Virus record (IMG/VR): IMGVR_UViG_3300008050_000024
Coordinates: 39,869 to 103,868 of that record
Length of the DNA: 64,000 bases
Direction: 5' to 3' (one strand)
From: a virus
In this document: in pieces, positions 1-64,000 of the stretch
How the letters are laid out: the number at the start of each line of letters is the position of its first letter
Numbering within the stretch: the first letter of the stretch is position 1
Notes under the pieces: generated by a model
The model's input: the letters and a program-made list of their open reading frames with translations, nothing else
Databases searched by the model: none
Told to the model about the DNA's origin: nothing
Translations under genes and position numbers: made by a program

Positions 1-705
1 TGCTATAGTGGTGGGATTGACAGTTTCACAGCATTCCACTTCTTACGAGATCGGTACGGTGTTGAGCGTCTCCGTCTTGTTTGGTTTGATCTCAAATCTC
101 GCTATAGTGAACGGGAGTGGGAATGGATTCAACGACAGGATCTGCGTTCCAATATTTCCATACAAGTAGATCGCAGTTTAGACTTGAGTGATCGGGAAGT
201 CGGAGAAAAGGCATACATACCTTTTCGCAATATGTTAATTGCTGCCCAAGCTGTCAAATACGGGGACATCGTATGTATGGCGGGAGTCTTGGACGATGTT
301 GTAGCCGATAAAAACAAGCCCATTTTTGAAGAAATGTCGCATGTGCTCAGTATGATGGAAAAACGGCCCCTTCGGGTTTGGAGTCCGTTTTGGGGATTAA
401 GGAAGCACGAAGTCGTTGCCTGGTTCCTAAACAACACGGAACATCCCAGAAACATTCTTGATACTATTTCCTGCTATTCCGGGCATTGCGACAGTAACTA
501 CTGCGGAGAGTGTCCCTGCTGTTTTCGAAAGTGGGTTGCTTTGCGGGCCAATGATGTGATCATAGATTTTATAAATATGAAATTATTGGAAGAATACTAT
601 ACACTGTGTCGTGACGGACATTACGATACAGAGAGGAATAGAAGCACTATTGAAGTTATCGATGAATATCGGCGTGAACTAAAGTTCCGAAAGGAAAGTG
701 AATAA
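1..705 (+). CDS. queC: 7-cyano-7-deazaguanine synthase QueC-like (5'-truncated by window edge)
   Basis: Frame 1 is open from base 1: CYSGGIDS (PP-loop SGGxDS), YIPFRN (QueC YVPxRN), TISCY-x-CGECPCC Zn cluster. The ORF track start at 184 is internal. Confidence 0.85.
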   Translation, partial: CYSGGIDSFTAFHFLRDRYGVERLRLVWFDLKSRYSEREWEWIQRQDLRSNISIQVDRSLDLSDREVGEKAYIPFRNMLIAAQAVKYGDIVCMAGVLDDVVADKNKPIFEEMSHVLSMMEKRPLRVWSPFWGLRKHEVVAWFLNNTEHPRNILDTISCYSGHCDSNYCGECPCCFRKWVALRANDVIIDFINMKLLEEYYTLCRDGHYDTERNRSTIEVIDEYRRELKFRKESE

Positions 706-1021
706 CATGAGAATCGCAGTTGACATTGACGGTGTCTTGACTTTGGAAACGGAAGGTCATGACTATACAAACCGAACACCGAATAAAGAAAACATCGAAA
801 AAGTAAATGAACTAGATGCGGCAGGACACACTATCATTCTGCACACAGCAAGATGGGAACAGGACCGTGGGGTTACCAAGGCGTGGTTAGATGCTCACGG
901 TCTTGTTGCTTGTGAATTGCTCATGGGCAAAGTGCTTTGTGATCTGTACATTGACGACAAAGCATCCACAACCATCCCGACGCCGCATGATCTCTATATG
1001 GCCCAGGAGGTATTCTCATGA
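698..1021 (+). CDS. Small capless HAD-superfamily phosphatase
   Basis: HAD motifs DIDGVL, ILHTAR, MGK, YIDDK; overlaps both neighbours. Confidence 0.8.
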   Translation: MNNMRIAVDIDGVLTLETEGHDYTNRTPNKENIEKVNELDAAGHTIILHTARWEQDRGVTKAWLDAHGLVACELLMGKVLCDLYIDDKASTTIPTPHDLYMAQEVFS

Positions 1022-2094
1022 TTGTATGGTTTGCCGGCACGGTAGGGAACAGAATTGAAGTTGAAAACTTTTGCAAATATCGCTTGCATTCGTATCACAG
1101 CATCCAAGATGGCGCAGCTACTCGCAATGTCATGCAAAACGAGGAACGGACGTACACTCTGTTCCTAGATAGTGGTGCTTTTTCCGCTTGGAACCTAGGC
1201 AAACCCATCCAAGTCCAAGACTATATCGATTACGTCAAAAATAACTTGTCTAAAATCGATTATTATGTGGTACTGGACGTAATTACCCAAGTCCAAGCTT
1301 CGTGGGAAAATCAGTGCGCTATGGAGGCCCAGGGACTTAAACCCCTTCCAGTCTACCATACGGAAGATCCGTTTCCATACTTGGATCGCTGTTTACACTA
1401 TGATTATTTCTGTTTAGGCGGGATGGCAAAAGGGTTTACGACAAAACAGCGTCGGGACTTTTTAGATGCCTGCTGGGAAAGAATGACAGACGCCGACGGG
1501 GCGCCTCTCACCAAGGTACACGGACTGGGAATGACATCCATCGACTTAATGATGCGTTATCCCTGGTACTCGGTTGACAGCACGTCTTGGCTATTAGCCA
1601 GTGCCATGGGAAATATCCTACTCCCCCGGTTGACCGAGTCCGGACCTGTATTTGATCAAAAGCCGTTGGTGCTGTCATCCTCCTCTCGGTCGCCTCAACA
1701 GGGTGATGACACAAAACACATACTAGCTATGAAAGGAAAAGAACGGGATCGTGTCTTTGGGTACTTGGCAGAATTGGGCGTCCCCTTGGGTGTATCGGAA
1801 TTTGTCAAGTATGAAGGACAGGAGATTTTAGAAGGACAAAAGAAATGCAAAGACGGGAAGGGACAGGAGATTTTAGAAACCATCAAGGAAGAGGGTGTAG
1901 CAAACAGTCGATACAGTCGATTTATCGTCAATGCGACATTCTTCAAACGATTAGCAGCTGGGTTGGGCAACTGGCGGGAACGTAGATTTGAACAAAAAAG
2001 AAAAGCCAAAAAAGGGTTCTTTTCAAAGAACGTATTTGTACAGCCTCCAGTAAAACGAGCGAAAGGAAAAGTGGATCATGATAAAAACAAATAG
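1018..2094 (+). CDS. TGT-fold (DpdA-like) guanine transglycosylase, probable DNA 7-deazaguanine insertase
   Basis: LFLDSGAFS, VVLDV, CLGGM, KVHGLG and YSVDSTSW correspond to TGT barrel motifs including both catalytic Asp positions; no tRNA-TGT Zn site; adjacent to queC. Confidence 0.75.
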   Translation: MIVWFAGTVGNRIEVENFCKYRLHSYHSIQDGAATRNVMQNEERTYTLFLDSGAFSAWNLGKPIQVQDYIDYVKNNLSKIDYYVVLDVITQVQASWENQCAMEAQGLKPLPVYHTEDPFPYLDRCLHYDYFCLGGMAKGFTTKQRRDFLDACWERMTDADGAPLTKVHGLGMTSIDLMMRYPWYSVDSTSWLLASAMGNILLPRLTESGPVFDQKPLVLSSSSRSPQQGDDTKHILAMKGKERDRVFGYLAELGVPLGVSEFVKYEGQEILEGQKKCKDGKGQEILETIKEEGVANSRYSRFIVNATFFKRLAAGLGNWRERRFEQKRKAKKGFFSKNVFVQPPVKRAKGKVDHDKNK

Positions 2095-3121
2095 GGAATA
2101 CCTTTTAGACCTGCTCCGGCTATTGAAGCCGGGATTGTCTGAAAAGGATTTAGTAGAGGAATTCGGCGCATTGCGCATTTGTCAAGGCACACTCGTCACC
2201 TACAACGACAAAATATCCGTCCAAGTACCTGCGCCACCCGGCTTAGAGGCACTTAACGGCATTGCAGTGAGGGTTCAGCCCCTTTATGAAATCCTATCAA
2301 AAATGGATGATACCGATATTGCATTATTGGCAGGAGAAGACAACCTTGAAATACGAGGAGCCCGAAACAAAGCCGAGCTTAAACTTCAAATCGTACAGGA
2401 AGAAATTCCCATTTGGAACGACATCGCCGCCCTAGAACAGCACGGAGGCTGGAGTGAGTTTCCCAAAGAATGCATTGACGCTATTCAAATGTGTCTATTC
2501 TGTTGTTCTAAAAACATGATGGACGGTGTGTTGACGTGCCTACACTTTACAGATTCAATGGTTGAGGGTTGTGATAACTATCGACTAGTCCGATATGCCT
2601 GGCCCGTACCGCTGCCCTCCTTTGGCGGACACATTATGATCCCGGGAGGTGCACTGTCCACATTGAGCCAGTATCCCATTTCAGAGATTGGATTGACCGA
2701 TGCCTGGATACACTTCAGAACAGAGCAGGGCGTGGTGTATTCATGTCGTACGTTTGCCGGCGAATACCCAGACACGGCTGGGTTTCTTGAGGTAACAGGA
2801 GACGCAATTAAACTCCCTTCACAGATCACAGATGTGATGGAGCGTGCCGCTGTGTTTTGCGACGACAAGTTTGAAGACGAGCAACTTGTAGATATTGAAT
2901 TACAGGGCCAGGGCAAGGTTTTGATCTCCTCCAAAGGATCCGACGGCTCATTCATGGAACAGCGGGTTCTTCGGTACGCAGGTCCGCCCAGGAAGTTCCA
3001 AGTGCATCCTGAATTTATCTCGGGAGTAATGTCAATCACGGATGACGCCATTATCGGCGAGGCTAGCCTCAAACTGGAAAAGGGCCCACTAGTTCATGTC
3101 GTACTATTGAGTGACGAGTAG
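2078..3121 (+). CDS. dnaN: DNA polymerase III beta-type sliding clamp
   Basis: 347 aa; GCDNYRL resembles ATDGHRL and GEYPD resembles G(x)FPD of DnaN; sits beside the polymerase and a DnaX-like loader. Confidence 0.75.
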   Translation: MIKTNREYLLDLLRLLKPGLSEKDLVEEFGALRICQGTLVTYNDKISVQVPAPPGLEALNGIAVRVQPLYEILSKMDDTDIALLAGEDNLEIRGARNKAELKLQIVQEEIPIWNDIAALEQHGGWSEFPKECIDAIQMCLFCCSKNMMDGVLTCLHFTDSMVEGCDNYRLVRYAWPVPLPSFGGHIMIPGGALSTLSQYPISEIGLTDAWIHFRTEQGVVYSCRTFAGEYPDTAGFLEVTGDAIKLPSQITDVMERAAVFCDDKFEDEQLVDIELQGQGKVLISSKGSDGSFMEQRVLRYAGPPRKFQVHPEFISGVMSITDDAIIGEASLKLEKGPLVHVVLLSDE

Positions 3122-3130
3122 AAAGAGCTT

Positions 3131-5857
3131 ATGAAATCTTTTTTTAGTAAGTCAGATCCCCTTTTAAAGCAAAAGGGATATTCGGGGAGTTGCCATACTT
3201 GCCGGCTGTATCTAACTTGCCAGAGCCCTAAAATGGTAGCATCTGGGATGGGTAATCGTAGAATCCTTCTAATAGGTGAAGCGCCAGGAGAAGCAGAAGA
3301 CGCCAGAGGGGAAGCAATGGTTGGGCCCTCTGGTCAGTTCCTGGAACAGACACTCCGGGCTAATGGTATTCTAATGTATGAGGACTGCTGGAAAACCTAC
3401 GCACTCCAATGCCGTCCTCCTAAAGGAAAGCAGATAACCGATGAGAGTTTATCTGCTTGTAGGACTCGAGTCATAAAAGAAATAGAAACACTCAAACCCC
3501 ATCTAATCATTTTGCTAGGAAAAACGCCTTTGTCCAACGTGCTGTTAGAAGAGTTAGATTCCGAGTTTACTGGAGCCATTGCCTCTTGGCGAGGTAGAGT
3601 GATTCCCTTTTATAAGTGGAATTGCTGGGTGGCTGTGGTATCTAATCCGGCATTCGTCCTAAAATCAGACACTAAGAAGGATTGCAATGCGCTACTTTTT
3701 AAGCAAGATATAGCAAAGAGCATCCAATACATAAATAAACCCCTTCCGGCGCCTATAGAGGAGCGTAGACACGTGCTCGGAACTCGGGAGGCTGTGGCCT
3801 TCTTGTCTAAATTGATCGTACGACCACCTGGAAACCGTGTCGCATACGATTATGAAGGAACAGGACTAAAGCCTCACGCAAAGGGACATGGCATTGTCTG
3901 TGTAGGATTAGCCGTAAATGAATCAGACGTGTACTCATTTCTTCTACCCCACATTGATCCTAAATGGACTGATGCTGAAATGCAGGAACATCTCCAACCT
4001 GAAGAGTTTCAGCTTATCTGTCTTTGGCGGCGATTCCTAGCAAGTGAACTGGTAAAGAAAACAGCACATCATTTGAAATTTGAACACAGCTGGTCTAAAG
4101 AGATCTACGGAACTGAGGTGAGGGGGTGGGAGTGGTGTTCAATGGAAGCTGCTCACATCTTGGACAATACGGAAGGAACAAACGGATTGAAATTCCTTGT
4201 GTTTGTTGAGTTTGGCATCACGGACTATAACGCCGATGTGTCGCAATACTTAAAATCCAGCAAAAAGGAAGAAAAGAGAGTAGGCAAAAACGCCATAAAC
4301 CGAATCCATCAGTGTAGCAAGCAACTGCTACTCGAATACGTAGGTGGCGATGCCTTGTACCAATGGCATCTAGGAGAACGACAAAGACAGCAGATGGAAA
4401 CGCATAAGTTTCGATATCCTCCTAATGTTCTCACAATACATGACGCATACGACTTGTTTCACGAAGGTGCTATTGTCCTGGCCGAGATTGAAGCCCACGG
4501 AGTAGCCATTGATACAAAGTATTCGACGCAGACCATGCAGGAACTCAATGGCCAGATTGAGGGGATCAAAAACGACCTAAAGGAAACCGAGGTGTACAAA
4601 GCATGGTATCAAAAATACGGATTCAATACCAATGTAGAATCCGGGGCCCAGCTAGCCGATGTGCTCTATAACATCCTGGGTCTTACTCCCACCAAAATGT
4701 CTGAAAGTGGAGAACAGGGGTCAACAGACCACGAAGCCGTAGCCGGTCTCATCGGAACCGTACAAGGAATTGAAGAAATAGCCCGCATAGGCAAATTAAG
4801 GAAAATATCAAGCACATACCTAGGCGGATACTTGAGGGAAAGCGTTGACGGTATCATACACCCCTTCTTTCATTTGCACATTCCCAGGACATTCCGATCC
4901 TGTAGCCGTAACCCTAACTTTCAAAACGTCCCGAAACGGGACTATGAGAGTATGTCAATCACACGTCGATCCATTATACCCCGCCCTGGACACGTTCTTG
5001 TCGAGATTGACTTCTCAAATATCGAAGTTCGCATCAGCGCCTGCTATCACAATGACAAGCAGATGATCATCTACATCAAAGATCCCACTACGGACATGCA
5101 CAGAGACCAAGCCATTGAAGTATTCAAAATGCAGCCTTCTTGGTGGCACGGATTAACTAAGCCCCAAGAGAAGAAAATGAAGCCTATCCGACATACAGCA
5201 AAGAACAAATTTGTATTCCCTCAATTTTACGGAGACTACTTTGTTAGTTGCGCCCAGGCTATGTGGCAGGAAGCCGCTGAACATACGCTTTTCAATGATG
5301 TTCCACTACTTGAACACATGAGATCTCAAGGCATTGGTACCTTAGAATCCTTCACTCAGCACATGAAAGAGGTCGAACACAGGTTTTGGCATGAACGCTT
5401 CCCAGAGTACACAGCTTGGAAGGAACAGTGGTATAAGGATTACATTGCCCGGGGTTGGTTTATAATGAAAACCGGGTTCAAATCAGAAGGGCTGTTTACC
5501 AGAAATGAAGTAATCAATCACCCTGTACAAGGACCAGCATTTCATTGCCTTTTATGGAGTGTCATTCAAATGCACAAGGAATTAAAAGCCCAAAACAGCC
5601 AGTCACGTATTTGTGCACAGATTCACGATTCCATGTTTTTAGATGCAGACCCGGATGATTTAGACTTTATTTTCGAGAAATCTACAGAGATAATGACACA
5701 GCGGTTGGTAGACGAATGGAAGTGGATCACAGTCCCATTGGCGATAGAACACGATGTCAGCAGGGTAGACGGGACTTGGCAAGAACAGACGACATTACCG
5801 TGGGATAAGTTAAAGAACAGACAAGAGGATATCCGTACGTTTTTAGCGAGTATATAG
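3131..5857 (+). CDS. polA: Family A DNA polymerase with N-terminal family-4 uracil-DNA-glycosylase-like domain and 3'-5' exonuclease
   Basis: UDG: CxxC, GEAPG, VGPSG, CRPP. Exo: YDYE, YVGGD. Pol: RSCSRNPNFQNVP, motif A DFSNIEVR, motif B RHTAKNKFVFPQFYG, NHPVQG, motif C QIHDS. Confidence 0.93.
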   Translation: MKSFFSKSDPLLKQKGYSGSCHTCRLYLTCQSPKMVASGMGNRRILLIGEAPGEAEDARGEAMVGPSGQFLEQTLRANGILMYEDCWKTYALQCRPPKGKQITDESLSACRTRVIKEIETLKPHLIILLGKTPLSNVLLEELDSEFTGAIASWRGRVIPFYKWNCWVAVVSNPAFVLKSDTKKDCNALLFKQDIAKSIQYINKPLPAPIEERRHVLGTREAVAFLSKLIVRPPGNRVAYDYEGTGLKPHAKGHGIVCVGLAVNESDVYSFLLPHIDPKWTDAEMQEHLQPEEFQLICLWRRFLASELVKKTAHHLKFEHSWSKEIYGTEVRGWEWCSMEAAHILDNTEGTNGLKFLVFVEFGITDYNADVSQYLKSSKKEEKRVGKNAINRIHQCSKQLLLEYVGGDALYQWHLGERQRQQMETHKFRYPPNVLTIHDAYDLFHEGAIVLAEIEAHGVAIDTKYSTQTMQELNGQIEGIKNDLKETEVYKAWYQKYGFNTNVESGAQLADVLYNILGLTPTKMSESGEQGSTDHEAVAGLIGTVQGIEEIARIGKLRKISSTYLGGYLRESVDGIIHPFFHLHIPRTFRSCSRNPNFQNVPKRDYESMSITRRSIIPRPGHVLVEIDFSNIEVRISACYHNDKQMIIYIKDPTTDMHRDQAIEVFKMQPSWWHGLTKPQEKKMKPIRHTAKNKFVFPQFYGDYFVSCAQAMWQEAAEHTLFNDVPLLEHMRSQGIGTLESFTQHMKEVEHRFWHERFPEYTAWKEQWYKDYIARGWFIMKTGFKSEGLFTRNEVINHPVQGPAFHCLLWSVIQMHKELKAQNSQSRICAQIHDSMFLDADPDDLDFIFEKSTEIMTQRLVDEWKWITVPLAIEHDVSRVDGTWQEQTTLPWDKLKNRQEDIRTFLASI

Positions 5858-5878
5858 ATTTAGTTGTTTATATAAGTC

Positions 5879-5908
5879 TTTACTTCGTATATAAAAGTAT
5901 GTTATACT
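5879..5908 (+). promoter_or_regulatory. Sigma70-like promoter with extended -10
   Basis: TTTACT-N18-TATACT with TG at the extended position (TGtTATACT) in an AT-rich gap; SD AAGGAGG upstream of 5948. Confidence 0.55.
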
Positions 5909-5947
5909 CTATTATTCGTATGAGAGTTTTTAAGGAGGTTTGTATAG

Positions 5948-6304
5948 ATGGAGCGAACAATGCCTATCTCAGGAACTAACTCCTGTTCCGATAACGCACC
6001 ACCAAAGATGACCCGGACATCGTTTCCTGGTCATACGGTTACAAAGGGCTACTATCGAATGTTCGTGGATAATCGTACCATGAAGAATATAGTAGGCGGC
6101 ATGAGGACTGTGTTCATTCACAGAAAAAGAAAATGGGTCAGGATTTACGACCCGTTCACTTCTTCAGGATCTGCCCAACTATCTAAAGGCATGTTTGACA
6201 CGATGACGGTAGAGCTCCTGACGCCAAAGCAACAGGCGTATGCGCAAAAGAAAGACAGGAGATTACGTGGGTTTATACCAGAAGCATCGTCCCTCGACCT
6301 TTGA
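5948..6304 (+). CDS. Hypothetical protein
   Basis: Strong SD AAGGAGG; follows promoter. Confidence 0.55.
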   Translation: MERTMPISGTNSCSDNAPPKMTRTSFPGHTVTKGYYRMFVDNRTMKNIVGGMRTVFIHRKRKWVRIYDPFTSSGSAQLSKGMFDTMTVELLTPKQQAYAQKKDRRLRGFIPEASSLDL

Positions 6305-7196
6305 CGGGGTCATAGGGAACAAGGAAGTAGTAGCGTCGCTTAAGACAATCTTAGCTAGGCCTAAAGAGCACATTCCAAAGGCCTTTCTTTTATCAGGACC
6401 TAGTGGCTGTGGCAAAACTACGATTGCCCGCATTATACGGGACGTGCTAGGCTGTGCCATTTTTGATTTTAAGGAAGTTGATACCGCAGACATGCGAGGT
6501 ATTGACATGGTGCGGGAACTCAACCGTATCGCTCATTACAAGACCACAGGAGGTTCCTGCCGGGTTATCCTTTTGGACGAATGCCACAAGATGACCAACG
6601 ATGCCCAGAACGCCTTACTCAAGTTGCTGGAAGATCCTCCACCCAATGTCTTTTTCATACTGGCCACAACAGATCCCCAGAAACTAATCAAAACAATCAT
6701 TACTCGTTGCACGTCCTTTGAACTGAAACCCCTACCCCAAAATGAGTTATGCTTACTACTGATGAAAGTAGCCCGTGCCGAGGGCAAACTCATAAAGCCG
6801 ACGTCACTCCAAAAGATAACCGAAGGAGCCAACGGCAGTCCTCGAGGCGCTCTCCAGATTCTAGAAAAAGTAATAGACTACCCCATTGATCAACTAGAAG
6901 AATTGATTACCAATATGGAGAGTTTTGATGCACGTGGTATCGATTTAGCACGTGCCTTAATAAAACGGGCGCACTGGAGTGAGATCCTCAAGATTTTAGC
7001 CGGTCTAACCGAGCCAGAAGAGTCCATTAGACGCTGTATCTTAGGATATAGCACGACTGTATTATCAAACCCCAAGACGTCAACAGCAGATCAAGCTCGG
7101 GCATACGTATTGTTGACCTGTTTCGAACGCCCGTACTACGATACAGGAAGAGCGGGGCTTATCATGTCCTGCTATGAAGCAAAGGCAACCAAATGA
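6240..7196 (+). CDS. dnaX: Clamp loader ATPase, DNA polymerase III gamma/tau-like
   Basis: YQKHRPSTF, Walker A GPSGCGKTT, Walker B LLDECH, QNALLKLLEDPP, TRC arginine finger. Start may be slightly downstream. Confidence 0.9.
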   Translation: MRKRKTGDYVGLYQKHRPSTFDGVIGNKEVVASLKTILARPKEHIPKAFLLSGPSGCGKTTIARIIRDVLGCAIFDFKEVDTADMRGIDMVRELNRIAHYKTTGGSCRVILLDECHKMTNDAQNALLKLLEDPPPNVFFILATTDPQKLIKTIITRCTSFELKPLPQNELCLLLMKVARAEGKLIKPTSLQKITEGANGSPRGALQILEKVIDYPIDQLEELITNMESFDARGIDLARALIKRAHWSEILKILAGLTEPEESIRRCILGYSTTVLSNPKTSTADQARAYVLLTCFERPYYDTGRAGLIMSCYEAKATK

Positions 7197-7747
7197 CAAC
7201 AGTTATAATTGAATCAGAAGAAGATTTCAAACATCGCATACGGCTTAATATGGGTGAGCTTGAGGAATTGTTTTTTGAGCATCCCGCAATCGTAGCCGAA
7301 TATGGCGAACTTGCTGCGAAAGCTGAGCGTGCCTACAATCTCGCTCACGAAACAGCACGGGAAACCCTTTTTGGTATTATGAACGATGCTAGAAAGAGTC
7401 CCACAGACTATGGGATCGTGTCGGCCCGTTCAGCTCCTCCCGAAGGCGCTATAGAGAGCACGGCACGGTCCGAACAAAGTGTAATTGACGCCCGCAGGGC
7501 AGAAGTAGAGGCACAGTCCATTTGGAATATAACCAAAGGACGAATGCAAGCTCTACACCACAGGAAAAAAATCATAGAGTCACTTGTAAACCTAACGCAC
7601 ATGGGGTTTTTTGCTGCTCCTAAAGATGCGCCTGGGGCACGATTGACTCCAACTAAGGAAAAGTCACAAGCTATCAATGAATCAGTGGACGCCGCAATCC
7701 GGCGATCACGCAATTTACCACATCCATTGGAGGGAACACATGAATAG
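7193..7747 (+). CDS. Recombination mediator, UvsY-like (putative)
   Basis: Helical ~180 aa protein upstream of SSB and RecA-like genes; inferred mostly from context. Confidence 0.5.
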   Translation: MTTVIIESEEDFKHRIRLNMGELEELFFEHPAIVAEYGELAAKAERAYNLAHETARETLFGIMNDARKSPTDYGIVSARSAPPEGAIESTARSEQSVIDARRAEVEAQSIWNITKGRMQALHHRKKIIESLVNLTHMGFFAAPKDAPGARLTPTKEKSQAINESVDAAIRRSRNLPHPLEGTHE

Positions 7748-9353
7748 ATCGGAACGAGCACAGGCACAGAGGGACAGGATCAAACAAGATGCTGTTGCCT
7801 CTCAATCAAAAGGAGCGGATTACTTAGGAAATTCCAAGTTTCCTATAAAGACGCTCAACCTCAAAACAGGCACCCATTTTTTGGATTTCATGCCCTATGA
7901 TGTTACTATGGAGGGATCTCCTCACAAGGTAATACCGGGCGACATTTGGTACAGGAGGAGTATCCTACTTCACCGAAACATCGGTTCAGAAAACATCAAA
8001 CTGGTTTGTCCCAAAACCTTTGGGAAAGATAAACCCTGCCCCATTTGTGCCCATCGTAACTATCTACAAGGGCTCGGAGATCCTTCCATGGACGCTCTTA
8101 TCAGCTCGATTAAGCACCATGAACGTACTTTGTTTAATGTGGTGGATCTTAATAATTCGTCCGTGGGTACTCAAATACTGGATGCCGGGGATTTCCTGTT
8201 TACTAACTTAATGATGAAGGAAGTTAATGAGAATGATGATTTCCTCTACTTCACTGAGTTGGAGGGTGGGTATCAAGTCAAAATCCGAATGGATGAGAGT
8301 AGTTTCCAGGGACGCAGTTTTCCAAAGGCTGGTCGATTCGATTTCATACCCAGGGATTACACGTACCCAGAAGCCGCTATGCAGGCTGTTCATGATTTGG
8401 ATGCCATCATCATCGTGCAACCCTATGAAGAAATCAAAGAGTTGTTTTTTGAAGGAGAAGAGCCTCCTGTTGCTGGGGCAACCACTGTTTCTGTTCCTGG
8501 TGCCGTAGCCGGCGCAGCTCCCGCTGCTAATTCTGTTGCGAGTTTTATGCCAGCCGGTGCTGTTCCTTCAGGGACTGCTCCAGGTGCTGCCGCTGTTAGT
8601 CCTCCAGCTTTAGCCACAACGCAACCCGCCGCTCCTCCCGCATCAGTACCAGCGGCGCAACAAGCCGCACCGGGACCAGTAGCTCAACAAGCAGTACCGG
8701 CGCCAGCAGCTCAACAGGCCGCCGCTCCTGCGCCGGCTACTCCTGGAGTAATAACAAGAGACCCCATGCCAGAACAAAAGGCGAATGAGGCTCCCACGCA
8801 AACAGCTCCTCTAGCCACGGCACCTCAACGCACAAACCCTCCCGGGACTGTAGCTGCTCAAGCCCCTCCCGCTGCTCCTCCTGCTGGGATACAGAGAAGT
8901 GCCCCTGCCGGAGCGGCAATCACTCAACCTACCGAAATACCAACTCCCCCAAAAAAGGCGCCTCCTGGTCCTACCGGATATGAGCCTTGTATTGCCTGCC
9001 AAGAAACAGGCGTACCCTCAAATGGAATTGGTGACTGTTTCCCTTGCAAAGGATTTGGTTGGTTGACTGTGCAGGCCCCCCCTGCACAGCAACCACCCGC
9101 CCAGCCTCCTGCGGTTTCCCCTCAAGCTGTTGCACCCCCAGCAGCGACTCCCCCGCAGGAGGCTCCAGTAAATCAAGTTCCCGCCCCAGCAGCACAAGTG
9201 CCCGTGCAACAACAGGCCGCTACTCCGGGAGGAACGTGTCCAGATCCCGCTGGTACCTTTGGTGTTTCTACAAACGACATTCCCGCCTGTACAGCCTGCC
9301 CCTTATGGGAAGCTTGTGCGGATCGTAAGTTCGGAGACACCGTCCCATTCTAG
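7740..9353 (+). CDS. gp32-like single-stranded DNA-binding protein with long Pro/Ala/Gln linker and C-terminal Cys modules
   Basis: N-domain H...CPKTFGKDKPCPIC Zn motif and FNVVD; low-complexity linker; start 7740 preferred (SD GGAGG, overlaps upstream gene). Confidence 0.7.
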   Translation: MNRSERAQAQRDRIKQDAVASQSKGADYLGNSKFPIKTLNLKTGTHFLDFMPYDVTMEGSPHKVIPGDIWYRRSILLHRNIGSENIKLVCPKTFGKDKPCPICAHRNYLQGLGDPSMDALISSIKHHERTLFNVVDLNNSSVGTQILDAGDFLFTNLMMKEVNENDDFLYFTELEGGYQVKIRMDESSFQGRSFPKAGRFDFIPRDYTYPEAAMQAVHDLDAIIIVQPYEEIKELFFEGEEPPVAGATTVSVPGAVAGAAPAANSVASFMPAGAVPSGTAPGAAAVSPPALATTQPAAPPASVPAAQQAAPGPVAQQAVPAPAAQQAAAPAPATPGVITRDPMPEQKANEAPTQTAPLATAPQRTNPPGTVAAQAPPAAPPAGIQRSAPAGAAITQPTEIPTPPKKAPPGPTGYEPCIACQETGVPSNGIGDCFPCKGFGWLTVQAPPAQQPPAQPPAVSPQAVAPPAATPPQEAPVNQVPAPAAQVPVQQQAATPGGTCPDPAGTFGVSTNDIPACTACPLWEACADRKFGDTVPF

Positions 9354-9388
9354 ATTGCAAAGGGATTGGAACGGAAAGGAAAATAGTT

Positions 9389-9802
9389 GTGAATGAGTTA
9401 GATGAAAACCTATTAGAAGACCCGCCAACAAAGAAGAGTTCCAAGTATTTTGCTGCTTGGACTAAGCCGGAGATTGTGGATCGTTTGGATTTAGCATGGG
9501 CAAGTACAGGCGCTCGTAGCCGGGCCCATTGCTTGAAAGCACTGGTTAATGATTTTATTAACCAAGCCAGTAATTCTGAGGATCGATGCATTACACGGAT
9601 GGCGGAGGAAATGGCGAACGTCTGGCTAACTCGCACGTTTCAATCCCTCCCCGGTTTTTTAGACGAAGTGCGTCTAAAGTACACAAAGATGAAACTACCA
9701 ACAAAGTACATTGAACAGGTATGTGAAAAGATAAAGGTTATAATCAATGAAAAGAACGAACACGCCCGACGAGCAAACTTCGGAACCCCCGAAAATAAGT
9801 AG
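9389..9802 (+). CDS. Putative ribbon-helix-helix DNA-binding protein
   Basis: EIVDRLD...SRAHCLKALV pattern resembles CopG/RHH. Confidence 0.4.
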   Translation: MNELDENLLEDPPTKKSSKYFAAWTKPEIVDRLDLAWASTGARSRAHCLKALVNDFINQASNSEDRCITRMAEEMANVWLTRTFQSLPGFLDEVRLKYTKMKLPTKYIEQVCEKIKVIINEKNEHARRANFGTPENK

Positions 9803-11009
9803 AACGCCGATAGCAGCAGGACCGCCTGTTGCTGCTGTTCCAGCCCTTGTTCAGGATGTTGCGCCGGTTATGCAAAGAATCCCCGGGACTGTACCAGCCG
9901 CTGCTCCCGTCCAAAGAGAAGCCCCTGGCGCATCGATGTGCGGAGCAGTTCTTCCTGACAACTATATCGTATTTCCTACAGGATCATCACTTCTTAATAC
10001 ATACATGGCCCGTGATACGGGTTTGGGAGGATTTGCCTCTGGAACGATTTCGAACGTGGTAGGAGATTCTGGTGGAGGCAAAACATTGCTGGCATTATCG
10101 TGTTTTGCCGAAATGGCTAAAAACCCGAAATTCAATGATTATCGATTTATCTTCGATGACGCTGAGCACGCCCTTGCCTTCGATTTAGAAACCATGTTTG
10201 GAGCAGAAGTAGCTCGGCGCATAGAACCTCCTAGAGAACCCAGAGATGCCAATGATAACGGCAGTTCGGCTACTGTTGAAGAATGGATGGATAACATGCA
10301 TGCTGCAGGGGCGGACGGTCGTCCTTTCTTTTACGTGTTAGATTCTTTAGATGCATTGCCGAGCGAAGACGAGCTTGATCAGATTGAAGACGAAAGAAAA
10401 GCAAGGCAAGGCGGTAAAGAAACTTCTGGGTCATACGGTACGGCTAAGGCTAAGCGAGTAGGACAGGCCATACGTACGAGCTTAAAGCTAACAGACAACA
10501 CAAGTTCCCATATAATGATTCTCTCGCAGACTAGGGATAAAATTGGAGGATACGGGGGTAAGGGACGCAGTGGCGGGAAGGGTTTACAGTTCTTCTCCTC
10601 CCATGTCCTCTGGGTGTCCATTAAAGCGTCAATAAAACGCACTGTCAATAAAATGGAATTTGAGGTAGGGCGCACGATTGAAGTGCTTTTAGACAAGAAC
10701 AAAACAGGGGGCATTCGCCGTAAATTCCTAGTCAATATTTTAGACCACTACGGAATTGACGATTTGCTTAGTATGTTGCAATACCTGGAAGCATGTGGTT
10801 GCATAGGACACGAAATAGACCCAAAGACTAAAAAGCCAAAGAAAAGCAGTCTACACTTTGAGGAACTGGGTTTAACCGGTGTTCCCGATACCATCATAAA
10901 AAGAATAGAAGAAAATGGATGGGAGTCTCGGGTTCAATCGATTCTAGTTCGTTGGGTAGCCAAAGTTGAAAAAAGTGTGTTAAAAGGAAGGAAGCCCCGG
11001 TACGCATGA
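9747..11009 (+). CDS. recA: RecA/UvsX-like recombinase
   Basis: PTGSSLLN, Walker A GDSGGGKT, DAEHA, Walker B VLDSLDAL, SQTR, GGKGLQFFSS, KNK. Confidence 0.9.
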   Translation: MKRTNTPDEQTSEPPKISRTPIAAGPPVAAVPALVQDVAPVMQRIPGTVPAAAPVQREAPGASMCGAVLPDNYIVFPTGSSLLNTYMARDTGLGGFASGTISNVVGDSGGGKTLLALSCFAEMAKNPKFNDYRFIFDDAEHALAFDLETMFGAEVARRIEPPREPRDANDNGSSATVEEWMDNMHAAGADGRPFFYVLDSLDALPSEDELDQIEDERKARQGGKETSGSYGTAKAKRVGQAIRTSLKLTDNTSSHIMILSQTRDKIGGYGGKGRSGGKGLQFFSSHVLWVSIKASIKRTVNKMEFEVGRTIEVLLDKNKTGGIRRKFLVNILDHYGIDDLLSMLQYLEACGCIGHEIDPKTKKPKKSSLHFEELGLTGVPDTIIKRIEENGWESRVQSILVRWVAKVEKSVLKGRKPRYA

Positions 11010-11908
11010 TTTTGTTCGTTGATTGTAGTAATCTCTGCCACGCCGCCGCACACACGACGGGTGATCTAGAATTGGAAGGAAAAAAAGTAGGGGTCATATT
11101 CGGATTCTTACAGAAGTTCCTATCCATTCTAAGGGAACGCCCGCAACCACCCTCCGCAATCGTGTTTACTTGGGATACTAGACGTCATGAGAATTACAGG
11201 AGGCGCATATATCCCAAGTATAAGGCCCAGAGACAGGCAGAACCGGGCAAAGAGATTGATTATGATCAATTTACCCAGTTGCGTACTGAAGTTCTTCCCA
11301 ATATGGGATTTGCTAATCAGTGGCACCAAAAAGGATATGAAGCCGATGACTTAATGGCTCAGGGCGTCCTATGCTATCCACAGGAACATCATACCATAAT
11401 TTCTACTGATACAGACTTGTACCAACTACTTCGACCGAGCGTAGATATCATCAAACCAAAAACCCGTTTGAAGTTTACGTTGAAAGATTTTGAAGAACTG
11501 TTCGGAACAACGGATATGTCCCTGTTTATACAGGCAAAAAGCCTTGCCGGAGACAATTCAGACAACATCACAGGAATTGACGGTATCGGCGTACCCACCG
11601 CTATGAAATTTCTAACAGGGAAACTATTCAAAGGCAAAAAATACGATGCTTTGGTGGATCCACAATACACACATCAAACATCCTTAAATTCACGTTTAAT
11701 CTGTTTGCCCTACAAACAAGCAGAAGATCCAATCAAGATTCCGCACATCCAAGGAGATCCCATAGATTGGCCCACTATTTCTGCAGTATTAAAATCATTC
11801 AAATTTGAACGAATACTGATGCAAAACAGAGGGCATTACGCTGGAAAAACCGTAGATGAAAAAATGAGAAGAGTAGGAATAGCAAGGAAAGGATTTTTTA
11901 ATGACTAG
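11006..11908 (+). CDS. 5'-3' exonuclease / flap endonuclease (T4 RNase H / PolI N-domain type)
   Basis: FVDCSN, YPKYKAQR, EADD, STDTDLYQL, GDNSDNITGIDGIG (H3TH). Confidence 0.92.
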   Translation: MILFVDCSNLCHAAAHTTGDLELEGKKVGVIFGFLQKFLSILRERPQPPSAIVFTWDTRRHENYRRRIYPKYKAQRQAEPGKEIDYDQFTQLRTEVLPNMGFANQWHQKGYEADDLMAQGVLCYPQEHHTIISTDTDLYQLLRPSVDIIKPKTRLKFTLKDFEELFGTTDMSLFIQAKSLAGDNSDNITGIDGIGVPTAMKFLTGKLFKGKKYDALVDPQYTHQTSLNSRLICLPYKQAEDPIKIPHIQGDPIDWPTISAVLKSFKFERILMQNRGHYAGKTVDEKMRRVGIARKGFFND

Positions 11909-12512
11909 TGGTAGTAGAAAAGGTTCGGGGGAAGAAAGAACTATATGCAAAATATTATCTCTTTGGTGGTCAGACGGGGAAGACGACAACGTATTTTATC
12001 GAACCGATGGATCAGGTGGAAGGGCTACTCGAAGAGCACAAAGAGGACAAAGCACTGCGGGCGCTTACGGCGATGTCGGCGCCACAAGTCCTACTGGCCA
12101 GCCCCTTTTAGATCGCACCGTAATAGAAATAAAAACAGGGTACAAGGGATGGAACATACAGGACTTGATCGACAGTCCCATGCGGAAAGGCGTACGCTCA
12201 GAGCAAACATACGAGCGTTTCCTGTTACAATGTATGCAAGACCGTCAGTTGGCTGTTGCGGCAGGGCTTCCTATTATCGGATGCACCGTCATAGCCAAAA
12301 GAAACGGAAGAAGGCGTACCATCTCTATTGAAGCACCTCTATACAATCATATCCAGGAAATGCAAGGTCCCTGGCCTGAATTTACTCGAATGATACTCAA
12401 GGCTTTCACTCCTGTTACCTGGACGGTCCCGCTTCCACATGATTCGATTATGATGGACTTTGAGGACTTCTTAAAATGGGTACAACCCTCGTCACTTGGA
12501 GGACAGGAATGA
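11901..12512 (+). CDS. Holliday junction resolvase, PD-(D/E)xK type
   Basis: SRKGSGEER, GDV, IEIK motifs typical of Hjc-like phage resolvases. Confidence 0.7.
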   Translation: MTSGSRKGSGEERTICKILSLWWSDGEDDNVFYRTDGSGGRATRRAQRGQSTAGAYGDVGATSPTGQPLLDRTVIEIKTGYKGWNIQDLIDSPMRKGVRSEQTYERFLLQCMQDRQLAVAAGLPIIGCTVIAKRNGRRRTISIEAPLYNHIQEMQGPWPEFTRMILKAFTPVTWTVPLPHDSIMMDFEDFLKWVQPSSLGGQE

Positions 12513-13774
12513 GCCAACCGCCCTCCGGACATATGATGGGCTTTGGCGGTAAAAACTGGCAGGCCCATTCGGACACGCAAATAGAACTGCATCATGGAAT
12601 CAATGTATTTACCGGGATATCTAATAATGGGAAATCGACTCTATTGCGTATTCTTTATTGGTTGCTTTTTAATGAGTACCGAGGAGATTGGTACCGATCA
12701 TGGTGGGGAGGGGACACAGAGGCTTATGCCCTGTTTGAAGGAAGAACACGCATTTCCCGGGTAAAGACAAACTCCGACGACGTGTATCGGATACAGACTT
12801 TAGCCGGAATAAATGAATTTCGAGCCTTTAGCCGCTCTGTTCCTACAGAGATTGAGTCTTTCATCAATATGTCCGAATGTAATATCCAAAAGCAACTCGG
12901 AAAGCATTTCATGTTAGCTGATCGTCCTGTAGACGTAGCCAAGTACCTAAATAGGCTAGTCAAATTAGATGACATGGAACTGGCGTTGCATAACATATCT
13001 AAAATGCTTACCCGGGAAAAATCAAGCAGATCTCACGAAAAAGAAAACCTAAAAAGACTTGAAGCAGGTTTTGCCGAGTTCCTGGGATTGGATGTTGTTG
13101 AGGCTGCTGTAGCCAAACTAGAAAATATGGACAAGATGCGTGTCCAGATGATTAACGAAAGGACGCAAATAGAAGGGCTTGTATCACAAGCAGAGAGCGT
13201 CCAAAAATCCATTGATAAGAATCAACATCTACTTACCGTGGAAAAGGAATTGCAAGGAGTATTAGAACTAGTAAGACAGCACAAAGAGTGTCAGCAAGAG
13301 ATACTCACTTTGAAAAACGTATCTACGGATATAACTACTCGAGAAAAGCTAGTATCAGAACAAATAGACCGAAATAACGTACTGGCACAAATCCTTAAAG
13401 ATCTAGAAAGTCTTTTGGCTCAAACGAAACAACTCGACAAAGTGCGAGCCGAAAGATCTGAGTTAATCTTGATGGTTAGTGATGTTGAAGCGAAACGCAC
13501 TCTTCTGGAAACCAACGTCCACATGCAGTCCTTTTGGACAGAGCGGGCGGAGGCACTGTTGGGTCTCCAAAAACTAACAGTAGAATTAGAAGCCGTCCAG
13601 ACAGAACACGCCGCTCTAACTGTTGCCGTAAACAATTGCACAAAGACACAAGCAAACATCACAGAAACTCAGACAAGGCTGAGTTCTTTAGAGAAACATC
13701 GAGATGAAATCTTTCCTGATATTTGTCCCCTCTGTAACCAAGTCGTCCATAAGGAGTCCGCCGCATGTCAGTAG
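12509..13774 (+). CDS. sbcC: SbcC/Rad50-like ATPase, N-terminal half (Walker A, coiled coil, Zn hook)
   Basis: NWQAH, GISNNGKS, coiled coil, CPLC near the C-terminus; no Walker B. ATG 12509 overlaps the upstream stop (ATGA). Confidence 0.8.
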   Translation: MSQPPSGHMMGFGGKNWQAHSDTQIELHHGINVFTGISNNGKSTLLRILYWLLFNEYRGDWYRSWWGGDTEAYALFEGRTRISRVKTNSDDVYRIQTLAGINEFRAFSRSVPTEIESFINMSECNIQKQLGKHFMLADRPVDVAKYLNRLVKLDDMELALHNISKMLTREKSSRSHEKENLKRLEAGFAEFLGLDVVEAAVAKLENMDKMRVQMINERTQIEGLVSQAESVQKSIDKNQHLLTVEKELQGVLELVRQHKECQQEILTLKNVSTDITTREKLVSEQIDRNNVLAQILKDLESLLAQTKQLDKVRAERSELILMVSDVEAKRTLLETNVHMQSFWTERAEALLGLQKLTVELEAVQTEHAALTVAVNNCTKTQANITETQTRLSSLEKHRDEIFPDICPLCNQVVHKESAACQ

Positions 13775-14730
13775 ATGGAATTATAGCCAGTGATGTTCAC
13801 ATCCGGGAAGATAGACCATACTGCCGGGTGGACAATTATCAGGCAACACAATGGGATAAGATTGCGCAGATAATGCAAATTCAAGCGCAATTCAAAATTC
13901 CTGTATTTTACGGCGGAGATGTATTTAATGCCTGTAAAAGCTCTCCGGAACTTCTAGCAAAAGCAATGAGACGAATGCCTACAGGGTATATGGTCCCGGG
14001 CCAACACGATCTACCCAACCATAACATGAACTTGATGTATAAAAGCAATTTAGAAGTGATGATGGCGCACGGGACCATGGAATGCGTTTGCAGTAAAGGC
14101 GTTATGGTCACCTACGCTGAATACGCCGGAATAACACGTCCGTATGCCGTATACGGTTTGCCTTGGCGGTATCTGGAAGAGCACGACGAAGTGACCCCAG
14201 AATCCTTTCCTATGCAATACCAAATTGGATCAGAACCCCCTTCTCGCAAAGTACTCATCCTCCACAAATTTGTATATGAAGGAGCCCTTCCCTGGCCAGG
14301 ATGCGAAGAATGTCAACCCGAAGATTTCTTCAAAAAGATTAAAGGCTTTGACCTTATCGTCACAGGGGATCATCATACTCCCATAGTGGCTGAATCGGGA
14401 GACGGTGTTATACTGTGTAATCCAGGGCCGCTAATGAGAATGAAGGCGAATGAAGCGGACTACAAACCCCGTGTCTATTTATGGGATGCCGAGGCTAATC
14501 AAGTAAAGCCGCATTTCTTAACAATAGACGCAGAGGCAGTGTCAAGAGAGCACCTAGACACACAGAAAGAAAAAGATCAACGCATGAACGCCTTTATAGA
14601 TTCATTGCAAGAAGATTTGGAATTGAGTTTAGACTTTCGTGAAAATATGCATAAAGAGATTAGAGAATCAAAAATATCCGAGCCCGTCACGCAGCTCATA
14701 CACAGGTCAATGGAAGAGAGGATTAAGTAA
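13765..14730 (+). CDS. sbcD: SbcD/Mre11-like metallophosphoesterase nuclease
   Basis: SDVH, GGDVFN, PGQHD, ILH, GDHH, NPG motifs. Confidence 0.88.
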   Translation: MSVDGIIASDVHIREDRPYCRVDNYQATQWDKIAQIMQIQAQFKIPVFYGGDVFNACKSSPELLAKAMRRMPTGYMVPGQHDLPNHNMNLMYKSNLEVMMAHGTMECVCSKGVMVTYAEYAGITRPYAVYGLPWRYLEEHDEVTPESFPMQYQIGSEPPSRKVLILHKFVYEGALPWPGCEECQPEDFFKKIKGFDLIVTGDHHTPIVAESGDGVILCNPGPLMRMKANEADYKPRVYLWDAEANQVKPHFLTIDAEAVSREHLDTQKEKDQRMNAFIDSLQEDLELSLDFRENMHKEIRESKISEPVTQLIHRSMEERIK

Positions 14731-15032
14731 TGACTGAAATTAACAGCCAGCAACTAGAGAAAGAGATTCTAGAGCTAAATGAAAAGATAGGAACCGCCCG
14801 GGATACGGTAGCTCGGGAAACTGGTGTTTTAGGGCAGTTGAATAAAAACCTAAGCGAACTAGGCTGCAGCTCAGTAGCAGAAGCCGCCGAGAAGATAAAG
14901 GTCTTGGAACAACGGGAAGTGACACTGACTAAAAAAATTCAAGAACAGTACGCAGACATACAGACTAAACTGCTAACCCCTTCTCCTGACGCACATCCGG
15001 CGCCCCTAGCACCCCCGGGGCTTGGACAGTAA
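14730..15032 (+). CDS. Small coiled-coil protein, possible detached SbcC arm segment
   Basis: Heptad-rich; lies between SbcD and the SbcC C-half. Confidence 0.55.
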   Translation: MTEINSQQLEKEILELNEKIGTARDTVARETGVLGQLNKNLSELGCSSVAEAAEKIKVLEQREVTLTKKIQEQYADIQTKLLTPSPDAHPAPLAPPGLGQ

Positions 15033-15033
15033 C

Positions 15034-15678
15034 ATGGATGCTATTTCTCAAGGCATATCGGGCATACGCACGGCACTCGATAAGACTATTGGTCGTCGAG
15101 AGCAGCTCATGGCTACTGTACAAGCCAGCAGGACGCGTATCGAGGAATTAGAACAGAGCGTCAAAGATCACGAAGAAGCCTGTGCGACAATCAAACACGT
15201 AGCCCAGAAGACACAGGATCAACTGCGGTTCCATGTCACAAACATACCGACAATCGCCCTGGAAACAGTCTTCCCAGAAGAAGACCTCTCAGTCAATCTA
15301 ACATTCGATCAAAAGAGAAATACCACCGAGGCCCTTATCGAGTTTCTAGATTCGAAAATACACCTAGTTGATCCACAAGAAGCCTGTGGAGGCGGGGTAG
15401 GCGATGTGGGATCCTTCGGTTTGCGTATGTCCTCCTGGAAACTAGCCACACCAGCAACACGACCCATTCTAATCCTAGATGAGCCTTTCAAGTTTTTGGA
15501 TAAAACCAAAATAGGACTAGGAGCCCAGATGATCAAAGAACTGAGTGATAAAATGGGAATCCAAATTATTATGGTCACACACTTGACAGAGATGGAAGAT
15601 GTGGCGGATCGTGTTTATGCGGTAAACAAGACTAAGCAAGGCGATTGGCGTGTCGCTAAGGCTGAGAGGAAATTCTAG
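15034..15678 (+). CDS. sbcC: SbcC/Rad50-like ATPase, C-terminal half
   Basis: Coiled coil, then signature-like ACGGGV, Walker B/D-loop ILILDEPF, H-loop IMVTH. Confidence 0.85.
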   Translation: MDAISQGISGIRTALDKTIGRREQLMATVQASRTRIEELEQSVKDHEEACATIKHVAQKTQDQLRFHVTNIPTIALETVFPEEDLSVNLTFDQKRNTTEALIEFLDSKIHLVDPQEACGGGVGDVGSFGLRMSSWKLATPATRPILILDEPFKFLDKTKIGLGAQMIKELSDKMGIQIIMVTHLTEMEDVADRVYAVNKTKQGDWRVAKAERKF

Positions 15679-16127
15679 TGGCTGATTTAGTAGTTACTTT
15701 GCCTCAGATTTCCAAAATATTCAATATTCCTGTATCCAAGCTAAAGCAGTGGCAATTCAGTGGTGTGTTCAATTCTACTACACAATACGCCGATAATTTC
15801 TGTTTCCGGGATATCATCCCTTTGAAGTTATATCTTTGGCTTACGAAAAGCATGCACCCTTCCATTGTAATTGGGATGATATTGCCCCATCTTCAAAAAA
15901 ACTACGATCTAGAAAAACTGCATATCATAAAAGTAGGAAACAATATTATTCCAATAATGACAGACACGGTTGCACAGGTGGGCATGACGGCGCAAGTCCC
16001 CAGAAAAGAAAACGACGACCTCAAAACTTTTGATACTTCAAATCTGTCTATTCCTCACTTCCATATACAGTTTATGAAACAGTTCGAAAAGCTAGCACCT
16101 ATATGGACCAGCCCAGGAGATCAATGA
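15678..16127 (+). CDS. Putative MerR/excisionase-like HTH protein
   Basis: TLPQISKIFNIPVSKLKQWQFSG N-terminus. Confidence 0.45.
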   Translation: MADLVVTLPQISKIFNIPVSKLKQWQFSGVFNSTTQYADNFCFRDIIPLKLYLWLTKSMHPSIVIGMILPHLQKNYDLEKLHIIKVGNNIIPIMTDTVAQVGMTAQVPRKENDDLKTFDTSNLSIPHFHIQFMKQFEKLAPIWTSPGDQ

Positions 16128-16375
16128 AACGACTAATTCCAAACAAACCTATTCGAATATCGGAACAAGACATGGCCAAGGCTATCGGTGTCCCTACCGA
16201 TGTTCTAGAAAATATAGCAAATGTACTCATCTCTTTGCGCCCGGAAGACAGCGTGAATTTAGGCAAAGTCTGTATGACTAAAAAATCAAATAATTGCATA
16301 GAAGTCGTATTGCCCAGACCAATACAATCTCAAGTGATTTACAGGGAGTTAATGGACGCTATTGACAGCCACTAG
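16103..16375 (+). CDS. Hypothetical protein, possible HTH (start probably 16124)
   Basis: SEQDMAKAIGV; coupled to upstream gene. Confidence 0.45.
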   Translation: MDQPRRSMKRLIPNKPIRISEQDMAKAIGVPTDVLENIANVLISLRPEDSVNLGKVCMTKKSNNCIEVVLPRPIQSQVIYRELMDAIDSH

Positions 16376-16409
16376 GACTAAGTAGCCAAACTACGATTCA
16401 TCTAAAAAT

Positions 16410-17645
16410 ATGACAGAAACAACGCACGGTACCCAGCCAATAAAAGCCAGTTCTAAAGTGTATGACAAAGCAGCATCCATTTCCGTACTTGTAGACAAGT
16501 ACCGAGAAGATCCTGATAATAATGGTCAAAGCCTTTTAGATGCATATCTGGCAATTCAAGCAGTTGCACAAAACATCATCCTCAAGGAATCGCCCACCGA
16601 TGCTTGGACTACCTTAGAAGAGGTCAAGATGTGTGCGGAGGAATACGCCGCCTACCTGGTAGAACAGATTATACGCCGGGACGAGTTAATCTTTGAAGGC
16701 GGATCTGCTTATAATTACATCAAGAAAAGCATAATGAAGGTCCTGTCAGAATTTCTTAATCGAAACCAGACTATCGAAGATGTGTACGGAATTGACGAAG
16801 TAACATCATCTCACGGTGAGCCCGACAGTAAGCCCCCTCGAGTCACTTCCAGCTACGTACTACAGCATACCCAAAACTGTGAAGAAACGGCACTTCGTCG
16901 TATTATCCTATCCGAGACAATAGAAAGCGTGATGCTCATCCTGGAACAAGAAGATGTCCCATTGTTTTTCTCTTGGATTATGGGCCGGATTACTAACATC
17001 CGATGTCTGTTGAGTAGACCCCGCCGTATCAAATTCCAAGTATGCAAAAGTTTACTTGTGCATCGAGGGCGCGTGATACTCCAACCAGAAATGGAAGAAC
17101 GGTTGAGTGAAGATTCTCTTGTGTCTTTGGTGTTTATGACCTATCTAACAAAAAGTGATCCAGCCTTAATGTATTTGCCTATGCTAGTTGGCGAAAACAA
17201 TTTTATCAAAATGCTCTGGGCGTTAGCGGGATCGAATATCCGATTCCCCGACAAAGAAGCATTAGAAAATATACACCGCCAGGCATTACAGGTCAGACAC
17301 AGCTCCATTGGTAACTTTTTCATAGGAGAGCATATACTAGCTCATTTAGCCGATAACATTAAACACCTGAAAAATCATACAATAAATCCAGCAAAAGTGA
17401 TAAATGTAACAAATTCTGATCCCCTGGACTTGACACATCATATGGTTTTCACGTACTTTTTAACAGTGTTCAACCGGACACACGATATATCAAAAAAAAT
17501 ACAAGAGAGAATCGACCGAGCCAGCCCAGACGATTTAGAACCTATCGTCAATTTAATGCCCGATTTTATTCGATTGACTACAAATTTAGCGCATCTAATG
17601 AAAGAACTAAACGAACATCTTAATCCACGACAGGAGCTAGCATGA
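16410..17645 (+). CDS. Hypothetical helical protein, possible transcription factor
   Basis: 411 aa; contains a Mor-like segment LVGENNFIKMLWALAGSNIRFP. Confidence 0.4.
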   Translation: MTETTHGTQPIKASSKVYDKAASISVLVDKYREDPDNNGQSLLDAYLAIQAVAQNIILKESPTDAWTTLEEVKMCAEEYAAYLVEQIIRRDELIFEGGSAYNYIKKSIMKVLSEFLNRNQTIEDVYGIDEVTSSHGEPDSKPPRVTSSYVLQHTQNCEETALRRIILSETIESVMLILEQEDVPLFFSWIMGRITNIRCLLSRPRRIKFQVCKSLLVHRGRVILQPEMEERLSEDSLVSLVFMTYLTKSDPALMYLPMLVGENNFIKMLWALAGSNIRFPDKEALENIHRQALQVRHSSIGNFFIGEHILAHLADNIKHLKNHTINPAKVINVTNSDPLDLTHHMVFTYFLTVFNRTHDISKKIQERIDRASPDDLEPIVNLMPDFIRLTTNLAHLMKELNEHLNPRQELA

Positions 17646-17830
17646 GCAATGATCCTTTAATCAAAAATTGCGACTCTGTTGAGGAGGCCCTCAACTTCAT
17701 AGCCCAGCATCAACACAAGTATCAAAGTGCCTCCCAGACGCCATTACAGGGAGGCCGAGTGAGGGCAACACTATCTGGAAGAAAGCCTGACAAAGATCCA
17801 GACCTAATTCCTCTATGGGAACAGACGTGA
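17642..17830 (+). CDS. Small hypothetical protein
   Basis: ATGA overlap, SD AGGAG. Confidence 0.5.
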   Translation: MSNDPLIKNCDSVEEALNFIAQHQHKYQSASQTPLQGGRVRATLSGRKPDKDPDLIPLWEQT

Positions 17831-18321
17831 TGGGAAGTGAAACGAAGGTTCCACCGCCCTCCGGGGCAATGCATAAAGCATTCCGTGATTTCTTTTCTGA
17901 AAACCCAGAAATGAAGGACATAAAATCTACGGACATTATCACGACGGCAATGAACCTCCCATCCAATCGCTGGGACTTAGCCTTAGAACTACTTAGGCGA
18001 GAACGGGACAAACAAGAAAGAGAAGACGCTGAACTAGAAAACACGTTCAAACTCCTGGAAAATTATGCAAAAAACCACGACAGGGGTTGCTACCTCTTCA
18101 ACTATACAGCTTGGAACGCTGTAAAGTATTTACAAAAAACGAAGGAAGAGCCTATTGCTCATCCTTTTGGAATGGGGGCTGTATTTCTCCCGGACGAATT
18201 TGATGCTCTATTCACAGTAGAGTACATGCTTGAAAGTTATTTTATTGAAACGCCCTGTAGTTTACACCCAGGGGTTAAGTTAGTATCACTGTCCTCAAAA
18301 GGACATGCTTGGGCCAGATAA
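17815..18321 (+). CDS. Hypothetical protein
   Basis: Tightly packed ORF; start probably about 17827-17830. Confidence 0.55.
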   Translation: MGTDVMGSETKVPPPSGAMHKAFRDFFSENPEMKDIKSTDIITTAMNLPSNRWDLALELLRRERDKQEREDAELENTFKLLENYAKNHDRGCYLFNYTAWNAVKYLQKTKEEPIAHPFGMGAVFLPDEFDALFTVEYMLESYFIETPCSLHPGVKLVSLSSKGHAWAR

Positions 18322-19076
18322 GGAGGATCCAACAAATGGAAAGAGCTAAAGAAAAAGGCACAGAACAAACCAAAGAGGCACCAAAAGTTCCGGAAGGGGA
18401 AAGAGAGATAACGCTATCAGAAGGTTACTCCTTAATGGAAACGGGTAATGCGATGATGCTCCACTATGCCGGAGGCGCATTCTTATCCGCTATACCTAAA
18501 GGCGAAGTGCCTGAAGGCTTCGAAACCCGGGAACACTTTGTAGAGGCTACGAAAAGAAAAGCTAAGATGACACAAATAATCATGGATCATCTGGAAAGTC
18601 TTACCAAGCAAATCATCGGCGTAGTACACAGAACCAAAATTACCATCCCAGGAGAGCCCGAACAGGTGTCCATTGCACAGGCTACATCTTTAATGGATTC
18701 TAAGTCCTGGGCGCAGAAACTCTACACTTCTTTGGAAAACCAGAGAGAGCAAACCAAAAAAGCGGGAGTGGAAGCCCAGGAAGAAATTCTTAAAGGGTTT
18801 GAAACCGCAGTTAAGGACTGGAGAAAAGGAGAATCGGGCGGTGACCCTAAAGTAGCAACAGCGCTTGGAGAACTCCGAAAGACGTACCAAAACCAGTACC
18901 AGATAGACGTACTGGACCCAGCAGGCGTTGATGCTTGGAAAGATCGCTTGAAGACAGTGTTTGTTTCTCACATTGTTCCAGTCAGCCGCGCCCTACAGGA
19001 CTCAAAGGAAAACACGAAATTGCAGATCAGTGAGCTGACATACAATCTCCTCAAGGGCCTGATTTTACCAGCGTAA
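18309..19076 (+). CDS. Hypothetical helical protein (start probably 18336)
   Basis: Long ORF; SD AAGGAGG before MERAKE. Confidence 0.6.
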   Translation: MGQIRRIQQMERAKEKGTEQTKEAPKVPEGEREITLSEGYSLMETGNAMMLHYAGGAFLSAIPKGEVPEGFETREHFVEATKRKAKMTQIIMDHLESLTKQIIGVVHRTKITIPGEPEQVSIAQATSLMDSKSWAQKLYTSLENQREQTKKAGVEAQEEILKGFETAVKDWRKGESGGDPKVATALGELRKTYQNQYQIDVLDPAGVDAWKDRLKTVFVSHIVPVSRALQDSKENTKLQISELTYNLLKGLILPA

Positions 19077-19102
19077 TTTTTCATCTTTAAAAAAGGACAT
19101 AC

Positions 19103-21142
19103 ATGATAAACGACACACCTTGGTTATCGTTCAAACTCGACGATAGCTTTATCGCACAGTATACAGACATAAATCCCGATCTGGGATTTGACGGGCTTGG
19201 CGCTTTTGTTTTTGCCCGGACCTACAGCAGATTAAAAGAAGACGGATCCAAGGAGTCGTTTGTCGATGTAATCCGAAGATGCGCGGAAGGAAGCTACTCC
19301 CTCCAAAAAGACCACATCATAAGCAACTGCTTAGGGTGGAACGAGGAAAAAGCACAGTTGAGTGCCCAGGTCATGTTTGATCATATGTACAATTTACGAT
19401 TCCTGCCAGCAGGAAGAGGGTTGTGGATGATGGGAACTGAGTACGCACATACTCGGAATCCTATGGGGCTATTCAACTGTGCTTTTGTCTCTACCGAAGA
19501 AATTGAGATTGAATCAATCCGCCCATTCACTTTCCTGATGGATGTGTCGATGGTCGGCGTTGGTTGTGGGTTTGATACAAAAGGTGCAAACAAAATGAAA
19601 ATGCACAAAGTGCAGAAGGACACTCCTCGAGGCACTTTTGTAATACCCGATTGCCGGGAAGGGTGGATTGATTCTTTAGCGCTTACAATGCGCCCCTATT
19701 TCACGGGCAATGATGCCACTTATGCTTTCGACTATTCTAAAATAAGAAAGAAAGGAGAGCTTATTAAAGGGTTTGGCGGGATTGCTGGAGGGCACGAACC
19801 CTTAGAACAAATGCACAAGGACATTAAGGAGGTATTAGATCGCCGTAGCCTGTCCGAAAATCCACTTTTAACTTCCCGGGACATCGTAGACATCATGAAT
19901 ATGATAGGTTCCTGTGTAGTCGCCGGTTCAGTACGCAGAACAGCCGAGATTGCTATCGGGGATCCCGACGATGAAGTTTTCCTAAATCTCAAAAATTATG
20001 ACATAAACCCTGATCGCCAAAACTACGGTCGATTCAGCAATAATTCCGTGTTTTCCACAGTCGGCATGAATTACTCGAAACTCGTCCCACGTACACTGGT
20101 CAACGGGGAACCGGGATACATTTGGTTAGACAACGTGCAGGCCTACGGTCGAATGTGTGATCCTCCGGACTACCGAGATAGAAATGCCCGGGGTTGTAAT
20201 CCCTGCGGAGAGCAATCACTCGAAAGCTGGGAAGTATGCAACCTTGTAGAAATCTTCCCACCAAATGTAGAGGATGAAGAGACGTTCATCGATGTTATCA
20301 AATATGCCTATCTTTACGGGAAGACAGTAACCCTGACCAAAACGCACATAGAGGAGACCAACCGAGTCCAGCACAAGAACAGAAGGATCGGTGTAGGCTT
20401 ATCTGGCTTAGCTATTTTCCGAGAACAGCACGGCATCGACGCTATGGTACATTGGATGACCCGAGGCTACGGACGCATTAAGTATTATGATGACGTATAT
20501 TCCAAATGGCTCGGGATCCCCTCATCCATAAAAACAACAACGATCAAGCCCTCTGGAACTGTGTCACTGGTTGCCGGCGTATCCGCAGGGATACACTACC
20601 CTCTATCCCCCTTTTACACAAAAAATATCCGGATGTCCGATAACAACCCTTTGACACAATGGGCTAAGGATAGTGGCTTTAAAATTGAACCCGAGATCAC
20701 ACATGAGCAAAACGAAGAAGGAGATTGGGTCCCTACAGGGAAAAGCAAAGATACCGTAGTTATTTCTTTTCCTGTTAAGATGCCCAATACAAAAAACATG
20801 AGAGGACGTGGTGAAGTTTCAGTATGGGAACAATTCAAATTGGTTGACCTCGCCCAACGCTATTGGAGTGATAATCAAGTCTCCTGTACAGTGTCCTTCC
20901 TAGACTCCGAAGAAGACGATGTTTTGCGAGCCCTGGAAATGTATGATCGAGACTTAAAGACAATCAGCTTTCTACGGTTTGATGCCGGGATATCTCCACA
21001 AATGCCGGAACAAGGGATATCCGAACAAGAGTACGATACAATGATTAAAGATATCACCCTTAGACCCCTGTATGATTATGAACTAAAAGATGCAGAAGGC
21101 GAATTGGGATGCACTAAAGACACCTGCTCTTTGGATAACTAG
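19103..21142 (+). CDS. nrdJ: Class II (adenosylcobalamin-dependent) ribonucleotide reductase, monomeric RTPR type
   Basis: PAGRGLW, LFNCAF, GVGCGFD, VVAGSVRRTAEI, NPCGEQ...CNLVE, TTIKPSGTVS, DNQVSCT, C-terminal CxxxxC; no nrdB in the window. Confidence 0.93.
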   Translation: MINDTPWLSFKLDDSFIAQYTDINPDLGFDGLGAFVFARTYSRLKEDGSKESFVDVIRRCAEGSYSLQKDHIISNCLGWNEEKAQLSAQVMFDHMYNLRFLPAGRGLWMMGTEYAHTRNPMGLFNCAFVSTEEIEIESIRPFTFLMDVSMVGVGCGFDTKGANKMKMHKVQKDTPRGTFVIPDCREGWIDSLALTMRPYFTGNDATYAFDYSKIRKKGELIKGFGGIAGGHEPLEQMHKDIKEVLDRRSLSENPLLTSRDIVDIMNMIGSCVVAGSVRRTAEIAIGDPDDEVFLNLKNYDINPDRQNYGRFSNNSVFSTVGMNYSKLVPRTLVNGEPGYIWLDNVQAYGRMCDPPDYRDRNARGCNPCGEQSLESWEVCNLVEIFPPNVEDEETFIDVIKYAYLYGKTVTLTKTHIEETNRVQHKNRRIGVGLSGLAIFREQHGIDAMVHWMTRGYGRIKYYDDVYSKWLGIPSSIKTTTIKPSGTVSLVAGVSAGIHYPLSPFYTKNIRMSDNNPLTQWAKDSGFKIEPEITHEQNEEGDWVPTGKSKDTVVISFPVKMPNTKNMRGRGEVSVWEQFKLVDLAQRYWSDNQVSCTVSFLDSEEDDVLRALEMYDRDLKTISFLRFDAGISPQMPEQGISEQEYDTMIKDITLRPLYDYELKDAEGELGCTKDTCSLDN

Positions 21143-21158
21143 ATTTCTATTAAATGTA

Positions 21159-21188
21159 TTGACCCAGCACACGACCTACATTTAACAT
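21159..21188 (+). promoter_or_regulatory. Possible sigma70-like promoter
   Basis: TTGACC-N18-TAACAT in intergenic gap. Confidence 0.35.
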
Positions 21189-21214
21189 TAGTACAAAGTA
21201 CAAAGGTTAATATA

Positions 21215-21604
21215 GTGTCTAATCATTTTAAACCACAGTCCGATAGCATTGACCGCAAAAGGGTTACCATATTCCTTTCCGACGAAGGCATTCGAGATTT
21301 AATGGAAAGGCGAGCGGCCGAGGAAGGCGTGGAATTAAATGTCTGGATTCGTGAAGTCTTAAAAAGTGCAACAGGAAAAGAAACACAAAACACCAACGAC
21401 ATCACACGGAACTCGGCTGTATGGCAAGAAGTGATGACTAATGTGCTTACGGGTTCCTTTGATAAAATGCTATTCACAGATGTGCTGTGTAAAATGCTTA
21501 TGGTACACTGTGATCCTGACCTGTGGAGTAAATGTGTGTCCCTGTCATTAAAAACAATGATGACTAATAAAAAAGAAGGAGACGGCTGTGGTAAAGACTC
21601 TTGA
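21215..21604 (+). CDS. Putative ribbon-helix-helix regulator
   Basis: RVTIFLSD...RRAAEEGVELNVWIREVL is a typical RHH pattern. Confidence 0.55.
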   Translation: MSNHFKPQSDSIDRKRVTIFLSDEGIRDLMERRAAEEGVELNVWIREVLKSATGKETQNTNDITRNSAVWQEVMTNVLTGSFDKMLFTDVLCKMLMVHCDPDLWSKCVSLSLKTMMTNKKEGDGCGKDS

Positions 21605-21866
21605 TGGCTTGTTGAAGAACAAGGAATTGTTCACTGCTCCCGACAATCGGAAGAACCGCAGGAAAAAGCAACAAAAACTAAAAGCATCGCAACAAAAATT
21701 AAATGACCAAGCCCATCGAATCAATTTATTCGTACAACGGCGTGGAAAAGATCTACCAACTAATCTTGACGCAGGAGATAACAAAGATGACGAAAACAAC
21801 CCCGATAGAGATTCACTACCGAGACCTGGAAGTGAAGAAGATGTACATCGAAAACGGCGGAATTAA
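21588..21866 (+). CDS. Small basic hypothetical protein
   Basis: SD AAGGAG; overlaps the dUTPase start. Confidence 0.4.
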   Translation: MVKTLDGLLKNKELFTAPDNRKNRRKKQQKLKASQQKLNDQAHRINLFVQRRGKDLPTNLDAGDNKDDENNPDRDSLPRPGSEEDVHRKRRN

Positions 21867-22323
21867 AACAGACGGATCAACCGGATTTGACCTCTTGCTT
21901 GAAAAAGACGTTCGTTTGCTGGGAACATCCGCACTACTCCCTCCCACTTGGCGTCCCTTGCGATTCATGGCGGAATTCGGTGTTGTAGTTCGAGTACCCA
22001 GAGACACCACCCTCTTGCTTATGCCTCGTTCCTCTACGTTTAATCGTTACAATTTAATGCAGGGCAATTCCCTGGGATTGATTGATAACGACTACTGCGG
22101 AGAAGGCGACTTCCTAAAAACTACCTGCATTTGGTTTCCTCATATAGGAGAAGTGGGCGAGCAGGATGGCTTCCGAGAAATGCACAATCCAGAGAACCTC
22201 ACAATTCCCAAAGGGACTGCCATGTTCCAATTGTTTTGTGTCAAAAAGTGCATGATCGAACTGATAGGCGATTTTACTCCCGACAATAAATCCCGGGGTG
22301 GTTTTGGGTCTACTGGAGTTTAA
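21787..22323 (+). CDS. dut: Trimeric dUTPase
   Basis: STGFDL, PRSS, GLIDNDY, FQL, RGGFGSTG; ATG 21787 has SD AGGAG. Confidence 0.92.
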   Translation: MTKTTPIEIHYRDLEVKKMYIENGGIKTDGSTGFDLLLEKDVRLLGTSALLPPTWRPLRFMAEFGVVVRVPRDTTLLLMPRSSTFNRYNLMQGNSLGLIDNDYCGEGDFLKTTCIWFPHIGEVGEQDGFREMHNPENLTIPKGTAMFQLFCVKKCMIELIGDFTPDNKSRGGFGSTGV

Positions 22324-22327
22324 TCAT

Positions 22328-22990
22328 ATGAATTTGCGCCGAACCTGCTATGAAGCAATGCACGACATCATTACCACGTTGGTGCGGTACGATGTGCACA
22401 AAGCACACGACATAGCCGAACCCTATCGTAAAAGCCTACAAAGTATGCCCATACTCGACAACACATACGACGGCAATCTGCTTATCCTTACTCTGTACTG
22501 GTCTTGGATCCCTGCCTTATGTTTTGACGAAGTATGTGCTAATAAAGCCATTGAGAAGTTAAGCCTAAAAAGAGGACGACTTTCTTTTAATATGCTAGAA
22601 GAAATGGCACAAGCCCAAGACATCGAAGAGCCTCCAAACCCCGAACAACAAAAAACAATAGAAGAAATGATGTGCCATCGTTGGGATGTTCAACACTATT
22701 TAAGAAGATCCGCTATGGGATTGCTTGAACAGTCGACTCGTGCACTTATCATAGGACTGACAGAACCCAGCAAGAGGATGCAAGCCTGGGTGCACAGACC
22801 TATGATGTTGGACAATGCGATATTCCTAGCAAATACGTATAATTTCACCATAATGTCCCGCCTGGGATCACTGTGTGAACTAGGATCAAATCACATCATA
22901 CAAAATAACAAGCGATACACTAAGGAAAAACTGCACACCAGATTAGAAAGCACAGTAGAAGAAAATGAAGCAAAGGAGTGTGCGAAATGA
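22328..22990 (+). CDS. Hypothetical protein
   Basis: Long ORF directly after dut. Confidence 0.55.
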   Translation: MNLRRTCYEAMHDIITTLVRYDVHKAHDIAEPYRKSLQSMPILDNTYDGNLLILTLYWSWIPALCFDEVCANKAIEKLSLKRGRLSFNMLEEMAQAQDIEEPPNPEQQKTIEEMMCHRWDVQHYLRRSAMGLLEQSTRALIIGLTEPSKRMQAWVHRPMMLDNAIFLANTYNFTIMSRLGSLCELGSNHIIQNNKRYTKEKLHTRLESTVEENEAKECAK

Positions 22991-23217
22991 CGACACCTAC
23001 AATAGACAACAAAGTGAAACTGCCCGTAGCTATTTTCTGCGATTCTGGGACAATGGCTAAATTCCGAAAGATTTGCAGAAAGAATAGATTTTCGTATTCT
23101 TTCATGTTGTACAAACTGATGATGATGTTCTGTTCAATGTCACAGGAGGACATAGATAAACTCATCCTTTTAAAGGCCGAAAATTCGGACGATCCGACTC
23201 CAGACACTACTACGTAA
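22978..23217 (+). CDS. Small hypothetical protein
   Basis: Coupled ORF with SD AAGGAG. Confidence 0.5.
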   Translation: MCEMTTPTIDNKVKLPVAIFCDSGTMAKFRKICRKNRFSYSFMLYKLMMMFCSMSQEDIDKLILLKAENSDDPTPDTTT

Positions 23218-23251
23218 GCAATTTAAGGATTCTTCACAAAATAAGACAGCC

Positions 23252-23929
23252 ATGTTTGACACAAAGCCTACATACCACAAAGGAACGTATCCCATGGACA
23301 GAATAACAGAACTTTTTCAACAAGTAATGGGCAAAGGCTACTCAGATCAACTGTTTCCCGATGGATCTACTCCGTATCTTCACCTGGAACTCCAAATGAA
23401 AATGTTTCAAGATACTCTAATCTACGGGTTAGATTACATCTCATATCAAGCTATCCCTTCTCTAGCCCGCTTTTGTGGTTACATGGAAGGGATCATGGCC
23501 TGTGAACCTCCCAAAGAAGACACTGAGGCCATCATCTATACAGTCAAAAAATACGCTCAAGTCTATCTACAACCTAACGAGTTAGCTACTTTTCAAAAGT
23601 ATCAAACAGAAATAGCCCTCTGGTGTTCAACTGAGCCTCCGCCTGTTCCTGCCACAATAAACACCGACAGTGAACTCGTCCCATGGCTAAACTGGTTCTG
23701 CTCCCACATCACAACCATGTATGAAGATGCCCTAAAAAGAACGGGATATCCACCAGCGACTGTGGAACTTGTCATTCTAAGAGATTTTGTCAATGCACTT
23801 GTTTTTGGTCTTACTTCCAATACACTGTGCTGGTTAGAAGCTACCCCGTCTCTAGACCCGGCCGAGTTACAAGAACTATCGAACAGCCTCCAAACACCCA
23901 AAGAAACGAATGTCAGCATTGTAAACTAA
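23252..23929 (+). CDS. Hypothetical protein
   Basis: 225-aa ORF on the coding strand. Confidence 0.55.
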   Translation: MFDTKPTYHKGTYPMDRITELFQQVMGKGYSDQLFPDGSTPYLHLELQMKMFQDTLIYGLDYISYQAIPSLARFCGYMEGIMACEPPKEDTEAIIYTVKKYAQVYLQPNELATFQKYQTEIALWCSTEPPPVPATINTDSELVPWLNWFCSHITTMYEDALKRTGYPPATVELVILRDFVNALVFGLTSNTLCWLEATPSLDPAELQELSNSLQTPKETNVSIVN

Positions 23930-23939
23930 AGGACATCGC

Positions 23940-24179
23940 ATGCCTACCAGAGAATACCTCAAAAGAGAAGGAAAACTGACTACAGAACAACGTGTGCTCG
24001 CTAATCTAAGCACTGTTACCTACATTGCTACAGACACATTAGCAAAACGAGTCCACAAAAGCGAACCCAGTGTCTTTGGTGTGCTGCAAAGACTATTAGC
24101 AGAAGGTAGAATAGAAAAGAAAAAAGAAGGAAAGTCCTATTGGCGATTAATCAAAAAACAGGAGGAACAAAAGTGTTAG
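23940..24179 (+). CDS. Small winged-helix DNA-binding protein
   Basis: TDTLAKRV...SVFGVLQRLLAEGRIEK...YWRL wHTH pattern. Confidence 0.6.
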   Translation: MPTREYLKREGKLTTEQRVLANLSTVTYIATDTLAKRVHKSEPSVFGVLQRLLAEGRIEKKKEGKSYWRLIKKQEEQKC

Positions 24180-25144
24180 AAAAAAGCATACAGGAGTTGA
24201 AAGGAAAAATTATCCCCGTACTAGACGACGGGCACATCGTCGTTAAAGAAGTGATGGGGGATTTGCAACTTATCGTAGATGCAGCCCGACAATCATACGG
24301 ACAAGGCACCACAAAAATAAGTGACGATGTCAACCTCATGCGGTATCTCCTGCGCCATCGACACACCACACCCTTTGAAATGCCAACAATTGTCCTCCAC
24401 TTCCGGATACCCATGGATGCTTGGCGCCAACTAATCCGACACAGAACCGCCTCTGTTAATGAATACTCTACCCGATACTCCATTGCCATCGATTCTGCCC
24501 AGACAACAGCAGCAGGCGATTGGCGTATGCAAAGTCAAAGCAATAAACAAGGGAGTGCCCTAGAGTTCCTTCCCAAAGAGCAAGGAGAACAACTATCAAA
24601 ACAGGAAGCAAGGCTACAAGCCTTTGCTCGAGAAGTGTACCAAGAACGTATTGATGCCGGAGTAGCCCGAGAACAGGCACGCAAGGATCTTCCATTGAGT
24701 ACGTACACTGAAGCAATGTGGAAAATGGACTTGCACAATCTACTCCATTTCTTAGGTCTCCGTATGGACTTGCATGCACAATGGGAAATCAGGCAGTATG
24801 CTAACATTATTGGCGAGATCGTGGCACTATGGGTCCCGGAAGTCTGGGAGGCGTTTGTAGACTATCGCCTGTGCGCCACGTCAGTGTCTAAAAGGGCCCA
24901 AAATACTATTTCCAGTATGTACGAAATGCAAGAAGCCGAAAGAGGAATAATGAAATCGGCCATGATCGAAGGAATCATGAAAAACCTCATTGAGTGGAAA
25001 TGGTGGAGTGTCAAGAATCACCGTCCTTCAAAAAAGAGCCGGGAGTATTTGGAATTTTTAGAATTAGCTAAATCGATGGGACTAGCTTCAATGGTAGAGT
25101 CAGGCATGGAGATCCTGCGAACACAGCTCAGAAAGCATTGGTAA
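24173..25144 (+). CDS. thyX: FAD-dependent thymidylate synthase ThyX
   Basis: AARQSY, HTTPFE, RHRTASVNEYSTRY (RHRx7S), EQAR, HAQWEIR; GTG 24173 with SD GGAGG. Confidence 0.95.
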   Translation: MLEKSIQELKGKIIPVLDDGHIVVKEVMGDLQLIVDAARQSYGQGTTKISDDVNLMRYLLRHRHTTPFEMPTIVLHFRIPMDAWRQLIRHRTASVNEYSTRYSIAIDSAQTTAAGDWRMQSQSNKQGSALEFLPKEQGEQLSKQEARLQAFAREVYQERIDAGVAREQARKDLPLSTYTEAMWKMDLHNLLHFLGLRMDLHAQWEIRQYANIIGEIVALWVPEVWEAFVDYRLCATSVSKRAQNTISSMYEMQEAERGIMKSAMIEGIMKNLIEWKWWSVKNHRPSKKSREYLEFLELAKSMGLASMVESGMEILRTQLRKHW

Positions 25145-25147
25145 AAA

Positions 25148-25483
25148 ATGAGCAACCAACAAAAGAAACGACAAAAGAAAAGAACTCTACGGCAACAGGC
25201 GTTCCTTGCTGTAGGTGGTAGACGGATCCAGCGCCACATCGATGTTTTGACTGATCAAAACAAGACCAAAGAAGCGCACGAACTAACACTCGCATTGGAT
25301 ATTAAGATCAAAACGTGGATAACCAATCACGGACACAAAACCCAGAATGACATAAAGAAAGAACACAGCGAATACCATAAAGGACATCAACTTGCGGTGT
25401 TTCTTTGTTTTGTTGGTGGGGTAGGGGTCATTGCGGTAGGAATATATCTTCTGCAGCTTATTAACACTAAGACACTATACTAA
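25148..25483 (+). CDS. Hypothetical protein with C-terminal transmembrane helix
   Basis: LAVFLCFVGGVGVIAVGIYLL hydrophobic segment. Confidence 0.55.
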   Translation: MSNQQKKRQKKRTLRQQAFLAVGGRRIQRHIDVLTDQNKTKEAHELTLALDIKIKTWITNHGHKTQNDIKKEHSEYHKGHQLAVFLCFVGGVGVIAVGIYLLQLINTKTLY

Positions 25484-25492
25484 GGAACTGAA

Positions 25493-25978
25493 ATGAATTT
25501 TAAGACACGTGACTACATTTTAGCCGATTTCAGTAGTACAGTTCCGAATTTGACAATAAGACAAATACAACATCTGCGAAAAACTGGATTGATCATTGGG
25601 GAGTGTACGGGAAAAACAGATGCGCTACAGTATACACTGCTAGATGCCCTTGTTTGTCATCTAGTTTCTCAACTCCGAGTCAAAGGATTTTCCTTACAGA
25701 AGATCCGCCCCTGGATTGTAAAGATTCGAGCCTCACTTAAACGCAGAGTAGAAGAACCTCTTTTTCGAGAAGACTCGATAACTGTAATAATAGGAGGAGG
25801 CCATCTTTGTCTTTTCATATCAGATGGATTTGAATCCCTGGTCGATTCTCCCGTTTTAGAGTTTGCTCACATCCCATCCATTAGACAAATGCGAAAAGAT
25901 TTACTGCGCCAAGTAGCAGCTCGAAGAAAGTCATATCGTAAAGGAACGGAGCCTGTATATAATGTGCCTGCCTGGTAG
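25493..25978 (+). CDS. MerR-type HTH regulator
   Basis: TIRQIQHLRKTGLI...YTLLD...LRVKGFSLQKIR. Confidence 0.65.
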   Translation: MNFKTRDYILADFSSTVPNLTIRQIQHLRKTGLIIGECTGKTDALQYTLLDALVCHLVSQLRVKGFSLQKIRPWIVKIRASLKRRVEEPLFREDSITVIIGGGHLCLFISDGFESLVDSPVLEFAHIPSIRQMRKDLLRQVAARRKSYRKGTEPVYNVPAW

Positions 25979-26396
25979 ACCATATCCCGACCGTGCAAAA
26001 ACCATAGAAGAAGCAGCTAAACGCATCGTACTAGGAGCGCGCCATCTACGATCCTTTCCTACTTGGGTTTTTACTATGGTGATTCCCTTAGTGTCTGATA
26101 TACGGAAAGAAGATATGGGTCCCTGTACCGATTTTGCTTGGAATCGAGGAAAGGCTGTTGTGTTATTACACTGGCTAGAACAATGCGCCAGTGATCTTCT
26201 ACTGGCTAAAACACTTATAGGAACTTTTAATGATGTTCCTAGTATGACTCGAGAACAAGCTGTTTCCTTTTTAGCTAGTCGATTGGATCTACGCCACCGC
26301 AAAGAACACAACCACGATAAAAAGTGGGACTTGTCTCAAGATGAACTCCTGTGGCTCTTCACTCAACTAGAGTCCAAAGCAAATAACGACAGTTAA
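25962..26396 (+). CDS. Hypothetical protein
   Basis: Overlapping in-operon ORF. Confidence 0.5.
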   Translation: MCLPGRPYPDRAKTIEEAAKRIVLGARHLRSFPTWVFTMVIPLVSDIRKEDMGPCTDFAWNRGKAVVLLHWLEQCASDLLLAKTLIGTFNDVPSMTREQAVSFLASRLDLRHRKEHNHDKKWDLSQDELLWLFTQLESKANNDS

Positions 26397-26445
26397 GTCC
26401 TTCCTCTACTTTTTCAAATGATTTAAAATATATTTCCTTACCCTA

Positions 26446-26474
26446 TTGTAGATTGAAGAAATACCCGTTATACT
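26446..26474 (+). promoter_or_regulatory. Sigma70-like promoter
   Basis: TTGTAG-N17-TATACT with AT-rich upstream tract. Confidence 0.6.
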
Positions 26475-26521
26475 CAAGACATGGGTACGAATAACAATCA
26501 CACACAGCGGAAGGAAACAAA

Positions 26522-26761
26522 ATGAAAAAAGTGGGAAAAGTTTTGGTAAAAAATATTACAGGCTCCTCAAACGATGGAGTTTTATTTATGATGGAGTCTA
26601 ACGACTCCCGTATAGGAAACTCTTACGCGGTGCTGTCAGGCGGTTTACATTCACTGAAAAAGGGACTATTCACTGCCAACGGTACTACGTATAAGGTTCT
26701 TCCCGACTGGTCATTAAAAGAGTATGGCGCATACAAAGAATGGATAAAGGGGCTAGAATAG
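26522..26761 (+). CDS. Small hypothetical protein
   Basis: SD AAGGA; first gene after the promoter. Confidence 0.55.
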   Translation: MKKVGKVLVKNITGSSNDGVLFMMESNDSRIGNSYAVLSGGLHSLKKGLFTANGTTYKVLPDWSLKEYGAYKEWIKGLE

Positions 26762-26778
26762 GACGCAGAGGAGAGGAT

Positions 26779-27513
26779 ATGTCAGAACATTCGTTTTGCA
26801 GATTGTTACTAAAAACCACGATGACTGACGTTCGGAAACGGACGTCAGTACAGGAACGGAAACAATCGTGGGCGTACCGGTATGATGGAAGTTGTAGTGA
26901 TGCTGAATTCCACGGACCGCATGGCTTCTACGATCATTTTCGCGCCTGTTGCTTATACCACGCACGTGCCAAGGGTTGGATTGAATACATAAGTTGGTTA
27001 CACGACACAGAAAAAAATCCCATGATAAGATCAAGTCACCCCAGAACCGCCCCCAACGGATTGAAATGGGCTGGCAGTTCTTTCAAGAAACACGACTTTA
27101 CTGAAAAGATTACAGAAGGCCGGCTAATCATATACCTGGAACAAGAATACTCAAGTAATCATCCCCGAGGATACCACGCTAGTCTCGGCTTGGGTTTCCT
27201 CAATATCACTAGCGTACAAACCAATACAGACACGGGAGAAATCGCATACAAGTCCGTAGTCACTCCTGTCGGGGAATGCCGTTCAGATGCAATTAGGGTT
27301 CGAAACTTCGTACCCCTTGATCGTACCCAAAAATTTGATGAGAAAGTGATTAGTCACTGGCTCAAGCAAGAGTATCTGAACTACATACTTCTTGAACTAG
27401 TTCAAAAAATTGAAGGGAAAAAGTGTACGCTATACAGCGGGCAAGTCTTCTTCATAAAAAACGAAGAGCACGTCAAACAAATCAATCAAATGTTTATAAA
27501 AGCACCGAGTTAA
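26779..27513 (+). CDS. Hypothetical protein
   Basis: SD GAGG before ATG 26779. Confidence 0.55.
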   Translation: MSEHSFCRLLLKTTMTDVRKRTSVQERKQSWAYRYDGSCSDAEFHGPHGFYDHFRACCLYHARAKGWIEYISWLHDTEKNPMIRSSHPRTAPNGLKWAGSSFKKHDFTEKITEGRLIIYLEQEYSSNHPRGYHASLGLGFLNITSVQTNTDTGEIAYKSVVTPVGECRSDAIRVRNFVPLDRTQKFDEKVISHWLKQEYLNYILLELVQKIEGKKCTLYSGQVFFIKNEEHVKQINQMFIKAPS

Positions 27514-27531
27514 CCAAAGGAGAAAAACAGC

Positions 27532-28086
27532 ATGCTAACCGAACAAGTATTTCTAACATTGACTTCGGGCAGCCCCGAAGAGAATAACTGGTGTATGCCT
27601 TTACTTTACAAACCCCTTTCCATCCCATTGCGTATTCTACAGGCTCAGATCGCAATCAAAAAATATAAAACGATAAAAAGCGCTCTTCAAGATCGGATCT
27701 GGCGTCTTTTCCCAAACGGACGTGACGATCTACCTATCATGGGATTTTCATTTACTCTGGATAAACAGGACAGAGTATGCTCTGAAATCTTAGAATTGAA
27801 TTGTTGGGCTATCGGTGATTTGGATAGCATGATGAAAAAGCAACTAGCGGAACGGCCCACTTGGAATTCATTTTCGGTCATAATTTATTTCCATGATCTC
27901 TTAATACTAGCCCCGCACTTTGATGATAACACTTCGTTTCTAGAAATGAGTGCAGTAGGGCTAATCGAACATCAAGCACAAGAAAACACCGATGCGTCAG
28001 AATTGCTGCTGAGTGAGATCAGAGATCGAACCAATGGCATCAATAATTGGGCAAAACAAAGGCTTTTGGAAATAAAACGGAAATAA
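27532..28086 (+). CDS. Hypothetical protein, last gene of the + strand arm
   Basis: SD AAGGAG. Confidence 0.6.
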   Translation: MLTEQVFLTLTSGSPEENNWCMPLLYKPLSIPLRILQAQIAIKKYKTIKSALQDRIWRLFPNGRDDLPIMGFSFTLDKQDRVCSEILELNCWAIGDLDSMMKKQLAERPTWNSFSVIIYFHDLLILAPHFDDNTSFLEMSAVGLIEHQAQENTDASELLLSEIRDRTNGINNWAKQRLLEIKRK

Positions 28087-28089
28087 GCG

Positions 28090-28116
28090 GATTGACAGTG
28101 TTTTTCTGTCAGTTTT
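28090..28116 (+). terminator. Putative intrinsic terminator at the convergence point
   Basis: TGACAG-N7-CTGTCA hairpin followed by GTTTT just after the stop at 28086. Confidence 0.45.
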
Positions 28117-28216
28117 AAGCGTCTAGTTTTCCGTTTTTAGGAGGACGGACAGTCTATGTGTCCAGGGAGGGGAGTGTCGTTAAAATGCACACTCTAAAAG
28201 GATTAGATGGACTTGG

Positions 28217-28381
28217 TTAATTTATCCAAAACTTGTCCATATATTTAGCGTATAATGCGGTTAAATTGGGGTCTGCGATCCGTGTAGTCACATCATCTAA
28301 AGGTCTTAGCAGTATATCTGCTGTGTACCGTTTAGTCTCGAACTCGTTGACATATTGGTTCCACAATTCGGTGATCGTCAT
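28217..28381 (-). CDS. Possible 54-aa protein (MTITELW...)
   Basis: Non-overlapping 3' part of track ORF 28217..28651. Confidence 0.3.
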   Translation of the reverse strand: MTITELWNQYVNEFETKRYTADILLRPLDDVTTRIADPNLTALYAKYMDKFWIN

Positions 28382-28394
28382 TTGGACGAATTCA

Positions 28395-28868
28395 CTATTT
28401 GACGAGGGAGTATATTTTGGCACCGGCGAGCAGGCCAAGTGCTTTTCCGATATTGTCGAAGATTCTGTTTCGGTGTGCTCTTGCAAGTTCCCGTTTGCCT
28501 GCGGCCACTTCGTTCTCTGTAAGCTTGACTCTTTCTTTCCAGAAGGCGATTTTTTCTTCGAACAACGCTTTTCGTTCTTCTTCGATGGCGAGTCGTTCTT
28601 GCCATTGTTCGAGAAGTTTGTTCTGCGTATTTTTAAGGACTTTGATGACATCGGTTAGCTCTTCAGTTTTATGGACAAGTCCGAGTTTCTCCGCTTTTAA
28701 TGCTACATCTTCGGCAACATGAGTTTGGAAATTTTCTTCAGTTAAGTACACACCGGGAGACAGTGTAACCTCTGCTCCCTTGACTACGGCTTTAAAGGGT
28801 TCTTGTATCCGCTGAAACTTGACAGAATGACAAGTATAAACGAAAATGATAAATAAAATGAGTCTCAT
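28395..28868 (-). CDS. Exported coiled-coil protein, spanin-like candidate
   Basis: Hydrophobic N-terminus ending in Cys (weak lipobox), coiled coil, hydrophobic C-terminus; ATGA-coupled to the upstream TM gene. Confidence 0.45.
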   Translation of the reverse strand: MRLILFIIFVYTCHSVKFQRIQEPFKAVVKGAEVTLSPGVYLTEENFQTHVAEDVALKAEKLGLVHKTEELTDVIKVLKNTQNKLLEQWQERLAIEEERKALFEEKIAFWKERVKLTENEVAAGKRELARAHRNRIFDNIGKALGLLAGAKIYSLVK

Positions 28869-29239
28869 GCTTCTTCAAACCCTGCCATCTCTTCGGCCTT
28901 AGCCGTATTACCTTCTGCCAATGCTTTTTCTACAACAGCAATGGCTTCCTCTAATTGATCATCTTTGATTTTGGTTCTCTTTTTGATTTCTTCTAAAGCT
29001 GTCTTCTGATCTTCCAGGGCATCATCCCATTTCATTTTATTGGCTACTTCTTTGACTTCTATTTTTGCAGCCTCAATGTCCTTTTTGTAGATGTCCTCTA
29101 GATTCTTTTTCTTTGCCTTCCGTATCTGTTCCACGACTTTAGAGTAGTCGCCTCCCAAGTATCTACGAACAAAAAGAAAAGCCAGAATAGCCACAAGAGC
29201 GTATCCGGCATACACCATATATTCTTTGAATTTATTCAT
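28865..29239 (-). CDS. N-terminal TM plus coiled-coil protein, i-spanin-like candidate
   Basis: YAGYALVAILAFLFV TM followed by a charged helix. Confidence 0.45.
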   Translation of the reverse strand: MNKFKEYMVYAGYALVAILAFLFVRRYLGGDYSKVVEQIRKAKKKNLEDIYKKDIEAAKIEVKEVANKMKWDDALEDQKTALEEIKKRTKIKDDQLEEAIAVVEKALAEGNTAKAEEMAGFEEA

Positions 29240-29589
29240 GCGCTTGCTGTAGGTAGAACCTCAATCTCAAACTGGGTTAATTCATTCGTCCCTGTAGATC
29301 CTGAAGGAAAGTCTAGTAAGAAATTAAACAACCAAGAACCAACCTCATTCAAATCTGTGTAAGCCGCAATGGCTTTAAATGAAATAGCAATAAAGTCATC
29401 ATCAGTATCTACGGTAATGCCCACGTCACTGCACGCTATGGCTGTAGTTACTCCGGCGGGTGTCTTTACATAAATGAAAGAAGAAGCCTTAACAAGCGTA
29501 GCCAACACAATGGTATCGCCTGTATCGGGATCCGCGAACGTAAACTCTAAGACAGGTTTAGTTCCTTGCGTATATCTTAAATTGCTCAT
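29236..29589 (-). CDS. Small beta-rich virion protein (BppU-N/Ig-like candidate)
   Basis: QGTKPVLEFTF...VKTPAG...DLNEVGSW...FEIEV pattern. Confidence 0.45.
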   Translation of the reverse strand: MSNLRYTQGTKPVLEFTFADPDTGDTIVLATLVKASSFIYVKTPAGVTTAIACSDVGITVDTDDDFIAISFKAIAAYTDLNEVGSWLFNFLLDFPSGSTGTNELTQFEIEVLPTASA

Positions 29590-29690
29590 GGTAGAACGAT
29601 TATCTCCTTGCGCACCTTAACTGGAGGAATATCCAGACCGGTGCGTTTGGTGACTGGAGGAACTGATATTGTTTGGCGAATCGGTGTCAT
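29586..29690 (-). CDS. 34-aa ORF below the track cut-off (MTPIRQTISVPPVTKRTGLDIPPVKVRKEIIVLP)
   Basis: Fills the gap exactly with ATGA overlaps at both ends. Confidence 0.5.
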   Translation of the reverse strand: MTPIRQTISVPPVTKRTGLDIPPVKVRKEIIVLP

Positions 29691-30163
29691 AGCAAATAAG
29701 CGGATGACTGTAAAGTATTGAAAAGGATACGGTCATCATCCGGGGCTACACCTACTTGGAAAACAAATCCTGTAGTCGGAGCAGTATTCGACAAGGCTGA
29801 GCCATTGATAAAAATAGGTGCTCCTACAGTGAACCCGTGCCCTTTTAGATAGATCTCATGGTACTGTGCTACCGTGATAATCTCACCAACAGCACCTCCA
29901 TCTAGAGAAACACCAAACACAATGGAAGCATGTCCGACAGTGGTTGAATTTGCTAGCTCAGCTTTGTCGTCCGAATTCTTGATTACGGGCTTATACAGGC
30001 CGATAACCGAATCAAGTACGATCCTCTGGATAACACTCGAGACCGAAGATCCTTCTCCCCTGTTACTGACCAGTTCTTGTTTTTCCTCGTCGGTAAGTAC
30101 CTGGGGAAGGTTGTTAGATCCCAGTCCGTGCACTTTTGCAAAACTTCCACTAAATCCAGCCAT
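29687..30163 (-). CDS. Virion structural protein, capsid-cement-like beta fold (putative)
   Basis: FGVSLDGGAVGE...GAPIFINGSALSNTAPTTGFVFQVGVA. Confidence 0.45.
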   Translation of the reverse strand: MAGFSGSFAKVHGLGSNNLPQVLTDEEKQELVSNRGEGSSVSSVIQRIVLDSVIGLYKPVIKNSDDKAELANSTTVGHASIVFGVSLDGGAVGEIITVAQYHEIYLKGHGFTVGAPIFINGSALSNTAPTTGFVFQVGVAPDDDRILFNTLQSSAYLL

Positions 30164-30173
30164 TATTCTTTCC

Positions 30174-30566
30174 TCACTTTAATCGTTCGTCGGTTCCAAC
30201 TAATCGTCCAAAATTGGGCTTAGCCATCCGTCGCTGTATCCCTACAAAAAGCTTACCTTTGTTTTTTTCAAAATACACACGACGTTCGTAGCAATCTCTC
30301 GTTGTATGGATTTGACCGGCGTCATCTTTTACTTTTCGAAAAGACTTAAATTGACGGTAGGTCCAACAAGTGACGGCAACCCCGGGCCCTAGGTGTTTCT
30401 CAAGATTAACTTTTTGCTTTTTTTCCAAAATAAGTAACCGCCCAGGTTCCATTTTTTCGCCATTGTTATACCTGTCTTTAGTATTAGAGTGTTTGAACTT
30501 CTTCTTAGAAAAACGAAAATCTAAATACGAAAAAAGTTCTTGTATTGTTTTTGCTTTTCTAGCCAT
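30174..30566 (-). CDS. Basic hypothetical protein
   Basis: Coupled ORF with TAATG overlap. Confidence 0.55.
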   Translation of the reverse strand: MARKAKTIQELFSYLDFRFSKKKFKHSNTKDRYNNGEKMEPGRLLILEKKQKVNLEKHLGPGVAVTCWTYRQFKSFRKVKDDAGQIHTTRDCYERRVYFEKNKGKLFVGIQRRMAKPNFGRLVGTDERLK

Positions 30567-32056
30567 TATACAAACCTGTTAAGAAACTTCTTAGCTTCAT
30601 CTCCAGTGACAATAATGTACTTTCCTGTAATGGTTCCGGAGTATGAATTGGTGTTTGAGATCATGACAACCAACCCTGCAGCGCCTCCGCCATTGCCACC
30701 GTGCCCACCGTCTCCTCCGGCAGAGGAGTTTGGATCGTTTCCACTTACGCCAGTACCACCAGCACCGCCGTTCCCTGCACCTAGTCCAGATACAAAGGCT
30801 GTTATTCCTGCAGCTCCTGTTCCGGCAGTTCCGTCAGTTCCGTTAGCCGTGGCGGGATCGTCGGGAGCGCCATCAGGTGTTCGTGTTTTTCCTGCGGCTC
30901 CTGTTCCCCCTCCACCGCCTCCCTGTCCTCCAGGTAGTCCAGCATAGGGAGAGCTAGAAGAGAGATGGTACCAATAACTAGAACCATTAGCACCATTGCC
31001 CCCATTACCAGAAGCACCGTCAGTGACATAGCCACCGCCCCCACCCCCACCAGAACCAAACCCACCGCCGTTACCGCCGTTACCAGCTTCTGTTTTAGCT
31101 GCGCCACCGCCGCCTCCTCCACCGCCTCCTCCGGATCCAGCAGATCCAGCAGAAGTACCAGTTCCCGCAGTAGCCGACGATCCTGATGGGATTATTTGTG
31201 GGGGTAGGTATACTCGGTCAATTCGTGTAAGGAGTAAAAGAGCATCGCCCGCTCCTCCATTTTTTCCTATAGTAGGGGAATCGGGAGGGGGACCAACATC
31301 GGCCCCGGCATTGTCTAAAGAACCGCCTCCACCACCTAACCAGGAATTAGATTGACCGCCTCGGCCGACCCCGGATACAGAGGCTACTTCGGAGTATAAT
31401 CCGTTTCCTCCGTGCCCCCCTCCATTGGGTGATACCTTATCGGCGCCACCGCCTCCGCCACAACCAGGAATGCCGCAGTGTCCACCAGGCTCGCCGCTGT
31501 AGCCAGTCCCACCGGCATTTGCTGCAGCACTGGAACCACCGACGCCACCAGATACGTCAATATTTCCAGATCCACCAATGTCTCCTTCGGATACTAATAC
31601 AATCAGACCGCCTCCACCCCCGCCTGATGTAGTGTTTTCAGCCACACCAACAGCAGAGAGGTTGCCTATTACTGATATATTTCCTTTGGATAGTATTTGT
31701 GTCCAGCCACCGGAAGAGGCTTGAGAATTGCCTCCCTCTCGCTCTAATGGAGGAATAAATTTAGTTCCTAGCGTATCATACACAATTCCTAGAGGAGGTC
31801 CGGGATGACCGTAGAACTGTGTGACAACTCGGGCAATGCCCGCCTGTTGTCCTACCGTTAAATTATGGGAGATGGTTACTGCGCCCGTGGCTCGGTATAT
31901 TTTGCCTGAATTAACAGAATTATTGCCGTCTGTCGCAAGCGTAGTGGCTTCCAGGTCAGTATTACCAAAACCCGCCGTAATGGCGCCATCGGATTCATCG
32001 CCGTATATTCCTAGGGAGGGAGTATTATTTAATTTTGCAGATTTTAATTTTGACAT
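30566..32056 (-). CDS. Glycine-rich adhesin / fibre-tip protein, paralog 2
   Basis: Many GGGG and GxG runs; paralog of 32065..33504. Confidence 0.65.
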   Translation of the reverse strand: MSKLKSAKLNNTPSLGIYGDESDGAITAGFGNTDLEATTLATDGNNSVNSGKIYRATGAVTISHNLTVGQQAGIARVVTQFYGHPGPPLGIVYDTLGTKFIPPLEREGGNSQASSGGWTQILSKGNISVIGNLSAVGVAENTTSGGGGGGLIVLVSEGDIGGSGNIDVSGGVGGSSAAANAGGTGYSGEPGGHCGIPGCGGGGGADKVSPNGGGHGGNGLYSEVASVSGVGRGGQSNSWLGGGGGSLDNAGADVGPPPDSPTIGKNGGAGDALLLLTRIDRVYLPPQIIPSGSSATAGTGTSAGSAGSGGGGGGGGGGAAKTEAGNGGNGGGFGSGGGGGGGYVTDGASGNGGNGANGSSYWYHLSSSSPYAGLPGGQGGGGGGTGAAGKTRTPDGAPDDPATANGTDGTAGTGAAGITAFVSGLGAGNGGAGGTGVSGNDPNSSAGGDGGHGGNGGGAAGLVVMISNTNSYSGTITGKYIIVTGDEAKKFLNRFV

Positions 32057-32064
32057 GAAAACCC

Positions 32065-33504
32065 TTAAATGAATTGAGAAAGTATCTTTTTGGGATCGTC
32101 CCCGGTAAGAATGATGTATCGACCTACAACAGATCCAAGAAAAGAGTTAGTTTGAGAAATGAAAACAACCAACCCGGCTGCTCCTCCACCGTTTCCTCCG
32201 TCGCCTCCCTGTCCTCCAGCGCCTCCAGATCCGTTTGATCCAGTTTTACCAACACCGCCAGATCCAGCACCTACACCGGCTACAAAAGGAGTAATTCCAG
32301 CAGCTCCAGTACCACCATTTCCGGGTGTGCCGTTGGTGAGGCCACCATTATATTCATTGCCCATACAGGCACCGCCACCACCTCCGCCCCCTTGACCGCC
32401 AGGAAGTCCAGCATAAATGGATTTGGAAGAGAGTGAGTATAAGCCTGTATCTCCAATCCCGCCGTCACCGCCATCTCCGGAAGTTCCGCCACCAACTTCA
32501 TATCCAGAACCACCGCCACCCCCAGAACCAGCTTGTCCACCGTCACCTCCGTCGTTAGCAGATGATGTTTCCCAATGAGCTCCACCTCCGCCTCCGCCAT
32601 GTGCTCCCCCCGCTCCACCGTTAGTGCCTGCTCCAGCTGCTCCAGATGAGTTAGTGCCCCGAACAGGACCAAAAGTAAACAATTGTTCAGTTGGTGCGTA
32701 ATTGGAAAGATAGGAATCTCCCGCTCCTCCCGCTCCTCCATTACTAGCATCTGAATCTATACCGGCGTTATCTAAGGATCCTCCCCCACCTGCTGACTCA
32801 GTTCCCGCTTGAAGCATTGTACCACCAGCAGTACCGTTTAAAAGGCCGCTCCCCGCTGCTCCAGCTCCTGCAGTGCCGTTTATATTAGAACCTTCGCCTC
32901 CCCCTGAACCCCCAAAGCCTGCGTGTCCTCCGGGCTCATTACTATAGCCTCCAGCACCGCCATTTGCGGCTCCTGTGGCGCCTCCAGTACCTCCAGACAC
33001 ATCTACAGTGCCGGTTCCAGAAATATCTCCATTAGCGACGATAATAATAAGTCCGCCACCCCCGCCACCAGATGTAGCACTTCCAGCTACTCCTACCGCG
33101 GATATATCTCCCACGATGGAGATGTCTCCTCCGGATATGATCTGTACTGTACCTCCACAGGAAGTCGTTGATCCACCGCCTTCACGCATGGGAGCTGGTA
33201 ACGATTTAGTACCAACAGCTCGGGTTATACTCCCCAAGTCAATGCCGTGTCCTCCCAAATACGAAGGAAAGCCGGACCGAGGAAGGCCGACTTGTTTGCC
33301 TATGGCTAAATCGTGGTCTATTACAATATCACCTGAGGCCCGGTAGATGTAGTCAGTATTGACTGAATCATTAGCGTCTGTTCCGATTGTAGTTGCATTT
33401 AGATCCGCATTCCCAAAACCAGTAGAAACTGCCCCATCCGATTCATCTCCGTAGGCTCCCGCAGATGGAGTGTTATCTAGTTTTGCGTGTTTTAATTTTG
33501 ACAT
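32065..33504 (-). CDS. Glycine-rich adhesin / fibre-tip protein, paralog 1
   Basis: Same N-terminus (MSKLKxAKLxNTPS..YGDESDGA) and similar C-terminus as the neighbour. Confidence 0.65.
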   Translation of the reverse strand: MSKLKHAKLDNTPSAGAYGDESDGAVSTGFGNADLNATTIGTDANDSVNTDYIYRASGDIVIDHDLAIGKQVGLPRSGFPSYLGGHGIDLGSITRAVGTKSLPAPMREGGGSTTSCGGTVQIISGGDISIVGDISAVGVAGSATSGGGGGGLIIIVANGDISGTGTVDVSGGTGGATGAANGGAGGYSNEPGGHAGFGGSGGGEGSNINGTAGAGAAGSGLLNGTAGGTMLQAGTESAGGGGSLDNAGIDSDASNGGAGGAGDSYLSNYAPTEQLFTFGPVRGTNSSGAAGAGTNGGAGGAHGGGGGGAHWETSSANDGGDGGQAGSGGGGGSGYEVGGGTSGDGGDGGIGDTGLYSLSSKSIYAGLPGGQGGGGGGGACMGNEYNGGLTNGTPGNGGTGAAGITPFVAGVGAGSGGVGKTGSNGSGGAGGQGGDGGNGGGAAGLVVFISQTNSFLGSVVGRYIILTGDDPKKILSQFI

Positions 33505-33534
33505 CCTCCACCTCTATTTCACAATGTAATTGAT

Positions 33535-33563
33535 AAAAGAAAAGAGGGGACCGAAGCCCCCTC
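33535..33563 (-). terminator. Intrinsic terminator with cUUCGg tetraloop
   Basis: mRNA GAGGGGGC-UUCG-GUCCCCUC then UUUUCUUUU. Confidence 0.85.
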
Positions 33564-33591
33564 CCTCTACTTTATTCCTCAACAACCTTTA

Positions 33592-35223
33592 TTAGGCTGC
33601 GGAATTTGACTGGCAAATGACGATAAGGTCATCACCGGTAGATAAACTTGTACCTACTCCTGCAGTGTGATCTGCAGCTTCTCCGTTGTTCTCATCCGAA
33701 TCAGCGATGAACAAACGGTTAGCGTTAGCATCACCCATAACAAAGTCGGCAGTCTGTCCAGTGTCCAGTCCGTCTTTGTTAAGTTGAGGAGATCCACCAA
33801 CATCCAGGACGATAACATCATCGTCCGCTCCAGGAGTAAACGGTAAGGAAATGAATCCCTGTCCCGATCCCGTGCCTGTATGAGTGGAGGTGAGGCGGTA
33901 CTGCTTGACTCTCAAACCAAGACCAAACTCATTTCGTAATTGAGCTGGTGTGATGTTAGTAATAGAGCCTGAAGGGCGTCGACCAACAACGGTTGTTGCA
34001 GTAACAGCCAATGGAGTAATGTTGCCCCCACCAACACGACCAACGAGTGATTCATCACTCATTTGCACACCCTCAACCGCATTACCATTGATACGAGCAA
34101 CAAAACTCTGAGCCGCAATTGTGATGGCCTCATACCCGGTCCCAGAAGACCCGATAATATTACCAGCAGCGCCGGTATCATCATCAATGGCAGTGCCCGT
34201 CCAATTATTGGCATCATCGGCGGTTCCAGTTAAATCACCAGTAACATCCCCGGTGACATTCCCGGTGACATCCCCGGTGACGGTTCCAGTTAAGTCCCCT
34301 TCGAATGTACCAGCAACCATGGTTCCTGCGGTAAATCCAGCACCACCGACACTAACAATGGTGCCAGGCTTTTCAGTTAAGTCATCGAAGATCTTGAACT
34401 TGCCGTCAGTCGCATCGAAAAATGCTCCACGGTATTTGGTTGTGCTCGATTCTCGATATGGAGAAAAGAATCCAGTATCCAGTGCGTCTTCATCTGCTCC
34501 GGAAGTCTGATCCTTAGCCATTTCGAAAAGGGAATCTTCGTACTGTACAACAGCACCCGACACAGTAGTAGGTCCTGCAGTGACAATTAAACCACTACAA
34601 GTAACCTGGGCGAACTCTACATTATCGCCCGTATCCAGTCCAATGGACGTCCTTGCTTGCGCAGGTGTCTTGAGTACCAGATTAGATGCATTGCCGGCAA
34701 CAAAGTTATCGGCAGTGACACCTAATGCAGCAATATCTGCAAGGCGAGCATGGTACGCTTGTACATTGGTCCCAATGGCCAGTCCCAAGGTAGTTCGCTG
34801 CGCACTTGCGTCAGCGTCATCCAAAAGGGCTAATCCAGCCGCTGTCAGGTCAAACGTAGCAGCAGTAGAAGCAGAATCAAAGTAGATTCCCTTATCCTGC
34901 GCTTGGGTCAAACCCGCAATGTCCGTCAGGATGGCATTGTCGGAAGCACCTGATACGTTCTTCCAAACAGCCGCTCCAGTACCAGCATCGGTACAAAACC
35001 AAATAGCACCTGCCGTAGTGGTCCAAATAGACCCCATCCCGTAGGTCTCGGTATTGTCATTACTGACACCAGGATCTGATCCTGCGCCAAAATTTGACTT
35101 TTTGTTGTTAATCGTGGTAAGGTCTACCCCGTTGATTTGTCCCCCTGTTAAAAGGGCGTTGGACAAAGTTAATGCAACGGAAGATGACCCGGCCACGAGT
35201 TTTTCGGGTTTTAATCCGCTCAT
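33592..35223 (-). CDS. Tail or head fibre-like structural protein
   Basis: Ala/Gly/Thr-rich; LLDDADASAQRTTLGL and GDVTGNVTG fibre-type repeats. Confidence 0.65.
   Translation of the reverse strand: MSGLKPEKLVAGSSSVALTLSNALLTGGQINGVDLTTINNKKSNFGAGSDPGVSNDNTETYGMGSIWTTTAGAIWFCTDAGTGAAVWKNVSGASDNAILTDIAGLTQAQDKGIYFDSASTAATFDLTAAGLALLDDADASAQRTTLGLAIGTNVQAYHARLADIAALGVTADNFVAGNASNLVLKTPAQARTSIGLDTGDNVEFAQVTCSGLIVTAGPTTVSGAVVQYEDSLFEMAKDQTSGADEDALDTGFFSPYRESSTTKYRGAFFDATDGKFKIFDDLTEKPGTIVSVGGAGFTAGTMVAGTFEGDLTGTVTGDVTGNVTGDVTGDLTGTADDANNWTGTAIDDDTGAAGNIIGSSGTGYEAITIAAQSFVARINGNAVEGVQMSDESLVGRVGGGNITPLAVTATTVVGRRPSGSITNITPAQLRNEFGLGLRVKQYRLTSTHTGTGSGQGFISLPFTPGADDDVIVLDVGGSPQLNKDGLDTGQTADFVMGDANANRLFIADSDENNGEAADHTAGVGTSLSTGDDLIVICQSNSAA
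34225..34300 (-). repeat. 12-bp coding tandem repeats (G[DN][LV]T units)
   Basis: Encodes GDLTGTVTGDVTGNVTGDVTGDLTG. Confidence 0.7.
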
Positions 35224-35234
35224 GGTATAGTCTC

Positions 35235-35300
35235 CTTCTTCAAAAAGAAATTAAAAGTACATTGTAACGCGTTAAAAAGTGCTTACTGTTTTTGAAGAAG
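35235..35300 (-). promoter_or_regulatory. Inverted repeat overlapping the SD of gene 33592..35223
   Basis: Perfect 12-bp arms CTTCTTCAAAAA (35235-35246) and TTTTTGAAGAAG (35289-35300). Confidence 0.55.
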
Positions 35301-35339
35301 ATCCCGGACCATTACTCTCGGAATCTTAAATTCATTTTT

Positions 35340-36188
35340 TTAGTTTGTAGCGTATGAATACGTCATACACAAGGTGTCGCCTTCTATGAAATCCTCTGAT
35401 AGGTTTTCATGCAATTCCGTACCGGCGCCGTCATGATCGGCCAATCGGTCACGGATGTATATTCTTCTGGGGACATTTGCATCGGCCTCAAAATCAGGCG
35501 ACGGAGATCCAGACTTGGCTGTAATTGCTTTTTTGTTCGTCTGCGGTCCCCCCATGTCATCATGCATTTGGATATGTACAGCATTGATTGGTGTAAAGTC
35601 CAAAACAAAGTAGCCATCTGTCAATACCTGCGCAGTGACTTCTATGTATTCCTGCCAAGGAATTGCTCCAGAAATGCCTTGCTCTAAAGCGTCTATCTGA
35701 TCTTGCAGTATTTTAGCTCCTGCAAGGTTCAATGCTATATCTGTGGCAGTACTGTTAAGAAGAGACGAAAGTTCAGTTTCTAATATCTGAACGTCCAAAC
35801 TGCTGAGATGGGTGAACGAGGCTGAATTTGCTGCCCAGTCTCCTGCATCGACATCTGCCGTGCAGCGGTACATCGTAGTATTCCCACCGTAATTCGAATC
35901 GGCGGTTACAATGTACTTCTTATCCGTACTGTCGTCTTCAGCAATCGCATCTACGACCATGACCTCTTCATCGGCTACAATCTCAAAAGCAAGTAGCTCT
36001 AATAATTTTTTGAGCTGAACGCCTTGATTAGCAGCAAGGGGCTTTAACGAATCACTGGTTGTGAGATTATCAATGAGATCGGCTACAGTCAATAGTGCAT
36101 TACCGTCTCCATCAATAAGAGTACTACCAGAAGGAGCGTTTCCTAAAAGGCCTTCTGTTCTTAATACTGCTGGTTTAATGGTTGGCAT
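35340..36188 (-). CDS. Fibre-associated structural protein
   Basis: Two LxxxLxS..xALxAxxGxxL fibre-type repeats; C-domain similar to that of 33592..35223. Confidence 0.55.
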   Translation of the reverse strand: MPTIKPAVLRTEGLLGNAPSGSTLIDGDGNALLTVADLIDNLTTSDSLKPLAANQGVQLKKLLELLAFEIVADEEVMVVDAIAEDDSTDKKYIVTADSNYGGNTTMYRCTADVDAGDWAANSASFTHLSSLDVQILETELSSLLNSTATDIALNLAGAKILQDQIDALEQGISGAIPWQEYIEVTAQVLTDGYFVLDFTPINAVHIQMHDDMGGPQTNKKAITAKSGSPSPDFEADANVPRRIYIRDRLADHDGAGTELHENLSEDFIEGDTLCMTYSYATN

Positions 36189-36201
36189 ATTGTATCCTCA
36201 C

Positions 36202-36501
36202 TCATTCCGTATCGGATTCCACATTTTCACTAGCCCCTACAATTGTTCCTCTGCAACAGCCTGAAATGGTGTCACCTATTCTCGCAAGTCCCTTACTTTC
36301 TCCTAGAACAGTAGCCGACGCTCTAACTACAATGCCCCGATGTCCGCACCGACCCACTACGACACTATGTAAGCGAGCCGCGCCCTTCCCGTTGATCACT
36401 ATAGAGGGGGCTCCAGTAACAATGATTCCTGACATCGGAATGGGACTCTCATGACAGACACAAGTGCCTGACCATGTATCAGTTATACGAGCTACTCTCA
36501 T
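36202..36501 (-). CDS. PAAR spike-tip protein
   Basis: VARITD..C.CH, INGKGAARL, CGH, LARIGD. Confidence 0.88.
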   Translation of the reverse strand: MRVARITDTWSGTCVCHESPIPMSGIIVTGAPSIVINGKGAARLHSVVVGRCGHRGIVVRASATVLGESKGLARIGDTISGCCRGTIVGASENVESDTE

Positions 36502-37229
36502 GAGAAAAAAGTATTAAGAGATGATAGATTTCCTGTAATAGTGGTCATCGTAGTGTCTATCCCTGTTTGAGTCTTTCCTAAAATAAGAAGTTCATCGTAT
36601 ATTTCATTTGACGTCTTTGATAGATCTTGCAATTCTTTAACCTTAGATGCGATGCCATGAAAATTTGCATTCCGTGGCTGTAACTGTGGAAAAGAGTTTT
36701 GTAAACAATTGACAAGATATGGAGGGTAAGCGGATCCCGTACCGGCGTCTGCTAAGATATTGCCCGCAGTGTTTAACGCCGTAGATACGGAACCTATTTC
36801 CGTCTGAACCTCTAGTACCTTGGTGCTTTTTTCTAAAATGTCCACTTGTAAATTATTGATTTCTGTTGCTAACTGACTAAAAGTAATAACAGCTTCCATC
36901 TGGGATATGTACCCATCTAGGTAGTCTCCTGCTTCCATTTTTGGAAATAAGGACCACATCCCACATGAAGTGCCTGTTATTTGTTGTTCGGTTAAAACGT
37001 CGGTCCCCGCCACAAGAAAAGCTATCATGTCATTAGACGCACTAGTTGCTCCTGCATCTAACACGCTCAGCGTATCTGTTTCGATTGCGGTTGCTTTAGC
37101 TTCAATGTCGTCTACTGCAGCTTCAACAGCTGCATTTCCTGGAGAACCCAATTCTGTAGAAAAATCAGTACGCCAACGGGCTATCTCTACTCGAACCGCT
37201 GCTATTTTATCTTCAATGGCGTAGGGCAT
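36498..37229 (-). CDS. Hypothetical helical virion-associated protein
   Basis: Coupled to the PAAR gene. Confidence 0.55.
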   Translation of the reverse strand: MPYAIEDKIAAVRVEIARWRTDFSTELGSPGNAAVEAAVDDIEAKATAIETDTLSVLDAGATSASNDMIAFLVAGTDVLTEQQITGTSCGMWSLFPKMEAGDYLDGYISQMEAVITFSQLATEINNLQVDILEKSTKVLEVQTEIGSVSTALNTAGNILADAGTGSAYPPYLVNCLQNSFPQLQPRNANFHGIASKVKELQDLSKTSNEIYDELLILGKTQTGIDTTMTTITGNLSSLNTFFS

Positions 37230-37987
37230 TATTTTCCGGGTATCCCCAACTCGTACGATACACCGTCAATGAAAACAGTATTACTTCCTTTTGAGATTGA
37301 ATACCCGCTTTTTTCTTTCTTCGCTGCTTTCAATTCTTTTGCTGTGTAGATGTCGTACTTGGGATTGTCATTTATTTTCTTAGCCGCTTCGTCAGGATCT
37401 ACACCCTCCATGACTAAATCAAAAAAATCACAGGAAAGTAATACGGCTGATCCCCTTCTACGGCCACCTTCTGTTCGTATCCTCAATAAGCCGTCACATA
37501 GAACAGATTTTGTCTCAAACACCTGTCGTATCAAAATACGTATGTGTCCTTTAGGAATGACATTCCGGTTGCTACCGTATCCGTATGAAATGGAAAAGTC
37601 ATAATTATGTGGATTGTACTTAAACCCTTCCGGAACAGTATTCGATTGCTCTTCATCTTCTTTCTGATAAAGTATGGCTCGCTCTAAAAGGGCTACCTCA
37701 TGTTCTTCCCAGACTACATCAAAATCAGGAGAGTCTGAACTGGTGCTTTCGTTTATTTTTAAGAAAGGAACCTTTCCTTCTAAAAATAACTGACGAAACT
37801 TTCTTGCCCGGTAATCATTCCCAAGCTGAGCACGCCTGCCGGCTTTACGGGACTTTACTCTTTTGTCTTTCGATTCCTTTACTTTGCCCTTTGGCATCTC
37901 ATCCGAAATCGGTGGAAAGACCAAGCCTGCGCTGTTTATGTAAGAAATATCCGTGTCCATGCCACTAGAACCCAAAAAACCCCCCAT
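37229..37987 (-). CDS. Hypothetical protein
   Basis: 252-aa ORF with TAATG coupling; start uncertain. Confidence 0.55.
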   Translation of the reverse strand: MGGFLGSSGMDTDISYINSAGLVFPPISDEMPKGKVKESKDKRVKSRKAGRRAQLGNDYRARKFRQLFLEGKVPFLKINESTSSDSPDFDVVWEEHEVALLERAILYQKEDEEQSNTVPEGFKYNPHNYDFSISYGYGSNRNVIPKGHIRILIRQVFETKSVLCDGLLRIRTEGGRRRGSAVLLSCDFFDLVMEGVDPDEAAKKINDNPKYDIYTAKELKAAKKEKSGYSISKGSNTVFIDGVSYELGIPGK

Positions 37988-38026
37988 AAAAGAAAAATAT
38001 GGAGGGTATTAAGAACTTGTTACCAT

Positions 38027-38344
38027 TTATCGTAGAAATTTAATCTTATACCGATCTTCTAGTCTCTTCTTATCAAAACCATTATTTCGATAGATGTCAG
38101 ATGTTATGAATTCTCGGGGAACAGTATCCAAATAATAGTACGAATGTTCTGAATACATTTTACCTTGAGTCAAAAGATTGAGGACTTCGGTATACACCTC
38201 GGTATCCATATCACTTTTATTTTTGCTAAGATAATTGGTTAAGAAAGATATTGCTTTCTTTATTGCTTTTTTGTCCCCGGGATGGATGTCATCTGTCCCT
38301 GTTATGCCTTCTCGCAGTTTCTGTAATTTTTGGATAGCCTTCAT
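38027..38344 (-). CDS. Small hypothetical protein
   Basis: SD AGGAG. Confidence 0.55.
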   Translation of the reverse strand: MKAIQKLQKLREGITGTDDIHPGDKKAIKKAISFLTNYLSKNKSDMDTEVYTEVLNLLTQGKMYSEHSYYYLDTVPREFITSDIYRNNGFDKKRLEDRYKIKFLR

Positions 38345-38345
38345 T

Positions 38346-38888
38346 CTAGCTCCTGGTTATCTTTCCCGTTTCAAACGCCTCATTGACATTTGGTGTATCT
38401 GGATTATCTCCGATAAATTTACCGTTTTCATCTCTAGCTCGCTGATCAGTTTGAAAACATTTACGGACATCTAACAATCGAAGTTCGTCCAAACCAGCAA
38501 CCTCCATAATAGATTCCTCAATGTCATTACTTAATGCCCTTAGAGCATCAATTATTCGAAAACAGTCATGCTTAGAGTTTTCACGCAATAGATTCATTTG
38601 TTTGTACAAAGGGTACACCGTTTCAATCAATTCTGAACATACAGTTTTGCACTCCGCAATCTTACGTGCTTTATGCGCAGTCAAGCGTAGTTTATCAAAC
38701 TTTTTTGCCTCCGAGAGTACCGTCCACTTTTTTTTCTTAATAGACCATTTGCACAAACTTGCCCGATGAGGTAGGGGGTGCTCCTTAATGGGGATATGTG
38801 TTTTGTAGTCAACCAGACTCTCATCCTCTATCGGGACTTTCTGCTCCTGCACAACACCTTTCCAATTAACAATATTGCATAAAATCAT
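38346..38888 (-). CDS. Tail fibre assembly chaperone-like protein
   Basis: Directly downstream of the fibre gene; KWSIKKKKW and YPLYKQMN segments. Confidence 0.55.
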   Translation of the reverse strand: MILCNIVNWKGVVQEQKVPIEDESLVDYKTHIPIKEHPLPHRASLCKWSIKKKKWTVLSEAKKFDKLRLTAHKARKIAECKTVCSELIETVYPLYKQMNLLRENSKHDCFRIIDALRALSNDIEESIMEVAGLDELRLLDVRKCFQTDQRARDENGKFIGDNPDTPNVNEAFETGKITRS

Positions 38889-38900
38889 AAAATTAAACCT

Positions 38901-40718
38901 TTACAAAAATTCAAAAAGCTTATTACTTACATATATATTATTATACCCAGTATACATATTTTCAAAAGGATTTCCATTAGGTGTAGGATTACCACTCGGA
39001 AGTCCTACAGGATCGATATGATATACACTAGCCTTGACCGCGGCTGCCCAAATATTAATATTCGAATCCTCCCGAGGAAACTCTAAAATACCCGTAATAT
39101 CTGTTTCTACCCAAAAACCATTGCTGCCCAAAGCAGAAAAATCAAAAGAAGTAGTAGAAGTCAAAGGAAGGTACACACCATGTCCTGAAAGAAAAACTTC
39201 AGGCAAACTATTAGGAAATCCTGTAGGTGTGGTAGCTAGCGAGTTTTCATGGTTGATTATATGCACCCTTGCCTTCGAAACATTGGCACCGCCACCATCC
39301 ATCCAGTACTGACCTAAAACAACAATAGTTGCTCGAACCGTACGATGGGACGTTCGAGGATGGGTATGGAGGTTATAGTAAGATAGAGCTTCATGCATGT
39401 ATGTGATATATAAATCAATTACAAAGCTCTTGGCACGCGGCGTCACCCCTGTTTCAATCTTAAAAATATCAACAGGAGGGGCATCTACCACAGGAGGAGT
39501 CATGCCACTAACATAGTGTGAAAACATCTTATGATGCCCCATCATACTCATTCCCGCCACAGGAATCGCACCAGTTATCATCCCCAACATTGGAGGCCCC
39601 GTAATATTATCCCGATGAATACTATTACTAGCAGGAATTATAGGGGGTACAGTATTTGGGTAAACGTGAGTCGAATATCCACCTGGGTAATCACGATTAG
39701 ACACGGCATAATCGGTATATCGATTATAATAATCGTCATGTACGTGGACGGGCACTCCTAGCTCGAACGTGCCATCTGTTTTGGTACGAACACCTTGACC
39801 AGACGCATACGAAGTATCCTGAAAAAACCACCATTCACCTACGTTGGTTCCTCCCGTTCTACCATCCCCATTAGAATGCGTGGCCAGTAACATATGACGC
39901 ACTTGAATAGGAGATGGAAAAACCTGCGATGCATCAATCGTTGGATCAATCGATGGATCACCCATAGGAATGTCATACAAAAAAATCCAATCCGATCCCG
40001 GAGGGTTGCCATCATTGGGGGGTGGCGTTGGATTTTCCTTAATCGAATAATACACTGCGGCCACTGATCCATCCGGATCGGTTTGATAATTATGCGGATA
40101 TATATGATGATCTAGCTGAAAACCAGTAAGAGTTACCACTCCCGAAAAATCCGCCTGTATCCAACCCCAATCATCATCGTCTGGAGCCCCTTGATTAGCT
40201 GACCATATTGTGTAAGCCGCAGCACCATATGTAAAACCATCAGACATCCTACCATCATTAACATCAGGGAAACCGGCTTCACTACTAGCAGAATATACAG
40301 CTGGAACAGTACTCGTCGCTGCTGACTGGGGGGCAGGAAGAGCGGGAACCGACGGACCAGAATTATTTACTTCCCATATGATAGGATCTTTGGATGTCAA
40401 TAAATATTGTTTCCAAACGCCCTCACCCGTATTCAGAACATGAACAAGGGTGTTGACTGTTAACGATGCTACAAGCGCATCCCGTTCTACAATTGTATTT
40501 ACCGTTACCAACGAACTTTTTGCGGCGATTTGTTCGTTGTTATGCTTGGTATTCCCCCACAAATCAAACAAGGAATGACAAATCGATGAGAATCCCAGAT
40601 CAGGCGTGTTATTGATAGCCGTCCGATTCGCAAAAATGGAAGTGGTTACTCGGGAACCGTGGGCAACTGCACCTTCTGTCGGATATGTAATTTGAAAATA
40701 ATCTTTAAAGTCGGTCAT
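38901..40718 (-). CDS. Tail fibre / receptor-binding protein with a discoidin (F5/8 type C)-like domain
   Basis: DG..W..WIQADFSGVVTLTGFQL...PIQVRHMLL...VGEWWF. Confidence 0.6.
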   Translation of the reverse strand: MTDFKDYFQITYPTEGAVAHGSRVTTSIFANRTAINNTPDLGFSSICHSLFDLWGNTKHNNEQIAAKSSLVTVNTIVERDALVASLTVNTLVHVLNTGEGVWKQYLLTSKDPIIWEVNNSGPSVPALPAPQSAATSTVPAVYSASSEAGFPDVNDGRMSDGFTYGAAAYTIWSANQGAPDDDDWGWIQADFSGVVTLTGFQLDHHIYPHNYQTDPDGSVAAVYYSIKENPTPPPNDGNPPGSDWIFLYDIPMGDPSIDPTIDASQVFPSPIQVRHMLLATHSNGDGRTGGTNVGEWWFFQDTSYASGQGVRTKTDGTFELGVPVHVHDDYYNRYTDYAVSNRDYPGGYSTHVYPNTVPPIIPASNSIHRDNITGPPMLGMITGAIPVAGMSMMGHHKMFSHYVSGMTPPVVDAPPVDIFKIETGVTPRAKSFVIDLYITYMHEALSYYNLHTHPRTSHRTVRATIVVLGQYWMDGGGANVSKARVHIINHENSLATTPTGFPNSLPEVFLSGHGVYLPLTSTTSFDFSALGSNGFWVETDITGILEFPREDSNINIWAAAVKASVYHIDPVGLPSGNPTPNGNPFENMYTGYNNIYVSNKLFEFL

Positions 40719-40719
40719 G

Positions 40720-41040
40720 CTAACCTCGTCCTACTGTTTTCCAATCAAAGTTTTCTGCAAAATTGTCCAAACATTCGTTCAACCAATTAAGTGTGTTATT
40801 GCATTCCCTTTGCATTCGAATTTGTCTTTGGTCAAAAACTTTTCTTTCATGATAAGATGCAATGCAACTATTTCTAATTCGTCCCAGCTTATCATGGATG
40901 GGAATGGCGGTGGGATTGTAGTCCACTATATACGTACCATCGGGCTGGTAAAATCCCCGACTAAGAGTGCGATCGATTGCTCGTAAAAGTTTAGGGTTAT
41001 TTGTATCTGTTGTACGTTCCGGTCTCATTGTATGTCCCAC
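40720..41040 (-). CDS. Hypothetical protein
   Basis: Between the endolysin and fibre genes. Confidence 0.5.
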   Translation of the reverse strand: MGHTMRPERTTDTNNPKLLRAIDRTLSRGFYQPDGTYIVDYNPTAIPIHDKLGRIRNSCIASYHERKVFDQRQIRMQRECNNTLNWLNECLDNFAENFDWKTVGRG

Positions 41041-41095
41041 TCCGTAATATCCGAAAATTAGACGCTTAAAATAGACGATATCTTGATATTATAGC

Positions 41096-41791
41096 CTATT
41101 CTCGTAACCAATCGGGACAGGGATCAAAGTCATCAGGAGTTTTATACGTTTTTATACCCTCATCCCCCCGGTATTCTTCTATCCGTCTTTCCTGTGCAAA
41201 TTTCATAACACAGTCAAATCGGCGTTGGGTATCCCGCACTCCTTCTGGTTTTGCGTACCAGGGTAGCGTTTTCTTAAACTCCATAAACTGGTGAATAGAA
41301 AAATGTTGAAGGGTTTCTAGCCAATCGTGGCAAGTCCCCTCTACACTGATGTGGAATTGGGTGTGGTAATCGAGTAAAAACAAAAGGTCTAGAGTACGTA
41401 ACTCTAAATGCCCTATGCCCGCCAGATCGTTGATCCGGTAGAGCCCTTTGTCAATGTAAGCCTGACTAGCCTCATCCATAATGCGAAAGGCTAAAGGCGT
41501 CGACATAATACTGTTGACTCGGGCGATAACGGGTAAAAGCTGTTCGTCGTCCCGTGGTAGATTATTGAGGAACTTAATGTCCTGCGGAGTAACGCCACAA
41601 TCCATAAGCATTTCCCGGCCTTGTCTGTTTTTCGAGATGTCAAATTGTACTCGACCAATGGACCAACCAGAATCTCCTATTTTTGCATGGTAGAGTCTGG
41701 TCCACTTTTCTCTGTTGTTTCCCGTTTCACTGAAAGTAACGGCCTCCAGGCATAGCTTTCTAAGGGTTTTTTCTATCTTTAGGTTTCCCAT
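41096..41791 (-). CDS. Putative endolysin (lysozyme/pesticin-like fold)
   Basis: FSE...GDSGWSIGRVQFD resembles lysozyme-like muramidases; no signal peptide; SD AGGAG. Confidence 0.6.
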   Translation of the reverse strand: MGNLKIEKTLRKLCLEAVTFSETGNNREKWTRLYHAKIGDSGWSIGRVQFDISKNRQGREMLMDCGVTPQDIKFLNNLPRDDEQLLPVIARVNSIMSTPLAFRIMDEASQAYIDKGLYRINDLAGIGHLELRTLDLLFLLDYHTQFHISVEGTCHDWLETLQHFSIHQFMEFKKTLPWYAKPEGVRDTQRRFDCVMKFAQERRIEEYRGDEGIKTYKTPDDFDPCPDWLRE

Positions 41792-42710
41792 TGGTTTGCT
41801 CCTGTTTTTGCGTATCTACACTGTTTACCGCCTCGGCAAGAAGAGGCAGGCCTTTCCATAAAAGAATTGATGTTATGAAACAAATCAAAAAAGCAATTAC
41901 AGTAAAGGACTTCCAAGTCAATTTAGCCAAAACCTCAACAAGCCAGAGAAGAACTTTTAACTTCTTCTCCTCGCCCATTGCATGTAATTCGTTAAATCGA
42001 CTTTCTGTTTCTGTTATATTCGGCTGAAGCTCGTCTGTTTTCTTTGTTGTACACAAAGCCGGATCTAATGGACATGCTTCTAGTCGTTTATCCATAAGCA
42101 CAACCGACACTGATTCCATAATGCGTTCTACCGCATTATCTGACCAATCTTGAAGATCATCTTTCGTTACTATTTTTTCTGACATGCCCCGTATGCCTTT
42201 CTTTAAATCCTTTTGTTCATGCAGTACGTGTTCTAATTTGTTTTCTACCGCATTCCAACGGATAATCTTTTCTACATGACGAGCAAACTCACGAGCTTCT
42301 GTCCAGTTTCCAGGAGTCGGTTTACGAAAGATTCCCAAGTCATCGATTCCATGCGTACCGGTGATAGTCTCCGGGGCTATAGACATAATGAGAATGGGGC
42401 ACATGATGCAGGCTTTCCGTAAAGCAAAATAGACATCAACACCTTTCTCACCCCGGGCTAAATTTTGATCAATGATAATAGCATCGTAATTGTTCTCTTC
42501 ATCAATTTCTTTTAGCGCCTGCTTACCACTTAACCAAGGGGTAATATGAACGGTTCGCTGCAAGTGTTCTGATAGAGCGGCTCGAGTGTTATCTAATTCA
42601 AAATCACTATCATCAATAATCCCTATTCGATAAAGACCTGATTTGTGACGAGGCTCTTGCAAACAAATCGGTCCGCCTTTTACTTCTGGAGAAATAGCCA
42701 GTGCGCACAT
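41760..42710 (-). CDS. Receiver (REC) domain plus coiled coil plus C-terminal transmembrane protein, in the holin position
   Basis: IGIIDD (D33/D34), YDAIIID (D81), PILIMS (S110), FRKP (K130); TM FTVIAFLICFITSILLW. Confidence 0.8.
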   Translation of the reverse strand: MCALAISPEVKGGPICLQEPRHKSGLYRIGIIDDSDFELDNTRAALSEHLQRTVHITPWLSGKQALKEIDEENNYDAIIIDQNLARGEKGVDVYFALRKACIMCPILIMSIAPETITGTHGIDDLGIFRKPTPGNWTEAREFARHVEKIIRWNAVENKLEHVLHEQKDLKKGIRGMSEKIVTKDDLQDWSDNAVERIMESVSVVLMDKRLEACPLDPALCTTKKTDELQPNITETESRFNELHAMGEEKKLKVLLWLVEVLAKLTWKSFTVIAFLICFITSILLWKGLPLLAEAVNSVDTQKQEQTNGKPKDRKNP

Positions 42711-42711
42711 A

Positions 42712-43191
42712 TTATGAAAATCCCAACGTAATAATCCAAACTACCCTGTATGATACCGTACTGTTTTTGGTTTGAGCAGGATAAGTTACTCGGGCCAACG
42801 TTCTTCGATGTGTTGCGTTTGTGCATAAAATGCATTCAGTTAATTCTGTAGTACCGGCGCCGTTTCCTTCGGCGTTTGCTAGAACTCCACTAATCTTGAA
42901 TTGACTAACTGTAGGGTTAGTGACAGAAATGCTATCTTTTAAAAAAACAAGATCATCCAATTCTGTATCAGTTTCTACTTCCGCCGTCGTCCCTTTACCA
43001 AAACCAAGGCAAGACACGATATGATCGGCAATATCGACAGGACCATGAATACAATGGACAAGGGATTCTAACAGCCCGTCCACTACGACATTATGATCAT
43101 CGACAACGCAAAACTCAGGGATTCCAACCGATTTTTTAAAAAGTTGAAAATGTCCTTTTCGAGAAATTCTTATTTTATCTTCAAATTCCAT
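42712..43191 (-). CDS. Baseplate / tail-fibre attachment protein
   Basis: HNVVVDG, GFGKGTTA...DTEL, AEGNG...LTEC...ARVT...WII. Confidence 0.6.
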   Translation of the reverse strand: MEFEDKIRISRKGHFQLFKKSVGIPEFCVVDDHNVVVDGLLESLVHCIHGPVDIADHIVSCLGFGKGTTAEVETDTELDDLVFLKDSISVTNPTVSQFKISGVLANAEGNGAGTTELTECILCTNATHRRTLARVTYPAQTKNSTVSYRVVWIITLGFS

Positions 43192-43200
43192 TTCATCCTT

Positions 43201-43536
43201 CTAGAATACATTTAACGTAGCGGAATGTTGAAACAAAAGAGCTTCCAGATTCTGCGCCGATGGATAGAATAGTTTATCGCCGGGCTCTAGGGAAAAAACA
43301 TCAAGAAGCCTGTTGTACTCTTGGACGATCCAGTACATCTCATCGTCCCCGTAGATGTCCTTAACAATAAGGTCAAAGGCGTGGCGGTTTGCCTCGGTAA
43401 CTTCGACGTGCCCCTGAGAGGGTAATGTCTTTAAATCTCGGACAAAAGGAGAATCTAAGGAATCAAAGTCCTTTATAGTGGCATTCCATTTGTAGAACCG
43501 GCCCCGGTCCCATTTTCGGGTAACTTTAGAAGCCAC
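43201..43536 (-). CDS. Baseplate wedge gp53-like (LysM-type) protein
   Basis: FDLIVKDIYGDDEMYWIVQEYN...GDKLFYP; GTG 43536 overlaps the upstream TAG. Confidence 0.7.
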   Translation of the reverse strand: MASKVTRKWDRGRFYKWNATIKDFDSLDSPFVRDLKTLPSQGHVEVTEANRHAFDLIVKDIYGDDEMYWIVQEYNRLLDVFSLEPGDKLFYPSAQNLEALLFQHSATLNVF

Positions 43537-44567
43537 TATACCACCTGATCCTCGTCTGCGCCCCCCCATTTATGGAAGCCCATAATAAATGACCCCCATC
43601 GGGCTTCGGATGTTCTGTACATAGAAAAGTCATCGGATCGTGTGAGCGTCCTGGAATCGGAAAAGGTACGAGTAAAGATCCAGCGGTACACTTGTAGGTA
43701 CCAAGGAAACAGATACTCGCCTACGCTAGTCCAGCGAGCCTGTAGCACGCCTAAATCACCGTTAAATTCATCCGGATCTATATGGATATCGATAAACCCT
43801 CTTAGGCTTTCTACATCCCCTCCAGGCATTAAAGGTAAGAACGCTGCATCATACCAATTTACGATTTTTGTGCTTTCTGGTTTGAGATCGGTATTTATGG
43901 GAGCTCCTCCAGAATACAGCGCATACCAGAGCGCTAAATTCGTACCTCTAATCCGAAGAAAAGTTTTAATAGAGGCTACGATACCCCTTGTAATGTCATC
44001 TATGGCAGCATCGCCTTTTATAGCCGCTACCATATCTGCAATTCCGAGCTGCCCCATAAGTCGTTCTAGGGCGGGGTTTGTATCTTGGTCCCAGAATTTC
44101 AAGGCCTCTTGCAGTTTAGCCTCTCCATATTTTTCTAAAACGTACTGATGCGTTTCTAGGAGTTTGACATTAAGAGGGTACTTGAGCAACACGACCGGAA
44201 AATAATTCTTACCGTTAACAGCCAATAAACGAAGACCAAAAGCAGTAGCTATAATATTCGCCGGATTGTCCATCACTTCGTATTCCGGTGTCAACTGCGT
44301 ATCCCCTATTTTGACGACTAACAAAAGCGAGTCATTCTTAGTAATACGGATATCGACTGTTTTCTGATAAGTACCGTCTGTTGCTGCTCCTAGTCCTAAT
44401 TCGGTTAGAAGAGCTAAGCCTACGGCTGTGGTTAGATTGATCGTCGTTTTGTGCAAGTAAACACTTCGACAAGCCAACCGCAATTCTGTTTCAGAATCAG
44501 AGATGGTACAGGATAGCGTCTCTCCTAAGAATTTTTCAAAGGCATTTAGCCCTACAAGTGTCGCCAT
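43536..44567 (-). CDS. Baseplate wedge protein (gp7/gpI-like)
   Basis: LERLMGQLG...LRIRGT; follows the gp6-like gene. Confidence 0.55.
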   Translation of the reverse strand: MATLVGLNAFEKFLGETLSCTISDSETELRLACRSVYLHKTTINLTTAVGLALLTELGLGAATDGTYQKTVDIRITKNDSLLLVVKIGDTQLTPEYEVMDNPANIIATAFGLRLLAVNGKNYFPVVLLKYPLNVKLLETHQYVLEKYGEAKLQEALKFWDQDTNPALERLMGQLGIADMVAAIKGDAAIDDITRGIVASIKTFLRIRGTNLALWYALYSGGAPINTDLKPESTKIVNWYDAAFLPLMPGGDVESLRGFIDIHIDPDEFNGDLGVLQARWTSVGEYLFPWYLQVYRWIFTRTFSDSRTLTRSDDFSMYRTSEARWGSFIMGFHKWGGADEDQVV

Positions 44568-44568
44568 T

Positions 44569-46305
44569 TTATAAGTATCCCTTATTCAAGGGATCGCTGT
44601 CACCTTTGTATTCTAAGAGCATGGTAGCATCGGTGTAGAATGTGATGCTATCATTTCGCCTCTTAAAGTACTCACCAAAGGCCAATGTCTTATCCTCATA
44701 TGGGTAGTCGATGTACACCCGGGTCACGCCTGTTATGGCTAGTATCGTTTTGTGTAATGACCCTACGAAAAGACTTCCACCTAGTTTAAGGAAAATATCG
44801 TCAATGGCGGCCCGTATGGCTATTAGAATTGTAGCAGAAGCAGAAGAGGTTGTATGAATGACTGTCATACTAAAGTCTACTTCTTTTCGAGTAGGTGCCA
44901 TCAAATTATTTTTTGTAGCAGCCATTGCATGTTTTGCTACAAAGAACCCCTCAAAGGCCTCAGTTTCACTGCCCACACCAGTCGTCAATTGATGCTCAAC
45001 CCCTCCATCGTCCTCAGGATCCATTAAATAGACTATATCAAGTTCACACACCTTGCCCGGTGTTCGTCGTGTCTTAGTATCTTGGAATTGGGCAAATCGA
45101 GCTGTAATGACATCACAGTTCTTTAGAGTAACACCCTGTTTCTGTGAAGCCCAATGCCGGGGGGCCAGGGAAGCTACTTTCTTTGTGGCTTCTTGGTTTG
45201 TTCCCGTGGTAAGCATATCCCCAGCCGCAATGGGTTGGATGTTGGTTATTTTTGCCTGGCTTGATGTGAAGGAAGTGCTCAAGTCAATCACGTTTAGCAC
45301 TTGTCCCGGGGTAGCTAGCGCCTTTACTGTGACTATATGATTTTGTCCCGGTTTAGCCCCCAAGATGCCATCTCCGAATTGAAGACGTACGTCACCATCA
45401 AAATGCGTTGTGACGAGCACTGATGTAGGTGTGATCATTTCTTCAGTATCTTGTATGACTGTTTGAGCTGTTACTGTTGCCCCATCATCGATGTCAATAA
45501 ACACATACTTCAAATTGCCATTTGAATCGATGTCCGAGGAAATTTCAAAGTTAGTAGAATTGAGCAAGTACCATTCAAAATCAACAGAATTCAAAATTGT
45601 CTTGGTATAGGTTTTCCAAGTACCAAGTACGACCGTGACAGCTCGACCTAACGCAGCCAAAACTGACCCCGGGAGCAGCACTTCCGCCGTATCAAAGTCT
45701 TCGTTGATTTCGACCTTGTCAGCAGTAACCGAGAATACGGTATACGTAGCATCGTTTGCTAAAGTATTTGCCCCTGTCAGTTTAATTTCTTGATCAACAC
45801 TCACACCGGCAAAAGGCGAATTTACCAAGTCTTCAAAATAGGCTTTATTGCCTCCAGCAGCTTTTACTAGGTTGGTGTCGACTCCGACAGTCAACGCAGC
45901 ATTCGCTATTGCCTTTTTAATTAAAGTGTTATCATTTATCACAGAAACATCGTAGGTACTAAGCGTAGCTAGTATATCCGTACGATCTAATGTGACATCC
46001 TCAGACACATCCATTCTGATCGAGAATGAGGGGGCAGTTTTACGATGAGGCACATACCCTAAGGCTAAGGCTATCAGGTAGATGCTCGTCTGTAATTGGG
46101 CCTCTGTAATATAGCCTTCTCTTCGCATTGTATCGATACGAGTGTTATACATCGTACCAATACCCGCCATAAACTCCAACATCGTCTGACCTGTACTGGA
46201 TTCGAAAAAATCAATCCAAGAACGGTAATCGTCTAGACCTTGAAGATACGTTTGAAGATCTGCTAATACAGCATCGAAAGATAAGTAACTAGAATTCTGA
46301 ATCAT
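44569..46305 (-). CDS. Baseplate wedge gp6/gpJ-like protein
   Basis: SFDAV..DL, DFFESSTGQTMLE, EGYITEAQ, ALGYVP, FGDGILGAKP, APRHWASQ. Confidence 0.85.
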   Translation of the reverse strand: MIQNSSYLSFDAVLADLQTYLQGLDDYRSWIDFFESSTGQTMLEFMAGIGTMYNTRIDTMRREGYITEAQLQTSIYLIALALGYVPHRKTAPSFSIRMDVSEDVTLDRTDILATLSTYDVSVINDNTLIKKAIANAALTVGVDTNLVKAAGGNKAYFEDLVNSPFAGVSVDQEIKLTGANTLANDATYTVFSVTADKVEINEDFDTAEVLLPGSVLAALGRAVTVVLGTWKTYTKTILNSVDFEWYLLNSTNFEISSDIDSNGNLKYVFIDIDDGATVTAQTVIQDTEEMITPTSVLVTTHFDGDVRLQFGDGILGAKPGQNHIVTVKALATPGQVLNVIDLSTSFTSSQAKITNIQPIAAGDMLTTGTNQEATKKVASLAPRHWASQKQGVTLKNCDVITARFAQFQDTKTRRTPGKVCELDIVYLMDPEDDGGVEHQLTTGVGSETEAFEGFFVAKHAMAATKNNLMAPTRKEVDFSMTVIHTTSSASATILIAIRAAIDDIFLKLGGSLFVGSLHKTILAITGVTRVYIDYPYEDKTLAFGEYFKRRNDSITFYTDATMLLEYKGDSDPLNKGYL

Positions 46306-46323
46306 AATGAATGGGTGTAGGGT

Positions 46324-46656
46324 TTAAATCCCGGCTCGCTTCTTTACCTTGTTTGATTTAGCCAAGGCCTTTTTGATGTGAGCCTTTTGAGTAGCGGACA
46401 TAGGTCCTCTTCTCTTGTGTGGTTTCTTTTTCAGTATCTTGCGATGCTTCTTTTCCTTGGTTAAATCAGTAGAAGAAACATTAACGACTTCGCCGCCTCG
46501 AACCACTCGAACTTCATCCAGTCCTTCTGGGATTTGATCAACAGGGTACACGATGCCTTCTGAATCCCAACAAAGGTCTTCTAGAAGCTGTGCTCCTTCG
46601 GGCAGATACTCTTCGCCCTCTAATGTTGATTGTAACTTCTCACAAAGAGTAGCCAT
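46324..46656 (-). CDS. Prohead core protein-like (gp68-like candidate)
   Basis: Acidic N-terminus, LDEVRVVRGGEV, very basic C-terminus. Confidence 0.5.
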   Translation of the reverse strand: MATLCEKLQSTLEGEEYLPEGAQLLEDLCWDSEGIVYPVDQIPEGLDEVRVVRGGEVVNVSSTDLTKEKKHRKILKKKPHKRRGPMSATQKAHIKKALAKSNKVKKRAGI

Positions 46657-46667
46657 CCTATTCCTCC

Positions 46668-47066
46668 TTATTTTTTCACAGGAATTGAAAAACTAAATTC
46701 CTGGATTTGATTACTTCGAATTATTCTGTATACAACAAGAATGTCATACATTCTAGATGTTGTATTTACGTCCACCGTGCTTTGATTAGTAAGCACATCG
46801 ATTCGCTTAATAAACTGTTCTAGGATTCTTGAAATTTCGTCTAATAAATCAAGCGCATTGTTTTCAGTCAACTCGTCAAATAAGATGGGTTTGAGATCTG
46901 ATCCCACATCACGGTTCCTGACCCGCTCTCCCACATCTGTTTGCAGGATGTTTCGAATGGACCAGTTAATGGCCTCAATTTCACTCGTGAGGACAGGGCG
47001 TACATCCCGTACAGGATCGTATCCTTCGTTAATGTCGAAGGCTCTATCTTCAATAGGTATTCCCAT
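46668..47066 (-). CDS. Baseplate gp25-like sheath initiator
   Basis: AINWSIRNILQTDVGERV...GSDL..LFD. Confidence 0.88.
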   Translation of the reverse strand: MGIPIEDRAFDINEGYDPVRDVRPVLTSEIEAINWSIRNILQTDVGERVRNRDVGSDLKPILFDELTENNALDLLDEISRILEQFIKRIDVLTNQSTVDVNTTSRMYDILVVYRIIRSNQIQEFSFSIPVKK

Positions 47067-47067
47067 A

Positions 47068-47877
47068 TCAGTTCAACTTAATCAATGTTCCCTTGACCGT
47101 GACTTCCCCGTTGGTTTCTATATCAATTTTTCCTGTTCCAAAAAGTTTAAAGTCGCCATCAGAGTTGAGTGTAACTTTAGCTTTCCCGTGGACCGTAATA
47201 TCACCATCGCCTGTCACATCAATTTTTGCTTTTCCTGTAATTGCAATATCCTTAGTGACAGTAGCTGTGAGCTTGTCTTCACACGTAACGGTTGCCTCTT
47301 TCGTAACGGTGGCCGTCAGTGTATCCTCACACACTACAGTAGCCGCTTTCTTGGCAATAAGGTCTAATTTCTTTTCAGCCAAAACATACATATCATCCTT
47401 AGCAATAATGCTGACTTTACCGTCTTTATCTATGTTAATCTGACATAGAGATGAATGGGTAAACGAGGCTGACTCTTCCTCTTTATCAATAATGATCTTG
47501 TTTCCGGTAGAATCAATCCAGCCGTATCGTTTGGGATAGTTTGTATCAAACGTCTCAACTCGCCCCGGAGTCGACATAGGACGGGCTTTATATACCCCTG
47601 TATAGATATTGTCGTCCAAGAACTCCACAGTAACATGATCATCCTCTTCTGGGATATAAAAAAAGAACCCAGACTCAAACCCCGCCCGCAATTGTACCCA
47701 GGGAAGGTCTGTATCTGGGATATCCTTCGATGTTCCGTGCAACTCTTCAATTCTAACCCGGACACGTCCGAGTTTCTTAGGGTCGTCATTCTTTTCAACT
47801 ACACCAACGAACTCTTTATTTTTTATCTTACGTTCACGGTATATTGGTATGTGTCTACCATAGTCTACTAATGCCAT
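47068..47877 (-). CDS. Central spike gp5/gpV-like (OB fold plus beta-helix, no lysozyme domain)
   Basis: DDPKKLGRVRVR, LPW, P..D.V.VEF, YP, followed by 8-residue beta repeats. Confidence 0.88.
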   Translation of the reverse strand: MALVDYGRHIPIYRERKIKNKEFVGVVEKNDDPKKLGRVRVRIEELHGTSKDIPDTDLPWVQLRAGFESGFFFYIPEEDDHVTVEFLDDNIYTGVYKARPMSTPGRVETFDTNYPKRYGWIDSTGNKIIIDKEEESASFTHSSLCQINIDKDGKVSIIAKDDMYVLAEKKLDLIAKKAATVVCEDTLTATVTKEATVTCEDKLTATVTKDIAITGKAKIDVTGDGDITVHGKAKVTLNSDGDFKLFGTGKIDIETNGEVTVKGTLIKLN

Positions 47878-47879
47878 GA

Positions 47880-48098
47880 CTAATTCAATCCATCGGCATG
47901 TACAAACTCAGCCAATGCGTTTAGATCACCCGAAGACGCAAACCCCCAGGCTACAATAGCCTTCTTGACTTCTTCTACATTTGTTTCAAAGGGAAGCTGA
48001 CTAGCCTCATACGAATGAAGAAAGAGGTATGTGTCCTTTAATAGAGGATCTTCTAAAAAGGACATGCTTTCTTTTAATCTGTCAATTGCTTTACTCAT
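47880..48098 (-). CDS. Small hypothetical protein
   Basis: Fills the gap exactly between hub and spike genes. Confidence 0.55.
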   Translation of the reverse strand: MSKAIDRLKESMSFLEDPLLKDTYLFLHSYEASQLPFETNVEEVKKAIVAWGFASSGDLNALAEFVHADGLN

Positions 48099-49265
48099 TT
48101 AAGCTACCTGTCCAAATCCGTCTCTGCAAAAATAAATCCGTTCGTAATAAGAGGAATCACCATAGGCCCTTGATATTTTTGTAACGATGTAGTCCCCAGA
48201 AAAGAAGGTATCAGATTGATTCGACTTCCCCCCTTCTGATTCTGGATTCTCTAGTAGGAATGTGACCTTGTCTAAAAGGCTGATGCTTCTCTTTGTATCT
48301 CCTACTGTTATCTGGTTTGGAAGCATTACGTTTCCACCGACCTGACTGAACCGAGCTAGGTTGGTTTGATTTTGCAGGTACGCGACATTGAAATTTTCGT
48401 GCACGTTGTCCTTATCTAGATGTCGTAGGGGAAACCGGCGTTGATACGGCGATATCGTCGGAACACGCTGTGCTGTTGCTGTCCCTGCTGTAATTTGTTG
48501 TTTCGTATGTGTCTGTCCCGTAAGGTCCCATTCTCCTACGCTCCTACCCGCTCCTGCGTATGCTCCAAGGAAGCCGGTACTCTCATTAAGCATGGGCGAG
48601 GTGTACTCGAACGTTCTGCTATCCTTCGTACCTCCATGCGCATACGTCAAAATAGCGTTTGACCGTCCTGCATTTAATCGCCAAATCACATCTGTGTAAA
48701 TAATGAAATTACTCAAGTCAATGGCAGGTACAAACAAAGACGTTGCGTCCTTGTACCCATGTATCCAAAGATGATCTACAAATTCCCGAAAAGACATTGC
48801 CGGGTTGATCCAAGTCATTGAATCTTTTGACGCATGGGAGAGTGTCGCACTCTTTCCAAACACCCAGGAACATATTTCATCTATCACTTCGGTAGACACA
48901 GTATCTGCATATGACTTGATCCAAGTATCATAATAATATTTTCGATACCCTTTGCGGATTCCCGATAACTTAACCAAATGTTCATTTTTAGCCCGCAGTG
49001 CCGGAATATCAGGCAAGTCTACAATTTCAAAAGCATACTGGAATGAGGTTTGTGACGACGGTCCTAGCCGGATAACCACGTCGGAATCGGCGTGCAGTTT
49101 ATTCTTGAGTATGTCCAACCCCCGAATGGAAGCGGTCAACTCAAATGTAGGACACATATTTCCACTTTCTTCTACCACGATCAAACTCGTCACAGCTTCG
49201 AAATCCAGGGAAATTCCGCCTATGCTAACATCTACGAACCATTGTCCTTTTATTTCTGCTGGCAC
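48099..49265 (-). CDS. Baseplate hub gp27-like protein
   Basis: Size, position and C-terminal SGDYIVTKISR. Confidence 0.7.
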   Translation of the reverse strand: MPAEIKGQWFVDVSIGGISLDFEAVTSLIVVEESGNMCPTFELTASIRGLDILKNKLHADSDVVIRLGPSSQTSFQYAFEIVDLPDIPALRAKNEHLVKLSGIRKGYRKYYYDTWIKSYADTVSTEVIDEICSWVFGKSATLSHASKDSMTWINPAMSFREFVDHLWIHGYKDATSLFVPAIDLSNFIIYTDVIWRLNAGRSNAILTYAHGGTKDSRTFEYTSPMLNESTGFLGAYAGAGRSVGEWDLTGQTHTKQQITAGTATAQRVPTISPYQRRFPLRHLDKDNVHENFNVAYLQNQTNLARFSQVGGNVMLPNQITVGDTKRSISLLDKVTFLLENPESEGGKSNQSDTFFSGDYIVTKISRAYGDSSYYERIYFCRDGFGQVA

Positions 49266-50092
49266 TAGGTACTCTCTGTGAACTTACGGTCAGTTGAAAG
49301 TGTCGAAGAATCCTTTGGAGCGGGAAGAGACGGTCCCGTACTCCTCACGACTTTAAGACCGGGAGATCCCTGCTGACCACTGAACCACTCTGCTATAATG
49401 TCCGCATCGGGAACTTGATAAGTCATTAACTGGCATTGCACCCTTGACATGACGGGAACGCCATCGGCATTTACCGTCCGGCTATATGTGTACGTAGCCG
49501 AGGGCATTACAAAGTAATTCAAAATCCCTAACCATCTTCCAATATGGACAGAAAGCAGTCCCGATTTCTGAGAAGGTAGCATTCCTAATGGAGGAGAAAA
49601 AGTGTAGTCTCCGGTAGTCGAGCTTTTGCGGGGATACACTGCTCTAAGAATTTCTTGTACAGGAAGCATAACGTCTTTTCTGGCTGTTTCCCGGGACTTC
49701 GCTATAAAGGTTAGATTAATCGGCAAAACCATGTGTCCCGCATTTGTCCATTTGACTTGGGACATGACTTGGGACTTTAGAGAAAAGGGATCAAAGTTAG
49801 CCTTGACCTGCTCTCCCGCCGTCCCCGCACTTAGTCCTGTCATCTTTCCTGCGGCGTTAATAGCGTCTGCTCCGAAGCCCACCAACATCTGACCAAGTCC
49901 TACAAAGTCTTCTCCCGCTTGCATTGCCTGGGATGATATTTGAAAAGCACTCGCCCACTCTGATTGAAGGGAAGAACTAACATCGTGCTCAAGTATTCCT
50001 TGGACCCTAATCTTAGGCTGATTCCCGCCCCGAATAATGACACGATAATTAGGATTGTCTAACCTAGATATGTAATAATCAAAGTCTTTCAT
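49265..50092 (-). CDS. Baseplate-tube junction protein (gp48-like candidate)
   Basis: YP...PP...VHIGRW pattern; directly after the tape measure gene. Confidence 0.55.
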   Translation of the reverse strand: MKDFDYYISRLDNPNYRVIIRGGNQPKIRVQGILEHDVSSSLQSEWASAFQISSQAMQAGEDFVGLGQMLVGFGADAINAAGKMTGLSAGTAGEQVKANFDPFSLKSQVMSQVKWTNAGHMVLPINLTFIAKSRETARKDVMLPVQEILRAVYPRKSSTTGDYTFSPPLGMLPSQKSGLLSVHIGRWLGILNYFVMPSATYTYSRTVNADGVPVMSRVQCQLMTYQVPDADIIAEWFSGQQGSPGLKVVRSTGPSLPAPKDSSTLSTDRKFTEST

Positions 50093-52129
50093 TTAATCCA
50101 TTCCCATGTTCGTATTCAAGGTTTGAATAGAGCCTACGTCATCCCGCGTCGCTCCAACAGGTCTACGGCCACCGCCTCCTCCACCGCCTCCTCCGCCCCC
50201 GCCCCCGCCTTGACTACCCATTCCGGAAGCCATCATAAAAGCGAGAGTAGCAGCACTGGCGTTCTTTTCACTCAATTTAAGGAAGTTTTCGGGATCAACA
50301 GTAAGACCGTCTGCCGATGCTTTACCTTTTGTTTTGACGAGCATCATCCCCCCGCCTAATCGAGTTCCCTTTTTATCCTGTGTTGCTGAATCCCCCAACA
50401 CAAGTCTTCCGTCTTTTGTCTGTTTTAATGCGCCCTCTGCGATAAGTTTTGCTTTCTTTTGAGGGTTGTCTGATAAATATTCTGCAAAATTCTGTTCTTT
50501 TATTACTTTCTTATCAATGTTTTGCCCCCGGTAACTTCCCGGCGAAAACTGACTTTGACTGGCTGCTTGAATATCTCTTTCTATTGCCGTGTACCTTATG
50601 GTAGAACTGCTCAGATCACCTAGTTGACCTTTGGCTAGAGCTTCTCTTTGGTCGGTGGCCGCAGCGGCTTGTTCAAAAATCTCTTTTCGATGTTTTTGAT
50701 CTCGTTTGCCTTTACCCAGTTCGTCAAACAGTTCTATCAGTTTTTTACCAGTAAAGCCCGCAGCAATGGCTACGCCTACAGCGGGACCACCCGCTCGAAG
50801 TGCCGTCAGTATGCTCCCACCAACAGTTGCAGCAGCTGTTCCCAGTCCAGCACCCATAACACCGGTTAATGCGCCTCCTCCTCGACCGCCTCTTCTTCCT
50901 CGACCGCCTTTTTGCAAGTCCTCAATGGAATCGTCGTGGATTTTAATGCCGTCATTAGTAGTGGCCTCGGTAAACTTTTCCATGGTTTCTTGAGCGGCAC
51001 CCGATGTTTTTGCTGTATCTTCCTGAGCATCGGACAATCTCTCTACGTTATCAGCCGTTTCGGCTTGAGTAGAGCCCTCTACCTGCGCTGCTGCCTCTAT
51101 AGCCTCTGTCTGTGTAGCTAGTGACTCCTTAGCGGCGGCCTGTTGCGCTATTTTAGATTCTGCTACCGACTCTTTAATTGCTTCATTATCTTCTTTTGTC
51201 TTTTGGCGCAATTCAGCAAAGGATCCTGTGATGGACTCTATTCCGATTGCCCCTAGCATCTCCTTGGCAACTAGCCCTCCCGGAACAGCTCCAAGCAAGC
51301 CTGTCAAGAGCCCTTCAGACACTCCCGACTTAACTAGTCGGTCTTGGAAGGCCGACCCCACATCACCACCAAAAGAAGTACGTTGACCTATTCTGGATAA
51401 TAGTTGTTCCTCATTTGTAGACACAGTATTGAACGCACTAGTCATATCCTGCAAAGTCATTTTAAGAGGCTGTGCTCCTGCAAAGCTTTTAGACATGGAG
51501 GTCATCGTGCCTAAGATTTTCTTCTTTTCCCCGGGACTAAAATCAGAGAGTTTTGCTTGGGGATCCGTTAATGGAGATTTTCCCAATCTATCCATCAGGG
51601 TGTTAAAATCTTGGAGGGCGTCGTTTTGTGCTTCGGCGGAACGTCCTGTGGCGGCTGTTTCAGAAAAGCGCTCCATGGCCTTGCCTACATCTAGTTCAAT
51701 ATTGGCATCGGCTATTTTGGATATAGCATTTGTTGCCGTTTTTTGAAGGTCAACAAATTCTTTTCGTTCGGACGTTGTAAGGTCGGTGGCTTTTTTGTTT
51801 CCCAACGCTATAGCTCGCTCTGTTGTTTTGAAAAACTCTTTAGAGTTAATGCCTTGCTTCTTTAGCACAGCCAGTACCGAGCTTTGGTTGCTATTGAGGA
51901 TTTCAACAGTATTACGAAACTCAGAGGATTGTCGAGCTAGGATGCCGTCAACCCTCTTTTGTTCTTGTTGTCGCAATTTTGCAGCAGTTGCGTTCTTTTC
52001 TGATGCGTCAGTGACTACTTCGTACAGGGAATGCCCGATGCCAGTAAAATCAACCGTTTTGGCAACAGATGTGGACAGGGAGTCAATCAACGCTCTTCCA
52101 GTCTCTGTCAAAAACTCAACGGCTGCCAT
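50093..52129 (-). CDS. Tape measure protein
   Basis: 678 aa, Ala/Gly-rich and helical with hydrophobic stretches; follows the chaperone gene. Confidence 0.65.
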   Translation of the reverse strand: MAAVEFLTETGRALIDSLSTSVAKTVDFTGIGHSLYEVVTDASEKNATAAKLRQQEQKRVDGILARQSSEFRNTVEILNSNQSSVLAVLKKQGINSKEFFKTTERAIALGNKKATDLTTSERKEFVDLQKTATNAISKIADANIELDVGKAMERFSETAATGRSAEAQNDALQDFNTLMDRLGKSPLTDPQAKLSDFSPGEKKKILGTMTSMSKSFAGAQPLKMTLQDMTSAFNTVSTNEEQLLSRIGQRTSFGGDVGSAFQDRLVKSGVSEGLLTGLLGAVPGGLVAKEMLGAIGIESITGSFAELRQKTKEDNEAIKESVAESKIAQQAAAKESLATQTEAIEAAAQVEGSTQAETADNVERLSDAQEDTAKTSGAAQETMEKFTEATTNDGIKIHDDSIEDLQKGGRGRRGGRGGGALTGVMGAGLGTAAATVGGSILTALRAGGPAVGVAIAAGFTGKKLIELFDELGKGKRDQKHRKEIFEQAAAATDQREALAKGQLGDLSSSTIRYTAIERDIQAASQSQFSPGSYRGQNIDKKVIKEQNFAEYLSDNPQKKAKLIAEGALKQTKDGRLVLGDSATQDKKGTRLGGGMMLVKTKGKASADGLTVDPENFLKLSEKNASAATLAFMMASGMGSQGGGGGGGGGGGGGGRRPVGATRDDVGSIQTLNTNMGMD

Positions 52130-52277
52130 CTGGTATTCCTTTAGTATCGTGATACTTCTGAACTAAGCATCTGTTATACAAGGCCATGACCTTGTTAAAC
52201 GCTTTATCCCCGACGGAGATATGGGCAACATTACCCAAAACGAACTCTATTTCGATCAATCTCTTCCAGTTTACGAA
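52116..52277 (-). CDS. Second chaperone segment (gp51/gpGT-like) in the +1 frame, probably reached by frameshift
   Basis: 53 sense codons FVNWKRLIEIEFVLGNVAHIS...GSR*, spanning the gap to the tape measure gene. Confidence 0.5.
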   Translation of the reverse strand, partial: FVNWKRLIEIEFVLGNVAHISVGDKAFNKVMALYNRCLVQKYHDTKGIPDGSR

Positions 52278-53112
52278 ACGGAAGCAGGTCGACTACACCC
52301 AAATCGACACGATACGAAAATTGATATTCGCACGGTACGGGTTTACCATCCCCTTCTTTCTGACTGTCCTCAAGTAGTATTTGAGTAATATCAGGATTAT
52401 TACAAACTGCCATTTTCTTTTTCATGCCGTGTTGCATGGCTTTCTCTACTGATAGAATAGCCTGTCCCACTTCAATGTCTTCAATCCCACAAACAATTTC
52501 ATACGCCCGTTCATAATCCTTAATATTGCGGATCATACAGGCTAGAACTGCCTTATGGAAATCCTTACCCTTCCCATGCTCCATAATGGTACGCAAGTCC
52601 TTGACTCGGAATACATCGAACTCGATCTCATCCTTGTCATTGACTTTAATGTACGCAGGCAAATTAGGAACGCCCATATCATGAAAATCGACTTCCAAGG
52701 GTTTGAAACAAACCGTATTCGTTTCCTTACATCGAGGGCACTCTAAATTGTGTGACCATACCTTGTTAGGCGTAGTCTGTGCCGTGACGAAAAGTAAAAC
52801 CCAGAGAAAGTCGTTATATGATAATTCGTCTACATCAAAATCTATTGCGGGGCGTATAAGCTCCACATAGTCCAACTCAGTCATTCCTACTTGATTGAGT
52901 CTTTCTATTTCCGAAAAAGTTAACGGTCGATACGACAATGACTTTTTCTTATAAGGTATAAACTTTGATGGAAGAGTTCGTATCTTATTCCATAAATGTC
53001 CGTCCTTCTTTACTGGAATGAGGGAAGGAATGTCCCCTTGTTCTGAGGCGCCTGACAATGATTTTAACCCATTGTTAGCTTCAAGCTCCTCCGCTGTTAG
53101 AACGTGAACCAT
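52231..53112 (-). CDS. Tail/baseplate hub assembly chaperone (gp26-like)
   Basis: LPSKF, RPLT, DELSYND, CPRC plus a second split Cys pair; between tube and tape measure genes. Confidence 0.65.
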   Translation of the reverse strand: MVHVLTAEELEANNGLKSLSGASEQGDIPSLIPVKKDGHLWNKIRTLPSKFIPYKKKSLSYRPLTFSEIERLNQVGMTELDYVELIRPAIDFDVDELSYNDFLWVLLFVTAQTTPNKVWSHNLECPRCKETNTVCFKPLEVDFHDMGVPNLPAYIKVNDKDEIEFDVFRVKDLRTIMEHGKGKDFHKAVLACMIRNIKDYERAYEIVCGIEDIEVGQAILSVEKAMQHGMKKKMAVCNNPDITQILLEDSQKEGDGKPVPCEYQFSYRVDLGVVDLLPFRKLEEIDRNRVRFG

Positions 53113-53635
53113 CTGATCCTCCTAAAGAGTCTCCCACCACGGCAAAAGTAACAGGCAAAATGAAATGCTCATTACCGGCCATGCTGAGAGTTTGGGGCAA
53201 CCCTCCAAAGGGAAATACGAAGTAGCGGTCAACGTCAGATGCCCGCATCCCGTCTTTGTATTTCGTAACATGGAGTTCTCGCGCAACATCAAAAAGACAT
53301 CCCGCGGTCATGCTGTTTTTATCCATAACGACATTATTCATCCAGTATTCAAAAAACCTCTTGATATGATAGTCTACTGAATCCAGAAAATTCATCGACA
53401 TTTGACTTAGGTCAAAGCCGTAAGGAATGGCGAAGGGGGCTACCCCTTCAATCCCTCGAGTGGCCACATTGCCTACAGGAGGATCGACATCCTGTACGGG
53501 CAACCACTTGTTCCAATCAAAACCTGGACCTTGTAAAAGTTTCCTTTCGTTTCCAGGTAAGATAAACTTCGCTTGATAATTAAATTGAACGGCAAGGTCA
53601 AGGTAAAGCAAATCTTCTTGCAGTACCCCAGCCAT
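53081..53635 (-). CDS. Tail tube-like protein 2
   Basis: Tube-fold pattern (F.D...FFEYW...FP) similar to the neighbour. Confidence 0.6.
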   Translation of the reverse strand: MAGVLQEDLLYLDLAVQFNYQAKFILPGNERKLLQGPGFDWNKWLPVQDVDPPVGNVATRGIEGVAPFAIPYGFDLSQMSMNFLDSVDYHIKRFFEYWMNNVVMDKNSMTAGCLFDVARELHVTKYKDGMRASDVDRYFVFPFGGLPQTLSMAGNEHFILPVTFAVVGDSLGGSDGSRSNSGGA

Positions 53636-53638
53636 ATT

Positions 53639-54181
53639 CTAACCTCCTGTAGCGGATCCGCCTTTTTTGTGTGTATAGTACAACCAGTTCAAATTGAAAT
53701 CCGGTCGATACACATCGTTGGCTTCTCCGGACATGCCTGCTCCTGGGAGATTTTGTGGAAAACACCCTCGAAGTAACCATGACTGAGTTGGATTTTTATT
53801 ACCATCCAGCATTTGAAGAGTCACGTCTAGCATGTACTCTTTCTTGAGTTTGAGTTGCCCGGTAACGGGATCAAACAAGAGATCGCCCCAACGCTCCACG
53901 AAGTTGACTACTTTGCCATCTGTAGTTTCTACAAACTGCATTGGAGTCACATGGGAATATTCGGGATATCCTGATGTATGACCTGGCATACCTTTAATCC
54001 GAAAAAGGATGGGCGTAAATGTTTTGTCCGGGGTTGTAAATCCCAGACACTGTGAGTCAAGCTGTCTACCGGCTTGTCCTATATCTACCCCTGGAATTGT
54101 ACCATGAATCAATAGCTTGTACAAAAACAGATGCTGATAGTCAGGATGCCCGAGAATGTCTTCTTGCGTCATTTTCGGCAT
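53639..54181 (-). CDS. Tail tube protein (gp19-like)
   Basis: F.ET..W...K.EY..D..L..LD...W.L.GCFP; downstream of the sheath gene. Confidence 0.8.
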   Translation of the reverse strand: MPKMTQEDILGHPDYQHLFLYKLLIHGTIPGVDIGQAGRQLDSQCLGFTTPDKTFTPILFRIKGMPGHTSGYPEYSHVTPMQFVETTDGKVVNFVERWGDLLFDPVTGQLKLKKEYMLDVTLQMLDGNKNPTQSWLLRGCFPQNLPGAGMSGEANDVYRPDFNLNWLYYTHKKGGSATGG

Positions 54182-54221
54182 TTAATACCTCTCTTTAATG
54201 TTATCCCGAAAAAGCTTCGGT

Positions 54222-55829
54222 TTAGGAAAAGTTCTCTTCGTCAAACCGAAGACCAAAATCAGTGCTGATTATTCCGAATTTTAAGTGTTCAGCTCCTCTT
54301 CCGGCATCGATGTATGCGTCTACACGAAATTCACGGTTTGCCAGGGACTCATTGGTGTTATTCCCACCAATATCCGCTTCAACATCAAAAAACCGTATAC
54401 CCCCCTCACTCTTAATGCCCCGGAGGACACGGCGTGTATCATCTGCAAAATCATCCAACTCATCCTGGGTGACTTCTTCAAACGCCTGAGTAAGAAGTGA
54501 ATCGTACATAATCCTCTTGAGATAGTTGTACAATTTGCGCACGTGCTGACGGGAAGTACGAGCGGCTTCATTTCCATATAGGGTTCGCTGCTCCCAAAGG
54601 ATAGTCCCGTGGGTTGTCGTTGGCAAGTAATAGTTGATGTCGTTTGCCGCTAACAGTTCGTGATCTGCTGCATCAAACCTACGAAGGGGTTCAAGCATTC
54701 TGATCTGTCCACGGTTAGCCCCTGTAGGTATCTTCCATGGATTGATTGCGTGTGACCGAGCGTGTACTTGAGCAACGCCTCCGTCAATAGACATGAGTGC
54801 CCTTTGATCTCCGTTCCAGGGATCTAGTCCGTACAACCAACTGGAATGAAGACCCACGTAGCTGCCCAAGTCACCTACAAGGCCTCCGGAAGTACCCAAA
54901 GCCGTTCGATGTGCAATGAGATCGTTAATGTCATTGCTTATTTCAATACTTTGAGGAATTCCTATAATCCCGAAGGAATTATAGTCCCGACAGAATGTAG
55001 CCATGGCAGCCTCGAACGCATAGTTACCTGCTGTCGCCAATGACCCTCCAAGAATCAGATGAGCCAGTGGCTGATACTTAGAAGTACCCGCCTTCTGTAG
55101 GACCGTGAACATATCCGCCCAATCCGATCCAACCAAAGCAGCGGAATCGGCTGCCGCACTTAGTACGGTGGCGACCGTTGTAGCCTTTGGCATTACGTCT
55201 TTATCAATGGCTGCATTGTCATATACAAAAATGTGCTTAGACAATGTATTGATGACATTGAGAATATAGATAGACTTGCCGGCGGCATCAAGTGCTTCTG
55301 GTTGTCGAGAAATGCCTGCCCAGGCTTCAACTTGCACATCATTCTGTAGTACAAGGATTCGAAATGTTTTACCCGTGGCATCAATCTGGTCGACTGTGAT
55401 TTTTAAGTCAGTACCGTGTGCGCCTGCTGATCGAGCACGTACAACTAAACAACGATCGGTATCAACCCCAAACACAGCCGTATCCGCTATGCCCGCTACC
55501 GACTCTGCAATTGCCGCTGCCGTCGAAGTAGCCGCGCCCGCCGTTGAAATGTTCAAGTTCAACGCCGCAATAGTTGCTCCCTTATGGACTCGAACGAAGT
55601 GTACTCGACGTCCTGTATGAGCAGCGCCCAGAGCGGAATACATGGTTGAGGAGTATCGGGGATCAGGTTTGCCAAACTCTTCAATAGCCTGCTTTGCTCC
55701 ATTTTTAGTTATAGGAGCGAACGACCTCCCCTTCTTAGCAAAAACAGGAACAGCAATGTCAAAGTCCTTGTCAGGAAGAGTAGGAAAGGCTTGTTGTCCT
55801 TCAGTAAATTCTACACCGGATGCTTTCAT
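54222..55829 (-). CDS. Tail sheath protein (gp18-like)
   Basis: SGV, FGKP, FVRV, AGAHG, W..P.G.NRG, WEQRTL, VRKL, AFE, NTNE. Confidence 0.92.
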   Translation of the reverse strand: MKASGVEFTEGQQAFPTLPDKDFDIAVPVFAKKGRSFAPITKNGAKQAIEEFGKPDPRYSSTMYSALGAAHTGRRVHFVRVHKGATIAALNLNISTAGAATSTAAAIAESVAGIADTAVFGVDTDRCLVVRARSAGAHGTDLKITVDQIDATGKTFRILVLQNDVQVEAWAGISRQPEALDAAGKSIYILNVINTLSKHIFVYDNAAIDKDVMPKATTVATVLSAAADSAALVGSDWADMFTVLQKAGTSKYQPLAHLILGGSLATAGNYAFEAAMATFCRDYNSFGIIGIPQSIEISNDINDLIAHRTALGTSGGLVGDLGSYVGLHSSWLYGLDPWNGDQRALMSIDGGVAQVHARSHAINPWKIPTGANRGQIRMLEPLRRFDAADHELLAANDINYYLPTTTHGTILWEQRTLYGNEAARTSRQHVRKLYNYLKRIMYDSLLTQAFEEVTQDELDDFADDTRRVLRGIKSEGGIRFFDVEADIGGNNTNESLANREFRVDAYIDAGRGAEHLKFGIISTDFGLRFDEENFS

Positions 55830-56095
55830 TTTTCTTCTTCTCCTTCGAAGACTAGTGCCGGCTCTGTTTCACAATGCGCTTTGAGGGCATCGAACTGAGC
55901 TTTAGACAGTCCTTCATGTCTGTTGTTCCCCCCCATTTGAATACCACACCCTTCCGAACTCTTGCCATCTGCACTAAGTACAGGATAGCCCAAAGAAATA
56001 CGGGAATGATTATTGCTAACCTTTGCCTTGTACGTCTTTGTGCTGCTAGTTCTAACAGGTTTGGGATCGGGAGTTGTATTTTCTTCTTCACTCAT
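55826..56095 (-). CDS. Small hypothetical protein
   Basis: SD GGAGG; ATGA-coupled to the sheath gene. Confidence 0.55.
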   Translation of the reverse strand: MSEEENTTPDPKPVRTSSTKTYKAKVSNNHSRISLGYPVLSADGKSSEGCGIQMGGNNRHEGLSKAQFDALKAHCETEPALVFEGEEEK

Positions 56096-56110
56096 ATCAA
56101 ATGCCTCCGA

Positions 56111-56797
56111 CTATTTTTCTAGCGTAGCAATAAGTTTATCCTTAAACACTTCATCTTCTGTCCAAGGCGTGTTGCGTTCAAATAGACTCAAAATTACTTT
56201 GTCTACTGTGACCACTTCTTTGCTTAACGGCGAATACACGATGCCTGTCAGATTGACATCCCATCCTACCATATGAAGCCGTCCTGTCTCTCCTACTTGT
56301 TCGATGTTGTCTTCCTGTATTAGATCCGGCTCATACATCAAACCCAGTTTATAGTTATAAGCATTGCCATCTAAAAGGATACTGGCGTCAACATTCATAA
56401 GAGAACTGCCGTCTACAAAATGCCATTGAGCAATAGTATCAGCAAATATACGGCTATTCGTAACAAAACGAACTTGAACAGGAAAAGTGCCTGGGCGCTG
56501 TTCTCGAACAGTGCCTTGAACACCTGTTGTCCCTGTTCGTACTTCCCTTGCCCTCCCTGTATGTGCTATAGGATTTCGCAAAGGGCCTCGCGCATAAAAA
56601 AGAATGGACCACTTATCTAATGGAGATGTGCTTATTTCGCTCTCTATAAGTTTTTTGACTTTGAAGCCGGCATCAACCGCTTCTGTGAAATCCAAATCTT
56701 TTACATGGAAGTCTTTCGCTGCGAGTCCTACCGCTAGCGCTGTGATTTTTGTACGAAGCGCTACTATGTAGGATTTGAAATACAAAGATAGATACAT
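56111..56797 (-). CDS. Tail terminator / completion protein (putative)
   Basis: Position between neck genes and sheath; context only. Confidence 0.4.
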   Translation of the reverse strand: MYLSLYFKSYIVALRTKITALAVGLAAKDFHVKDLDFTEAVDAGFKVKKLIESEISTSPLDKWSILFYARGPLRNPIAHTGRAREVRTGTTGVQGTVREQRPGTFPVQVRFVTNSRIFADTIAQWHFVDGSSLMNVDASILLDGNAYNYKLGLMYEPDLIQEDNIEQVGETGRLHMVGWDVNLTGIVYSPLSKEVVTVDKVILSLFERNTPWTEDEVFKDKLIATLEK

Positions 56798-56813
56798 GAA
56801 TCTTTTTTACCCT

Positions 56814-57029
56814 TTAGGAGTAGTTTTGCATCACCTCTGACAAGGTCGACGCCTCTTCTAATCCTAGCCGTTTTTTTGTGATTGAAGTAACCAGCGGCCA
56901 ATACTTCCGGTCATTGGTTGTACCTAGTTTTTCTAAGGCGATCTCCTGCGCCTTGTTCCATTCTGTTTCTACTTGGATTATTGTCTTGCCTGTTCGTTGC
57001 GCTAGTGTGTTTACCAACTGTGCTGGCAT
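56814..57029 (-). CDS. Small helical protein
   Basis: MP..LA..TGK..VE.EW.KA...YW..V..I.KK.LG pattern. Confidence 0.55.
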   Translation of the reverse strand: MPAQLVNTLAQRTGKTIIQVETEWNKAQEIALEKLGTTNDRKYWPLVTSITKKRLGLEEASTLSEVMQNYS

Positions 57030-57030
57030 A

Positions 57031-57558
57031 TTATGAAACCTTAATCACCCCACTCCTAATCAATTCCCGTACAACACCAAAAACATGCTTGCAGAAAGTA
57101 GGGACTTGTCTCGGATTCCTTATGTTAGGAGGGGGTTTGATTCTCGATTTTGGCTTGCCCAAGTGTGATCCATGTTTCCATAACACATGAGCTAGCCAAA
57201 AGTTGAACGCCGGACAGTCGCATTTAACTTCTACAGGTAAATTCGTTCTGAGTCTTTCTCCAGGCTTATTGCGCAATACGCGCATGCTTACCCTGTATTG
57301 GACATTTCTATTGATAGACCGTACTTGAAACCTAAACAGTACGAATCGATCTTTTAGATTAGGTTCTTTTAATTCCGTAATCTCATTCCGTGCTATGGGA
57401 ATGGATCGAGGGAATACAGTTTCGAAGTTATCAGCTAAAGATTTGAGTGATAACTTGGGACGCGGTTTGTCGTCATCTAAGACGTCACTCCCTGACTTAA
57501 CCTTGCCTTGCAGGTTAAGTAATCTAATAATGCGATCAACTTGAGATTCCTCTGCCAT
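57031..57558 (-). CDS. SWIM-type Zn-finger protein
   Basis: VKCDCPAF...NP...FCKH. Confidence 0.65.
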   Translation of the reverse strand: MAEESQVDRIIRLLNLQGKVKSGSDVLDDDKPRPKLSLKSLADNFETVFPRSIPIARNEITELKEPNLKDRFVLFRFQVRSINRNVQYRVSMRVLRNKPGERLRTNLPVEVKCDCPAFNFWLAHVLWKHGSHLGKPKSRIKPPPNIRNPRQVPTFCKHVFGVVRELIRSGVIKVS

Positions 57559-57577
57559 TTTGTTTACTTGATAGCTC

Positions 57578-58027
57578 CTAGCCGTATCGATACGGCTCTA
57601 TTTTTAATCGCTGGATTACCACTTCCTTAATACCCTCTATTTTCTCGATATCTGCTATACGCCAGTAATAGAATCGTTCTCTAGATATCTTCGGAAATTT
57701 AAAGCGGCAAACCGCGCCAATTGACAGTGTCTTGGGTACCTTCTTGGGATACATATAGTAATCCCCGCCCGGATCTGGATTCTTGGTATAATTCTTAATA
57801 CCACGCAAACCATACAAGGGCAAAAGAAGTACAGTCAAACTACCATCAGCAGCTACAGTTAAATCATAAGAAAGATTCAACGTATCCTGTTCATCCAAAA
57901 AATGAGCGCCTGCCGGTACGTCTATAGAATTGAAAAAATCGCACCGAACACCCCAGAACTTGAAAAGAGGGTTTAGCCTTGCCGGTCGAGATAATACTTT
58001 TTCAACGACCTCTTGAACGCTTCCCAT
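57578..58027 (-). CDS. Head closure / neck protein (putative)
   Basis: Position and beta-rich C-terminus; context only. Confidence 0.4.
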   Translation of the reverse strand: MGSVQEVVEKVLSRPARLNPLFKFWGVRCDFFNSIDVPAGAHFLDEQDTLNLSYDLTVAADGSLTVLLLPLYGLRGIKNYTKNPDPGGDYYMYPKKVPKTLSIGAVCRFKFPKISRERFYYWRIADIEKIEGIKEVVIQRLKIEPYRYG

Positions 58028-58036
58028 ACCCTTCCT

Positions 58037-58279
58037 TTACTTTGGAGTCTTAATATTTCTACTCTTTAGAGTTGCTTGGATCTTTGATTTTGTTTCATCG
58101 TTTAGTGTAGAACGCGCATTTGTTGCTACTGTTCCCGGGAACAAGAAAATCTCCCCAGTCTCAGGCAGATAGGACCCCATGACATCGAACTTAATTCCCG
58201 ACTGCATAAAAGCATCTTCCTGAATGGAAGTGGATTCGGTGATTGTTTCCTGTAGTTCTTCACATAGGGTCTTTTTCAC
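58037..58279 (-). CDS. Small hypothetical protein, possible internal head protein
   Basis: N-terminus KKTLCEELQETITE resembles that of 46324..46656. Confidence 0.5.
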   Translation of the reverse strand: MKKTLCEELQETITESTSIQEDAFMQSGIKFDVMGSYLPETGEIFLFPGTVATNARSTLNDETKSKIQATLKSRNIKTPK

Positions 58280-58287
58280 GTATACTC

Positions 58288-58824
58288 CTAGGCTAAATCA
58301 GTGTGCTCGGCTATCTCTTCCCGGGCTTTATCGTACTTTTCTTTACAGTCATTCAAAATGGATTCAGTGTCGATACTAATTTCTAGTTCTAACTGTCCCA
58401 GATTCAACACATTGTGAATAGCTTGTCCGTACTGACCAAACATTAAATCACTTAATGGTGTTGGTAGATCTGCGTGTGTTTTAAAATCGGCCAGTGTGGT
58501 TTTGGCGGACTGTATCTTGACTAAGAAACTGCCCGGATACATATCGGACAAAACGGGAGAATCGTAACAATATTCTTTATAGTAGTCTTCTCCGTCTTTA
58601 TCAAAAATCCAAATGATCTGGTCAGGGGCTTCTACCGCCGCAAAAGTATGAGACACGCCGGTCACTTCCAGTTCAATAGTCGTGCCCGTTCCACTTGACT
58701 TATTGTACCGGTTCCAGTAATTGAGGCTCTCTTGTATTATGCCGTCTATTTCGACAAGAGCCTCTTCTAAGTCCCGTACTCCTAGTCTAGAATTAAATAT
58801 TTTGATTAGTTCTTGTTTACGCAC
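58288..58824 (-). CDS. Neck/adaptor protein (gp13-like candidate)
   Basis: Near the capsid gene; I.ESLNYW and C-terminal ID.ESIL..KE...EEI. Confidence 0.5.
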   Translation of the reverse strand: MRKQELIKIFNSRLGVRDLEEALVEIDGIIQESLNYWNRYNKSSGTGTTIELEVTGVSHTFAAVEAPDQIIWIFDKDGEDYYKEYCYDSPVLSDMYPGSFLVKIQSAKTTLADFKTHADLPTPLSDLMFGQYGQAIHNVLNLGQLELEISIDTESILNDCKEKYDKAREEIAEHTDLA

Positions 58825-58948
58825 TGTTTACGCCCATCGATCGTACTATGAGATGCAAAAGACCCGAACAGACAAAGATGATCAAAATTGACGTAAAAAA
58901 GGAACGCCAGTCTTGATCACTATGTCTAGGATCAAAAGTCATTTTGTA

Positions 58949-59719
58949 CTACTTCGCAGTTGATTTTGTTCGGGTCAACGCAGGCTTGGCTGCGTCTTTT
59001 TTCTTGGTTGCTCGTTTTCGTGTTACCGTCGTCGTTCTTTTAGGAGGTTCGAAAGAGACAGTAGCATCAAGGACTTCAGCGGCACTTACCGTATTGTCTA
59101 CAGCGTCAGCGTCTATAGCTGCTTCCTGTGCTTCCACATCTAGCAGGGTCGTTTCCCCGGGAGGAATTAAGACATACTCTTCTACATCTAAAGAAGGCGC
59201 TACCGCATCCGGTGGAATCAATGTCTGTTCTACTACAGCGCCACCCGGATCGGTATCGGTAAAAGAGTCGGCCGTAATAACAGCCATATCACTGGCAGTA
59301 ATTGTTTGAGACTCGCCTTCGACAATTACCGGATCTACGAGCAACACATTACCTGTAGCCGTTTCATCCTGGGGAGGAACGGTAGCAATAGCGGGCGCTG
59401 CTGGGACAAAATCCCCAACCGCAGGAAAGCTATTATCAAATCGATTAGCTTCCAGGGCTGAAACAGGTTCTCCTCTATGGACGATCTCGTCGCCATTCTC
59501 ATCTACTTCTGGAGCAAATTGCTTAGGAACGGAATCCCCTGCCTGTACATCCCAGGCCTCTGGCACGGGTAGAACACGATTCTGCGCCAGTTCTCCCATA
59601 TTCGCAATGGGAAGGTCCGTGTAGGGAAGTTCTGTGATTATTTGCGCATTAAATTGATAGACAATACCGTGAATGCGAACACCTGTGGCCCCTTTTGGAG
59701 CCGCGTTGTAAACTAACAT
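58949..59719 (-). CDS. Acidic low-complexity protein with basic C-terminus
   Basis: SD GAGG; directly after the capsid terminator. Confidence 0.6.
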   Translation of the reverse strand: MLVYNAAPKGATGVRIHGIVYQFNAQIITELPYTDLPIANMGELAQNRVLPVPEAWDVQAGDSVPKQFAPEVDENGDEIVHRGEPVSALEANRFDNSFPAVGDFVPAAPAIATVPPQDETATGNVLLVDPVIVEGESQTITASDMAVITADSFTDTDPGGAVVEQTLIPPDAVAPSLDVEEYVLIPPGETTLLDVEAQEAAIDADAVDNTVSAAEVLDATVSFEPPKRTTTVTRKRATKKKDAAKPALTRTKSTAK

Positions 59720-59763
59720 CTTTCACCTCTGTTTTTGTCAACTGTTTGGTTAGAACTGTTTTA

Positions 59764-59823
59764 ATAAAAAAAGAAGGCGGCGAACACCCGAGAAAAACAG
59801 CAAAAATCCCAAGTGCTGCCGCC
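59764..59823 (-). terminator. Long-stem intrinsic terminator after the major capsid gene
   Basis: mRNA GGCGGCAGCACUUGGGA...UCUCGGGUGUUCGCCGCC then UUCUUUUUUU. Confidence 0.75.
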
Positions 59824-59846
59824 AGTTCCTTTTTTGCGACTAGTTT

Positions 59847-61349
59847 TTAGGCACCAGTCAAATCAACCTTGTGGGTGTAACGGGGAACGAGTCCACCATA
59901 TCCAGCCCATTCAGCTGCGTCTCTCTGCTTCTGCAGGGAGTTCTTCCCGTAGGAAGTCAAGTCAGTGATAAGCAGTCCCATGTAGGATGCTTTATAACCA
60001 GCAGACTTGAAAGGACTCTTTGGTGAGTTGTAAGCACACAGCGCTTGGTCATCACCAATTTGTCCCGGAGCATAAATGACTACAATGGAGTCATCGAGCA
60101 CACCCAGGATGGAAGGACCGTATTCTTCGGACATTCCAGCAGGCTTGAACCCGTCAAGGTCTTGAATGAAGTCGGCCATGTTCATCCCGCACACAATACG
60201 GTTAATGAATCCGTCTCCGGATCGGCGCTTCATATCAAGGTTAGCAGATCGAATGCGGGACATCAGTCCTTGCTTGTATCGAATTTCTTCGATAGTTCCA
60301 GCATTGGCATTCGTCCGAACGAAAGTTTTCCCAACCAGACCAGTATTTGCTGCCAGAGAAGCTTTCAAGGCCTCAATTGCTCGATAGCTGGAGATAGCAG
60401 CCATAAGCTGTGTAAGCTCAGTTGCGTTTTCCTGATCGATCAAAGACCCGAAGCGGCGGCGCATTTGATACTGCTTCAACAGTCCAACGGTGGTTCCGAT
60501 GGCGTTGATGTCGGCTGTGACCTGCTTGGTACGGTACGAGGTGTCGACCTTGGGAATCTCATCGAGTTTCTCCATGTCGATCTCGGCGGACCAGGTAATG
60601 GCATGAGTAGCAGCGGGATCGGCAGTGAGGTTAAGGACAACAGCCCCTGTCACATAGTTTACCGTTCCACCCCCAGCAGACCCTACGAGGTTCCCTTCTC
60701 CGTCGTCCGAGAAATTCAGGGCAAGTCCAGCAATGTGGATTTTTACCCGACCCTTTCTCAAATTGGCGGAAGTAGGAACAGCGTATGCTCCAAGGTTTCC
60801 ACTAGCAGTAGAAACACCGGAAGTCTGGTTAGCCAAAAGGGATGCTGAATAACCAGCCAGCTTGGAGTGGAAATCATCCGCCAGACCTTCATCTGCTTTC
60901 ATGAAGGCTGCTCCAGCAGTGGTTCCATTCCTGGCCTGGTTGAACATGAGGTCCTTGAAGTAGACATTACCAGTCTCTTCGTCTAAGAATTGATGGGACA
61001 CCGTAATTGGTGCAATACCAAGACCGTAAGAAGCGGTGATAACGTCATAAGCAACAACGGGAAGAGATCCCAAGTCACTGATAGACCCCTGCTCCATGAG
61101 GACATCCTCACAAAACATTTCGAATTGCTCAAGCAGGCTGCCTACATAGTAAGCGTCATGCTCATTAAAACTCTTTCCAGCAAGCCTGAAAATGTCCGAG
61201 CTGCGCAGATCATCAAGATAAGGACCGTATACTTCGGCCTCATCATAATAGTTAGCACGATTGGACACCTGCTTGGCGTACTGCTCTTCAGTAAGTGAAC
61301 GGGCGGGACGCCTGGATGGGGCCCTTCCCTGGTTTTTTCTCAAATGCAT
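59847..61349 (-). CDS. Major capsid protein (T4 gp23-like)
   Basis: Follows the protease-scaffold gene; ~500 aa; Q...G.VYF, KQVTA, GTVNYVTG; SD GGAGG before ATG 61349; strong terminator downstream. Confidence 0.85.
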   Translation of the reverse strand: MHLRKNQGRAPSRRPARSLTEEQYAKQVSNRANYYDEAEVYGPYLDDLRSSDIFRLAGKSFNEHDAYYVGSLLEQFEMFCEDVLMEQGSISDLGSLPVVAYDVITASYGLGIAPITVSHQFLDEETGNVYFKDLMFNQARNGTTAGAAFMKADEGLADDFHSKLAGYSASLLANQTSGVSTASGNLGAYAVPTSANLRKGRVKIHIAGLALNFSDDGEGNLVGSAGGGTVNYVTGAVVLNLTADPAATHAITWSAEIDMEKLDEIPKVDTSYRTKQVTADINAIGTTVGLLKQYQMRRRFGSLIDQENATELTQLMAAISSYRAIEALKASLAANTGLVGKTFVRTNANAGTIEEIRYKQGLMSRIRSANLDMKRRSGDGFINRIVCGMNMADFIQDLDGFKPAGMSEEYGPSILGVLDDSIVVIYAPGQIGDDQALCAYNSPKSPFKSAGYKASYMGLLITDLTSYGKNSLQKQRDAAEWAGYGGLVPRYTHKVDLTGA

Positions 61350-61489
61350 AATAGTTTCCTCCGTAGAAGACGTTTTTAATTGAAACAACGTCACGCTTCC
61401 AATCAGGTCCGAGATGACGTGACCGGAGGAAGGTAGTTGACTACTGTCGCAAAAAGTTGATTAAAAGTATTGCGGAAACGGTGTTTTAA

Positions 61490-63304
61490 TTACCGTCGAT
61501 TATCTCGGTTGGTGCTGGCGACCAGTGTAGAATTACCAGTTACCATAGACTCAACAAGGCTCTTCTTGCGAGGGCGTCCACCCCGGCCTTCATCCTTGTC
61601 AGCGTCTTTCTTCTTAGGAGGAGCTTCATCTTCCTCTCCACCTTTGTCGTCCTCTTCTTCGCGGAACTTACCACGTCCGCCTTGAGGCATGTCACCCATA
61701 ATGCCGTCTTCGCGCTCTTCCCTTAACTTGTTAAGGCGTTCGCGAAGTCGCTGAGGTGCGGCGTGTCCGGAAGGGGACTGTCGGGAATTACGATCTTCGT
61801 CCATTCCTGCTCGACCCCCACGGCCTGGCATATAAGGGGCATTGAAGGAATCAGATCCTTCATTAACTTTCTTGTGTCCCATGGACTCGATTACCGATAC
61901 AAGCTTGTCAGGGGATACACCGGACTCAATAAGACCAATAACAGCGGCCTCTTCCAAGTCGTAGTCCTCAGCAGCTTTAATAACTGCATCAGCGGTTCGG
62001 TCCTCTTCGATCTTCTCAAAAGCAGAAGCGGCTTCTTCAATCTCTTGAAGGGCTTCCTGGGGACTGTCAGCGATTTGATTCCAAGCCTCAAGTTTCGTTT
62101 GAGCTTCGGAAATGGTAGTTCGAATTTGTTCCGGGGTGCCCACTTCTTCAAAGAACTTAGTGCTCTCATCAAGCTTGGCAACGGATGCATCGATTACCGC
62201 CTTAACATCCTCTGCGGATTCGCCCAGGTCTCTCCATCCGTCTACTTCTTTTTTCAGTTCAACAGCTTCACCCATGGGGGTGTAACTTTCCAGAACTTTG
62301 GAAGTATTCTGAGAAGCACTCTTGGCTTCCTGCAGAGCTTGTTGGGTTTCTTCGAGGTTGCCGTCTTGTGCTTCCTTCAATGTGCGGAGAGTGGTATGCT
62401 CTTCTGACAGCTTGGTATGTGCTGTATTGAGCTTATCAAACTTCTCGCTCATTTCGCGATATAACTTTTCCCATTCCATATCCTCTCCTTTGGTGAGGTC
62501 TAGGTTTTCTTCCTTCTTAGACTTTTTCTTGTCGTCCGAAGGCTTACCAGTGTTTACTACCGAAAAATCAATGGCGTCGTCGTACCTCGAAGATGACGTA
62601 GGTTGATCGCCTTCATTCTGAGAATCTTCGTACAATACCATATCTTTAGGCATTGTAACCATACTCTCGAACAATTGAATTTGGTCGCCGGACAAACTCT
62701 CGGCTACTCTTTCGTAATTGGGTTGAGCCTGTAAAAAGCCCGGCTTAGATACAACGTCAAACCTTTCAAACACATACTTATCAGGATCCACTATGGGGAT
62801 GTGCTGTCCTGTAGTTTCATCATAGAACTTTTCGTTCGATCTGAACTTACCATCTGCTCTAGAACTAAAGTAAAGATGAACGCCCCCCGCCCACATAGCG
62901 TGAAGTGTTCGGCCTACTTCTGTATCTAGTACATAGGACTCTGCATACCCTTGCAGTGTTCCGGATCTCCGGATGATCTGCATCTCTCTTGTATAGTGAG
63001 ATACTTTTCCTTCCCGGATCTCTACGTCTGTGATTTCCAGGTCATGTCCAATCGTACCCATAACCTGACCTAATAGCTGTCGTTGGATGATAGCTGGATT
63101 TTTAACTACCTTAATCCACAGTTCTTCTTCGTACTTCCTTACATTTCTAGAAATGCCTTCCGGGACAAAATGATCGCCCTTCAAAATTCCTAAAATCTTT
63201 AACCCTTTGGCTACGCCTTCTTGTACTTTAAGGTCTTCGCCTTCCGGGATGGGGAAGTATTGATACCGAACTGGACTGATTAGGCCAAATATCTTACTCA
63301 TCAA
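61490..63304 (-). CDS. Prohead protease (gp21-like) fused to scaffold (gp22-like)
   Basis: NVRKY, GTIGH, VSH, LDTEVGR, SSRADG, FDVVSKPGF, followed by an acidic coiled coil. Confidence 0.85.
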   Translation of the reverse strand: MMSKIFGLISPVRYQYFPIPEGEDLKVQEGVAKGLKILGILKGDHFVPEGISRNVRKYEEELWIKVVKNPAIIQRQLLGQVMGTIGHDLEITDVEIREGKVSHYTREMQIIRRSGTLQGYAESYVLDTEVGRTLHAMWAGGVHLYFSSRADGKFRSNEKFYDETTGQHIPIVDPDKYVFERFDVVSKPGFLQAQPNYERVAESLSGDQIQLFESMVTMPKDMVLYEDSQNEGDQPTSSSRYDDAIDFSVVNTGKPSDDKKKSKKEENLDLTKGEDMEWEKLYREMSEKFDKLNTAHTKLSEEHTTLRTLKEAQDGNLEETQQALQEAKSASQNTSKVLESYTPMGEAVELKKEVDGWRDLGESAEDVKAVIDASVAKLDESTKFFEEVGTPEQIRTTISEAQTKLEAWNQIADSPQEALQEIEEAASAFEKIEEDRTADAVIKAAEDYDLEEAAVIGLIESGVSPDKLVSVIESMGHKKVNEGSDSFNAPYMPGRGGRAGMDEDRNSRQSPSGHAAPQRLRERLNKLREEREDGIMGDMPQGGRGKFREEEDDKGGEEDEAPPKKKDADKDEGRGGRPRKKSLVESMVTGNSTLVASTNRDNRR

Positions 63305-63890
63305 AAACTCCTAGAGCTTCTGTGCAAAGTTCGACAAATTTTATGTTTTCTAAATTTTGTTCTTTCATTTCTTCAATGATCTTAGGGTTAAGTAGGGTTA
63401 AGATCATAACCATTGAATCTTCGTCTAACGCTCCACCTTGTTCCAGCGAATACAGTATTTCTGTCATACGAGGATCACAATCCTCATACATCAAATCCCA
63501 TTCCGCTTGTCCCATTGGAGTTGGTACGATATACTGGTCACAAATGGACAGATGGCTTTTCATCCTAAGGAATTCTAATTTAGGAATGACGCCTTCGTCT
63601 TTGCGAGCCCTTGTCGCCACATAACGACCTAATGTACGATGAAAACGCTTACCCTCCGTAGAAGCATGAAAGCGTTTAATTCCTTTTTTGTAGGTCTGTT
63701 TATTTTGACGGAAGTTTCGTTTCTGTTGCCTTGACTTCTTTCGGTCTTTAATGTGGTCAATGCTTGATTGCCTGCGAAGCACCATTTCTTGCATATGGTG
63801 TGCCTCGCTAAAGTCGACGTCAAGGTCGTACTCTTCTTTAGCTTCAAACCGAAGCAGTTTTAAATCACTTTCCCAAAAACTCTTAGACAT
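63294..63890 (-). CDS. Head-region hypothetical protein with basic central helix
   Basis: Upstream of the protease gene, with overlapping stop/start. Confidence 0.55.
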   Translation of the reverse strand: MSKSFWESDLKLLRFEAKEEYDLDVDFSEAHHMQEMVLRRQSSIDHIKDRKKSRQQKRNFRQNKQTYKKGIKRFHASTEGKRFHRTLGRYVATRARKDEGVIPKLEFLRMKSHLSICDQYIVPTPMGQAEWDLMYEDCDPRMTEILYSLEQGGALDEDSMVMILTLLNPKIIEEMKEQNLENIKFVELCTEALGVFDE

Positions 63891-64000
63891 GCCGTTTTTT
63901 GAATAACGCCGAAGGTATTATAGGTCTGAGTATAGCACTATAGGTTTTGATGGCGTTTCCTACTCCTTCCACTGTGCAGCTAGTACAATACAATTCGAAC

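Follow-up and report, generated by a model that had tools for sequence, protein, structure and literature searches.

Genes of the locus

The window, that is, the whole stretch of 64,000 nucleotides analysed, comes from an uncultured 104-kb phage (genome of 103.9 kb, proteome of 143 proteins), which is the source of the three protein tails described here. The relevant features are the following:

1018..2094, + strand: DpdA-like DNA guanine transglycosylase, 358 aa (phrog_887, E 6.7e-54)
2008..2028, + strand: DpdA tail motif KKGFFSK (aa 331-337), which opens the disordered tail and lies 23 aa from the stop
2078..3121, + strand: DnaN-type beta sliding clamp, 347 aa (phrog_947, E 1e-20)
3131..5857, + strand: family A DNA polymerase, 908 aa, whose N-terminal part is a family-4 UDG-like domain (PF00476, E 9.8e-41; PF03167, E 1.5e-17)
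3131..3151, + strand: polymerase N-terminal motif MKSFFSK, aa 1-7, the local form of a clade-wide M-x(0-5)-G-F-F
6240..7196, + strand: clamp loader ATPase, 318 aa (PF13177, E 1.5e-25; phrog_5846, E 1e-60)
7193-7747: UvsY-like ORF, with HMGFFAAP at aa 135-142 (about nt 7595-7618)
11006..11908, + strand: 5'-3' flap nuclease (FEN), 300 aa (PF02739, E 3.5e-22; AlphaFold2 pLDDT 88.9)
11885..11905, + strand: FEN C-terminal motif RKGFFND, aa 294-300, inside the low-confidence tail (aa 279-300)

The dpdA gene is the final gene of a folE/queD/queE/queC/HAD/dpdA 7-deazaguanine cluster, its neighbours encoding QueC, QueD, a QueE-like protein and FolE, and it shares its last 17 nt with the clamp gene. The catalytic core of DpdA (AlphaFold2 model, pLDDT 75.6) is TGT-like and homologous to phage DpdA; residues 16-257 have 36-40% identity to proteins annotated as phage DpdA or 'queuine tRNA-ribosyltransferase', and a search of phage records found annotated homologues in 200 of them. 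An orphan ORF of the same cluster, with the N-terminal sequence KKIQTFFKKG, had no match in the Protein Atlas.

The preliminary description treated the product of 2078..3121 as the phage clamp, and profile homology identifies it as a genuine DnaN-type beta clamp. A profile built from 13 clade clamps matches about 50 PDB DnaN chains, the best being 2awa (E 1.5e-19); this match spans clamp profile positions 3-313, all three domains showing homology to DNA polymerase III beta. Comparison with the 'beta subunit' of phage CAjan by hhalign gave 99.2%, and PF02768 is on record for the clamp homologue P0003. Two sets of clamp columns are clade-wide, 165-170 ([ST]D..R[ILV]) and 228-232 (G[ED][YF]PD), and these cleft segments align with ATDSHRL and GNYPD of the Streptococcus pneumoniae beta clamp. 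By the S. pneumoniae alignment and the residue numbering of E. coli beta, they correspond to the canonical subsite-1 region. As a clamp loader gene is also present, the phage appears to run its own clamp system.

Terminal motifs and their conservation

All three motif coordinates match the ORF translations, and the view that the motifs lie in terminal, probably disordered segments agrees with the AlphaFold2 models, in which DpdA aa 334-358 and FEN aa 279-300 have pLDDT values below 50. The polymerase motif occupies residues 2-5, ahead of the UDG domain (from about aa 42 onward). Within the 143-protein proteome, 0.10-0.11 occurrences of K[GS]FF are expected within 30 aa of a protein end and three are observed, a number reached in two of 5000 per-protein shuffles; because the motif was defined after the fact, conservation is a stronger argument than this test. 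One more K[GS]FF exists in the genome, internal to a protein of unknown function. The MGFF of the UvsY-like protein, originally grouped with the others, was dropped from the set: it lies 45 aa from the protein end, homologues align a conserved YFAGP..PRD block there, and it is a different, internal motif. A PIP box was also ruled out, both by sequence (all three tails lack Gln at -6 and a hydrophobic residue at -3) and by the type of clamp, which is DnaN and not PCNA.

The comparison set comprised about 60 relatives, with related loci gathered by profile-based scans. Either the clamp or the polymerase alone as query gave no match in viral contigs, and tblastn of the clamp against GenBank phages gave none at 1e-5. 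The shared motif proved to be conserved in homologues, a point on which the earlier proposal depended. Of 40 related loci, 39 encode a polymerase with GFF at its N-terminus, and 19 of the 24 clade DpdAs carry C-terminal [KR]GF[GLS]L, KKFFL, SLFR or KVFI, a conservation that spans clamp lineages only 24-33% identical. In the DpdA alignment (A3) the KKGFF of this phage, which is internal (23 aa from the end), lines up with the C-ends of its relatives, where the aligned motif forms the very C-terminus. The five DpdAs with no terminal motif are those of loci L006, L011, L012 and L014 and the second paralogue in L036; even so, L012 and L006 retain SYDLFA and EEFFW, respectively, at the aligned internal position.

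Unbiased scans gave a similar picture: 33 of the 39 N-terminal regex matches among 674 ORFs of related loci are polymerases, and DpdA or FEN account for 18 of the 29 C-terminal matches among 663 ORFs. Of the 149 nearest DpdA cluster representatives, a sample whose choice did not depend on the clamp, 80 end in a hydrophobic-F or GFGL-type motif, about ten-fold more than background ORFs (35/640, 5.5%). Co-variation of the polymerase and DpdA motifs was also sought, and a single suggestive case was found (L015, with ALF and SLF), which is anecdotal.

The evidence for FEN is weaker. Most of 54 homologues, in a listing read by eye, end in W-K-x-x-[IVF]-F-x(1-8), and K-G-aromatic C-ends occur in only four of the eight clade FENs examined (this phage and seven relatives), three clade FENs ending in LKGW... 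The tail seen on DpdA is also found in relatives on a DNA methylase (an N6/N4 enzyme in L026), on CxxCxxCC (PF03692) proteins and on a DUF6884 protein.

The resemblance might be coincidental or a matter of fold, with the N-terminal GFF as part of the UDG-like domain and the FEN end as part of that enzyme's last helix. The motif has just 3-4 residues and was chosen post hoc, and many FEN homologues have an aromatic pair near a conserved W that may indeed lie in the last helix. We nevertheless regard this explanation as very unlikely, and the conservation data have largely refuted it. The polymerase GFF stands at a variable 0-5 aa from Met and is followed by a non-conserved linker; GFF also stands at the start of PolB enzymes lacking a UDG domain; pLDDT is below 50 in the tails of DpdA and FEN; and both the excess of terminal matches over chance (three against 0.1) and the enrichment at DpdA C-ends speak against it. 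Comparative sequence evidence supports treating the DpdA, polymerase and FEN tails as one conserved short linear motif.

Clamp adjacency in cultured phages

Cultured phages that encode DpdA beside a clamp gene, among them CAjan, JenK1, NP1 and MS1, have a QxLF-like DpdA tail. The contrast between clamp-encoding and clamp-lacking phages suggested at the outset was run on clamp adjacency: a clamp-binding-like tail is present in 12/12 DpdAs whose gene has a beta-clamp gene adjacent or at most two genes away, against 2/6 of those without (Fisher p = 0.005). DpdA ends beside a clamp include IQELF, MELF, LQDLFDE, IQGLF, EQRLF and QTQGFF, and further QNRLF, QGKLF, DPVLF, ADLFS and QPGLF. In cultured Queuovirinae, DpdA ends in QELF, QDLF or QGLF and the polymerases begin ..IGFFW... 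Across Queuovirinae-type phages an N-terminal G[FLM]F(W) opens both the PolB and the PolA genes downstream of this clamp; the motif therefore tracks the clamp and not the polymerase family.

Nature of the motif and complex prediction

K-[GS]-F-F is best read as a variant form of the motif with which bacterial proteins bind the beta clamp. The aromatic/hydrophobic pair (LF-type) of that motif is present in the tails, whereas the Gln that the bacterial consensus has three to four residues ahead of it is absent; K/R-K-G/S precedes FF here, so that a basic residue stands in the place of Gln. The Gln is kept in many cultured-phage DpdA tails (IQELF, LQDLF, IQGLF). Read in this way, and being common to a broad range of phages that have this clamp family (cultured Queuovirinae among them), the motif is no 'private' code as first proposed. 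From that interpretation the conserved motif, the genuine beta clamp and, as a prediction, the docking of the DpdA GFF on it survive, and the private code and the UvsY-like member are lost.

The suggested complex of the DpdA peptide with the 2078..3121 clamp gave a prediction score of 0.63 (runs 0.66, 0.57 and 0.63) against 0.00 for the best of three controls, a pass that may partly reflect likeness, because beta-clamp-peptide complexes are abundant among solved structures. The score expresses model confidence, with a mark that 58 of 80 solved complexes and 2 of 110 mismatched pairs attain. The runs share at least 62% of contacts, with partner pLDDT of at least 50. The predicted interface joins DpdA 331-335 and 339-342 to clamp residues 148-152, 165-170, 227-236, 343 and 345, and F334/F335 are placed in the clamp segments aligned to the canonical peptide cleft. 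The prediction covers the DpdA tail, one of the three peptides.

The tails could instead bind another shared replication partner (the clamp loader, a gp32-like SSB or UvsX/UvsY) or act as basic DNA-binding tails. Lys/Arg-rich stretches precede the motif, and UvsX, which ends in a conserved [KR]RKR[KR][YF] in the clade, and other clade replication proteins bear conserved tails of their own, so several peptide codes coexist. We judge such a partner unlikely, however, given the predicted docking of GFF in the cleft-aligned segments (controls 0.00), the resemblance of the motifs to known beta-clamp ligands (QxLF, and GFGL-COOH like the LGL of Pol IV) and the way in which motif presence follows an adjacent clamp gene; a tail that served DNA binding alone, moreover, would have no need of an invariant aromatic pair at its very end.

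It is quite unlikely, too, that the tails target the host beta clamp instead of or besides that of the phage, as a diversion or as landing pads. The motif class is that of bacterial clamps, and the DpdAs of SfI (..PQLAFEV) and Acinetobacter AB3P2 (..DQQCLF), which have no adjacent clamp gene, show similar clamp-binding-like ends. Nevertheless, this phage has clamp and loader genes of its own next to those of the clients, the clade GFF and GFGL forms have no Gln of the kind typical of host ligands, and the complex prediction, made with the phage clamp, passes.

Proposed mechanism

We consider it likely that the tails are hooks for the phage's DnaN-type clamp, which would concentrate DpdA on fresh duplex for G exchange soon after synthesis. 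The phage clamp loader (6240-7196) would place the clamp (2078-3121) on DNA. The polymerase would grip it by the extreme N-terminus, in the manner of E. coli Hda, the flap nuclease by its C-terminus, and DpdA by a basic helix and the GFF that comes after it where the floppy tail begins, the two phenylalanines entering the hydrophobic cleft that lies between domains II and III of the clamp. DpdA would so be concentrated on newly replicated duplex still bearing clamps, where it could swap G for the 7-deazaguanine base supplied by the upstream folE/queD/queE/queC genes soon after synthesis. As relatives and structure prediction both indicate that the terminal peptides are clamp hooks, DNA modification is probably tied to replication; physical binding, action behind the fork and competition among clients we likewise infer.

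7-Deazaguanine DNA modification shields phages from restriction, and a clamp hook on DpdA would offer a concrete mechanism for reaching new DNA ahead of host nucleases. The same arrangement is seen in cultured coliphages (CAjan, 9g-like) and in Pseudomonas phage NP1, and the N-terminal GFF hook on PolA and PolB makes a useful annotation rule for phage replisomes.

A wider reading, for which we would give somewhat less than an even chance, is that tethering to the phage clamp by a terminal hydrophobic-F peptide is a general principle of phage DNA modification, beyond DpdA, and that 7-deazaguanine insertion is replication-coupled and not simply post-replicative; the strength of the tail would then help to set how completely a genome is modified. 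This reading places DpdA on the clamp in the present clade, in Queuovirinae and in many metagenomic lineages. It also takes in the N6/N4 DNA methylases, CxxCxxCC (PF03692) proteins and DUF6884 proteins whose genes lie next to that of the clamp.

Comparison with known systems

The DpdA described here resembles phage DpdA1-4 in its homologous catalytic core and its preQ0-pathway gene cluster (PMC6884629, PMC10516641). In the published view DpdA is free-standing and modification post-replicative; neither of these papers describes the C-terminal tail or the adjacency of a clamp gene, the word clamp has zero mentions in PMC10516641, and we found no paper that links DpdA to a clamp. Modification levels are reported to span from below 0.1% to 100% of guanines, with the cause left open (PMC10516641).

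Among bacterial beta-clamp ligands the consensus is QL[SD]LF, with QLGLF in Pol II, QLNLF in Pol V and ..LVLGL-COOH in Pol IV (PMC3716654). The GFGL-COOH of the clade resembles the LGL variant of Pol IV (PMC3716654), and cultured relatives end in QxLF. As in bacteria, the motif is a short peptide within a flexible terminus or linker, shared by several clients of one clamp, and its hydrophobic/aromatic pair would, by prediction, occupy the subsite-1 cleft of a DnaN-type clamp; unlike the bacterial motif, it dispenses with Gln, and its polymerase form stands at the extreme N-terminus. E. coli Hda has its clamp-binding motif, QLSLPL, at the N-terminus, and the polymerase is similar in carrying its ligand at the very start of the protein; Hda, however, regulates DnaA and is no polymerase, and the sequence differs. 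A base-exchange enzyme was not found among the clamp partners described in the literature, and DpdA, as one client here, would join the clamp's client list.

In phage T4, an alpha-glucosyltransferase riding gp45 has been hypothesised, which likewise puts a phage DNA-hypermodifying enzyme on a phage clamp; a 2025 preprint (10.64898/2025.12.06.692756) did not reproduce the binding of this enzyme to gp45. The present evidence is a conserved motif and not, as for that idea, a pull-down, and it revives, from sequence, the contested notion of phage hypermodification enzymes riding the replisome. The C-terminal gp45 ligands of T4/RB69 gp43, gp33 and gp55 offer a further parallel, a terminal peptide shared by the polymerase and accessory proteins, although gp45 is a PCNA-like trimer and not a DnaN dimer. 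In eukaryotes, maintenance methylation is coupled to replication by the PIP box of DNMT1, which binds PCNA. That system differs in its PCNA-type clamp, its Qxx[LIVM]xx[FY][FY] motif and its methyl transfer, as against base exchange here, but is alike in setting a DNA-modifying enzyme on a sliding clamp to mark new DNA, as we propose for DpdA, and the L026 methylase has the same tail.

Gene organization

The 64-kb window makes up the right-hand part of the 103.9-kb virus record, and a single plus-strand operon spans its first 12 kb. The start codons of some ORFs are our own calls.

Genes of the operon (window coordinates)
1-705, +, QueC-like
698-1021, +, HAD-type protein
1018-2094, +, DpdA-like transglycosylase
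2078-3121, +, sliding clamp (347 aa)
3131-5857, +, UDG-fused family A polymerase
6240-7196, +, clamp loader
7193-7747, +, UvsY-like protein
7677-9353, +, gp32-like SSB
9747-11009, +, UvsX-like recombinase
11006-11908, +, flap nuclease (FEN)

Upstream in the same genome are two SNF2 helicases, a DnaQ-like exonuclease, a primase, a second UDG and a DnaB-like helicase, together with QueD, QueE-like radical SAM enzymes and FolE of the preQ0 pathway. Taken together with the operon, these genes indicate that the phage encodes its own replisome and the whole of a preQ0-type pathway. The end of dpdA overlaps the clamp ORF by 17 nt (2078-2094) and most operon neighbours likewise overlap or abut, which suggests that translation of the modification genes is coupled to that of the replication genes. 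The gp32-like SSB (7677-9353; homologues at related loci L004-L010 and L017) has a Pro/Ala/Gln-rich low-complexity linker of about 290 aa and, at its C-terminus, a conserved module rich in Cys (C-P-x-G-x-x-F-G ... C-x-x-C-x-x-W-x-x-C) that resembles a zinc ribbon.

Terminal motifs

Three proteins of the operon bear a K-[GS]-F-F tail: DpdA (KKGFFSK, residues 331-337), the polymerase (MKSFFSK, residues 1-7) and FEN (RKGFFND, residues 294-300). They are best explained as ligands of the phage's beta clamp. A preliminary description had listed them with a fourth, the MGFF of the UvsY-like protein, and all four strings occur at the positions it gave. The fourth was not retained as a tail: it is internal, and is a different motif because it aligns with the conserved YFAGP..PRD block of the homologues. 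In the 143-protein proteome, K[GS]FF no more than 30 residues from a protein end was expected about 0.1 times and observed three times, a count attained in 2 of 5000 shuffles. AlphaFold2 models built on alignments have pLDDT <50 at DpdA 334-358 and FEN 279-300; in DpdA a basic helix (319-332) precedes GFF, and in the polymerase the motif occupies residues 2-5, well ahead of the UDG domain. Coincidence, or residues internal to the folds, is therefore a very improbable account of the tails.

Two ORFs located before the window may be further motif carriers in the same genome: the DnaQ-like exonuclease, ending in ..DAFKSSFY (G000:C1 29879-30817, equal to L002:7879-8817), and an orphan ORF in the deazaguanine cluster with the N-terminus MNLENKKIQTFFKKG (G000:C1 37506-38222, equal to L002:15506-16222). 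No homologues of either were found among the related loci, and an Atlas search with the orphan ORF returned no match.

Conservation among related loci

Single-protein searches found no close relatives. A profile of three clamps, then of thirteen, gathered 31 viral and 51 metagenomic loci (64 distinct), counts that take in some closely related contigs. The clamps of this clade share only 23-35% identity with that of the window; despite this, the order DpdA-clamp-polymerase-clamp loader-UvsY-SSB-UvsX-(FEN) is retained.

The motif proved to be conserved in both the polymerase and DpdA of these loci. M-x(0-5)-G-F-F or a close variant opens 39 of 40 polymerases, fused as well as two-gene (MKGFFEKE, MGFFTK, MKQSGFFDLEE, MSGFFTKKE, MKPFFDK, MIQRFFTK, MKGFYPS, MALFSKS). 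A terminal motif is present at the C-end of 19 of 24 DpdA homologues, 10-20 residues past the conserved P-x-W-P-W-P-F that closes the fold (for example RGFLL, KKFFL, RGFGL, KGFGLC, KGFSL, RGLSI, KKFEL, VKGLF, SLFR, KVFI); the KKGFF of the window aligns with these ends and is followed by 23 more residues. When 674 and 663 complete ORF ends of the related loci were scanned with regular expressions, polymerases made up 33 of the 39 N-end matches, while DpdA and FEN contributed 16 and two, respectively, of the 29 at the C-end. In an exhaustive search, whose sample was not chosen by clamp, the motif ended 80 of the best 149 DpdA cluster representatives, against a background of 5.5% of other ORFs. 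As for FEN, W-K-x-x-[IVF]-F lies a few residues before the stop in most of the 54 homologues, by our reading of the listing, and three clade FENs end in LKGW..; support is weaker here because the segment may belong to the last helix.

Other proteins in relatives with GFGL-type tails
L026:3613-4461, N6/N4 DNA methylase (PF01555), ..EGFGLI, between clamp and polymerase
L024:5147-5833, CxxCxxCC protein (PF03692), ..TGLGL, between clamp and polymerase
L030:906-1601, CxxCxxCC protein (PF03692), ..LGFGL, between clamp and polymerase
L052:1082-1522, DUF6884 protein, ..KKGFGLL, upstream of dpdA

These proteins were among the other C-end matches of the scan and bear the tail type seen on DpdA; they are candidates for further clamp clients.

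Polymerase architecture varies among the relatives. Many (L004, L005, L008-L010, L021-L027, L030 and others) divide the polymerase between a UDG/exonuclease-like gene (about 400 aa) and a polymerase gene (about 460 aa), sometimes with ORFs between. At L078 the clamp is followed by a DnaE-type (PHP-domain) polymerase of 1091 aa (1188-4463) with a C-terminal UDG-like domain and an internal EGFFDL immediately upstream of it. The polymerases of L007 and L011 (1225-1257 aa) and the clamp loaders of L007, L014 and L016 (653-697 aa) are oversized, which suggests inteins or inserted domains. The UvsX-like recombinases share a basic-aromatic C-tail (..PKRKRKY, ..PRRKRRYE, ..DRPRKF, ..GRKRRFE at L007, L010, L011, L022-L024, L028 and L031-L034; ..KGRKPRYA in the window, 9747-11009). 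It may represent a second terminal peptide code, with UvsY, SSB or DNA as candidate partners.

Cultured phages

The annotated proteins closest to DpdA come from Queuovirinae and from other siphophages. In 12 of 18 such phages examined, dpdA is followed by a beta-clamp gene, either at once or past one or two small ORFs; it is annotated in 11 records, and in that of M39, which carries no annotation, a clamp-like N-terminus was read from the next ORF.

DpdA ends in phages with a nearby clamp
NP1, ..IQELF
R7M, ..IQELF
RHEph04, ..EQRLF
Sulfitobacter M39, ..QTQGFF (clamp-like ORF)
CAjan, ..VMELF
JenK1, ..LQDLFDE
Vibrio BA3, ..MIQGLF
Streptococcus MS1, ..KQNRLF
Bacillus Flasso, ..SQGKLF
Synechococcus Yong-L2-223, ..PDPVLF
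Sphingomonas MMDA13, ..VADLFS
Vibrio 033B, ..DQPGLF

The tail is thus present in 12/12 phages with a nearby clamp and in 2/6 without (Fisher p = 0.005). Another shared partner of the tails, or plain DNA binding, is an unlikely explanation. No such DpdA end was found in four phages without a nearby clamp (Bipper, phiSM, Mufasa8 and Megan). The remaining two, SfI (L096, ..PQLAFEV) and Acinetobacter phage AB3P2 (L097, ..DQQCLF), bear the tail with no adjacent clamp; their DpdA tails may be ligands of the host beta clamp. This speaks for the host clamp as the target, a reading we consider slightly less likely still than another partner.

In phages with a nearby clamp, the polymerases encoded downstream of it have similar openings: PolB of CAjan (..AIGFFWQD) and JenK1 (..AIGFFWED), the polymerase of MMDA13 (..SIGFFWDD), and PolA of Yong (..NVGLFWQD) and 033B (..AIGMFWED). 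Since GFF-like openings occur on PolB and PolA alike, the N-terminal hook tracks the clamp family rather than the family of the polymerase or its UDG domain.

Predicted docking on the clamp

The gene that the preliminary description called a clamp encodes a genuine homologue of the DnaN of bacteria: the profile built from the clade matches about 50 beta clamps in the PDB (best E 1.5e-19) and also the CAjan "beta subunit" (hhalign 99.2%). The complex prediction that it had proposed as a check, run with the clamp and DpdA residues 316-358, was favourable, scoring 0.63 versus 0.00 for the best of three controls; among solved complexes 58 of 80 attain this mark, and among mismatched pairs 2 of 110. 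Contact agreement between runs was at least 62%, and partner pLDDT at least 50. Confident predicted contacts join DpdA 331-335 (KKGFF) and 339-342 to clamp residues 148-152, 165-170, 227-236, 343 and 345. The contacted stretches are segments that the whole clade conserves, [ST]D..R[ILV] and G[ED][YF]PD, which align with ATDSHRL and GNYPD of Streptococcus pneumoniae beta. These we take to correspond to T172-L177 and P242-V247 of Escherichia coli, in hydrophobic subsite 1. Subsite 1 accepts the Leu-Phe of bacterial ligands (PMC3716654). The outcome may partly reflect likeness, because many clamp-peptide complexes have been solved; the model chose exactly the conserved GFF out of the 43-residue tail. 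It supports, rather than demonstrates, binding of the DpdA tail to the clamp.

Proposed mechanism and comparison with known systems

Polymerase, flap nuclease and DpdA would share a single docking cleft on the clamp, which in relatives could also serve a DNA methylase and the uncharacterised CxxCxxCC and DUF6884 proteins. DpdA would then act on the new, clamp-bearing duplex, and modification might outrun host restriction.

The main survey of DpdA mentions a clamp nowhere (PMC10516641). Full-text literature searches combining DpdA or deazaguanine with clamp, processivity or replication fork returned unrelated papers only, and no paper tying DpdA to a clamp was found. For the concept itself, DNMT1-PCNA is one precedent. 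Another is the hypothesis linking T4 alpha-glucosyltransferase to gp45, which could not be reproduced in a 2025 preprint (10.64898/2025.12.06.692756). The window adds a deep-branching lineage in which UDG-PolA occurs with a DnaN-type clamp and clamp loader, as well as the N-terminal polymerase hook and further putative tail-bearing clients. The motif is neither the private code nor the PIP-like one that had been proposed, but a variant of the bacterial motif that lacks Gln, and the GFGL-COOH of the clade resembles the LGL end of Pol IV.

Follow-up and report, generated by a model that had tools for sequence, protein, structure and literature searches.

Does a membrane protein that carries a receiver domain, and whose gene overlaps that of a probable endolysin, take part in host lysis, and could its phosphorylation tie the moment of lysis to the state of the host? 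A sequence-only reading of this locus had proposed that the membrane protein is a holin or antiholin whose trigger is set by a host kinase or by acetyl-phosphate. The window that was analyzed covers 64,000 nucleotides, i.e., bases 39869-103868 of the 103,868-bp IMG/VR virus record IMGVR_UViG_3300008050_000024, which has an estimated completeness of 94%; unless stated otherwise, coordinates are those of the window. A myovirus late module occupies the minus strand from ~28395 to 63890, and codes for sheath, tube, gpV-type hub, PAAR, gp25 and baseplate J/wedge proteins, and the remainder of the record carries replication, nucleotide metabolism and 7-deazaguanine pathway genes. Cultured phages are distant relatives only (~25% identity in the sheath and baseplate proteins), megablast of the region of the two genes against phages gave no match, and a baseplate J query in IMG/VR returned no close relative. 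The two genes sit between the baseplate wedge genes (42712-46305) and a 605-aa fibre-like gene (38901-40718); in distant cultured relatives such as EP_H11 the baseplate genes run directly into the fibre genes, without a comparable insert. The baseplate gene order differs between L002, the closest relative (18843-19190), and the window (43201-43569), so that the 122-aa wedge-like gene, which is found here after a 343-aa gene, is located in L002 between the homologues of 49265-50092 and 48099-49265. Among the fibre genes, a 496-aa protein (30566-32056, minus strand) consists mostly of Gly-rich (GGxGG) stretches and probably has a structural role, as a fibre or collagen-like protein.

The 316-aa gene (41760..42710, minus strand; hereafter REC-TM) is predicted to code for an N-terminal receiver, a helical linker, one C-terminal transmembrane helix and a short charged tail. 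The receiver (REC) domain, at about residues 27-135 (42306..42632, minus strand), was assigned with Pfam PF00072 and by residue checks. The match to PF00072 is borderline: hmmscan of the ORF gave an E-value of 8.7e-7 and 29.5 bits, just below the cut-off of 30.2, and the six-frame search gave 31.3 bits, above it. The catalytic set is nevertheless complete, with the acidic pocket D33/D34, the phospho-acceptor D81 (codon at 42468-42470), S110 and K130-P131, so that the full CheY-like receiver of the sequence-only reading was recovered residue by residue. When aligned with PhoP (1mvo), D81 occupied the phospho-Asp position and S110 that of the conserved Thr, and the DD pair, D81 and K-P did not vary when two phage receivers, V22 ORF30 and R9Y3 g12, were aligned with the domain. 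Every phmmer match of REC-TM in the PDB was a receiver. In structure prediction, the AF2 model is poor (pLDDT 40), and the Atlas model (pLDDT 0.61) reached a structure TM of only 0.42-0.48 to REC-bearing clusters, with structural neighbours that all carry REC or kinase-type domains. The domain appears to be a real but divergent receiver, and on sequence it is predicted to be phosphorylation-competent.

The sole strongly hydrophobic segment of the protein lies at about residues 267-290 (Kyte-Doolittle 19-mer mean of 2.0-2.1), in agreement with the C-terminal hydrophobic helix described earlier; it contains the single predicted transmembrane helix (about residues 267-287; 41850..41912, minus strand), which is followed by a charged tail of 29 residues. 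The coiled coil that had been proposed was recovered only in part, since a crude heptad score marked a short heptad-like stretch at about residues 148-190, but the region is otherwise a hydrophilic helical linker (about residues 136-250; 41961..42305, minus strand; AF2 secondary structure, of low confidence, and heptad score). The Pfam search of the 316-aa protein detected no domain other than PF00072, i.e., no output domain, DNA-binding or other, and HisKA and HATPase_c domains were absent from the whole 103,868-bp record, which extends to the entire genome record the earlier observation that no histidine kinase lies near the endolysin.

Both ORFs of the proposed pair are present, and, as had been noticed, the 3′ end of the REC-TM gene overlaps the 5′ end of the lysin gene; the sequence reads as an overlap of 32 nt (41760..41791, minus strand). 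An AGGAG Shine-Dalgarno sequence (41799-41803) is located 7 nt before the ATG of the 231-aa gene, inside the 3′ end of the REC-TM gene, and this lysin start is conserved among homologues. The ATG of the REC-TM gene is in turn 1 nt past the stop of the upstream 159-aa gene. The REC-TM and lysin genes share one late operon and are translationally coupled, and REC-TM stands where a holin gene classically does, in the same orientation as the probable lysin, upstream of it and overlapping its start. The GC content and codon usage of the REC-TM gene resemble those of the neighbouring genes, and therefore it is not a fresh foreign insert; a recent horizontal acquisition was rejected on these grounds.

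The downstream gene (41096..41791, minus strand) codes for a signal-less lysozyme-like protein of 231 aa, whose N-terminus is free of any hydrophobic stretch. This protein had no match in Pfam even at an E-value of 10, nor in PHROGs, NCBIfam or the PDB when searched with the single sequence or with profiles. An exhaustive profile search retrieved 104 family representatives at E≤1e-3, most of them of 180-250 aa, that share the motifs NE-x-G, SG(Y/W)SFG-x-x-Q-x-D, DYH(N/T)QF and RR. The conserved positions in the 231-aa protein are E22 (codon 41726-41728), S41-G42, S44, G46, Q49 and D51, and further downstream DYH(T/N)QF at 141-146 and R190-R191; E22, S41-G42, G46, Q49 and D51 vary little or not at all across the family. 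A few long members are fused to PG_binding_1, Peptidase_M23, SH3_3 or RTX repeats. The lysin family comprises ~100 clusters and is invisible to current Pfam, PHROG, NCBIfam and PDB sequence searches.

A distant link to a described enzyme was suggested by the ESM Atlas, where the 231-aa protein is placed beside clusters that carry PF21277 (the T6SS VgrG3-like C-terminal domain, a lysozyme-like effector) or PG_binding_1, with a feature score of 0.96 and a structure TM of 0.62-0.86 to these clusters, values that are a lead only; the AF2 model of the protein is poor (pLDDT 50). Five genuine PF21277 members have in common the N-terminal motif YESgGN...GDxGGxSYGxYQF, to be compared with sETGnN...GxSGxSFGxxQFD here, i.e., E-x-G-x-N ... 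G-x-S-(Y/F)-G-x-x-Q-F, and the two kinds of protein are of similar length. With hhalign against the five members only the catalytic motif was aligned, and this alignment is weak (P of 0.015 versus 0.18 for the reversed control). Unlike the VgrG3 domain, the 231-aa protein is a stand-alone phage protein and not the extension of a T6SS spike, and the PF21277 HMM matched neither the genome nor the lysin family members. Judged by motif and model, the family resembles, and may be distantly related to, the VgrG3 C-terminal lysozyme/muramidase domain.

The 231-aa protein is a probable endolysin mainly because small transmembrane or holin proteins are encoded beside its relatives, which is the strongest support for this assignment. 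A small transmembrane protein was found within two genes of the lysin in 21 of the 29 related loci with a called ORF, against a background of 10% for other small ORFs. At locus L018 a phrog_199 holin (E 6.9e-22) is encoded at +2, and the +1 gene has a weak holin match. Most members of the family are small and stand alone, and in prophages their genes close the late operon together with the holin-like genes that come after them. We therefore take the protein, from its motifs, fusions, Atlas neighbours and the holin neighbours of its relatives, as the predicted endolysin of an undescribed, uncharacterised lysozyme-like family. The putative endolysin without a signal peptide of the sequence-only reading is thus backed indirectly, by its N-terminus, family context and fusions, but not by any direct family match.

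The lysin relatives are paired with ordinary small multi-transmembrane holins or have no membrane neighbour, and are never paired with a REC protein: PF00072 matched in none of the 29 viral records that carry the lysin family. In the closest relatives, L002 and L038, the lysin lies between head genes without a membrane neighbour, and therefore this gene moves independently. In related phage (L002, 7799-9544, plus strand; L038, 518-1237, plus strand) the gene before the lysin codes for a 581-aa protein whose C-terminal half consists of G-x-W repeats in a long series (GIWESGVWQGAQW...), and which has no counterpart in this genome. As for REC-TM itself, only the protein itself was found in a database of 5.8 billion protein clusters with the whole protein or the REC region as the query, and no homologue was detected by tblastn on phage records, in IMG/VR, or by phmmer on all the fetched loci of lysin relatives. 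REC-TM is an orphan, and the pairing of receiver and lysin is not conserved in this lineage; therefore, conservation and co-occurrence cannot be used here as evidence.

We then considered which protein might open the membrane for the lysin. The 316-aa protein matched no holin, antiholin or spanin family in Pfam, PHROGs or NCBIfam, and neither a recognisable holin nor another lysin family was found in the genome. REC-TM has one transmembrane helix and a charged 29-residue tail, yet it is 316 aa long with a predicted cytoplasmic domain of ~265 aa, and such a tail-anchored single-helix protein fits no known holin class or architecture. No other transmembrane protein is encoded between 29239 and 44569, in keeping with the claim that no other holin candidate lies near the endolysin, but membrane proteins are encoded elsewhere in the genome. 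At the 3′ end of the late operon, a 124-aa protein (28865..29239, minus strand) with an N-terminal transmembrane helix and a charged helical domain is i-spanin-like or class III holin-like, and has a weak match to the Rz-like spanin phrog_20026 (E 1.1e-3). The next gene, whose start overlaps it, codes for a spanin-like protein of 157 aa (28395..28868, minus strand) with an N-terminal signal, a lipobox-like VYTC, a helical middle and a hydrophobic C-terminal end; no family match was found for this protein, which recalls a unimolecular spanin. A 111-aa protein (25148-25483, plus strand) at the end of the replication/ThyX operon has a very basic N-terminus and one C-terminal transmembrane helix, being tail-anchored like REC-TM, and is without a family match. 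Small two-transmembrane ORFs are present in the early region; a 71-aa ORF in the early/middle region, outside the window (genome 25457-25672, plus strand), has two transmembrane helices and an MKRK N-terminus, and resembles a class II holin in size and shape. Large myoviruses, e.g., T4, often scatter their lysis genes.

A receiver and a membrane-tethered helical protein, encoded by separate genes, also occur beside the lysin in two unrelated cultured Alteromonas phages. In V22 (MN877442), a permuted papain-like amidase is encoded after the tail fibre and chaperone genes, and behind it come a 125-aa helical protein, a 149-aa REC protein, a 136-aa coiled-coil protein with an N-terminal transmembrane helix and an 87-aa two-transmembrane protein. 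In R9Y3 (OM732337), a 121-aa helical protein with an N-terminal transmembrane helix, a 150-aa REC protein and an annotated lysozyme are encoded with a 4-nt overlap each. V22 ORF29/ORF30 and R9Y3 genes 13/12/11 share with the present locus a kinase-less, phosphorylation-competent REC in a late operon, which adjoins or overlaps a peptidoglycan hydrolase gene, is accompanied by a membrane-tethered helical protein and is located downstream of tail genes. In both phages, however, the REC (~150 aa) is encoded apart from the helical membrane protein, which is anchored through its N-terminus, whereas here there is one 316-aa protein with a C-terminal anchor; furthermore, no sequence similarity is detectable beyond the REC core (blastp E 2.2), and the lysins belong to other families (a permuted papain-like amidase and an annotated lysozyme). 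REC-TM looks like a new fused form of this barely characterised, recurrent phage arrangement. As independent cases, V22 and R9Y3 raise the odds that the REC-TM gene is associated with lysis.

The literature searches returned no paper on a REC-holin or a REC-regulated lysis system, consistent with the earlier statement that no such fusion has been described; free CheY-like genes at this genome position, those of V22 and A5, have been published, however, as class II auxiliary metabolic genes (AMGs) in a 'host recognition module' (PMC7289586, PMC10579305). The 'Receiver domain' of N4 (PMC12642591) was discarded, since the term denotes there an unrelated region of a pinholin.

Among known lysis systems, the class III holin T of T4 with its antiholins RI and RIII offers a parallel, namely a single-transmembrane lysis protein with a large soluble regulatory domain. 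In T4 lysis inhibition the timing of lysis is set by a signal that is read by a soluble domain, and T4, a large myovirus, has its lysis genes scattered. The cytoplasmic N-terminus of T is short and its large domain is periplasmic, whereas the large domain of REC-TM is predicted to be cytoplasmic and is a REC, and there is no homology between them. Stand-alone and coiled-coil response regulators (CheY, DivK, CpdR; FrzS-type) likewise have the full phospho-acceptor set without a DNA-binding output, and their output is presumably exerted by protein contact or oligomerisation; they are, however, soluble cellular proteins with cognate kinases, whereas REC-TM is phage-encoded, membrane-anchored and kinase-less.

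The likeliest reading, to which we assign a probability of about 0.45, is that REC-TM is a lysis-associated, phosphorylation-responsive membrane protein. The product of 41096-41791 would be a cytoplasmic, signal-less, lysozyme-like endolysin of an undescribed family, and the 316-aa product a tail-anchored inner-membrane protein with its receiver and helical linker in the cytoplasm, a one-protein version of the membrane-tethered helical protein plus free receiver of V22 and R9Y3. In lysis, this membrane protein might itself make the hole for the endolysin, or might act as an antiholin-like regulator while a gene located elsewhere supplies the holin. Host kinases or acetyl-phosphate would phosphorylate D81 and so change the oligomeric state of the helical/transmembrane part, and this change would affect the release of the signal-less lysin, so that the timing of lysis would be tied to host physiology. 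At this locus, it is on position that the lysis reading rests. A narrower proposal makes the 316-aa protein the holin, with a single tail-anchoring helix that forms the hole and with aspartyl phosphorylation of the receiver as its gate. This proposal is doubtful; if it were correct, the split Alteromonas forms (membrane helix protein and free REC) would represent the same device in two pieces. Of the overall proposal of the sequence-only reading, the probable signal-less hydrolase, the competent receiver, the lack of a kinase and the holin position stand, but the assignment as a hole-former is not supported: the protein matches no holin family and is an orphan, the lysin relatives are never paired with a REC, and the genome codes for other membrane-protein candidates.

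A different view of REC-TM, which we consider rather unlikely, is that of an auxiliary gene acting on host signalling. The anchored receiver would then be a decoy late in infection, drawing phosphate from host two-component or chemotaxis pathways as a sink or competing with them, and it would lie next to the lysin only because insertions are tolerated between the baseplate and tail-fibre genes. The CheY-like genes of V22 and A5 have been interpreted in this way, as class II AMGs (PMC7289586, PMC10579305), and this points in the same direction as do the orphan status of REC-TM among other unknown small genes, the direct passage from baseplate to fibre genes in distant relatives, the location of the lysin elsewhere in its relatives and the lack of an output domain. 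Expression from a late operon would, however, leave little time to reprogram host signalling, a membrane anchor is unnecessary for a sink, and neither the tight translational coupling to the lysin nor the recurrence of REC genes beside lysins in unrelated phages would be explained.

Two further possibilities were considered. The real holin might be another gene, such as that of the 124-aa protein with the N-terminal helix (28865-29239), that of the 111-aa tail-anchored protein (25148-25483) or the 71-aa two-transmembrane ORF (genome 25457-25672), with REC-TM having an unrelated or decayed function. These membrane ORFs do exist, the first with its weak Rz-like spanin match, and the lysin relatives use small multi-transmembrane holins; but none of the candidates matches a holin family or lies near the lysin, and the retention of every catalytic residue and of native codon usage by the REC gene argues against decay; we consider this account improbable. 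Slightly less probable still, in our opinion, is an entry module, in which the 231-aa enzyme would be a virion-associated lysin that acts during infection. REC-TM would then have no part in lysis from within, but serve as a factor in assembly, exclusion or the envelope. The location of both genes between the wedge genes and the 605-aa fibre-like gene and that of the lysin among head genes in L002 and L038 would fit such a module, and the literature has an interpretation of VgrG3-like domains of phage proteins as virion-associated lysins (PMC13237592). Against it, most family members show the endolysin pattern, i.e., small stand-alone proteins with holin-like genes that end prophage late operons, the hub of the baseplate is already equipped with a gpV/PAAR spike, and a cytoplasmic REC domain is without an obvious role in the virion.

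Lysis timing beyond the intrinsic holin clock is understood in few systems, e.g., T4 lysis inhibition. If REC-TM is itself the phosphorylation-gated holin, the phage would read the phospho-signalling or acetyl-phosphate state of its host to decide the moment of lysis. A receiver that forms part of a lysis cassette would represent a direct channel from host physiology (two-component kinases and acetyl-phosphate) to lysis. The fused single-gene form would be the simplest test construct, one gene plus the lysin, with D81 as the obvious switch residue. A lysis-linked receiver would also reinterpret the 'CheY-like AMGs' that have been annotated in cultured marine phages.
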